Below are positions 1 through 42,405 of a stretch of DNA of 42,405 nt, piece by piece. The notes below the pieces were generated by a model. The model was not told the origin of the DNA. It was given only the letters and a program-made list of their open reading frames with translations, and searched no databases. Each line of letters starts with the position of its first letter. The stretch's first letter is position 1. Both the position numbers and the translations under genes were made by a program. Where the stretch lies: NCBI GenBank assembly GCA_016184305.1, contig JACPCX010000116.1, positions 1 to 42,405 of the forward strand, given 5' to 3'. The DNA is from Candidatus Rokuibacteriota bacterium. Its GTDB lineage: Bacteria; Methylomirabilota; Methylomirabilia; Rokubacteriales; CSP1-6.

Positions 1-284
1 TCGGCGCCGACGGCCGCGGTGGGACGCGGGCGGCCGCGCGGCGGGCGCGCCCGCGCGGCGACCGCCGCGACGGCGGGATCGGGCAGGAAAGTCGTCTGGC
101 CGCCCAACGCGGACGAGAGCTTCTGCGCGAGGCCGCGCCACTGGGCTTCGGGCGCGGGCGCGAGCGAGCCGAGCGAACAGATCGTGCGGTGCCGGGGGCC
201 CGCCGGGGTGGCGATTGACTCGACAAGGAGATGATTGACGTAGGTCTTGGCGCCCACCTGCCGGCTGTTGCCCTTGATGAACAC
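1..284 (-). CDS. IS1634-family-like transposase, N-terminal part (runs off window start)
   Basis: Manual translation from GTG at 284 (GGAG upstream): MFIKGNSRQVGAKTYVNHLLVESIATPAGPRHRTICSLGSL..., matching the MFI..K.Y..LVES....GPR.R...LG N-terminus typical of IS1634 transposases. Absent from the ORF track because it has no stop inside the window. Confidence 0.7.
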   Translation of the reverse strand, partial: MFIKGNSRQVGAKTYVNHLLVESIATPAGPRHRTICSLGSLAPAPEAQWRGLAQKLSSALGGQTTFLPDPAVAAVAARARPPRGRPRPTAAVGA

Positions 285-514
285 CCTGACTCCATTTCGT
301 TACTCTCACCCCGTCTTGTCAAGAAAACTCGACGGGACATTTCCGCGGCGGCACGGGGCGAGATGCCCTCGTGGGTTACCGCCTCAAGCCCCGCGGGCTC
401 CTCGCCGGTGGCGGCGGCATCCAGGACCCCTCTGATTAGTTACTATTGTGGAGATTCCCGGAGTCACCCCACGACATTTCAGGGGGTTGCGCGGCGCGCG
501 GTGTGGAAGTTGGG
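1..514 (-). mobile_element. Left part of IS1634-like element; putative terminus near 502-514 (TGTGGAAGTTGGG)
   Basis: About 230 bp of lower-GC non-coding leader lies between the transposase start and the TAA (515-517) of the neighbouring ORF. The other end is outside the window, so the terminus is unconfirmed. Confidence 0.5.
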
Positions 515-691
515 TTAGCGTCCGTCGGCCAGCGCCTCCAGGAAGCGCGCGACGCCGCGCAGGGCGTCCGGCGCCACGACGGCCCCCACGACCATGGCCA
601 GCGGCACGAGCGGCACGGCGAACGCCGCCGCGTCCAGGAGCATCACACCGAGGAGCAGCCCGAATCGCCAGTTCACGACCCTTCCCCACAT
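515..691 (-). CDS. Small hydrophobic membrane protein (58 aa)
   Basis: ATG at 691 preceded by GAAGGAG; MWGRVVNWRFGLLLGVMLLDAAAFAVPLVPLAMVVGAVV... is hydrophobic. Confidence 0.6.
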   Translation of the reverse strand: MWGRVVNWRFGLLLGVMLLDAAAFAVPLVPLAMVVGAVVAPDALRGVARFLEALADGR

Positions 692-753
692 CGCCCGTCC
701 CTCCTTCGGGCGGGGCGCCGGCGCCGCCCGCATGCCCGCATGCTATCCTGACG

Positions 754-2706
754 ATGATGGTTGCCGAGCCTGTCTTCTTCCGCAACCTCGCCTACGTCTT
801 CGTGGCGGCCGTGCTGGGCGCCCTCCTCGCGAGGATCACCCGCTAGCCCCTGATCCTGGGCTATGTCCTCGGCGGGCTCCTCATCAGCCCCCTGACTCCG
901 GGCCCGTCGGTGTCCGATCTCCACACCTTCGAGCTGTTCGCAGAGATTGGCGTCATCCTCCTGATGTTCTCGGTGGGCATCGAGTTCTCGCTGCGGGAGC
1001 TCCGCGAGGTGAAGTGGGTCGCGATCCTGGGCGGTCCCCTCGGGATCCTCCTGTCCGTGGGCCTCGGCATGGCGGTGGGGAGGGCCCTGGGATGGTCGGC
1101 GCTCGAGGGCATGGTGGTCGGCATGGTGGTCTCGGTGGCGAGCACCATGGTCCTGGCCCGGCTCCTGATCGACCACGGCGAGCTGCACTCGCGCCACGGC
1201 CGCATCATGATCGGGATCACCCTGGTCGAGGACTTGGCGGTGGTCGTGCTCATCATGCTCATCCCGCGCCTCGGGGTCCTCGAGCCCGGCCGCCTCCTCG
1301 ACGTGGCCGCGGGGCTCGGGCTCGCCGTCGCGATCCTGGCGCCCTTCCTCTTCCTGGCCGCGCGCGTCGTGCCGGCCATCCTCTTGCGGGTGGCGCGCCT
1401 GCAGAGCCCCGAGATCTTCCTGCTGGTGGCGCTCGCGCTGGCGCTGGCCACGGCGGCCGTGACCCAAGCGGCGGGGTTGTCGCTGGCGCTCGGAGCGTTC
1501 CTGGCCGGGCTGCTCATCAGCGACTCCGACTACGGGCACGAGACGCTCGCGCGCCTCCTGTCGCTTCGGGACGTGTTCGTCGCGCTCTTCTTCGTGACCG
1601 TCGGGGCCCTCATCGACCCCGCCGTCGTCGCCGGCAATGTCCGGCTGCTGGGGATCATCGTCGGGCTCGTCATCGTGGGCAAGCTGTTGATTTGGGCGGC
1701 CGTCGTGCGGCTCTTCGGCCACCCAACGTGGGTGGCGGTGCTGGTGGCGGTGGGGCTGACGCAGATCGGGGAGTTCTCCTTCATCCTCGTGCAGGTTGCC
1801 CGGAGCGCCGGGCATATCGGCGCCGACATCTACAACGCGACGCTGGCCGCGGCCCTGCTGACCATCCTGAGCAATGCTTTGATGGTCCGGTATGCGCCGC
1901 GCTGGGTCGGTCGGGCCTGGCTCCGGGGGCCTCCGGAGCCGGTGATGGGGCCGGACGAGGCCCAGCCGAGGGAAGACCCGGTGGTCGTCTGCGGATTCGG
2001 GCGGGTCGGCAGCGCGGTCGCGGACGCGTTCGAGGCGTTCGGCACGCCGTACGTCGCCATCGAGTCGAACCCGGACATCGTCCGGGGCCTTCGCGAGCGG
2101 GGCGTCCCGTGCGTGTACGGCGACGCCTCGCAACGGTCCCTGCTGGAGCTGGCCGGCGCCGAGCGGGCCCGGCTGGTCGTGGTGGCATTGCCGGACTTCG
2201 AGCGGGCCGAGCTGGCGGTGCGGCACGCCCGGAGCCTGAACCGGGCCGGGCCCATCCTGGCCCGTGCCCACGACGTCCGCGTCCGAGATCGCCTGCTCGC
2301 CGCCGGGGCGACCGAGGTGATCCAGCCGGAGTTCGAGGCCGCGTCCACCCTCATCCGGCACGCGTTGCGGGAGCTCGGGCTGTCGCGCGATCGGGTCCTG
2401 GCCTACCTGGAGCGGTGGCGCGACGCCCTCGAGGCGCTGCCGGCGCGCGGAGCGCGCGGTGAGGCGCTCCCGGAGGTGCGGGACCTCTCGGTCGGAAGGG
2501 GCGGCGTCGCTGACCGGTCGCTCGGCGAAGCGGCCGTCCGCGAGCGCTACGGCGTGACGGTCCTGTCCATCGGCCGCGCCGACGGCGAACGCGTCCCCCA
2601 TCCTTCCGCGGGGACAGTGCTGCGCCCCGGGGACCGGCTCCGGGTCTTTGGCCTGGCCGAGCACATCGAGGCCTTCACGCGCGCTCTCGGGGAGGGCAAG
2701 GCATGA
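754..2706 (+). pseudogene. CPA2 cation:proton antiporter (Kef/YbaL-like) with TrkA-N and TrkA-C domains; in-frame TAG at codon 31 (844-846)
   Basis: MMVAEPVFFRNLAYVFVAAVLGALLARITR*PLILGYVLGGLLISP continues in frame into the 910-2706 ORF. Motifs: AEIGVILLMFSVGIEFS, QIGEFSF, VVCGFGRVG (RCK-N), and RCK-C at the end. Confidence 0.8.
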
Positions 2707-2839
2707 GCGGTTGCCGAGAAGATTTCCCGCTCGAGAGCGTTGATCCACGAATCCAGCTTCAACAGCTCGGCAACCCTCCATTGCCAGACGTCTTCCGGCG
2801 TCGCGATCCAGCCGGGATGCCAGTAATACCGATCCAGAG

Positions 2840-4007
2840 TGAAGGGAGGGGGTGGCGATCTGGGGATCCCCGTGAGGCTGGTGCGGATCGGGGGCCGCGA
2901 GGGTCCAGAGCCGCTGGAGGGCCACGTCGAGGTCACGCTGGAGCTGGAGCGGGTTGAGGCTGTGGTAAAGGGTCTCGATCTCGTGGCGTTTGTCGGGGGT
3001 CAGGACACCGGCGGCGCAGAGACGCTGGTAGGGCGTCTGGGCGCGGTCGTAGAAGCGGTGCACGCGGGCGCCCTCGCGGTGTTTGGTCACGAGCTGTTCC
3101 ACGGGTTGGAAGAAGTTCACGTGGAGGCGAGCGAGCTGGTAGACGCGCGTGAGTTGCGCATAGGCGACCCGGGTGGCGAAGCGATCATAGCCGATGAGGC
3201 GGCGGACGACGGCGCCGTTCTTCTGCTCGACGTGCGCGCTGTCGTTCTTCTTCCAGGGGCGGCTGCGGGTGAAGGTGATGGCGTAGCGGCGGCAGTAATC
3301 CACCAGCGAGCGATTGATGAACTCGGAGCCGTTGTCACTGTCGAGGCCCACCAGGGGCATGGGCAGGCGGGTGCGGACGTGGTCCACGGCGCCCCCGACG
3401 CGCCCCTGGCCCTTGCCCCAGACGGCGTCGAGCTCGACCCAGGCGGTGGTGATGTCGACGGCGCAGAGGGTGCAGGGGGAGAAGCCCTGGGTGCTGCTGC
3501 CACAGTGGGCGACGAGATCGACCTCGACGAAGCCCGGGCGGGCATCGTCCCACTCGGTGAAGGTGCGGATGGGGATCTCGTGCTTGAGGAAGGTGCCGGG
3601 GCGCGTCGTGGCGGCCCCGCGGGGCGGGCACCGGGCGCGAGCGGGGGCCAGCAGCCGGGCGAGGGTGGGGCGACTGGCCTGCCGCACGAGCTTGTCGAGG
3701 GCCGCGAGGGCGAGTTCGCCCCACTGGGTGAGCCGATCGAGCAGCTCAGGCACGAAGGGATGGAGCCGGTGAGCGCCGATCTGGCCGCTGGCCTGCCACA
3801 GGACCGCGGCGACGGTGGCCACCTCGGGCCCGTAGCGGCGCGGGCGGCCGGCCGCGGCGGGCGGCGCAGCAAGCGGATGGCGGCCTTGCGGTGGATCCGG
3901 GTGACGGCGACGACCTCGTCCAAGAGCTGCCGCTTCTCGGCCCGCGTCGCCCGCAGGTAGCACTCTCGTTGGACCGCGGCGTACTCCCGAAGGCTGGCTC
4001 GTGTCAC
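2840..4007 (-). pseudogene. DDE/rve integrase-core transposase, frameshifted and 3'-truncated
   Basis: GTG at 4007 after AGGAGG gives VTRASLREYAAVQRECYLRATRAEKRQLLDEV..RKAAIRLL. The frame shifts near 3850-3860 into RYGPEV...IPIRTF...PGFVEVDLVAHCG...GLDSDNGSEFIN...FTRSRPWKKNDSAHVEQKN. There is no native stop or right end. Confidence 0.8.
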
Positions 4008-4031
4008 GGGTTCCTCCTGGGGGGCGGAGTG

Positions 4032-4092
4032 GGTAACCGTGACTTCTGATCTAGGCCCCCGCCTTCGGTAACCGAAGTTTTGAGTTGATGCG
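4032..4092. repeat. Probable IS left-end tandem motifs GGTAACCG..T(T/C)TGA
   Basis: GGTAACCGTGACTTCTGA (4032-4049) and GGTAACCGAAGTTTTGA (4067-4083) lie just upstream of the transposase. Confidence 0.55.
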
Positions 4093-4097
4093 GCGCC

Positions 4098-4126
4098 TTG
4101 ACGTTCTGCCAGTAGCTTTGTACGCT
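4098..4126 (+). promoter_or_regulatory. Sigma70-type promoter of TA operon
   Basis: TTGACG-17 bp-TACGCT upstream of 4171. Confidence 0.5.
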
Positions 4127-4170
4127 TGGTCCGAGCCTTGTAAACGACAGATCCGCCATGGAGGCAATTC

Positions 4171-4410
4171 ATGCGCACCACGGTGTCGTCCCGCGGGCAA
4201 ACGGCAGTGCCGGCCGAGGTCCGGCGCCGCTTCAAGCTCACCGGCAACTCCCGGTTGGAGTGGATCATCGAGGGTGACGTGATCACCCTGGTTCCCGTCC
4301 CCGCGGACCCCGCCAGAGCGTTCCGAGGCTCGCTCCGGGGGAAGTACTCGGTGGCGGCGCTCCTTCGACAGCGCGCCCGCGAGCGGAAGCGCGCGCGCCA
4401 GCGTGGCTGA
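4171..4410 (+). CDS. AbrB/MazE/SpoVT-family antitoxin
   Basis: MRTTVSSRGQTAVPAEVRRRFKL AbrB signature; overlaps the PIN gene. Confidence 0.9.
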   Translation: MRTTVSSRGQTAVPAEVRRRFKLTGNSRLEWIIEGDVITLVPVPADPARAFRGSLRGKYSVAALLRQRARERKRARQRG

Positions 4411-4846
4411 GGCGCGGCGCTACACCCTGGATACGTCGGCGATCATGGCGTATTTCGCCGATGAGGCCGGCGCCGACCGGGTCGAGCGCATCCTGACCCT
4501 GTCGGATCGCGGAACCATCGACGCCTACGCCTCATTCATGGCCTACATGGAAGTGCTGTACGGAGTGTGGCGGCGACTGGGGGAGAAGACCGGCAAGGCG
4601 ACGTATCTGCGCCTCAAGGCCCTTGCCATCCGTCGCGTCGACGCGTCCGAGGAGCTGCTGCTCGCTGCGGCACGGATCAAGGCAACTCATGAGCTGTCCG
4701 TCGCGGACGCCTGGATCGCTGCCACCGCGCTCGTCACCGGCAGCACCCTCGTCCACAAGGACCCGGAGTTCCGGTCGCTGGCCGGTGAGCTCCCCCTGCT
4801 GGAGCTGCCCCTCAAGCCCTCGCCCGCCCGCCCCCGCTCGAGGTGA
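4403..4846 (+). CDS. vapC: PIN-domain toxin (VapC family)
   Basis: LDTSAIMA, E, LSVADAWIAATA and LVHKDPEF acidic PIN motifs. Confidence 0.9.
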   Translation: MAEARRYTLDTSAIMAYFADEAGADRVERILTLSDRGTIDAYASFMAYMEVLYGVWRRLGEKTGKATYLRLKALAIRRVDASEELLLAAARIKATHELSVADAWIAATALVTGSTLVHKDPEFRSLAGELPLLELPLKPSPARPRSR

Positions 4847-4878
4847 GGTCGGCGATGTGGGGCCTGGGAGGCGGCCTG

Positions 4879-5817
4879 CTAGGAGAGGTTCTGGGCCTCG
4901 AGATAGCGCTCCGCCTCGAGCGCCGCCATGCAGCCCGTGCCGGCCGCGGTCACGGCCTGGCGGTAGGTGAAGTCCTGCACGTCGCCTGCGGCGAAGACAC
5001 CGGGCACCGAGGTCTCGGTGGTGCCGGGCTTCACCTTGATGTACGCGTTCGGGTGCAGCGCGATCTGTCCCGTGAACAGCGCCGTGTTGGGCTGATGCCC
5101 GATGGCGACGAAGAGGCCGTCCACCGGGGTCTCCCAGACTGCCCCCGTCTTGAGATTCCGGAGCCGGACGGCCGTCACCTTGCCCTGGGCCGGGTCGAGG
5201 ACATCGTCCACCGTCGCGTCCCAGATGAACGTGATCTTCGGGTTCTTGAAGGCGCGATCCTGCATGATCTTCGAGGCGCGCAGCGCGTCCCGGCGATGGA
5301 CGACCTCCACCTGCCGGCCGAGCCGCGCGAGATAGAGCGCCTCCTCGATGGCGGAATCGCCGCCGCCCACCACCATGATGTTCTGATCCTTGAAGAAGAA
5401 GCCGTCGCAGGTGGCGCACGTGGAGACACCGCGCCCCATGAGCGTCGACTCACTGGGCAGCCCGATGAGCTTGGCCGAGGCGCCGGTGGAAATGATGACG
5501 GTGTGGCCCTCCAGCGTCACGTCGCCTCCCGTCACCGTGAACGGCCGCCGGCTGAAATCCACGGCCGTGACGTCGTCCTCGATCATCTCGGTCCCGAAGC
5601 GCTGGGCCTGCTTCCGGAAGTTCTCCATGAGGGGCGGGCCGTCGATGCCCTCGATGAAGCCCGGGTAGTTCTCCACCAGCGTCGTGAGCATGAGCTGGCC
5701 GCCTGCCTGCGCGCCCGTGAACATCACCGGGGCGAGGTTGGCCCTGGCGGCGTAGATGGCGGCCGTGTAGCCCGCCGGGCCGGAGCCGATGATGATCACC
5801 TTTCGCGTCGTTCCCAT
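4879..5817 (-). CDS. trxB: Thioredoxin-disulfide reductase
   Basis: IIGSGPAG, CATCDG, VVGGGDSA, VFAAGDV, YRQAVTAAGTGC. Confidence 0.97.
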   Translation of the reverse strand: MGTTRKVIIIGSGPAGYTAAIYAARANLAPVMFTGAQAGGQLMLTTLVENYPGFIEGIDGPPLMENFRKQAQRFGTEMIEDDVTAVDFSRRPFTVTGGDVTLEGHTVIISTGASAKLIGLPSESTLMGRGVSTCATCDGFFFKDQNIMVVGGGDSAIEEALYLARLGRQVEVVHRRDALRASKIMQDRAFKNPKITFIWDATVDDVLDPAQGKVTAVRLRNLKTGAVWETPVDGLFVAIGHQPNTALFTGQIALHPNAYIKVKPGTTETSVPGVFAAGDVQDFTYRQAVTAAGTGCMAALEAERYLEAQNLS

Positions 5818-5871
5818 GCGGGTCGTCCCCTTGTCCCCTGCCGTGTACGTATAGATGCAGCCCGGAGCGGC

Positions 5872-6627
5872 TCAGATGCCGACGATCCGGCGCAGCTCCG
5901 CGAGGTCCTGGATCTCGAACTCGGGCGCCGGCGCCCCGTCCGGCAGCGCCTCGCGGGCGCGGTTGATCCAGACGGCCTGCATCCCGACTCCGTGGGCGCC
6001 GGCCACGTCGATGTCGGCCCGGTCCCCCACGAAGAGGGCGCGCTCCGGCCCCAGGCCGAGGGCCCCGAGCGCCGTCTCGAAGATCACGGCCTTGGGCTTC
6101 CGCCACCCCACCGCATCGGAGATGACCACCGCCTCGAACAGGGAGGCGATCCCCTCTCGCTCGAGGACGAGCCGGGCGGTGGGCGTGTAGTCGAAATTGG
6201 AGACCACGGCCAGCCGGTGCCGCGCCCCGAGCGCCGCGAGCAGCTCGCGATGATGGGCGGGCAGCACCACGGCCTTCGACAGCTCGCGCATGTGGGTGGA
6301 CAGGAGGATGGGCAACGCCTCCCGCTCCATCGCCGCCGCGTCCAGCCCCAGATGGCCGAACAGCATGCCGAAGCGCTCCGGGGCCGCGACCTCGCGGTGG
6401 CTCTTCCCGCGGATGCGCTCGGCCTCGTGCCAGCTCCACAGAAGCGCGGCCACGAACTGCTCGAGCGAGACGCCGGGAGCGAACGGCCGGAAGGCCTCGT
6501 GCATGTGCCCGGCGGTCGAGCGCAGCGTGCGCCCGTTCACCTGGATCTCGGGCAGCCGCTCGCGCTCGAAGAGCACCAGCGTGTCGAAGAGGTCGAAGAG
6601 GAGCGCGTCCCACGTCATCGGCGTCAC
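5872..6627 (-). CDS. HAD-superfamily hydrolase
   Basis: LLFDLFDTL (motif I), VVSNFD, RKPK, FVGDRADIDV; GTG start overlaps the upstream TGA (alternative ATG at 6618). Confidence 0.88.
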   Translation of the reverse strand: MTPMTWDALLFDLFDTLVLFERERLPEIQVNGRTLRSTAGHMHEAFRPFAPGVSLEQFVAALLWSWHEAERIRGKSHREVAAPERFGMLFGHLGLDAAAMEREALPILLSTHMRELSKAVVLPAHHRELLAALGARHRLAVVSNFDYTPTARLVLEREGIASLFEAVVISDAVGWRKPKAVIFETALGALGLGPERALFVGDRADIDVAGAHGVGMQAVWINRAREALPDGAPAPEFEIQDLAELRRIVGI

Positions 6628-7040
6628 GGCAAGGGCTTCCGCTGGCCATAGCCCTCGTCCATCCCGTGCCAGAAGCGCACCGCGTCCTCGCCGTGCTTCC
6701 AGCAGAGATTGACGGGCGCTGCCCCCGCCACCTGCGGCAGGCGCCCGGGAAAGTCCACGAGCCCCTGCTCCAGATCCTTCACCGTGCCCCCCAGCGCGGC
6801 GATCGTCTTCACCGCTGCGCGCACCTCGATCGTGAGCCCGTCGAGCCGCTCCGCGCGCGCCTTCCACTCGCGCCGGTCCACGAGCCCGCCTCCGGAGAGC
6901 CGGATGCGCTCCTTCTCCTCATTGAGCGCGTGGGCAAACGACGAGGCCTGTCGATGGCGCTCCATGGCCCGGCCCATCAGCGCGCTGAGCCTCGGGATGA
7001 GCGCGTCCACCTCGGCGGCCGTGAAGTAGCGGTCGCTCAC
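6624..7040 (-). CDS. DUF2203-like protein
   Basis: RYFTAAEVDALIP...VKDLEQGLVDFP...NLCWKHGE..VRFWHGMDEGYGQRKPL; GTGA overlap with lutC. Confidence 0.85.
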   Translation of the reverse strand: MSDRYFTAAEVDALIPRLSALMGRAMERHRQASSFAHALNEEKERIRLSGGGLVDRREWKARAERLDGLTIEVRAAVKTIAALGGTVKDLEQGLVDFPGRLPQVAGAAPVNLCWKHGEDAVRFWHGMDEGYGQRKPLP

Positions 7041-7765
7041 AGCGCCTCCACGAACACGGCGTGGACTTCCTTCGGGCCGTGGACGCCCCGCGTGAGCGTG
7101 AGCTCGATGTCCGCCGTCCGGGAGGGACCGGTGATGAAGTTGATCATGGCGCCCGACCGGGACCGCGCGGCGTCGGCGTGGAGCGCCTCCAGCATGATGC
7201 CGACCTGCTCGAGGCTCTCGAGGAGCTGGCCCTTCCCGAAGACGGCCACGTGGGTATCGGGCAGCAGCGAGGTGGAGCGCGGGCGGCCCGAGCCCGAGAC
7301 GAGGATCAGCGTCCCCGTCTCCGCCAGCGCCCAGTCCACGCCCGTGACCCCGATCTGCGCCCCTGCGGCGGCCTCCCGGTGGGCGAGCCGCGCCGACGCG
7401 CCGCCGCCGGGCGGCGCCACGGTCACCGAGAGCCCTGCCGGCTCCAGCGTGGCGCGCAGATCGAGGCCGAGCGCGGCCGGCTCCCAGCCGACCACGCTCC
7501 GCGCGCCCCGCCGCCGGGCGAGGTCGCGGATGACCCCCGGGACCTCGGCAAGGCTCGCGACACGGTGGAAGACGCCCGCCACCCGCTCGAGTTCCTGCTG
7601 GAAGCGCGCGAGCGCCGCGGGCCAGCGCTCCATCATCTCGCGCCGCAACGCCGCCGCGGCCTCCTCCGGGTGCGCCGGCCGAGGCGCGGGCGAGGCCGCG
7701 AAGAGCGCCGGCGCCCGGCGCACCTCCCGCCGGATCCGCTCGAGCATCTCCGCCCGCGTCGCCAT
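7037..7765 (-). CDS. lutC: Lactate utilization protein C (LUD domain)
   Basis: LAETGTL..PRSTSLLP..H..FITGPSRTADIELTLTRGVHGP. Confidence 0.9.
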   Translation of the reverse strand: MATRAEMLERIRREVRRAPALFAASPAPRPAHPEEAAAALRREMMERWPAALARFQQELERVAGVFHRVASLAEVPGVIRDLARRRGARSVVGWEPAALGLDLRATLEPAGLSVTVAPPGGGASARLAHREAAAGAQIGVTGVDWALAETGTLILVSGSGRPRSTSLLPDTHVAVFGKGQLLESLEQVGIMLEALHADAARSRSGAMINFITGPSRTADIELTLTRGVHGPKEVHAVFVEAL

Positions 7766-7767
7766 GG

Positions 7768-9174
7768 TTACCGGAGATCCTTCCAGCGCTGGGTAAAGGT
7801 CTTCGCCGCCACCGGCGGCAGGTCGCGGCTCCTCGTCCACCGGCCGAAGACGAGCGGCAGCCGCGTGAGCCGCCCGTCGCTGACGAAGGGTTTCTGCGCC
7901 ACGCGCCCGAGCCGTCCCGCCAGCGCGAAGAGCATCGGCGAGCCGAGGACACGCCCCAGCATCTTGAAGACCAGCCGCTCGCCCCACGGCGCGATCCGGC
8001 CGCGGTCCAGGCCTTCGCGCAGCTCGACGAGCATCCGCGGGATGTCGATCCGCACCGGGCAGACCTCCTGGCAGGCGCCGCACAGCGAGGAGGCGTGGGC
8101 CAGCTCCTTCACCGACCGGTCGCCCTTGAGCATGGCCGTGAGCAGGATGCCGATGGGCCCGGGATAGGTGTGGCCGTAGGCGTGGCCGCCGATCTGCCGG
8201 TACACCGGGCACACGTTGAGGCAGGCGCCGCAGCGCAGGCAGTACAGCGCCTCGCGGAGCTTCCCGGCGATCTGGGCCGAGCGGCCGTTGTCCAACAGGA
8301 TCAGGTGGAACTCCTCCGGTCCCTCGAGCTCCCCCGCGTGGCGCGGCCCGCGCACGAGCGTGGTGTAGACGGAGAGCTTCTGCCCGGTGGCGCTCCGGGC
8401 GAGGATGGCGAGGAAGAGCATCAGGTCTGTCATGGACGGGATGACCTTCTCGATCCCCATGACGGCCACGTGGATCCGCGGCAGGGAGGTCACCATGCGG
8501 CCATTGCCCTCGTTGGTGACGAGCACGACTGTCCCCGTGTCGGCCACGGCGAAGTTGGCCCCCGTGATCCCCATGTCGGCCTGGAGAAACTTCTGGCGCA
8601 GCTCCTTCCGCGCCGCGGCCGTGAGCACCTCGGGGTCCGCCGCGAAGTGGCCCTTGAGCTCCTTCGAGAACAGCTCCGCCACCTGCCCCTTGGTCTTGTG
8701 GATGGCGGGCGCGATGATGTGCGAGGGCTTCTCGTGGGCGAGCTGGATGATGTACTCGCCCAGGTCCGTCTCCACGGGGGTGACCCCGGCCGCCTCGAGC
8801 GCCTCGTTGAGGTCGATCTCCTCCGTCGCCATGGACTTGCTCTTCACCGCCCTGCGCAACCCGCGGTCCCGGCAGAGCCGGAGGATGATCTCCCGCGCCT
8901 CCTCGCCGGTGGCCGCCCAGTGCGCGTGCCCGCCGAGGCGCTCGACATTGTCGGCGAGCTCCGCGAGGTAGCCGTCGAGCTTCTGGAGCGTGGCCTCCTT
9001 CACCGCCCGCGCGCGGTCCCGGAGCGCCTCCCCCTCGGGGAAGCCCGCGAAGGATTCCTGCCGCAGCCCGATGAACTTGGTCGTCGCGATGCCGAGCGCT
9101 TGCTGGAGGAACGTGTCCTTGAGCGCGGCGCTGGCCCGCTCCGGAAACGGCGTGCGGAGCGTCCGGTCGCTCAC
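7768..9174 (-). CDS. lutB: Lactate utilization Fe-S protein B
   Basis: KSKSMATEE, ETDLGEYIIQL, CLRCGACLNVCP, SSLCGACQEVCPVRI. Confidence 0.95.
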   Translation of the reverse strand: MSDRTLRTPFPERASAALKDTFLQQALGIATTKFIGLRQESFAGFPEGEALRDRARAVKEATLQKLDGYLAELADNVERLGGHAHWAATGEEAREIILRLCRDRGLRRAVKSKSMATEEIDLNEALEAAGVTPVETDLGEYIIQLAHEKPSHIIAPAIHKTKGQVAELFSKELKGHFAADPEVLTAAARKELRQKFLQADMGITGANFAVADTGTVVLVTNEGNGRMVTSLPRIHVAVMGIEKVIPSMTDLMLFLAILARSATGQKLSVYTTLVRGPRHAGELEGPEEFHLILLDNGRSAQIAGKLREALYCLRCGACLNVCPVYRQIGGHAYGHTYPGPIGILLTAMLKGDRSVKELAHASSLCGACQEVCPVRIDIPRMLVELREGLDRGRIAPWGERLVFKMLGRVLGSPMLFALAGRLGRVAQKPFVSDGRLTRLPLVFGRWTRSRDLPPVAAKTFTQRWKDLR

Positions 9175-9911
9175 GGGGGGCCCTCACCCGCGAGGAGCTG
9201 GGCCAGGTGCAGCGGCGTGACGCGCGAGCCCTTTCGCGAGAGCCCACCCGCCATCTGCATGAGGCAGCCCGCGTCGCAGGCCACGAGGCACTCCGCGCCC
9301 GTCTTCTCGATGCACTCGATCTTCTTCCCGAGGATGGCCGTGGACACCTCGGGCAGCCGCACGGAGAAGGCGCCGCCGAACCCGCAGCACTCGTCCGCCC
9401 CCGGCAGCTCCACGAGCTCGACGCCCTTGACGGCGCGCAGGAGCGTGCGCGGCGCGGAGGACTCGCCCAGCCCGCGCAGGAGATGGCAGGAGTCGTGGTA
9501 GGTCACCTTGCCCTCGAAGCGCGACTGCAACTCGGTGACGCCCAGCACCTGCACCAGGAACTGGGACATCTCGCGCGTCCGCGAGGCGAGCGCGCGGGCC
9601 TCGGCGGCGGGCCCGCCGTGGCGCTCGAGTAGCCCCGGGTACTCCTTCTTCACGAGCCACGCGCAGGAGCCGGAGGGCACCACGACGTGCTCGGAGTCCT
9701 TGAAGAGGGAGACGGTGCGCGCGGCCACCTGCGCCGCATCGCGGTGGTAGCCCGAGTTGAAGAGCGGGAGCCCGCAGCAGGTCTGCCCCGGGGGGAAGTC
9801 CACTGTCACGCCCAGCCGCCGCAGGAGCGTGACCATGGCGACGCCCACCTCGGGGAAGAGCATGTCCCCGAGGCAGGTGATCATGATCGAAGCCTTCACC
9901 GGTGGCGCCAT
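9171..9911 (-). CDS. lutA: Lactate utilization protein A (CCG domains)
   Basis: QTCCGLP, PSGSC, YHDSCH, ECCGFGG. Confidence 0.92.
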   Translation of the reverse strand: MAPPVKASIMITCLGDMLFPEVGVAMVTLLRRLGVTVDFPPGQTCCGLPLFNSGYHRDAAQVAARTVSLFKDSEHVVVPSGSCAWLVKKEYPGLLERHGGPAAEARALASRTREMSQFLVQVLGVTELQSRFEGKVTYHDSCHLLRGLGESSAPRTLLRAVKGVELVELPGADECCGFGGAFSVRLPEVSTAILGKKIECIEKTGAECLVACDAGCLMQMAGGLSRKGSRVTPLHLAQLLAGEGPP

Positions 9912-9926
9912 GGGCGTCGTCCGGGC

Positions 9927-10265
9927 TCAGCGGGCGGGGCCGGGGCCGTGAGCGGGGGGCGGGGTCACGACGACCAGCACCAGGAGCGGCCGCTCCCCAT
10001 CGTTGACGAGACCGTGCTCGACTCCGGCCGGGGCCACCAGCGCCTCGCCGGCCTCGAGCCGCTCCTCGGCACCTCCAAGAGTGAAGCGGCCGGCGCCCTC
10101 GAGGACATAGTAGATCTTGTCCTGGGCGTCGTGGGTGTGCGCCTTCTGCGACTGGCCCGGCGCCACGCAGTAGAGATCCAGCAGCGCCCGCGGGGTCGCC
10201 GCCAGCGCCACCTTGGCCATCCGCTCCGGCGAGAGTTGCGCGCGGTCCCGGACGCGGATCTTCAT
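9927..10265 (-). CDS. Cupin-domain protein
   Basis: ATG at 10265; HTH..QDKIYYVLEG...APAGVEHG cupin motifs. Confidence 0.88.
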   Translation of the reverse strand: MKIRVRDRAQLSPERMAKVALAATPRALLDLYCVAPGQSQKAHTHDAQDKIYYVLEGAGRFTLGGAEERLEAGEALVAPAGVEHGLVNDGERPLLVLVVVTPPPAHGPGPAR

Positions 10266-11560
10266 CGGGCCTCCCCGCCCGGGCGCAGCGCGCGGGCGAG
10301 CAGCGTCACGGGATGCAGCACCTCCACCCTGAGCCCCAGCGCCCGGCACGCCCGGTCCATCTGCATGATGCAGCCCGGATTGCCCGCGGCGACGATGGAG
10401 ACTCCGGTCTCGCGGATGCGCTCCGCCTTCCGCCGCCCCAGCTCGGCCGCCATCCCGGGCTCGACGAGGTTGTACACCCCCGCGCTCCCACAGCAGAGAT
10501 CGCTCTCGGCAAGCTCGACGAGCTTCAAGCCGGGGATGCGTCCGAGCAGCGCCCGGGGCTCGGCTCGCACCTTCTGGCCGTGGGCCAGATGGCAGGCGTC
10601 CTGATACGTCACCGTCACCGGCAATTCCCCGAGCGGCAGGTCGGCGTCGACGAGGACCTCGGAGATGTCCTTCACCTTCTGCGAGAAGGCCTCCGCCTCG
10701 GGGTCCTGGAGCCAGTGGCCATACTCCTTGAGGGCCGAGCCGCAGCCGGCCGCATTGGCCACGATCACATCCACGTCACCGCGGAAGGACGCCACGAGCT
10801 GCTTGGCCATCGCCCGGAAGTCGTCGAGGCGCCCCGAGTGCAGATGCAGCGCCCCGCAGCACCCTTGCTCGCGAGGCGCCACGACCTCGTAGCCCGCGGC
10901 GGCCAGGAGCCGCGCCGTTTGGGCGTTGACGTCCGGATAGAAGAAACGCTGGACGCACCCCACGAGCAGCCCGGCCCGCCCGCGGGGCTTGCCCCCCCGA
11001 GCCGGGTTGAGCTCCTCGAGCCGGGCCGAGCCGGCCCCGGGCACCCGGGGCAGGAGCGCCTCCATCGTGCGGAGCCGCCTGAACGGAGCCAGGAGCCCGA
11101 GGCCGCGCACCAGCGCCTGGAGTCCCGACCCCTGATAGAGCCGGAGCGCCGGCAAGAGGGCGGCCATCCGATCCGGGTACGGGAAGAGCGCGAGCACCAG
11201 CGAGAGGGTGCCCTGATCACTCTCGGGCGAGCGGATGCCCCGGCGCGCGAGCTGGCCGCGTGTGGCCTCGAGCAAACTGCCGAAGGGCACCCCGGAGGGA
11301 CAGGCCGTCTCGCAGCCCCGGCAGCCGAGGCAGAGATCCAGGTGACGGGCGAGGGTCGGGGTGAGCGCGATCCGTCCATCGGCAGCAGCGCGCATGAGGT
11401 AGATCCGCCCGCGAGGCGAGTCCATCTCCTCGCCCAGCACGCGGTACGTCGGGCACTGGGGCAGGCAGATCCCGCAGTGCACGCAGGCCCGCAGGCCCTC
11501 CATGGATGGGGCGTCCTCGGCGTCGAGGTGCCCGAGTGCCGCCCCGCTCGCGACGGTCAC
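10262..11560 (-). CDS. glcF: Glycolate/2-hydroxyacid oxidase Fe-S subunit
   Basis: CVHCGICLPQCPTY, SPRGRI, CLGCRGCETACPSGV, two CCG domains. Confidence 0.92.
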   Translation of the reverse strand: MTVASGAALGHLDAEDAPSMEGLRACVHCGICLPQCPTYRVLGEEMDSPRGRIYLMRAAADGRIALTPTLARHLDLCLGCRGCETACPSGVPFGSLLEATRGQLARRGIRSPESDQGTLSLVLALFPYPDRMAALLPALRLYQGSGLQALVRGLGLLAPFRRLRTMEALLPRVPGAGSARLEELNPARGGKPRGRAGLLVGCVQRFFYPDVNAQTARLLAAAGYEVVAPREQGCCGALHLHSGRLDDFRAMAKQLVASFRGDVDVIVANAAGCGSALKEYGHWLQDPEAEAFSQKVKDISEVLVDADLPLGELPVTVTYQDACHLAHGQKVRAEPRALLGRIPGLKLVELAESDLCCGSAGVYNLVEPGMAAELGRRKAERIRETGVSIVAAGNPGCIMQMDRACRALGLRVEVLHPVTLLARALRPGGEAR

Positions 11561-12867
11561 AGTCCCCCCACGAATCGGCCGGGGCTCAGGATCCCGGACG
11601 GGTCGAACTGGCGCTTGATGCGTTTCATGATGTCAAGAGAATCCGGGGAGATAGGCCCCCAGACGTCAACCTTGTCCTTAACCTCTCGAGGCGCCCGCTC
11701 AACCACCAGGTATCCCCCCTCGGCCGAGAGCCCCTCGCGGAGTGACGCGACAGCCCTCGGGAGCCACCCGCCATTGAGGGCCGCGCGGCCGAGCGCGGCG
11801 CGGACGGCGCCGCTCCCCGCCTCGCCCAGGGCCGACACGGGCACCGCCGCTTCACCCGCGAGACGCTCCATCTCTTCGAGCCAGAAACAGAGCTTGCTCG
11901 GCTCCCCCCCCAGCCTGAGCCTGATCGGTCCGGCAAGGGCCGCCCCCAGCTCGAGCCAGAAGTCGTCGGGGATGGCGCTCACCGTGGCTCCCTGCCCGGT
12001 CGCGAGGCGCCGGAGGTCGCCGCCCTGGCTCTCCACGGCCTCGGCGCTGCTCCCCACCGAGATCGCCACCGCCGCCCGCGCCTGAGGCCGTGCCGCGGCC
12101 TTGAGCGCCGGCCCGTTCAACACGACCATCCGCTCGGGCTGGAGCGTGGAGTCCAGCACGCCGGCGACGAAGGCCGCCGCGCTGGCGTGGGAGGCGAAGG
12201 ACAAGAGCCAGGCGCCCGAGGCCGGCGGCATCGCATGCAGCCGGATGGTGGCTTCCACGATGACGCCGAGGGTGCCGAAGGAGCCCACCAGGAGCTTCGG
12301 CACGTCGTAGCCCGTCACCGACTTGACCACCTTCGATCCGCCCCAGGTGCTGGTGCCGTCGGCCTGGACGAAGCGCAAGCCCAGCAGGAGATCGCGGCCG
12401 CCGCCGTGGCGGAAGCGCAGCGGCCCGGTGGCACCGGTCGCGAGCAACCCGCCGATGCTCCGCGAGGCGCCGCCCACGGGATCCACCGGAAAGCGCTGGC
12501 GGTGCCGCCCGAGCGCCGCCCCGAGGGCGGCCAGCGACAGGCCCGCCTGGACGGTCGCCACCATGTCTTCGGGCGAGTGATCGAGGATGGCGCTCAGGCG
12601 GCCGCAGTCGACGAGCAGATCCACGCGGCCCGGCGGCATGCCGCAATCCAGGCTCGAGCCGCTCCCCCGCGGGATGACGTGGAGCCCCTCGGCCGATGCC
12701 AGCGCCAGGAGTCGGCTCACCTCCTCCACCGAGCCGGGCCGCGCAGCCCAGCGCGGGGTGACACCATCCACTGCAAGCGCGGCCAGCGCGGCGGCATCGC
12801 TCACGAGGCAATCGGCACCGACGATCGCGGCCAGCGCCTCTCGCAGCGCGGGGGCGGAGACGGCCAC
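11557..12867 (-). CDS. glcE: Glycolate oxidase FAD-binding subunit (GlcE-like)
   Basis: GSKVVKSVTGYDVPKLLVGSFGTLGVI, IKRQFDPSGILSPGRF. Confidence 0.88.
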   Translation of the reverse strand: MAVSAPALREALAAIVGADCLVSDAAALAALAVDGVTPRWAARPGSVEEVSRLLALASAEGLHVIPRGSGSSLDCGMPPGRVDLLVDCGRLSAILDHSPEDMVATVQAGLSLAALGAALGRHRQRFPVDPVGGASRSIGGLLATGATGPLRFRHGGGRDLLLGLRFVQADGTSTWGGSKVVKSVTGYDVPKLLVGSFGTLGVIVEATIRLHAMPPASGAWLLSFASHASAAAFVAGVLDSTLQPERMVVLNGPALKAAARPQARAAVAISVGSSAEAVESQGGDLRRLATGQGATVSAIPDDFWLELGAALAGPIRLRLGGEPSKLCFWLEEMERLAGEAAVPVSALGEAGSGAVRAALGRAALNGGWLPRAVASLREGLSAEGGYLVVERAPREVKDKVDVWGPISPDSLDIMKRIKRQFDPSGILSPGRFVGGL

Positions 12868-12870
12868 GGG

Positions 12871-14325
12871 CTAGACCCAGGTCCCGCTGGGCAGCGTGGG
12901 GGCCACCGGCCTGAACCCCTCGCCGCAGGCCGGGTGATCGGGCAGGAGCTTGCCGGGGTTCATGATGCCGTCGGGATCGAAGACCCGGCGGAGCCGTGCC
13001 ATGAAGTTCAGGTCCGCATCGGCGAACTGGTACGGCAAGTTCTTGGCCTTGTCGAGCCCCACCCCGTGCTCGCCCGTCACGCTGCCGCCCAGCTGAAGGC
13101 AGGCGTGGAGCAGCTCCTCGTTGGCCTGCTTGGCGCGGTCGAGCTCCCCCGGCACCCGGTCGTCGTAGCAGATGATCGGGTGCAGGTTCCCGTCCCCGGC
13201 GTGGAAGACGTTGGCGAAGACGAGACGGTGACGCGCCGAGATCGCTAGCATCTCGCGCATGACCTGAGGCAGCTTCGAGCGCGGCACGACGGCGTCCTGC
13301 AGCAGCCAGCTGGGCGTGATCCGGCCGATGACACCGGCAGCCTCCTTGCGCCCCTTCCAGAGCAGCGCCCGCTCGGCGTCGTTCTGCGCCACCCGGAGCT
13401 CCAGCGCCAGGTGGTCGCGGCAGATCTTCTCGATGCGGAGCGCCTGGGCCTCGATCTCGGCGCGGGGCCCGTCCAGCTCGATCAGGAGCACGGCGCTGGC
13501 CCCCTTCGGATACCCGGCGTGGATGCCCTCCTCGATGGCGCGGATCATCACCTCGTCCAGCATCTCGAGAGCGGCCGGGACGATCCCGTCGGCGATGATG
13601 GCAGACACGGTCTCGGAGGCGTCCTCGATCGTGGAGAACGAGGCGAGCAGCGTCTTGACGTCCTCGGGCAGGTGCAGGAGGCGCACCATGACCGCCGTCA
13701 CGAGACCGAAGGTCCCCTCCGCGCCCACCATGACGCCGGTCAGGTCGTAGCCGGGCCGGTCGTGGGCCTTGCCGCCCACCCACACCAGCTCCCCCGCGCC
13801 CGTCACCATCTGGAGGCCCAGGACATGGTTCACCGTGATGCCGTACTTCAGGCAATGCGGTCCGCCCGCGTTGGTCGAGACGTTGCCGCCGATGGAGGAG
13901 ACCATCTGGCTCGAGGGGTCGGGGGCGAAGAAGTAGCCGCGCTCCCGCGTCGCGTTGCTGAGCCACAGATTGATGAGGCCGGGCTCCACCGTCGCGCAGC
14001 GGTTCGCGACGTCCACATCGAGGATGCGGTTCATCCGCGTCATGGAGACCATGACGCCCCCCTGGGGAGCCATGGCGCCGCCGATGAGCCCGGTGCCCGA
14101 GCCGCGCGGGACGATGGGCACATGGGCCCCGCGACAGAGGCGGACCACGGCCGCCGCCTGCTCGGCGGATTCGGGCAGCACGACGACGTCCGGCATCCCC
14201 TTGTAGAAGGTGTGCATGTCGCACTCGTAGGTGAGCCGGCCCTCGAGGGTGGCGACCACACCCGCCCGTCCCACGATCCCGTCCAGCGCCGCGATCAGCC
14301 CCGCCTCCACGCTCACCCTACCCAT
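12871..14325 (-). CDS. glcD: FAD-linked oxidase (GlcD-like)
   Basis: PRGSGTGL, APDPSS, NAGGPHCLKYG, HAGDGNLHP, GEHGVG; start at 14325 or 14316. Confidence 0.9.
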   Translation of the reverse strand: MGRVSVEAGLIAALDGIVGRAGVVATLEGRLTYECDMHTFYKGMPDVVVLPESAEQAAAVVRLCRGAHVPIVPRGSGTGLIGGAMAPQGGVMVSMTRMNRILDVDVANRCATVEPGLINLWLSNATRERGYFFAPDPSSQMVSSIGGNVSTNAGGPHCLKYGITVNHVLGLQMVTGAGELVWVGGKAHDRPGYDLTGVMVGAEGTFGLVTAVMVRLLHLPEDVKTLLASFSTIEDASETVSAIIADGIVPAALEMLDEVMIRAIEEGIHAGYPKGASAVLLIELDGPRAEIEAQALRIEKICRDHLALELRVAQNDAERALLWKGRKEAAGVIGRITPSWLLQDAVVPRSKLPQVMREMLAISARHRLVFANVFHAGDGNLHPIICYDDRVPGELDRAKQANEELLHACLQLGGSVTGEHGVGLDKAKNLPYQFADADLNFMARLRRVFDPDGIMNPGKLLPDHPACGEGFRPVAPTLPSGTWV

Positions 14326-14348
14326 GCGTTGCTTCGAACCGCATGGGG

Positions 14349-15385
<1,037 letters not shown>

Positions 15386-15389
<4 letters not shown>

Positions 15390-17257
15390 GGCTTGGCCTC
15401 CAGGAGCTGGGCGATGGCCTCGTAGATCTCCTGGGTCTGCAGCGGCATCCCGCGCACGCGGTTGAAGCCCACGGCGTCCACGAGGTACTCGGCGCGGAGC
15501 ATGCGGACCAGCTGGCCGCTGTTGATCTCCGGCACGAGCACCCGGCGGTACTGACGCAGGATCTGGCCCAGGTCGGGCGGCAGCGGGTTCAGGTGGCGGA
15601 GGTGGATGGACGCCACCGCCTTGCCCTCCATCTGCGCCTCCTCGGTGGCCGCCGTGATGGCCCCGTAGGTTCCCCCCCAGCCGACCACCAGCACCTCGCC
15701 TCCGTGCGGGCCGTTGATGGTCGTGGGCGGGATCTCCTGGCCGACGCGCCGCACCTTCTCGGCGCGCATCCTCACCATGTGGTCGTGGTTGTCCGGGTCG
15801 TAGGAGATGTTCCCGGTCACGTCCTCCTTCTCGATGCCGCCGATCCGGTGCTCGAGCCCCGGCGTGCCGGGGCGCACCCACGGCCGCGCCAGCGTGGCCG
15901 CGTCGCGCAGGTACGGGAAGAATCCCTCCGCCTCGGTCCGGAACGTGACGGGGATGTCCGGCAGCGCCGTCGGGTCCGGGATGAGCCACGGCTCCGACCC
16001 GTTGGCGAGATAGCCGTCGGACAGCACGATCACCGGCACCATGTACTTCACGGCGATGCGGATCGCCTCGTAGGCGATGAAGAAGCAGTCACCCGGGCTC
16101 GCCGGGGCCAGGACGACCGCCGGCGCCTCGCTGTTGCGCCCGTACATCGCCTGCATGAGATCGGCCTGCTCGGTCTTGGTCGGCAGCCCGGTGCTGGGTC
16201 CGCCGCGCTGGACGTCGATGATCACCACGGGCAATTCGGCCATCACCGCCAGGCCGATGGCCTCGCCCTTGAGCGCGATGCCCGGGCCGCTCGAGGCGGT
16301 GACGCCGATGGCCCCGCCGAAGGCCGCGCCGATGATCGAGCCCATGGCCGCGATCTCGTCCTCGGCCTGGAAGGTCCGGATGCGGAAGCGCTTGTGCAGG
16401 GCCAGCTCGTGGAGGATGTCGCTGGCCGGCGTGATCGGGTAGGCGCCGAAGACCACCGGCAGCTGGGTGCGCTGGGCCGCCGCGAGCACGCCCCAGGCCA
16501 GCGCGCGGTTGCCGGTCATGCTGCGGTAGACGCCAGGCGCCATCTCCGCCGGCTCGATCCCGTAATGCTCGCTGAACATCTCCGCGGTCTCGCCGAAGGC
16601 GTGCCCGGCCTTGAGCACCCGGATATTGGCCTCGACGAATTGCGGGTTCCTCGCGAAGCGCTTCTTGATGGCGTCCAGCGAGGGATCCAGGGGGCGCGTG
16701 TAGATCCAGGAGACGAGCCCCAGCGCGAAGAAGTTCTTGCAGCGCTCCTTCTCCTGTGCCTTCAGCGGCAGATCTGCGAGCGCCTTCCTGGTGAGCCCGG
16801 TGATGTCCACCTGGTGGACGCGGTACTTCTCGGCGAGCCCCGCGTCGTCCAGCGGGTTGGACTGGTAGCCGGCCTTGGCCAGGTTGCGATCCTCGAAGGC
16901 TGCCGTGTTCACGATGAGGATGCCACCGGGCTTGAGGTCGCCGAGATGCACCTTGAAGGCCGCCGGGTTCATGGCCACCAGCGCATCGAGCTGGTCCCCG
17001 GGGGTGTACACCCGCTGGCTGCCGAACTGGAGCTGAAAGGAGGAGACGCCGAAGAGGGTGCCGGCCGGCGCGCGGATCTCCGCGGGGTAGTTGGGCAGGG
17101 TGGCGATGTCGTTGCCCGCCCAGGCCGCCTCGGTGGTGAACTGCTCGCCGGTGACCTGCATGCCGTCCCCCGAGTCTCCGGCGAAGCGAATCACGGCTCG
17201 CGTCAGCGTCCGTCGGGGCTTCCCGACGGCGGATGCGGGCGCCACGGTCTCGCTCAT
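15386..17257 (-). CDS. korA: 2-oxoacid:ferredoxin oxidoreductase alpha subunit (fused gamma)
   Basis: FAGDSGDG, YPAEIRAPAG, YPITPAS, QAEDEIAA, QRGGPSTGLPTK. Confidence 0.92.
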
Positions 17258-17395
17258 GCGCTCTGTCCTTTCCTGCTCTCCCGCTGCGCGCTCCCTACCG
17301 GCCGCGCCGGCACCGGCCAGACTCCGCGGCGGGGGGAGCCGCGGATCAGTGTGTCACCGGAGAGCCCTTCGGGGGGGTGCAAGAGCCCGAGGGCC

Positions 17396-17424
17396 ATGCT
17401 ACCGAACCGGACCTGGATTCGCAA
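17396..17424 (-). promoter_or_regulatory. Putative sigma70 promoter of the kor-glc-lut run
   Basis: TTGCGA-17 bp-TAGCAT on the minus strand, about 140 bp upstream of korA. Confidence 0.45.
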
Positions 17425-17461
17425 CTTTGCTGAGGTCTTCCTTCCTCGCGATGGGGTACGG

Positions 17462-18478
17462 TCACACCGCGGCCCCGCGCCGGGCCTCGTACTGGATCAC
17501 GGGGTTCGGCTCGCGCTCCACGTCGTCGAGGTTGGCGATGCGCAGCTCGCCCAGCTGGAAGAGGTATTCCACGTGGGCGCCCGCCTCCTCGAGGGCCAGG
17601 ATCCGGTTGTAGGACATCTGCTCCCCGAAGAGCCGCTTGGAGACGCCCACCAGCGACTGCGCCTCGCCGCAGATGTCCAGCACCTGATCGAGGCGCTTGC
17701 GGTGATGGGCGATGATGTCCTCGACGCGCCCCGAGATGTCCTCGATGGGCGTCTCGTGGCCCGGCAGCGCCACCGTCATGCCCTCGACGCGCCGGATCTT
17801 CTCCAGCGACTGGAGATACAGCTCGAGCCCGCAGAAGGGCGTGATCGAGGCCGGCGACTGATGCGGCGTGATGCGGGCCAGCACGTGGTCCGCGGTGAAG
17901 AGCAGATCCTCCACCTGGAGGCAGATCTGCCCCGGGCAATGGCCCGGCGTGTGATGCACGCGGTAGCCGTTGATGATCCGGTCCTGGTCGCGGACCGCGT
18001 GCTTGATCTCCACCGACTTGAAGAAGTCCTTCGAGAAGCGGTACAGCTCCTCGAGCGCGGCCCGCGCCGCGGGCTTCACCCCCGCCCGCTCCATGAAGAC
18101 GCGCAGGTCCTTGGAGGCCAGCACGATGCGCTCCTCGAAGTTGTTCAGCACGCGCGCGTCCAGCTCGTGCACGTACACCTCGGCGCCGCCCGGGCGGGCG
18201 AAGCGCCCCACCCAGCCGAAGTGGTCGATGTGGGCGTGGCTGATGATCACGTGCTGGACCTTCTCGAGGCTCACGTCCTCGCGGAAGCGCTCCCGCACCT
18301 CCGCGACGTGGCGCTCCAGCCCCTCGATGGACATCTCCGTGCCCGAGCCCACGTCGAAGAGCGTGATGCGGTCTCCGTCCAGGATCAGGTAGACGTTGTT
18401 GATGTGGCCCGGAAAGGTCTCCACGGGCATCATGTACACGCGAATGCCCGAGGCGGAGAGAAAGCGCGTCACGTCCAT
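17462..18478 (-). CDS. MBL-fold metallo-hydrolase
   Basis: SHAHIDHFG, HTPGHCPG, FTADH, LPGH. Confidence 0.92.
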   Translation of the reverse strand: MDVTRFLSASGIRVYMMPVETFPGHINNVYLILDGDRITLFDVGSGTEMSIEGLERHVAEVRERFREDVSLEKVQHVIISHAHIDHFGWVGRFARPGGAEVYVHELDARVLNNFEERIVLASKDLRVFMERAGVKPAARAALEELYRFSKDFFKSVEIKHAVRDQDRIINGYRVHHTPGHCPGQICLQVEDLLFTADHVLARITPHQSPASITPFCGLELYLQSLEKIRRVEGMTVALPGHETPIEDISGRVEDIIAHHRKRLDQVLDICGEAQSLVGVSKRLFGEQMSYNRILALEEAGAHVEYLFQLGELRIANLDDVEREPNPVIQYEARRGAAV

Positions 18479-18518
18479 GGCTCTACGGTACCATGACGTG
18501 CGGCGCGCCGTGGGCGGG

Positions 18519-18899
18519 TCAGCGAGACCGGTAGAGGCTGAGGCCCGGGACGTCCTCGAAGTCCGCCGGGTTGAGGGTCCAGAGGGCCGCCCCGTGCGCG
18601 AGCGCGCACGCGGCGATGGCGAGGTCCACGGCGCGAGCCCGGGGGCGTCGCGCCGCCCGGTGGAGGTCAGCCGCGACCGCCGCCTCTCGGGGCCCGAACG
18701 GGACGGCGGCCGCGGCCGGGAACAGGGCCTCCTGGGCCCGGAGCTCCTCGGGCGTCCGCGGCCCGCGCAGCCACTCGTACAGCGTCAGGGCGCTGATGCC
18801 GATGCGCTCCCCCGACTCGATGGCCGCGCGGATCTGCGCGGCGGAGCGCCGGTCGCGCGTGAGGGCGTCCACGAGCGCAGAGGGGTCGAGGTGGATCAT
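18519..18899 (-). CDS. vapC: PIN-domain toxin
   Basis: IHLDPSALVD, YEWLRG, DLAIAACA, WTLNPADF. Confidence 0.85.
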   Translation of the reverse strand: MIHLDPSALVDALTRDRRSAAQIRAAIESGERIGISALTLYEWLRGPRTPEELRAQEALFPAAAAVPFGPREAAVAADLHRAARRPRARAVDLAIAACALAHGAALWTLNPADFEDVPGLSLYRSR

Positions 18900-19198
18900 C
18901 GCCCCGCGCTGCGGGCTCGCCGGAGGCTCCCCGCCCGACGTGAGGCGCCGATCTCCTTCAGCTCGGCGTCCACGTCGCGGGCGGGTCGGGGACGGATCGC
19001 GGGAACCACGCGGTCGAAGACCTCGAGCAGGCGCCGCCGCTCGTCCTCGGAGAGCGTGCCGCTGCGCTCGTCGTAGTCGCGGATGGCCTCCCGCACCACC
19101 TGACTCTGGGGTCTGGACAGCCGCGCCGCCGTGCGGCGCAGCCGCGCGACGGTCTCGGCATCGAGGGTGAATGTCACCTTGGTCATCTCGATTGCCAT
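18896..19198 (-). CDS. Ribbon-helix-helix (CopG-like) antitoxin
   Basis: KVTFTLDAETVARL...SQVVREAI; overlaps the PIN start; alternative start at 19186. Confidence 0.8.
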   Translation of the reverse strand: MAIEMTKVTFTLDAETVARLRRTAARLSRPQSQVVREAIRDYDERSGTLSEDERRRLLEVFDRVVPAIRPRPARDVDAELKEIGASRRAGSLRRARSAGR

Positions 19199-19266
19199 AC
19201 TACCATACTGCTGGCTGCCATGGCCCTCGTGCTGATGAGGGCGCGGGCGGGTTCGCCATGCCGGGC

Positions 19267-20175
19267 TCAGGCTGGGGTGCTGCCGGCGCCCGCGTCGTCG
19301 GCCTTCTGCAGAAGCTCGATGAAGCGCGCCACCGCGGGCGTCAGGCGCTTGCCGCGCCGGTGGATGATGGCGATGGGGCGCACGAGCCCCGGGATGGCGA
19401 GCGGGACGGCGGCGAGCGTCCGGATCTCCACCTCCTTCAGCACGGTGGGCCGCGGCAGGATGCTGATGCCGGCGGCGATCCCGATGGCCTGCTTGATGGT
19501 CTCCACGTTGTCGAACTCCATGACGACGTTCACGCGCACGCTGTGCTGCTTGAGCGCGCGGTCGATGGTCTTGCGGATGGCCAGGTCGTGGTCGAAGGCG
19601 ACGAAGGCCTCGCCGTTGAGGTCGGCCGGGGTCACGCGCCGCTTGCGGGCCAGCCGGTGGCTCGGATGGGTCACGACCACCATGGGCTCCGAGCGGAGCG
19701 GGAGGACCTCCAGCGCGCGCGTGGCCGTCGGGTAGGAGAGGATGCCCACATCCGCCTCGTCGTTGAGCACGGCCTCCACCACCTTGTGCGGGTGCAGGCA
19801 CTCCAGCAGCACGCGCGCCTGCGGGTGCGCCGACATGAAGGGGTGCATGTGGCGGCTCATGTCGTGGAGCCCGACAGAGTAGATGGCGGCCACGCGCACC
19901 GTCCCCTCCACCCGCTGGCGCGAGGCGGCCAGCTCCGCGCGCGCCTGCTCGAAGCCCTGGAGCAGCGTCCGGCACGCCTCGAAGAAGCCGCGGCCCTCCT
20001 CCGTGGGCTGGAGCGGCCGGCGCGAGCGGTCGAGCAGCACGGCGCCGAGCTCGGCCTCGAGCTGCTGGATGGCCTGGCTCGCCGCCGACTGGGAGACGCC
20101 GCTGGCCGTGGCGCCCCGCGAAAAGCTTCGCAGCCGCGCCACCTCGCAGTAGAGCTTCAGGGTGTCGAGGTTCAC
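19267..20175 (-). CDS. LysR-family regulator divergent from gltBD
   Basis: SFSRGATASGVSQSAASQAIQQLEAELG HTH plus substrate-binding domain. Confidence 0.95.
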   Translation of the reverse strand: MNLDTLKLYCEVARLRSFSRGATASGVSQSAASQAIQQLEAELGAVLLDRSRRPLQPTEEGRGFFEACRTLLQGFEQARAELAASRQRVEGTVRVAAIYSVGLHDMSRHMHPFMSAHPQARVLLECLHPHKVVEAVLNDEADVGILSYPTATRALEVLPLRSEPMVVVTHPSHRLARKRRVTPADLNGEAFVAFDHDLAIRKTIDRALKQHSVRVNVVMEFDNVETIKQAIGIAAGISILPRPTVLKEVEIRTLAAVPLAIPGLVRPIAIIHRRGKRLTPAVARFIELLQKADDAGAGSTPA

Positions 20176-20191
20176 GACGCCACGCTACACT

Positions 20192-20258
20192 ATCAGCACG
20201 GCTAATGGAATGATTTTTCACGTTTGCGCTTGGCTAATGCCCCGGGCTGGTGTATCGT
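20192..20258. promoter_or_regulatory. LysR T-N11-A box and putative gltB promoter
   Basis: ATCAGCACGGCTAAT dyad (20192-20206); TTGGCT-17 bp-TATCGT (20230-20258). Confidence 0.5.
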
Positions 20259-20283
20259 CTCGCTTCAACATGGAGGACGCGCG

Positions 20284-24834
<4,551 letters not shown>

Positions 24835-24841
24835 CCCCAAC

Positions 24842-24901
24842 GGGGTCAGGTCTTGCATTACAACACAGTCCCGAAAATGCTGGATTGCAAGACCTGACCC
24901 C
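24842..24901. mobile_element. 60-bp non-autonomous mini-element (MITE/REPIN-like) with the Y1-element ends
   Basis: GGGGTCAGGTCTTGCATTACAACA + 12-bp spacer + TGCTGGATTGCAAGACCTGACCCC; perfect 16-bp inverted repeat. Confidence 0.85.
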
Positions 24902-24909
24902 ACCCTGGA

Positions 24910-26355
24910 ATGGGCAAGGTCACGGGGTTCCTCGAGTTCAAGCGCGACACGCAGGCGTACCGCCCCGTCGCCGAGCGGGTGCGCGACTTCAAGCAGGTCC
25001 TGCTGCCCTTCCCCGCGGACGCGCTCCGCAAGCAGGGCGCGCGCTGCATGGACTGCGGCATCCCCTTCTGCCATCAGGGCTGCCCGCTGGGCAACCTCAT
25101 CCCCGACTGGAACGACCTCGTCTACCGCGACCGGTGGAAGGAGGCCAGCGAGCGCCTCCACGCCACCAACAACTTCCCGGAGCTCACCGGCACCCTCTGC
25201 CCCGCTCCGTGCGAGGGTTCCTGCGTGCTCGGCATCAACGACGACCCGGTGACCATCAAGGCCATCGAGCTCGCCATCGTGGACCGCGCGTGGGAAGAGG
25301 GCTGGATCAAGCCCGAGCCGCCCGTCGTGAAGACGGGCAAGACCGTCGCCGTCGTGGGATCGGGCCCCGCGGGGCTTGCCGCGGCCCAGCAGCTCGCCCG
25401 CGCGGGGCATGCCGTCACCGTCTTCGAGCGCGACGACCGGCCCGGGGGCCTCCTCCGCTACGGTATCCCCGAGTTCAAGATGGAGAAGCGCGTGCTGGAC
25501 CGGCGGATCCGCCAGATGGCGGCCGAGGGCGTGACCTTCGTCACGGGCGCGCATGTGGGCGTGACCGTGGAGGTGGCGCGGCTCCGCGCCGACTTCGACG
25601 CGCTGGTGCTGACAGGTGGCGCGACCGCCCCGCGCGACCTGCCCATCCCCGGCCGGGAGCACGCGGGCATTCACTTCGCCATGGAGTACCTCACGCTCCA
25701 GAACCGGCGCTGCCAGGGCGAGGCGGTTTCCGACGAGCGCTTCATCACGGCGCGCGGCAAGCGCGTGGTCATCATGGGCGGCGGCGACACCGGCGCCGAC
25801 TGCCTCGGCACCGCCCACCGCCAGGGCGCGCGCTCCGTCCACCAGCTCGAGATCCTCCCGCGCCCGCCGGAGAACCGCGCGCCAGACAACCCGTGGCCGC
25901 AGTGGCCCAACACCTACCGCGTCTCCTCGGCGCATGCCGAGGGCGGCGAGCGCGTCTACTCCGTGTCCACCAGGCGCTTCCTCGGCGATGCCCATGGTCG
26001 CGTCAGCGCCCTCGAGGCCGTCGAGGTCGAGCTGGTCCGCGAGCACGGGCGCATGGCCTTCACGGAGAAGCCCGGCGCCGAGCTCACGCTGCCCTGCGAG
26101 CTGGTGCTCCTGGCCATGGGCTTCGTGGGCCCCGAGCGCCCCGGCATGCTGGAGGCTCTCGGCGTCCGCCTCACCGAGCGCGGCACCGTGTGGCGCGACG
26201 CGCAGTGGATGACCAGCGTGCCCGGCGTCTTCACGGCGGGCGACATGCAGCGGGGCCAGTCGCTGATCGTCTGGGCCATCGCCGAGGGGCGCAGCGCCGC
26301 CCGCGGCGTGGACGGCTATCTGATGGGCCGCTCCGACCTCCCCGCCCCTCTCTAG
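24910..26355 (+). CDS. gltD: Glutamate synthase small subunit
   Basis: [54 protein letters not shown]. Confidence 0.97.
26320..26352 (+). repeat. 33-bp direct repeat, copy 1 (gltD 3' end)
   Basis: CTGATGGGCCGCTCCGACCTCCCCGCCCCTCTC, identical to 35216-35248. Confidence 0.97.
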
Positions 26356-26380
26356 GGGTCAGGTCTTGCAATCCAGCACG
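26355..26380 (+). repeat. Outer left end (A-type)
   Basis: GGGGTCAGGTCTTGCAATCCAGCACG, identical to 34214-34239. Confidence 0.95.
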
Positions 26381-26441
26381 CCCGCCACGCGCCGCGATCC
26401 CCGACGGCGCCCGGCGGACCCGCCGGACGTCGCCCACGGGG

Positions 26442-28760
26442 CTACAGCCGGTGATGCGCGGTGCTCGCCATGTTCGTGAACCAGAAGTAGGGGAACCAGT
26501 TGGTCTGCGGCCACGGCACTCCCTTCGCCCCGTAGGCCTGGATCACCGCGTTGGTCTCGTCCATGCAGTTCTTGATGACCACGCTGTAGCCCGAGCCCAC
26601 GAAGGAGTCCGCCTTGGCGCGCGCGGCCTCGTAATCCGGATCCAGCACTGCGATGCGCTTGACCTCGGTGTACTGTGCGTCCTTGGTCCCCGCGCCCCAG
26701 CGCCGGAAGTAGTCCCTCATCGCCTCCTCGGTGAGGAACTTCTCGCTCCAGTGGTACCCGCGGTCGTCCTGCGAGGCGATGTAGGGCGCCATCCCTGTGC
26801 CGTCCACCGCGCCCGCGCGGAAGGTGCCGTCGGCCTGCTGGTAGCCCCAGCCGACATGGCCCGCGACCAGCGGCATGTTGGGACGGAAGAAGGCGTAGGC
26901 GAACCCGAGCCGCCGGCCGACAAGCCACTGCTGGTGCCGGGCCGCCGGCCACCTGCAATCCCAGAGCACCAGCTTCGCGCCGGCCGCCATGCTCTCCTTC
27001 TCGACGTCGAGGCACCGGCCGTTGACCCCCTTGAGGTGTCCGTCGCCGTCCGTCGCCCACCGCTGGTTGGCCCCGCCGGTGCAGTCCCAGAGGACGATGG
27101 CGTCCCCGTTCCGGCCCTGGCCGCCCTGGGCGTCGACGCACTTGCCCTGGGACTTGAGCGCCCCGTCGACGAGCTCGAACCGCTGCTCCGGCTGACCCGT
27201 GCACTCCACCAGCTGCAGCGCGGCGCCGCTGGCGGAGCCCGCCGGTCTCACGCACTTGTTGCTCGCCGCGCCGAGCAGGACGACGCCCTGGCCCCGCGTC
27301 TGCCGCGCGTTCTGGAGCACGGCCTGGGCGGTCTCGCGGCCGGCGAGCTCCACGGTCTTCCGCGCGATGCCGAGGGTATTCCAGTAGTAGTTGCGGACCT
27401 CGGGCTTCCGCAGGTAGGCCGCGATCCCTTCTGCGCCGCCTCCCTCGCGCCCCGCCCGCAGATCGACCAGCGCCGTGCGGTGAGGCGGCTGCCCCTCGTC
27501 CACGAGATAGGAGAGCAGCTCGGGCCGCGAGCGGACCTCGCTGGCGAAGGCCGCCGCCAGCGCCTCCCGGGCCGCCTCCCGCTCCTGCAGCGCGTACTGC
27601 TGGGCGATGCCCAGCGCGCTCCAGTAGTGATCGCGGACCTCGGGCTTCCGCAGATAGGCCGCGATCCCCGCGGCCCCGCCCCCCTCGCGCCCCGCCCGCA
27701 GATCCACCAGGGCCGTGCGGTAGGGCGGCTGGCTCGGGTCCAGCAGGTAGCTCATGAGGCCGGGGAACAGCCTCAGCTCGCGGTCGAACGCCCCCTGCAG
27801 CCCAGCCAGCACCGCGTCGCGCTCGAGGGTGGCGACCCGGCTGCCCACCGCATGAGTCTGCCAGTAGCGCTCCCGCACCTCCTGGCGCGCGAGCCAGCGC
27901 CGGATCCCGCCCGGCCCTCCGCCCTCCTGCCCCGCCCGGAGGTCGGCCAGCGCCGCCTTGAGCGGCGGCCGCCGATCGTCGCGGAGATAGCTCGCCAGCG
28001 CCGGCCAGCGCGTCACCTCCGCCGCGAAGCTCGCCTCCAGCGCCGCGGCGGCCGCCTCCCGCTCGAGTCGCGGGAGATCGGCCACGTCCTGGCGCCCCTG
28101 CGGGTGGGTCTTGAGCCACGTCGCCAGCCCGCTGATGCCCTGCACGGTGCCGCGGTCGGCCTCCCCGCGGGCGAGCTTCCACGTCCGGCTCCCAGGATCC
28201 AGGAGGAAGAGGCCCAGCGACCCCTGTGACTTCAGCTCGGCCTCGAATGCCCTCTGGATGGCCCAGGTCACCGTGAGATCCCGCAGCTGCCCCCGCAGCG
28301 ATGACTCGTCCAGCGCCCCCCGGGCCAGGGCCTCGGCATGCCTCTTGAGCCAGACTTCGTCCGGCATCCACTGCGGGATCTCCGCCCAGCCCTTGAAGAC
28401 GATGCGGCCGTGACGCGGGTACTGCTTGTCGGCCCGGTCGAACAGCCGCACGCTGCCGCGGAATGCGCCGTCGGTGCCAGTCCAGACGCTCCACGGTCCC
28501 CGGAGCCCCACATGGAAGCTGAGCTCGTCCAGAGTGGGCTCTCGCTTGAGGACTTGCTGATAGGTCGCCCGCACGCGCGCGGCGGCCTGCGCGGCCTCGC
28601 CCTGCCGTTGCTCCCGCCGCGCGCATTGCTCGACGCTCTCTCCCTCGCCGCACTGCGCGGAAGGGCGGCGCCCTTCGGTCCGGGGCACCTCCACCGCCAG
28701 CAGCAGCCCCACGGTCAGGACGGCAGCGGCGATCCTGCCAGCCGGTAGCAGACCTGTCAT
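26442..28760 (-). CDS. Secreted protein: signal peptide, three 80-aa repeats, ricin-B lectin domain, C-terminal putative permuted papain-like domain
   Basis: ATG at 28760 after GGAGGA; hydrophobic N-terminus; KCVD..IVLWDCTGGANQRW, RCLDV..LVLWDC..QQW; GHVGWG...Y....KNC. Confidence 0.8.
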   Translation of the reverse strand: MTGLLPAGRIAAAVLTVGLLLAVEVPRTEGRRPSAQCGEGESVEQCARREQRQGEAAQAAARVRATYQQVLKREPTLDELSFHVGLRGPWSVWTGTDGAFRGSVRLFDRADKQYPRHGRIVFKGWAEIPQWMPDEVWLKRHAEALARGALDESSLRGQLRDLTVTWAIQRAFEAELKSQGSLGLFLLDPGSRTWKLARGEADRGTVQGISGLATWLKTHPQGRQDVADLPRLEREAAAAALEASFAAEVTRWPALASYLRDDRRPPLKAALADLRAGQEGGGPGGIRRWLARQEVRERYWQTHAVGSRVATLERDAVLAGLQGAFDRELRLFPGLMSYLLDPSQPPYRTALVDLRAGREGGGAAGIAAYLRKPEVRDHYWSALGIAQQYALQEREAAREALAAAFASEVRSRPELLSYLVDEGQPPHRTALVDLRAGREGGGAEGIAAYLRKPEVRNYYWNTLGIARKTVELAGRETAQAVLQNARQTRGQGVVLLGAASNKCVRPAGSASGAALQLVECTGQPEQRFELVDGALKSQGKCVDAQGGQGRNGDAIVLWDCTGGANQRWATDGDGHLKGVNGRCLDVEKESMAAGAKLVLWDCRWPAARHQQWLVGRRLGFAYAFFRPNMPLVAGHVGWGYQQADGTFRAGAVDGTGMAPYIASQDDRGYHWSEKFLTEEAMRDYFRRWGAGTKDAQYTEVKRIAVLDPDYEAARAKADSFVGSGYSVVIKNCMDETNAVIQAYGAKGVPWPQTNWFPYFWFTNMASTAHHRL

Positions 28761-28788
28761 GACTTCCTCCTCGGCGACCTTCCGCCCG

Positions 28789-30750
28789 TCACTCCGTGCA
28801 CCCCTTCTGCGTGTACCGGGGCAGCCGGAGATCGCATGGCTTCCCCGCGGCGGCTCCCGCTTGCTCGGCACCCGCGGGGGCGACGGCGTCCCTGGGCGCC
28901 GGCGCGCCACTCTCGCGGCGCGCCGCCGGCGGGGGCGCGTCCACCGTCAGCGCAACCGGCCCCGCCGGCGCGCGGAGATCGAGGGTGCCCACCGGCCAGC
29001 GGTGAAGCCCGCTCGACACGTGGACCGTGTAGAGGTGGCCCGCCTCGACCGACCGGAACGAGGCGGCCACGGAGCGCTTGCCGTCCGTCCGTCCGAGCGC
29101 CTCGGGGCCCGTCGTCCTGCCGGCCGGAATCAGCGCCACGCTGTTGATCCACCCCACCGACCCGTCCGAGGGGGCGAAGCGGATGGTGAGCTCCACGGGC
29201 ACCCGCGAGACGGCTCCGGCGGGCGCGGCTGGCAGCGCTGGCGGGCTGGCGACGGCCCCGCCCGCGGAGGCGACCGGCCCCTGGGCGCCCGCCCCGTCGT
29301 GGCGGAGGTAGGTCACGCGATGGGGCTGGCCGTTGTAGACGTACTCGAACACGATGTGGTTGCCGGATTCCAGCCGTCCCGCACCGCGGACGGTGGAGGC
29401 GGAGAGCAGAACCTGGCTCCCGCGCAGCGCCCAGGTGCCCCGGGTGCTCGACTCTTCATAGCTCCCGTCGGCGCGGAGGACGATGGGCGGCGAGTTGCGG
29501 CAGCGCCCGCCGGCCCCCCCCACGTTGAACATCCAGCAGCGATAGGTCCCGGCGACGGAGGCCAGCGCCGAGGCTGGCGGCTGCGGGGTTGCCGCCGGCT
29601 TGCTCGCCTCGGGTTTCGTCGTGGCCGGCCGCTGATCGGCCCCGAGCGGGAACTCCGACGCGGCCGGCACGACGATCTCGCCCGCGGCGCCGCCGCGCAT
29701 GACGGAGAGCCGCGTGCGCTCCCCACGCATGCGGTGAGCCAGCGCGCCGCCCAGCTCCTCCGACGAGCGCAACCCCTGCCCGTTGACCCGGGTGACGACG
29801 TCGCCCGAACGCAACCCCGCGGCGGCAGCGGCACTGCCGGGCAACACCTCACGCACTACCACACCCTCGGTCACGTTCGAGCCCGGCGCCTGCGCCGTCT
29901 CGGCCGTGAGCGGGTCGACCCGGACTCCGAGCCGGCCCCGCTGCGGCGCGAAATCGGCCAGGCTGAGCCCGCTCCCTGCCAGCGGTGCCGCGGCCGGCGA
30001 AGTGGCCACCGGGGCCGCCACGGACGGCGACGTCGCTGCGGGCGCCTGTATCTCGCCCTGGGCCAGCGGCGGCAGCGGGAGCGGCGGCGGCGCGTCAGCG
30101 GCGGGAGCGGGCAGCGGCGCGGCCATGAGCGGCGGCAGCCCGGGGTTCGCAGCCACAGGCTCCGGCATCGGAGCTGAGGCGTCTCGGCCGCTCCGCGCGC
30201 GCGCGGCCTGCGCGCCGCTCCCAGTCACCAGATCGGCGATGGTCTTCACCACGCTCAGCATCGCGCCGAGGCCGTCCTCCGCCTCGGCGGCAGAGGGCGC
30301 GGCGCCAGCGCCGGACCATGCCGCGGGGGCGGGCGCGGGCATGGACGGCGGGCCAGCGGCGGGCGCCGGCAGCGGCGGGGCCTCGGGGGGCGGCGGCGGG
30401 GGCGCCAGGCTCGACGGCGGCGCCGGGAGAGCGGTCAGCCTCGCCGGCTCTCCGGCGCCGCCGCTCCCCGTCGCGACCATCGCCTCGAGCACCCGGTCGG
30501 AGACTCCCGCCTGCTTGAGCGCGATCAGCGCGTCGATCCGCAGGTCGAGCGCCGACGGCGTCGAGCGGAGCTTGGCGATGATCACCGCCTCTGGAAGGCC
30601 AGCCCTGGTCATGGCCACCAGGGACTCGTTGGTGATGACCTCCTGCGCCCCCGCCGGTCCGGAGTGGAGCCCACCCACGAGAACCAGCAGGGGCGCCGCC
30701 AGCACGAGAAGAAGGGTGGGCCTGACTCTGCGCCGCAGTAAGCTCGTCAT
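28789..30750 (-). CDS. Secreted Pro/Ala-rich PDZ-domain protein
   Basis: Signal ending AGA-QE; ITNESLVAMTRAGL..DALIALKQAGVS helical domain; GRLGV..VLPGSAAAAAGLRSGDVVTRVNG PDZ. Confidence 0.75.
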   Translation of the reverse strand: MTSLLRRRVRPTLLLVLAAPLLVLVGGLHSGPAGAQEVITNESLVAMTRAGLPEAVIIAKLRSTPSALDLRIDALIALKQAGVSDRVLEAMVATGSGGAGEPARLTALPAPPSSLAPPPPPPEAPPLPAPAAGPPSMPAPAPAAWSGAGAAPSAAEAEDGLGAMLSVVKTIADLVTGSGAQAARARSGRDASAPMPEPVAANPGLPPLMAAPLPAPAADAPPPLPLPPLAQGEIQAPAATSPSVAAPVATSPAAAPLAGSGLSLADFAPQRGRLGVRVDPLTAETAQAPGSNVTEGVVVREVLPGSAAAAAGLRSGDVVTRVNGQGLRSSEELGGALAHRMRGERTRLSVMRGGAAGEIVVPAASEFPLGADQRPATTKPEASKPAATPQPPASALASVAGTYRCWMFNVGGAGGRCRNSPPIVLRADGSYEESSTRGTWALRGSQVLLSASTVRGAGRLESGNHIVFEYVYNGQPHRVTYLRHDGAGAQGPVASAGGAVASPPALPAAPAGAVSRVPVELTIRFAPSDGSVGWINSVALIPAGRTTGPEALGRTDGKRSVAASFRSVEAGHLYTVHVSSGLHRWPVGTLDLRAPAGPVALTVDAPPPAARRESGAPAPRDAVAPAGAEQAGAAAGKPCDLRLPRYTQKGCTE

Positions 30751-31116
30751 GAGCGATTCCTCCCCGAAGCCTGCGATGACTGCTACCTCGCCCGTCGAGA
30801 ACACGGGGCTCCGGGGCACCCGAGGTGCAACCGGCCTGCCAGGTGACGGCCAGGCCCAAATGGGCTTCAGGATTGACGGAGACTGCGCCGTTGCCGGCGC
30901 TCCCCGCAAGCGGGGTGACAGGTTGGCACGAGTGTGACACGGGCTGCGGCCGCGCGGGCCGCACGGCGGACGGTACAACGGGCTCGCGGCGCGGACTGCG
31001 CGCCGCGGGTTACGGTCCCCAGGGGGTGGGCAAGGCCGGCGACGGCCTCTTCCACATGCTGGCGGAGCAACACAGGCCGATCCGGACCAACCCCGTCGCC
31101 CGCACCAGCGATCCCC

Positions 31117-32412
31117 TCAGTCCAGGTGCTCAGCGCCCGTGACGCCGGAGGGCGTGCGGAGGAAGCTCGCCGCCACGGCGCAGCCCAGCGGCAGCAGGGC
31201 CAGCAAGCGCAGGGTGGCGGCGGCGCTGCCCGCGAGGTCGAAGGCCAGCCCCACGGGCAGCGGGCCCAGCGCGGCTCCGAGGGCGCCGATCATCTGGCCC
31301 ATCCCCTGGATGCTGCCGAGGTGCCGGCGGCCGAAGTAGCGCGGCCACATGTAGCCGAACATCGTCATCGTCGAGGCGTTGTTGATCCCGAAGAGCATGG
31401 CGTAGAGCACGGCCGTGGCGACGTCGTGGACGAGCGTCACGCCGACGAGCGCGGCCCCGGTGACGAGCAGGCCCCCGGCGAAGGCGTGCCGCGTGCGCCC
31501 CCGATCGAAGAGGCGGCCGACGAGGGGCATGGCCAGCACCATCGTCAGCGCCGACACCGGGAACACCCGCGCGGCGATCTCCGCGGCCACCCCCTGCGCT
31601 CCCAGGATGGAGACCTGGTAGAAGTGCAGGGCCGTCGCCATCATCGTCGTGGTGAAAAAGCCGGCCCCGACGATGTAGAAGGCGGGCGTCCCGAGCGCCT
31701 CGCGCAGGGTGAGCCCGGTCAGCCCGGTCGTGGCGTCGCTGTCGGCCCTGGCAACCGCTGTCTCGGGCGGGTCGCCGTCCGGTCGAAGCCCTCTGTCCTC
31801 CGGCCTGTCGTGGACGAGCAGCAGGATCGGCGGCAGCAGCAGCGCCCAGGTGAAGAGGCCGAGCAGCACCCAGGCCCGCCGCCAGCCCAGCGTCTCGACC
31901 AGGTACTGGCCCAGCGGCGGATGTATCGCCATCGAGGCGGCGAAGCCGAGTGCCATGAGGCTCAGGGCGAAGCCGCGGCGGCGACTGAACCACTGCGAGA
32001 CCAGGTTGGTGCAGCCCAGCATCAGCGCGCCCATGCCGAAGCAGCGCAGCGCCGCGAAGCCGGCGGCGAGCCAGACGAGGTTGGCGGCGGCGCCCAGGGC
32101 CAGGCAGGCGGCCCCGAACAGCAACGCCACCACCGCGGTCATTCGGCGGGCCCCGAAACGGTCCAGCAGCCGGCCCATGTACGGCAGGCAGAGGGCCGCC
32201 ACGAGCGTCGCGATGCCGTAGGCCGACCCGATCGCGGCCTTGGACAGGCCGAGGTCCCTGCCGATGGGCCCGATGAAGACGCTGAAGATATGCGACTGGC
32301 CGGCACCGCTGGCGAAGAGGCCGAGGCCGGCCACGGCCACGACAGTCCAGCCGTAGAACCATCGCCTGCTGATCGCGGCGAAGACCGCCGTCCTCACCCC
32401 GCCGTCGGCCAC
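31117..32412 (-). CDS. MFS transporter
   Basis: WFYGWTVV, GRLLDRFGAR (motif A), WFSRRRGFA, RYFGRRHLGSIQG; start approximate. Confidence 0.9.
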   Translation of the reverse strand: MADGGVRTAVFAAISRRWFYGWTVVAVAGLGLFASGAGQSHIFSVFIGPIGRDLGLSKAAIGSAYGIATLVAALCLPYMGRLLDRFGARRMTAVVALLFGAACLALGAAANLVWLAAGFAALRCFGMGALMLGCTNLVSQWFSRRRGFALSLMALGFAASMAIHPPLGQYLVETLGWRRAWVLLGLFTWALLLPPILLLVHDRPEDRGLRPDGDPPETAVARADSDATTGLTGLTLREALGTPAFYIVGAGFFTTTMMATALHFYQVSILGAQGVAAEIAARVFPVSALTMVLAMPLVGRLFDRGRTRHAFAGGLLVTGAALVGVTLVHDVATAVLYAMLFGINNASTMTMFGYMWPRYFGRRHLGSIQGMGQMIGALGAALGPLPVGLAFDLAGSAAATLRLLALLPLGCAVAASFLRTPSGVTGAEHLD

Positions 32413-32581
32413 GTCGCGCTCCCCGGGAAGCCGCCGGGACCAATGGGGATTCCCGCCGGCCAGTCTACCCGCGATCAGCCGCAGGCGAAATGCCGGAGTC
32501 ACGCCCCGCCCGGCCGAGAAGTGTGGCACTCTGGGGGCCATCGCCGGGCGGCCGGCGGAGCCCCCGCGCAAAGGAGGACCC

Positions 32582-33463
32582 ATGGACTTCGGCGCACACA
32601 TCTTCGGCGTGGGACAACTGGCCGAGCCCGAGACGCTGGCGCAGCTCGCGCGCCGGGCCGAGGAGCTGGGCTACCACTCGGTGTTCCTGGCCGATCACAT
32701 CATCGTCCCGCGGCACCTGGCCTCGCCCTACCCGTATTCCCGGGACGGCCGCTTTCCCTATGACCCGGACCTGGACTGGCTCGATCCCATGGTCGCCCTC
32801 GGCTACCTCGCCGCGCACACCACCACGATCCGCCTCGGCACCAGCATCACGGTGCTGCCCATGCGGCATCCGATCGTCACCGCCAAGCAGATCGCCAGCG
32901 CCGACCACCTCTCCCGGGGACGCGTCATCTTCGGGGCCGGCGTGGGCTGGATGGCGGAGGAGTTCGCCCTCCTCGGGGCCTCGTTTCACGACCGCGGACG
33001 GCGCATGGACGAGTACCTGCGGCTCATGAAGGTCCTGTGGACCGAGGAGCACCCCCGCTTCGCGGGCGCGTACTTCCAGGTCGAGGACTGCGGGTTCGCC
33101 CCCAAGCCCACGCAGAAGCCGCATGTGCCGATCTGGGTCGGCGGCGAGAGCCCGGCCGCCATGCGCCGCGCGGCACGGCTGGGGGATGGGTGGCACTCGG
33201 CCGCCACGTCCCTGGCCGACCTCCCCGGGAAGCTGCGCCTCCTCCGCGAGGCGCTGGCCGGGGCCGGACGTAACGAGGCCGCGTTCGTCATCAGCGCCTC
33301 GCCCACGGATCGGCTCACGCTGGACCTCGTCCAGGACTTCGCGGCCCAGGGCGTCCGGCACCTGCTCGCGCCGGTATTCAGCCTCGATCGCGAGAGAGTC
33401 CTGCAGCGCCTGGAGCACATCGCCGCCCACGTCATCGAGCCGTACCGGCGCGGCGACCGATGA
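32582..33463 (+). CDS. LLM-class (F420-dependent type) oxidoreductase
   Basis: AEELGYHSVFLADH, IRLGTSITVLPMRHP, LSRGRVIFGAGVGW, PIWVGG, RAARLGDGW. Confidence 0.92.
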   Translation: MDFGAHIFGVGQLAEPETLAQLARRAEELGYHSVFLADHIIVPRHLASPYPYSRDGRFPYDPDLDWLDPMVALGYLAAHTTTIRLGTSITVLPMRHPIVTAKQIASADHLSRGRVIFGAGVGWMAEEFALLGASFHDRGRRMDEYLRLMKVLWTEEHPRFAGAYFQVEDCGFAPKPTQKPHVPIWVGGESPAAMRRAARLGDGWHSAATSLADLPGKLRLLREALAGAGRNEAAFVISASPTDRLTLDLVQDFAAQGVRHLLAPVFSLDRERVLQRLEHIAAHVIEPYRRGDR

Positions 33464-33494
33464 GCCCCGGGGCGCCGCCGGCCGCGGGTGTCGC

Positions 33495-34025
33495 TCATGC
33501 CCCACGCGAGGCGGCCCGCAGCCGCTCCGCCCGCTCCTCCGCCTGCCGGACGCGCCTGGAGAGCGTCACCAGGAGGTTCTGGGTGAGCCCGGGGACGTCC
33601 TCGAGAAGCCCGGAGAAGTTCCGCCGGCTGATCACGAGGAGGCGGAGCGGGGTGTGCGCGACGACCGTGGCGGACCGCGGCCCGCCATCCAGGAGGCTCA
33701 TCTCGCCGAAGAACTCACCGGGGGGCAGGAGCACGTGCTTGTCCGCGGACACGTCGGCGCGCGCGGTGCCGTCGATGATCAGGAAGAACTCGTCGCCGGG
33801 CTCGCCCGCGCGGGTGATGACCGTGTCGGCCGCGACGTCGAACACGCGTGCGATCCTGGCCACGCTCCGGAGCTGTTTCTGGCTGCACCCCTCGAACAGC
33901 AGGACTTCCTTGAGCCGCTCGATCTTGTCCTCCTGGCGGGCCCCGGGTCCGGAGGCGACGGGTTCGCAGCGCCCCCGGGGGTCATAGGAAATCGAGCCGT
34001 CCATCATCCGGCTGTTCAGCTCCAC
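33495..34025 (-). CDS. Cyclic-nucleotide-binding domain protein
   Basis: GEPGDEFFLIIDG, GEFFGEMSLLDGGPRSATV; start uncertain. Confidence 0.88.
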   Translation of the reverse strand: MELNSRMMDGSISYDPRGRCEPVASGPGARQEDKIERLKEVLLFEGCSQKQLRSVARIARVFDVAADTVITRAGEPGDEFFLIIDGTARADVSADKHVLLPPGEFFGEMSLLDGGPRSATVVAHTPLRLLVISRRNFSGLLEDVPGLTQNLLVTLSRRVRQAEERAERLRAASRGA

Positions 34026-34217
34026 GGGACTCCTCCTCTCCGGTCGCGCCGTCCAGCGACGCCCGGAACCTCAGGGGCCACTACCCCCGGCGCGCTCCCC
34101 AGTCTAGCACTCGACGCCCCGTGCCACCCGCCCGGCGTCCTGGCGTCCCCGACCCCCTCCGCTCCAGTTCCGCCTGAGACTATAGCAACCCCGGCGCCTT
34201 CCATCCGGCGCCCGGGG

Positions 34218-35117
34218 TCAGGTCTTGCAATCCAGCACGGCCGACGTAGTGCTCGGCGCCTCGCCCCGCGACAACGCGCGGCTGACCGTCACATAGTGGA
34301 CGCCGAGAAACGCTGCGACCGCCTTCATCGTGTAGCCGTGGTCGTGGACCGCGCGGACGCAGCGGGCATCGCGGTCATGCTTCGAGTCAACGCCCGCGAA
34401 CACCGTGGCCAGGGGCGGTCGCAGAGCGAACCGCTGCTGCCGTGGAATCTCCGTGAGGGTAGCCGCGCCTCGGACCATATCACATAGGTGCGCCTGGACC
34501 GTCGCGTCGCCCACCTCGAGGCCCCCGTGGAAGCCCTCGACGCCCTCCAACGGCATAGCCGTCTCGCCAAGCCCCGCTTCCACGAACTCGCGGTACCTGC
34601 CCTCGGCCTCCGCGCGCGCGGCCGTGTCGCCGAGGGCTAACACCCAGTCCACCGTCAGGAACGCCGGCACCGCCGCCGAGCCGGCGGTCGACCGGTAGCT
34701 ACTCCAGCGCCAATCGGCCGGATGAGCGACGAGCCCGGCCCGCACCGGGTTAAGCACAATGTAGCGGCAGACGGCGCGCAGGTAGACGTCCTTGTCCACC
34801 ACCTGCGCATGGAAGCGGCCTTCCAGCACGTGCCCGGGGCGGCGGTGGCGGCGGGTGAAACCCTGGCTGTAGACGCCATTGAGCTGCCGCATGGCACGGG
34901 AGAGATTGCCTTCGGGCGTTTCCAGGAGCAGGTGGTAGTGATTGCCCATCAAGCAGTAGGCATGGCAGAGGACGTGATAGCGCGCGACCACGGAGGCGAG
35001 CACGGCCAGCAAGCGCTCATGGTCGGTGTCATCGGCGAAGACGGGCTGGCGCCCGTTCCCACGGGATGTCACGTGATAGAGCGCACCCGGGAACTGTAGG
35101 CGAAGCGGCCGTGCCAT
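34218..35117 (-). CDS. Y1 HUH transposase (RAYT/TnpA-like) with C-terminal HTH
   Basis: YHVTSRGN, YCLMGNHYHLL (HUH), RYIVLNPVRAG (catalytic Tyr), WRWSSY, GYTMKAVAAFLGVHYVTVSR (HTH). Confidence 0.93.
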   Translation of the reverse strand: MARPLRLQFPGALYHVTSRGNGRQPVFADDTDHERLLAVLASVVARYHVLCHAYCLMGNHYHLLLETPEGNLSRAMRQLNGVYSQGFTRRHRRPGHVLEGRFHAQVVDKDVYLRAVCRYIVLNPVRAGLVAHPADWRWSSYRSTAGSAAVPAFLTVDWVLALGDTAARAEAEGRYREFVEAGLGETAMPLEGVEGFHGGLEVGDATVQAHLCDMVRGAATLTEIPRQQRFALRPPLATVFAGVDSKHDRDARCVRAVHDHGYTMKAVAAFLGVHYVTVSRALSRGEAPSTTSAVLDCKT

Positions 35118-35189
35118 GCTCCGACGCTACCGCGGGCGCCACCTCGCACTCAAGACGTAGACGCCGAGATACACCCTGTCAAGGACCGC

Positions 35190-35213
35190 TGTCGGAATGC
35201 AAGACCTGACCCC
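35190..35213 (-). repeat. Right end (B-type)
   Basis: Reverse complement reads GGGGTCAGGTCTTGCATTCCGACA. Confidence 0.95.
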
Positions 35214-35215
35214 CA

Positions 35216-35248
35216 CTGATGGGCCGCTCCGACCTCCCCGCCCCTCTC
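35216..35248 (+). repeat. 33-bp direct repeat, copy 2, followed by GCG TGA (displaced original gltD end)
   Basis: Identical to 26320-26352; reads [16 protein letters not shown]. Confidence 0.97.
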
Positions 35249-35308
35249 GCGTGACACCCGCCGCCGCGAACCACGCGTGCATCGGCACCGATACACGCGG
35301 CGGAATCA

Positions 35309-35337
35309 TTGACACGTATACCCGCCACACGTAACCT
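35309..35337 (+). promoter_or_regulatory. Sigma70 promoter, probably leaderless, for the GT operon
   Basis: TTGACA-17 bp-TAACCT, then 6 nt to ATG 35344. Confidence 0.7.
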
Positions 35338-35343
35338 GCCGGC

Positions 35344-36318
35344 ATGAGCGCCGTCATCGGCCCGACCGGGGCCATGCCCAGCGCGGGAGTCACCGTCGTG
35401 GTCCCGACCTACAACCGCGCCGAGAGCTTGCGGGCAACCCTCGCCACGCTGGGCGCGCAGGAGGTGCCGCCCGGGCTGCGGTGGGACATCGTGGTCGTGA
35501 ACAACAACTCGCGCGACCACACGCCGCAGGTCGTGGAGGAATTCGGCAGCACCGCGAGCGTGCCCGTCCGCTATCTCTTCGAGGGAAAGGCGGGCAAGAG
35601 CCACGCGCTCAACGCCGGCATCGCCCTGGCCACGCACGACTTCCTGCTGTTCACCGACGACGATGTCCTGACCAGTCGCGCCTGGGTCGCTTCGGCCGTA
35701 CTCGCCGTGTCGCGGTGGGGAGCGGACGGCATCGGGGGGCGCATCCTCCTGAAGTGGCCGGTGCCGCCGCCGCGCTGGCTGGCGAGGAACGCGGATGCGC
35801 AGCAGAATCTCGGGCTCATGGACTTCGGCCGGCCTCAGGCCATCGCCGCGCGCGTCCGAGGTGTGCCGGCCGTGTGGGGCGGGAACATGGGATTCAGGCG
35901 GGCCGTGCTCGAATCGCTCGGGGGCTTCGACACCACGCTGGGGCCGGTGGGCGACAAACATGCCCTGAGTGAGGATGTCGATGTGGTGCAGCGGGCGGTA
36001 CAGAAAGGCTGGAAGGTCATGTACGACCCGTCGCTGCTCGTCTGGCACACGGTGGCGCCGGAGCGGATGCACAAGGCGTATTTCCGGAAGTGGGCGTTCA
36101 GGTACGGCGAGGCCGAGGCGAAGATTCTGCGCGTCGACCCGGCGCCGCGCCTGTTCGGCGTCCCGCGATGGAGGTACCGGGCGGCGATGGCTGCTGCGGC
36201 CGGGTGCCTGGGTCGGGCCCTGCTCCTGCGGGACGACGCGTTCGACCGCCAGCGCGAGCTCTTTCGGATGCTCGGCCAGGCGTGGGGCCTGGCGCGACGG
36301 GCTCGGGCTGGCCGGTGA
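35344..36318 (+). CDS. GT2 glycosyltransferase
   Basis: VVVPTYNR, VVNNNSRD, ALNAG, FTDDD, GGNMGFRR, EDVD. Confidence 0.92.
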   Translation: MSAVIGPTGAMPSAGVTVVVPTYNRAESLRATLATLGAQEVPPGLRWDIVVVNNNSRDHTPQVVEEFGSTASVPVRYLFEGKAGKSHALNAGIALATHDFLLFTDDDVLTSRAWVASAVLAVSRWGADGIGGRILLKWPVPPPRWLARNADAQQNLGLMDFGRPQAIAARVRGVPAVWGGNMGFRRAVLESLGGFDTTLGPVGDKHALSEDVDVVQRAVQKGWKVMYDPSLLVWHTVAPERMHKAYFRKWAFRYGEAEAKILRVDPAPRLFGVPRWRYRAAMAAAAGCLGRALLLRDDAFDRQRELFRMLGQAWGLARRARAGR

Positions 36319-37922
36319 CGGCACACCGGCAGATCGCCTGCGTGGTGATGAGCCTGCGAAGCCCCGCTTACCTGGTGGACGCAGTCCGCTCGCTCCTCGC
36401 CCAGGATGAACCGGCCGAGCTCGTCGTGGTCAACTCAGGCGGAGGCGATCCCGAGAGCCTGCTGCGCGCCGCCGGGATCGATGTGCCCGTCATCACGCGC
36501 AAGGAAGTGCTCTATCCGGGAGGCGCGCGCAACCTGGGGATCGAGGCAACCGGCGCGCCCTATGTCGCCTTTCTTGCCTGCGACTGCCTGGCGGAGCCCG
36601 GATGGGTCAGCGGCAGGCTCCGCGCCCACCGGGCCGGCGCGCAGCTTGTGTCTGCGGCCATGACCAATCCCCGTCCGTACGCGATGTCGGCGGTTGCCTC
36701 GCACGTCATCCTGTTCGGCCGCCGCCTGCCCGGCACCCCGCCATCCCTGTGGCTGCACTACAGCGGATCCTATGACCGCAGGCTGTTCGAACAGTACGGG
36801 CCGTTCCGCGAAGACCTGCGAACCGGGGAGGATACCGAGTTCCGGAAGCGCCTGGGGCCCGAGGTGGTCCCGTACGCCGCCCGCGATGTACGAACGGGCC
36901 ACCGCCATCCCACCTCGATCCTCTCCCTGATCCGTGACCAGTACCATCGAGGCGGGCGCACGGTCCGCGCGTACCGCATGATCTGGGGCGACGCCGCCGT
37001 CGCGCGCGCGATACGGGAAATCAGGCGGAGCTTCCTCGATGGCCTGCGATGGGCGTGGGCGGGGACCCGGCCGGGAGACCGATGGCCGCTCATCCTGTCC
37101 CTGCCGCACAGGCTCCTCGCCACGGCCGCCGCGGCCGTGGGCGCGCGCCTTGATTCGGCCAGGCACGAAGGGGGTGCGCCGGAGCGCACTCCCCCCCTTC
37201 ATGCCTTGCTCGTCTGCCGCAACGAGATGAAATACCTGCCCGGGTACATCGAGAACATCTCTCCGCATGTGGACGGTATCGTGGCGCTGGACGACGGATC
37301 CAGCGACGGCTCCGCTGAGTTCCTGGAGAGGCAGCGCAACGTCCTGGAAGTGGTCAGGCTGCCGGCCACAACGCCGCACGTGTGGGATGAGCCCGGCAAT
37401 CGGCGCAGGCTGCTGGAGGCCGCCGGGAGGCATCAGCCCGAATGGCTTATCGCCCTCGATGCCGACGAACGCGTGGAGCGCCATTTCCGCACCCGTGCCC
37501 TGAGCGCGATCGGCTGGGCCCAGCGCCGGGGCGTGGCGGCATGCGCCGTCACGTTCCGCGAGCTGTGGGACGCTCCCGACCAGTACCGCGCCGACGGGAT
37601 CTGGGGAACGAAGCTGCGCGCCAACCTCTTCCGATGGCGTCCCGATCATGCGCTCGACGCCAAGGGCTTCCACGGGAGGTGGGCCCCCCTCAATGCCAAC
37701 CCGGGCGGCGGCTTCCCTCCCGTGGACGTCGTGATCTATCACCTGCGCATGATCCGCTCCGAGGATCGCGCGGCCAGGCGCCAGCGGTATGAAGCGCTGG
37801 ACCCCGGGAACACGTGGCAGGAGATCGGCTACGCCTACCTCACCGACACCAGTGGTATCCGGTTGGAGCGCTTGCCACCCGGCAGAGACTACTGCCCCAT
37901 CGAAGACGAGCTCTCCCGGTAA
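36315..37922 (+). CDS. Two-domain GT2-type glycosyltransferase
   Basis: GTGA overlap; GGARNLG..AFLACDC..GEDTEF, then CRNE..ALDDGSSDGS..WLIALDADE. Confidence 0.85.
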   Translation: MTAHRQIACVVMSLRSPAYLVDAVRSLLAQDEPAELVVVNSGGGDPESLLRAAGIDVPVITRKEVLYPGGARNLGIEATGAPYVAFLACDCLAEPGWVSGRLRAHRAGAQLVSAAMTNPRPYAMSAVASHVILFGRRLPGTPPSLWLHYSGSYDRRLFEQYGPFREDLRTGEDTEFRKRLGPEVVPYAARDVRTGHRHPTSILSLIRDQYHRGGRTVRAYRMIWGDAAVARAIREIRRSFLDGLRWAWAGTRPGDRWPLILSLPHRLLATAAAAVGARLDSARHEGGAPERTPPLHALLVCRNEMKYLPGYIENISPHVDGIVALDDGSSDGSAEFLERQRNVLEVVRLPATTPHVWDEPGNRRRLLEAAGRHQPEWLIALDADERVERHFRTRALSAIGWAQRRGVAACAVTFRELWDAPDQYRADGIWGTKLRANLFRWRPDHALDAKGFHGRWAPLNANPGGGFPPVDVVIYHLRMIRSEDRAARRQRYEALDPGNTWQEIGYAYLTDTSGIRLERLPPGRDYCPIEDELSR

Positions 37923-38190
37923 ACCACTGGCGCCCGAGCGCTCCCCCACCGCATGCTCATCGCGCGCCGAACACCGTTCAGAGGGCCAGGCGCCAGTGGC
38001 GTCGGAGGAAGCGGATCTGCTCGCCCGCCAGCCGCGCCGGGGTGTTCACGCTGGCCGGCGGAACAGGGACGAGGACGAGGACGGCGCCGAAGGACGCCGC
38101 GCGGCGGCTCCCGCCCGTTGCGCCCGCGGAACACATCGAGGCCGCCGCCGAGGAAGCGCATGGCCCGCGGCGCCGGGCGAAGCCTGCGCT

Positions 38191-38928
38191 TCAGCGCGCC
38201 GGGCTCTGCCAGAGGACGTGACCGACGAAGAAGGGGCCCAGGCTCTGGATGTACTCGGATGTCTGGGCCGTGTTCCGCATCGTCTGCACCAGGCGGGAGA
38301 GCGGGTGGAGGTCGCGGCTCACGAGGCCGATGACGAAGTCGTTGTCGTGGGTGTCGAGCCCGTGGCAGGCCAGGCGGACGTCGTGGGCCAGGTCGGCGTC
38401 GCCATAGCTGCGGCCGAGGGTGGCGTGCTCCCTCAGGATGGCGCTCTGCTCCTGCGGCGACAGCCGCGCGAAGGCCCCGACCCGGCGCAGCGGGTACCAG
38501 ATGGCCCAGGGCCAAGCCGGATTGAGCACGGTGCGCCGCGGACGGTTGAGGAGCCAGTCCTCCAGGTCCGACTCGAAGCCGGAAGAGTAGCTGCGGCCCA
38601 GCATGGTCAGCTCGGGCTTGAGCGTCAGGGCAGCGAAGGGCTCCGTGCTGAGCACATCGCGGAGGCGCGTGACGAAGAAGGCCGGGTCCTCGGCGCAGGC
38701 GAGCAGGCCCACGCCCCGCGGGTCGCTGACGTCGGCGTACAGCACCGCCTCGATCCGGCTCGCCTCGAGCGCCCGCACCAGCCCCTTGCCGTCCGCGCAG
38801 CCCCCGAACACCTGCAGCAGCATGAACAGCCGCCGGCTCGACGTCCGCTGATTGGCCCCACGCTCCAGCACATCCACGCTGATCTCGCTCGCTGGACTGC
38901 CCTGCTGCCCGCCCGGTCGCGTCGTCAT
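38191..38928 (-). CDS. Chlorite dismutase/coproheme decarboxylase (Cld/ChdC) family heme protein
   Basis: WYPLRR...ILREHATLGRSY...GLD..DFVIGL...MR. Confidence 0.85.
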   Translation of the reverse strand: MTTRPGGQQGSPASEISVDVLERGANQRTSSRRLFMLLQVFGGCADGKGLVRALEASRIEAVLYADVSDPRGVGLLACAEDPAFFVTRLRDVLSTEPFAALTLKPELTMLGRSYSSGFESDLEDWLLNRPRRTVLNPAWPWAIWYPLRRVGAFARLSPQEQSAILREHATLGRSYGDADLAHDVRLACHGLDTHDNDFVIGLVSRDLHPLSRLVQTMRNTAQTSEYIQSLGPFFVGHVLWQSPAR

Positions 38929-39019
38929 GCCCAGAGCCTACCAGCCCCACCCGACCTTGACAATGCAGCCCGGCGCCCGCGCGATCCCAGCGCCGTCTCC
39001 CGCGCCAGCTCGGCGATGC

Positions 39020-39117
39020 CTGTTCTTCGCGAACAGGGTGAGGCCGTCGCGCGTGGGCGGGCCGAGGACGACGAGCGTGTCGCAGCTGGTGGGCCAGTCG
39101 AGCCGGGTGTCGCTCAT
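39020..39117 (-). pseudogene. N-terminal remnant of a C69 dipeptidase/secernin-like Ntn hydrolase
   Basis: MSDTRLDWPTSCDTLVVLGPPTRDGLTLFAKN; similarity ends where SDR is expected. Confidence 0.6.
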
Positions 39118-39189
39118 CGCCCCATTATGCGACACTCTTCGGCGACCCCATTTCCCGATGCGTCCCCGGGCGCGTCCACGGAGGCGACG

Positions 39190-39447
39190 ATGGCAGACCA
39201 GGAAGACCTGCAGGCCGAGCTCGAGCGACTTCGCAAGGAGAACGAGGCCCTCAAGGCCCGCACCACGCGCGGCGTCTCCCTCCGTGTGAGCCCGAAGGGC
39301 GGCGTGTCCGTCTACGGGCTCGGCCGCTTTCCCGTCACCCTCTACAAGGAGCAGTGGGACAAGCTCCTGGCCATGGCCGACGACATCCGCGCCTTCGTCC
39401 GCGAGCACGAGGGCGAGCTCAAGGCCAAGGAGCCGCAGGTGAAGTGA
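39190..39447 (+). CDS. Small hypothetical protein (coiled coil + KGGVSVYGLGRFPVTLYKEQW domain)
   Basis: GGAGG RBS, typical codon usage, 85 aa. Confidence 0.8.
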   Translation: MADQEDLQAELERLRKENEALKARTTRGVSLRVSPKGGVSVYGLGRFPVTLYKEQWDKLLAMADDIRAFVREHEGELKAKEPQVK

Positions 39448-39659
39448 GGCGCAGGCGCGCCCGGCTCGCGATGGAGCAGGCCCCCCGGTGGACACCAGAA
39501 CACCGGCCAGTGGGCGAGCCCCCACCATCAGCGCCGGCCGCACGGCGGGCCGTCCACGCGGGTACTACCGGGTTGCGGCGCGGAGAGGCTCCAGCCGGGC
39601 GAGCGCCACGCTCACAACCTCGCAGCCCGAACCCCCGGCTTGGTTCCGGCGAGGCCGGG

Positions 39660-40061
39660 TCAGGAGGGTTCGAACAGGTGAACAATGACTTGGGCCGCTC
39701 GCTGATAATGGGCGTCGGTTGTCAAGATGGACAGGCCGTACTGCATGGCGCTGGCCGCGATCCAGATATCATTCGTCGGAATCGGAGTGCCGGCTTTCCA
39801 CAGCCCCTCTACGATCACCGCGTAGCGCTCAGCCGTTTCCTCGTCCAGGCCGACCCCGCGTACCCTTGGAGAGGATAAGAAGGTCTGCAACTCCCGTTCA
39901 TTCCTCGCTCTGTTCCGGCCTCTCCTGAAACCTGCGAGCAATTCCCCAAGAACGATGGGAGAGAAGTAGATCTCATCGGCTTGTTGGAGGGCGTGCTTGA
40001 TCGCGGCATGGCCCCGCATGAATCCTGAATAGGCCGACGTGTCCAGCAAGACCCGCGTCAT
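39660..40061 (-). CDS. vapC: PIN-domain toxin
   Basis: LLDTSAY, VLGEL, GTPIPTNDIWIAA, LTTDAHY. Confidence 0.92.
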   Translation of the reverse strand: MTRVLLDTSAYSGFMRGHAAIKHALQQADEIYFSPIVLGELLAGFRRGRNRARNERELQTFLSSPRVRGVGLDEETAERYAVIVEGLWKAGTPIPTNDIWIAASAMQYGLSILTTDAHYQRAAQVIVHLFEPS

Positions 40062-40318
40062 GACCACAGCGTGGGATCGATCACCCGCTGGCGGGCCAGG
40101 GCTCTATCGAAGGCCTTTGCTTCCACCTTGCTCCAGGACCCAGCCAGATCGTCCAGGTCATGATACGGAGACGCCTCCGTCTTCTTTCCCCGCCTTCCCA
40201 GCGTTTCTTCCAGGAGCCCAATCACGGCCTTGTTGGCGCTTGTCTGCTTCTGTCTGGCTCGCTCGCGGATGGTTCTTGCAACCTCCGGCGGGAGGTTTCT
40301 CAAGGTCACAGCCTTCAT
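40058..40318 (-). CDS. Antitoxin (FitA/RHH-like)
   Basis: MKAVTLRNLPPEV...SANKAVIGLL...DLDDLAGSWS; AGGAGG RBS; ATGA overlap with the PIN gene. Confidence 0.85.
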   Translation of the reverse strand: MKAVTLRNLPPEVARTIRERARQKQTSANKAVIGLLEETLGRRGKKTEASPYHDLDDLAGSWSKVEAKAFDRALARQRVIDPTLWS

Positions 40319-40796
40319 CGCCACCCTCCTGTGTGCAGCACCCCGTGCATCATCGTGATGCAAGTGTAACCGCCTGGGCGCTTCCAGTCAATCTCCCGGA
40401 CCGAACATTGAACCCGCACAATGATGGCGGCCTGGGCGCCGAAGCGGTACCATCGAGCGCCAAGCGCGCTCACGCGGGCCGCGCGGGCGCTCAGGGAGTC
40501 GCCTGACGCGAGCTGAGCCGGAGAGGCAAGGCGGCCACCGGGCCAGGCAGAGGGTTTTGGTAGAGTGTTCCATGGCTGACCTCCAAGCTCGTGATTGGGG
40601 CTATGCCGAGCCCACATGGCGGCTCTGGCCCCTCCAGGCTCACCCGCGTTGAGCTGGCGGTCAGCCTCTCCACTTGGGAGTCATATCTGGACCGCGGCAA
40701 CGGGTCATGGGGCCGGACGCGCCGCGGCCGGCGCGCCCCGGGGGCCGTTTGGCGCGCGACCTAATGTCGCCACAGGGTCACGAAGGAGGCAGTCCC

Positions 40797-41993
40797 ATGG
40801 ACTTAGGCGGGAGTCTCGGCCATCTCACGTATTCCACGCTCGTTCATCCCGGCGATACCTGGGAGGAGATGTGGCACAGCCTCACCACGTACGTTCCCGC
40901 GGTGAAGACACGCGTTTGCCCGAACAAGCCCTTCGGCGTGTCGTTGCGCATCTCCGGACAATCGGCCGGGCGTCTTACCGCCGATGCCAAGGAGCGCGCC
41001 CGGCTGGCGGCGTTCCTCGCCGACCACGACATGTATCTCTACACCGTGAACGCCTTTCCACACGGACAGTTCAAGGGCAAGCGCGTCAAGGAGCAGGTGT
41101 ACGAGCCAGACTGGCGCACCGACGAGCGCGCGCTGTACACGATGCAGGTCGCGGACATCCTCGCCGAGATCGCGCCCGCGGGCATCGCCCCCTCGATCCA
41201 GAGCCCGCCGTGCGGCTTCAAACCGCGCGTGACGGGGCCCGACGTCGTGGACGCCTACACGCGCCAGGTGCTCAGGGTCGTCGCGCACCTGGTCAGGCTC
41301 GAGGAGCGCACGGGAACAACGGTCACGCTCGCGCTGGAGCCTGAACCGTTCTGTTTCATGGAAGTCACCTCCGAGACCGTGGACTATTTCACCCACCACC
41401 TGTATGCCGACAAGTCCGCCGAGGCGCTCGCGAAGGACACGGGACGCTCCGTTGCCGGGGCGCACGCTGCCTTGCGCAGGCACCTGGGCATCGTCTACGA
41501 CATCTGCCACCAGGCCGTGGAATTCGAGGACATCACGGCATCGCTTGCCAGCCTGGTTGGCGCCGGCATCCCGATCTTCAAGCTGCAGGAAGCCGCGGCG
41601 TTGCGGGTGCCGGTCGTCACCCAGGAACTCGTCGACGCGCTCACGCCTTTTGCCGATACCGGTTACCTCACGCAGACCATCGAACACAGGGACGGCCGGC
41701 TGACGCGCTATCTGAATCTTGAAGACGCCTTCGCGGCCTGGAAGAAGGATCCGGGCCCCCGCGAGTGGCGCACGCACTTTCACGTCCCGGTGTTCCTCGA
41801 CGATCTGGGGATGTTCAAGACCACCCGCTCCGCAATCGAAGAGGCGTTGCGCTTCCACAAGGCAACGCCCGTGTCCAGGCAGCTGGAAATAGAGACCTAC
41901 ACCTGGGACGTCCTCCCCGCTCACCTGAAGACCGGCGACATCACCGACTACGTGGTGCGCGAGATCGAGTGGGTGCGGGGCCAGCTCACCTAG
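40797..41993 (+). CDS. eboE: EboE-like TIM-barrel protein
   Basis: LTYSTLVHPG, TVNAFP, KEQVYEPDW, LALEPEP, DICHQAVEFE, WRTHFHVP, LEIETYTW. Confidence 0.85.
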   Translation: MDLGGSLGHLTYSTLVHPGDTWEEMWHSLTTYVPAVKTRVCPNKPFGVSLRISGQSAGRLTADAKERARLAAFLADHDMYLYTVNAFPHGQFKGKRVKEQVYEPDWRTDERALYTMQVADILAEIAPAGIAPSIQSPPCGFKPRVTGPDVVDAYTRQVLRVVAHLVRLEERTGTTVTLALEPEPFCFMEVTSETVDYFTHHLYADKSAEALAKDTGRSVAGAHAALRRHLGIVYDICHQAVEFEDITASLASLVGAGIPIFKLQEAAALRVPVVTQELVDALTPFADTGYLTQTIEHRDGRLTRYLNLEDAFAAWKKDPGPREWRTHFHVPVFLDDLGMFKTTRSAIEEALRFHKATPVSRQLEIETYTWDVLPAHLKTGDITDYVVREIEWVRGQLT

Positions 41994-41996
41994 CGG

Positions 41997-42297
41997 TCAA
42001 GCAGACGACACAAGCTTGAGGTTCTCGGACACCGTGAGGTTGATGATCTGGTAGGACCGACCGATCCCGCGCCGGGTGCGCAGATGACGAGGCACATGGG
42101 TCGCGTCCTCGCCCTTGAACCTGATCCCGCCGCTCGTCGGCGCCAGCTTGCCCGCGATCATGTTGAAGAACGTCGTCTTCCCCGCCCCGTTCGGCCCGAT
42201 GACCGCCCGGAGCTCGCCCTGCGGCACCAGGAACGTCACGCGGTCCACCGCCGTCACGCCGCCGAACCGCTTCGTCAGCTCCCACGTTTCGAGAACG
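41997..42297 (-). pseudogene. Truncated branched-chain amino acid ABC ATPase (LivG-like)
   Basis: [17 protein letters not shown]...IGPNGAGKTT...GRSYQ; stops before the signature and Walker B motifs. Confidence 0.8.
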
Positions 42298-42299
42298 TG

Positions 42300-42405
42300 A
42301 GCATGGAGGCGCCCACCATGTAGAACGAGCCGTGCGCGAAGTTGACGACCCGCATCAGCCCGAAGATCAGTGACAGGCCCGAGGCCATCAGGACGTAGAT
42401 GCTGC
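42300..42405 (-). pseudogene. Truncated LivH-like ABC permease
   Basis: [32 protein letters not shown], then joins livG-like DNA and hits a stop. Confidence 0.75.

Follow-up and report, generated by a model that had tools for sequence, protein, structure and literature searches.

A genus-specific island and a TIRYT gene at a duplicated gltD 3' end in a Rokuibacteriota genome

The last 33 bp of gltD occur twice in the 42,405-nt window (the whole stretch of DNA analysed). The interval between the two copies is tentatively explained as a genus-specific island plus a TIRtron in a former short gltD-hemQ spacer, with the second copy (S') an irregular by-product of repair. We give this reading a probability of about 0.45. 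A sequence-only reading of the same DNA had instead proposed a transposon, recently inserted, that can move about 8 kb of cargo. The repeats and the recombinase-like gene of the locus are as follows; G000 denotes the source genome, and G001, G002 and G003 are relatives.

S, left 33-bp copy: 26320..26352, + strand, last 11 sense codons of gltD
S', right 33-bp copy: 35216..35248, + strand, non-coding at this position
REP1: 26355..26384, + strand, solitary TIR copy touching the gltD stop; its reverse strand still encodes ..VLDCKT*
REP2: 34214..34243, + strand, proximal TIR of the TIRYT gene; overlaps its last codons (CKT*) and stop
REP3: 35194..35213, - strand, distal TIR of the TIRYT gene, followed by CA(C), as is the homologous repeat in G002
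TIRYT (RAYT subclass 2.1) gene: 34218..35117, - strand, 299 aa, Y1 HUH, putative C-terminal HTH, single copy
Alternative gltD tail GCG TGA (Ala-stop): 35249..35254, + strand, used by G001
TIR doublet, REPIN-like hairpin: 24842..24901, no strand assigned, two exact inverted 16-mers in the gltB-gltD spacer

Sequence reading and a repeat search both placed CTGATGGGCCGCTCCGACCTCCCCGCCCCTCTC at 26320-26352 and 35216-35248 with 33/33 identity, as had been claimed. Among 1000 site pairs drawn at random from the same genome, no word longer than 13 was shared between the 100-bp flanks. The perfect 16-bp inverted repeat, GGGGTCAGGTCTTGCA, was likewise found as described, at 26355-26370 (+) and 35198-35213 (-), 2 nt inside each 33-mer, with TA before the left arm and CA after the right arm. 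The TA before the left arm is part of gltD's own stop codon, TAG; in G002, G014 and G028 the same stop closes gltD with no repeat present. The exact 16-mer occurs five times in the window, where about 0.5 occurrences are expected by chance at up to 3 mismatches and 0/100 shuffles reached five. An extra copy at 34214-34229 (+) pairs with 35198-35213 and encloses the Y1 gene alone; the longer segments 34214-34233 and 35194-35213, which flank this gene, are 95% complementary. REP1 matches REP2 at 29 of 30 nt (97%; 26355-26384 against 34214-34243) and is its closest copy in the genome (30/34 identical, as compared to 27/34 for the next best).

The Y1 gene, present once, is a TIRYT whose ends are of the GGGGWSAS type; such genes were described in 2013. 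TIRYTs, with their TIRtrons, correspond to TnpA_REP subclass 2.1 in the available text of Di Nocera, De Gregorio and Rocco (2013; PMC3733652) and Quentin et al. (2018; PMC6006769). The GGGGWSAS inverted repeats that the sequence-only reading had mentioned beside a subclass of Y1 genes appear in the same two texts. A C-terminal HTH extension (Bac_DnaA_C, HTH_23 or HTH_28) is a further criterion for this type. The protein encoded here matched NF047646 at 94.2 bits (cutoff 80) and PF01797 at 46.8 bits (cutoff 23), and it was the one TIRYT match in G000. Residues H60-Y61-H62 and Y119 were invariant in 23 sequences (G000 and 22 homologs; 3 of 25 homologs were left out for internal stops). HTH_23 scored 22.2 bits at residues 251-284, slightly under its 24.6 cutoff, in a region that is conserved in the homologs. 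An exact inverted repeat of at least 12 nt bracketed 66 of 73 TIRYT homolog loci, nearly all beginning with GGGGTCAGGTCT. A domain search of the ORFs filling the 33-mer-bounded interval returned no other recombinase domain, so that the Y1 gene stands as its sole recombinase-like gene. Tyrosine and serine recombinases were absent from the long ORFs of the interval and from the extra genes of G003, and a search for a tRNA or tmRNA target at the site found none; an integrase-type integrative island was rejected on these grounds.

The outer "TIRs" of the gltD unit are members of a dispersed, genome-wide family tied to TIRYT genes. The repeat unit starts with GGGG (head GGGGTCAG) and is not self-complementary. 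G000 (3.2 Mb) holds 42 copies of the 16-mer at up to 2 mismatches, mostly in hairpin-forming doublets, with 19 close inverted pairs among them. The family numbers about 40-126 copies per genome, and counts in the congeners span 10-126. Doublets have predicted folds of -19 to -38 kcal/mol as compared to only -3 for single copies, and the doublet in the gltB-gltD spacer is predicted to fold as a DNA hairpin at -19.2 kcal/mol. The TIR sequence also encodes the conserved C-terminal CKT* of TIRYT. No TIRYT match was found in G001, which has only 10 repeat copies.

The genes of the locus are as follows.

gltD, glutamate synthase small subunit: 24910..26355, + strand, TIGR01317 at 734 bits; ends ...PAPL*, TAG at 26353-26355
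Island gene 1, 822 aa, ricin-type lectin domain: 26442..28910, - strand, PF00652 at 71 bits; three 240-bp internal repeats
Island gene 2, PDZ-domain protein: 28789..30978, - strand, PF13180; start codon uncertain
Island gene 3, MFS transporter: 31117..32601, - strand, PF07690 at 175 bits
Island gene 4, F420-dependent luciferase-like oxidoreductase: 32582..33463, + strand, TIGR03619 at 255 bits
Island gene 5, cyclic-nucleotide-binding protein: 33495..34025, - strand, PF00027 at 67 bits
Block Y, two GT2 glycosyltransferase genes: 35344..37922 (35344-36318; about 36090-37922), + strand, outside the repeat-bounded unit
HemQ-like gene, chlorite-dismutase family: 38191..38928, - strand, PF06778; ancestral convergent neighbour of gltD

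Of 41 genomes, 3 (G000, G002 and G003) had the lectin-like and PDZ genes, at one site only, and no second insertion site of the lectin-to-TIRYT unit was found. G003 is collinear with G000 from gltB through the island at 88% identity, the island having the same divergence as its flanks. In G003, a REP1 copy lies at the same gltD stop codon, the island is bounded exactly by REP1 and REP3, and a TIRYT remnant occupies the same relative place. G002 is collinear at 83%; its island genes follow the native ...CTG TAG without REP1, and its one TIRYT copy is near hemQ. S' is missing after REP3 in both G003 and G002. S differs at 4/33 positions between G000 and G003, while S and S' are identical within G000. 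Judging from these alignments, the island and its left junction predate the split of the related species, the left junction being common to G003 and the cargo to G002. A recent insertion, as had been proposed, is therefore not supported, since G003 has the same left junction and genes and G002 has the genes without the repeat.

The empty site predicted by the sequence-only reading does exist. G001, which is 96-98% identical, has the single-copy form, ...CCTCTC GCG TGA CACCCGCC..., running straight into the 35249+ sequence. As a sequence, this site fits loss by recombination at the 33-mer at least as well as it fits insertion; the flanking direct repeat (33/33) and the empty site are both present, and both are equally expected from deletion between repeats. 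The locus illustrates that inverted ends, a direct repeat and an empty site are not by themselves proof of fresh transposition; slightly more distant relatives reversed the apparent polarity at the gltD island. A comparison of gltD tails across 12 genomes showed PAPLA* (the S'-GCG-TGA type) to be how gltD naturally ends in G007 and G027. Ten genomes of other genera have gltD and hemQ as convergent neighbours separated by about 35 bp to 2.9 kb, and no island homologs were found in the 6 gltD-hemQ gaps examined. With gltD and the HemQ-like gene directly adjacent in other genera, the block is therefore taken as a genus-specific island in that spacer. The hemQ tail in G003 is derived and fused to REP3, whereas G000, G001 and G002 retain LWQSPAR*. 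Block Y is partly deleted in G001 and was not found at the corresponding place in G003.

Under the preferred reading, an island plus TIRtron in the gltD-hemQ spacer, the TIRtron would consist of the single-copy TIRYT gene and its own inverted-repeat pair. REP3 would be the distal repeat of the TIRYT gene, and REP1 looks like the leftover 3' end of the TIRtron. S' would be a second copy of the gltD end that arose at the border of REP3, as a rare and irregular break-and-repair by-product of TIRYT cutting at the repeat edge, and the duplication would involve no transposase-set staggered cut. The same type of event may have duplicated 13-37 bp of gene ends at a few small doublets, where offsets vary and filler bases occur. 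In G001, recombination between S and S' would have restored gltD...GCG TGA. The identity of S and S' could mean that S' is young, or that close strains have lost and regained the island across the 33-mer. We infer, rather than observe, the repair event that gave S'. Against this explanation, an exact 33/33 match with 2-nt offsets on either side looks tidier than a repair accident; REP1 and REP3 bound the G003 island exactly, as expected after insertion of a unit; and the empty site in the nearest relative, G001, is precisely what an insertion model would predict. Should S' predate the G000-G001 split while the island is older still, an extra event would be needed.

An old insertion of a unit at the gltD end in the genus ancestor, duplicating S, is unlikely. 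In that scenario, either the TIRtron arrived alone and the island was added afterwards at its 3' end, between REP1 and REP2, or both arrived together. G003 would then have lost S', block Y and four hemQ codons by a deletion from the REP3 edge, and G001 would have lost the element via S x S' recombination. The island is indeed an insertion relative to other genera and is REP1/REP3-bounded in G003, where the junction begins exactly at REP3 and the hemQ tail is derived. The 29/30 match of REP1 to REP2, which takes in the last codons of TIRYT, and the natural occurrence of the PAPLA* tail in G007 and G027 also agree with it. However, with 88% identity to G003 and S differing at 4/33 positions, about 2-4 differences would be expected between S and S', and the chance of none is about 0.02-0.14 unless the copies were homogenised. 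G002, without REP1 and without S', also does not fit.

Somewhat less likely again is an integrative cassette for which S is the attachment site, the island and TIRtron leaving and re-entering the gltD end across the 33-mer by host homologous recombination or by an unrecognised site-specific activity such as that of TIRYT. The left copy would give ...L-TAG and the right copy would keep the native ...L-A-TGA. Site-specific integration classically leaves an island flanked by two copies of the 3' end of a conserved gene. Filled and empty alleles do occur in near relatives, repeated cycles would keep the two copies identical, and another strain has a variant S' (contig X8, below). However, no tyrosine/serine integrase or excisionase was found in the G000 island or the extra genes of G003, the contig data, which are of a kind unable to reveal a circular junction, contained none, and 33 bp is close to the lower length limit for efficient homologous recombination.

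A recent move of the 8.86-kb REP1-REP3 segment into the gltD end by TIRYT, as a unit transposon with a 33-bp target duplication, is quite improbable. It would account for the perfect 33-bp repeat, the perfect 16-bp inverted ends with their symmetric 2-nt offsets, the empty site in G001 (96-98% identical), exactly as predicted, a TIRYT that is intact with HUH and Tyr conserved, and the small doublets with confirmed target duplications. However, G003 has the same left junction and genes at a divergence equal to the flanks (88%), G002 has the genes after the native TAG with no repeat, and a recent hop would need to have hit, to the nucleotide, the place that the block already occupies in congeners. 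Flank repeats were also found at only 1/73 TIRYT units and at 0/2 further units in relatives. A recently moved unit or composite transposon, and with it the proposal of a transposon moving about 8 kb of cargo, was not supported: the ends are dispersed, a third copy lies inside, and the unit was found at one site in G000, G002 and G003 and at no other.

Assembly backing for the right junction of G000 is limited. Logan contigs (k=31) from 3 runs all break at the 33-mer because any repeat of at least 31 nt breaks k=31 contigs, and among these contigs and X8 none independently bridges the right junction of G000 itself. X8, a contig from an independent study (record 30), spans 34208 to 35329 and crosses the right junction, joining TIRYT, REP3, a partial S' and the 35249+ sequence. 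X8 has 10 gap letters at 35215-35229 and differs from G000 in the first half of S'. It is highly improbable that island-bearing and island-free haplotypes were artificially joined through the shared 33-mer; the source is a 239-contig metagenome bin, both haplotypes exist in nature (G000, G001), the Logan contigs break there and 33 is a common assembler k value, but a de Bruijn path would still require real reads linking REP3-CA to the start of S, and X8 makes the link independently.

As in TIRtrons, the Y1 HUH protein is longer than classical RAYTs and has a putative C-terminal HTH, its gene is flanked by GGGGWSAS inverted repeats, and the repeats are non-self-complementary and form moderately abundant families and dimers. 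Unlike in TIRtrons, 7.8 kb of unrelated genes lie together with the TIRtron between the distal copy and an additional, solitary third one, and the whole block lies inside a 33-bp gene-end duplication. The text of Di Nocera et al. (PMC3733652), in the parts available, does not contain the word "duplication" and describes no insertion footprint; the available RAYT/TIRYT literature more widely (PMC3733652, PMC6006769, PMC2817692) describes the gene-plus-repeats layout and no such footprint. REPIN-RAYT systems (Nunvar 2010, PMC2817692; Bertels & Rainey 2011, PMC3116915), as far as those texts go, share a single-copy, vertically inherited Y1 gene between two inverted repeats and dispersed hairpin doublets, with few repeats where the gene is missing, as in G001. 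The unit here differs in having no palindrome and no GTAG head, an extra putative HTH domain and another lineage. IS200/IS605 elements have the same catalytic fold and motifs (Pfam Y1_Tnp) and are multi-copy; their hairpins are subterminal, and they neither have TIRs nor duplicate the target to any sizeable extent (Nunvar 2010, PMC2817692, available text). Membership was rejected, as the gene here is single copy and TIRs are present.

Some islands insert at gene 3' ends and duplicate the gene end, such as e14 in icd of E. coli. The gltD locus resembles these in having the last codons twice (functional and displaced) around accessory genes and in having an island-free relative; it differs in lacking an integrase and in having TIRYT repeats at its boundaries.

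These ends do not regularly leave long flank duplications. An exact flank repeat of at least 14 nt was found at 3/76 repeat pairs (0/1000 random controls). Of 73 TIRYT genes, 1 had a flank duplication, and two further TIRYT units in relatives had none. In the case of doublet C34, a 17-bp duplication with 10 filler bases was observed; G001 and G002 have one copy and no doublet. Doublet C217 shows a displaced native tail and a 13/14 duplication, and the corresponding site in G001 is empty. The duplication at C65 is about 37 bp and imperfect, and that at G015:C45 is 27 bp. It is doubtful that TIRYT joins DNA with GGGGTCAGG-type repeats at its boundaries, ranging in size from doublets of 50 bp up to a segment of 9 kb with genes, into gene 3' ends with duplication of 13-37 bp, the invaded gene keeping or regaining a stop at the repeat edge. 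If true, such insertion would be chemistry new for any HUH Y1 transposase, and these would be the first natural before-and-after footprints for RAYT/TIRYT. The genus offers before/after pairs at base resolution for the gltD island and for two small doublets; in each case a relative has the single-copy site. They frame the questions of the position, counted from the GGGG head, at which the enzyme cuts, and of whether repair duplicates a neighbouring gene end. An unrelated insert of about 720 bp in G001 also has a gene-start duplication, of about 55 bp; TIRYT may thus be unconnected with duplications of this sort.

The 33-bp duplication and the inverted ends described in the sequence-only reading are both present. 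The final 33 sense bases of gltD, at 26320-26352, are found again without a mismatch at 35216-35248, and GGGGTCAGGTCTTGCA lies 2 nt inside both copies of the 33-mer, in opposite orientations. Among 1000 random site pairs in the source genome (G000), the longest word common to paired 100-bp flanks was 13, so the 33-mer is far beyond chance. GC content does not change across either junction. The features are as follows.

26320-26352: S, the last 33 sense bases of gltD
26355-26384 (+): REP1, terminal repeat of a dispersed family
between REP1 and REP2: the island, five genes (lectin-domain protein, PDZ protein, MFS transporter, F420-type oxidoreductase, cNMP-binding protein)
34214-34243 (+): REP2, terminal repeat of the same family
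34218-35117 (-): TIRYT gene, encoding a Y1 HUH transposase-like protein of RAYT subclass 2.1
35194-35213 (-): REP3, terminal repeat of the same family
35216-35248: S', the non-coding right copy of S
35344-37922: block Y, two GT2 genes
38191-38928 (-): hemQ-like gene

The 16-mer occurs five times within the window. Its copies at 34214 and 35198 form a 20-nt inverted pair around the Y1 gene alone, and two further copies make a 60-bp hairpin in the gltB-gltD spacer. Across the G000 genome there are 42 copies at no more than two mismatches (22 forward, 20 reverse), compared to one and one for a reversed-pattern control. With a 14-mer at no more than one mismatch, 40 ends were found in G000, 38 of which resolve into 19 close inverted pairs, of 49-145 bp plus the 1000-bp gene unit; of the two ends that stay unpaired, one is the copy adjoining gltD. 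These doublets (close inverted pairs) fold as DNA into hairpins of -19 to -38 kcal/mol, and single copies do not fold (-3 kcal/mol). The motif is present in 10, 109 and 126 copies in three congeners, in 41 and 61 copies in two other genera of the family, and in 0-3 copies in the remaining 35 genomes searched. The congener G001, with only 10 copies where congeners have 40-126, has no TIRYT match and is repeat-free at all four orthologous doublet sites examined. This scarcity fits repeat loss after enzyme loss, or a lineage that was never rich in repeats.

The Y1 protein scores 94.2 bits against the NCBIfam model for REP-associated tyrosine transposases, above its cutoff of 80, and shows a weak C-terminal HTH_23 match; its gene is single-copy in G000. 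Homologs were taken from 73 metagenomic loci with flanks, 44-84% identical to the G000 protein (84% being the maximum among the matches listed, which did not include the nearest strains). Of these loci, 66 lie between the arms of an exact inverted repeat (12 nt or longer), and nearly all of these repeats begin GGGGTCAGGTCT. Tn3-family ends likewise begin GGGG; such an origin was rejected, as the locus lacks a DDE gene and the repeat accompanies TIRYT genes at 66/73 loci. All 23 aligned sequences share the HUH triad (H60-Y61-H62) and Y119. The last three TIRYT codons and the stop (CKT-stop) lie within the terminal repeat (34218-34229) and are conserved in 23/23 aligned homologs, so part of the repeat's conservation may reflect coding constraint.

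This gene-plus-repeats system is of an already known kind. The statement in the sequence-only reading that GGGGWSAS-type inverted repeats occur beside a Y1 subclass proved correct: the TIRYT/TIRtron class (a TIRtron being a TIRYT gene with its own inverted repeat pair) has repeats that share GGGGWSAS and make up "moderately abundant families" of dimers, as described by Di Nocera et al. (2013, PMC3733652), and it is the same class as the TnpA_REP subclass 2.1 defined by Quentin et al. (2018, PMC6006769). The general layout, a rayt gene between two inverted repeats, appears in the text of Nunvar et al. 2010 (PMC2817692). In the literature covered by a full-text search, no target-duplication footprint was found described for REP-type repeats. 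The word 'duplication' has no occurrence in the text of Di Nocera et al. and appears in that of Nunvar et al. only in IS200 background.

Flank duplications around these repeats are rare. Exact outside-flank repeats of at least 14 nt were found at 2 of 19 pairs in G000 and at 1 of 57 further pairs (29 in G015, 17 in G007 and 11 in G002, two TIRYT units included), and a flank repeat of at least 11 nt at 1 of 73 homolog gene units. The regular 30-35-bp duplication at a 2-nt offset that had been anticipated around other elements failed to appear (0/76 pairs); the duplications of the three positive pairs measure 17 bp, 21 bp (about 37 bp imperfect) and 27 bp, with offsets of 0/10, 14/20 and 2/14. 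These ends usually make no duplication. The positives (loci C34, C217, C65 and G015:C45) are nonetheless real, and every one lies at a gene 3' end. At C34, a 17mer is followed by a 140-bp doublet, 10 filler bases and the 17mer again; G001 and G002 have one 17mer and no doublet. The same gene end in G003 (G003:C87:21698-21759, against G000:C34:14128-14267) carries a 62-bp doublet that corresponds to the two ends of the 140-bp doublet and takes the place of about 19 nt at the end of the gene with no duplication; there were either two hits at this site or one old insert that was remodelled. At C217, which is empty in G001, the gene now ends at a TAA formed at the repeat edge, and beyond the doublet lie a 13/14 copy of the gene end and the native tail. 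The duplication at C65 (about 37 bp, imperfect) includes the stop codon, and that at G015:C45 (27 bp) a stop codon; a search for an orthologous empty site of the C65 doublet found none. Of the four sites compared that have a doublet in G000 and none in G001, two show duplication and two do not. There is no regularity in length, offset or filler bases. Nor are TIRYT repeats alone in having long gene-end duplications: at the place of a 50-bp doublet of G000 (C218:23854-23903), G001 has an insert of ~720 bp (G001:C169, about 600-1430) that lies between two copies of a ~55-bp stretch from the start of the downstream gene (ATGAGG..CTGGTCACCGGGGG..ATCGGCGCGGTGCTGG), a duplication unrelated to TIRYT repeats.

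In the case of gltD, the congener G003 (88% identity) ends the gene with ...CTC TAG GGGGTCAGGTCTTGCAATCCAGCACGCCCG..., a solitary repeat at the identical stop codon, and has the island genes downstream of it as in G000, with order unchanged. In G002 (83%), gltD ends ...CTG TAG without the repeat, followed by island genes as in G000. The native ...PAPL ending with TAG and no repeat is also found in G014 and G028, and ...PAPLA plus stop in G001, G007 and G027. The "TA" before the left repeat therefore belongs to the stop codon of gltD itself, and the left junction, with the repeat at this stop in G003 too, is older than the G000-G003 split. At the corresponding relative position, G003 has a TIRYT remnant minus about 590 bp and G002 has a repeat pair, with a TIRYT copy on the hemQ-bearing scaffold. 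No copy of the gltD end follows the distal repeat in either genome: in G003 the sequence is CCCC-C-CTGCCAGAGG, which joins hemQ four codons ahead of the native stop, and in G002 it is CCCT-CAC-CGGGGC. A right-flank DNA search in 41 relatives gave weak paralog matches only. None of the conclusions depends on G012, an unpublished genome.

Outside the genus, gltD and a HemQ-like gene lie next to each other in convergent orientation in 10 genomes, separated by about 35 bp to 2.9 kb. None of the 6 outgroup gltD-hemQ gaps examined contains a homolog of TIRYT, of the GT2 genes or of any island gene, and lectin-like and PDZ genes occur in only 3/41 genomes, always at the gltD site. Together these observations indicate that the island was acquired by the genus ancestor in the gltD-hemQ spacer. 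Block Y was rejected as ancestral filler of this spacer, having no homologs in the same 6 gaps. In G003 the island has REP1 and REP3 as exact boundaries. REP1 is the genome copy closest to REP2 (30/34 identical, next best 27/34), a 30-nt direct repeat (26355-26384 versus 34214-34243, 29/30) brackets the five island genes alone, and the reverse strand of REP1 still reads ..VLDCKT plus stop, the TIRYT C-terminus. This closeness and the retained C-terminus suggest that a TIRtron may have been there first and received the island in its 3' end, REP1 and REP2 being the resulting ~30-bp duplication. The lectin-domain gene contains three tandem 240-bp repeats, 63-75% identical (27357-28064), and evolves fast (protein identity 87% to G003 and 68% to G002). 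The PDZ orthologs G003:C80:65887-68016 and G002:C207:44163-45893 have one in-frame TGA each, for which a pseudogene, an error in the frame or a selenocysteine codon could account; in G000 the reading frame is open.

G001, 96-98% identical to G000 at the gltD locus, reads ...CCTCTC GCG TGA CACCCGCC... and then the 35249+ sequence, which is the empty site that had been predicted. The best-supported account, with a probability of roughly 45%, is an old island and TIRtron, S' as a secondary gene-end duplication and G001 as an S x S' recombinant. The outer repeats would be members of the dispersed family rather than private transposon ends, and S' would have arisen at the edge of REP3 when cutting by TIRYT seeded a rare event of break and repair. 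Recombination of S with S' would then give the G001 form and remove TIRYT with it, a loss that G001's mere 10 repeat copies fit.

An old insertion of the unit with target duplication is unlikely. S differs at 4/33 positions between G000 and G003 and at 4/33 between G000 and G002, and S and S' are identical in G000, whereas about 2-4 differences (a rough estimate from 88% identity) would be expected had S' dated from the original insertion. S' is thus younger than the island, or homogenised. Cycling of an att-like cassette across S is somewhat more doubtful: integrase or tRNA-type integration was rejected, as the interval ORFs, in keeping with the sequence-only reading, contain no DDE, tyrosine or serine recombinase domain, G003's extra genes include no tyrosine or serine integrase, and no tRNA or tmRNA was found at the interval. 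The recent hop of the whole unit first proposed draws support from the exact empty site in G001, but it is improbable because the left junction predates the G000-G003 split; recent insertion is disfavoured by that junction in G003, with the genes in unchanged order, and by the G002 genes after a native TAG. An assembly artefact is the least credible, given one contig from an unrelated study (12 studies contain the locus) that joins TIRYT and REP3 to the 35249+ sequence, although the first half of S' shows 10 gap letters there. This contig, rather than G000's own reads, shows that the adjacency is real and the junction variable among close strains. Logan contigs (k=31) end at the 33-mer and neither confirm nor deny the G000 junctions; the 15 joints listed of 109 include no 8896-bp skip.

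Nucleotide identity between G000 and G001 varies by locus (88% at C173, 92-95% at C217 and 96-98% at gltBD), a pattern that may point to recombination between lineages or to bins of mixed origin.
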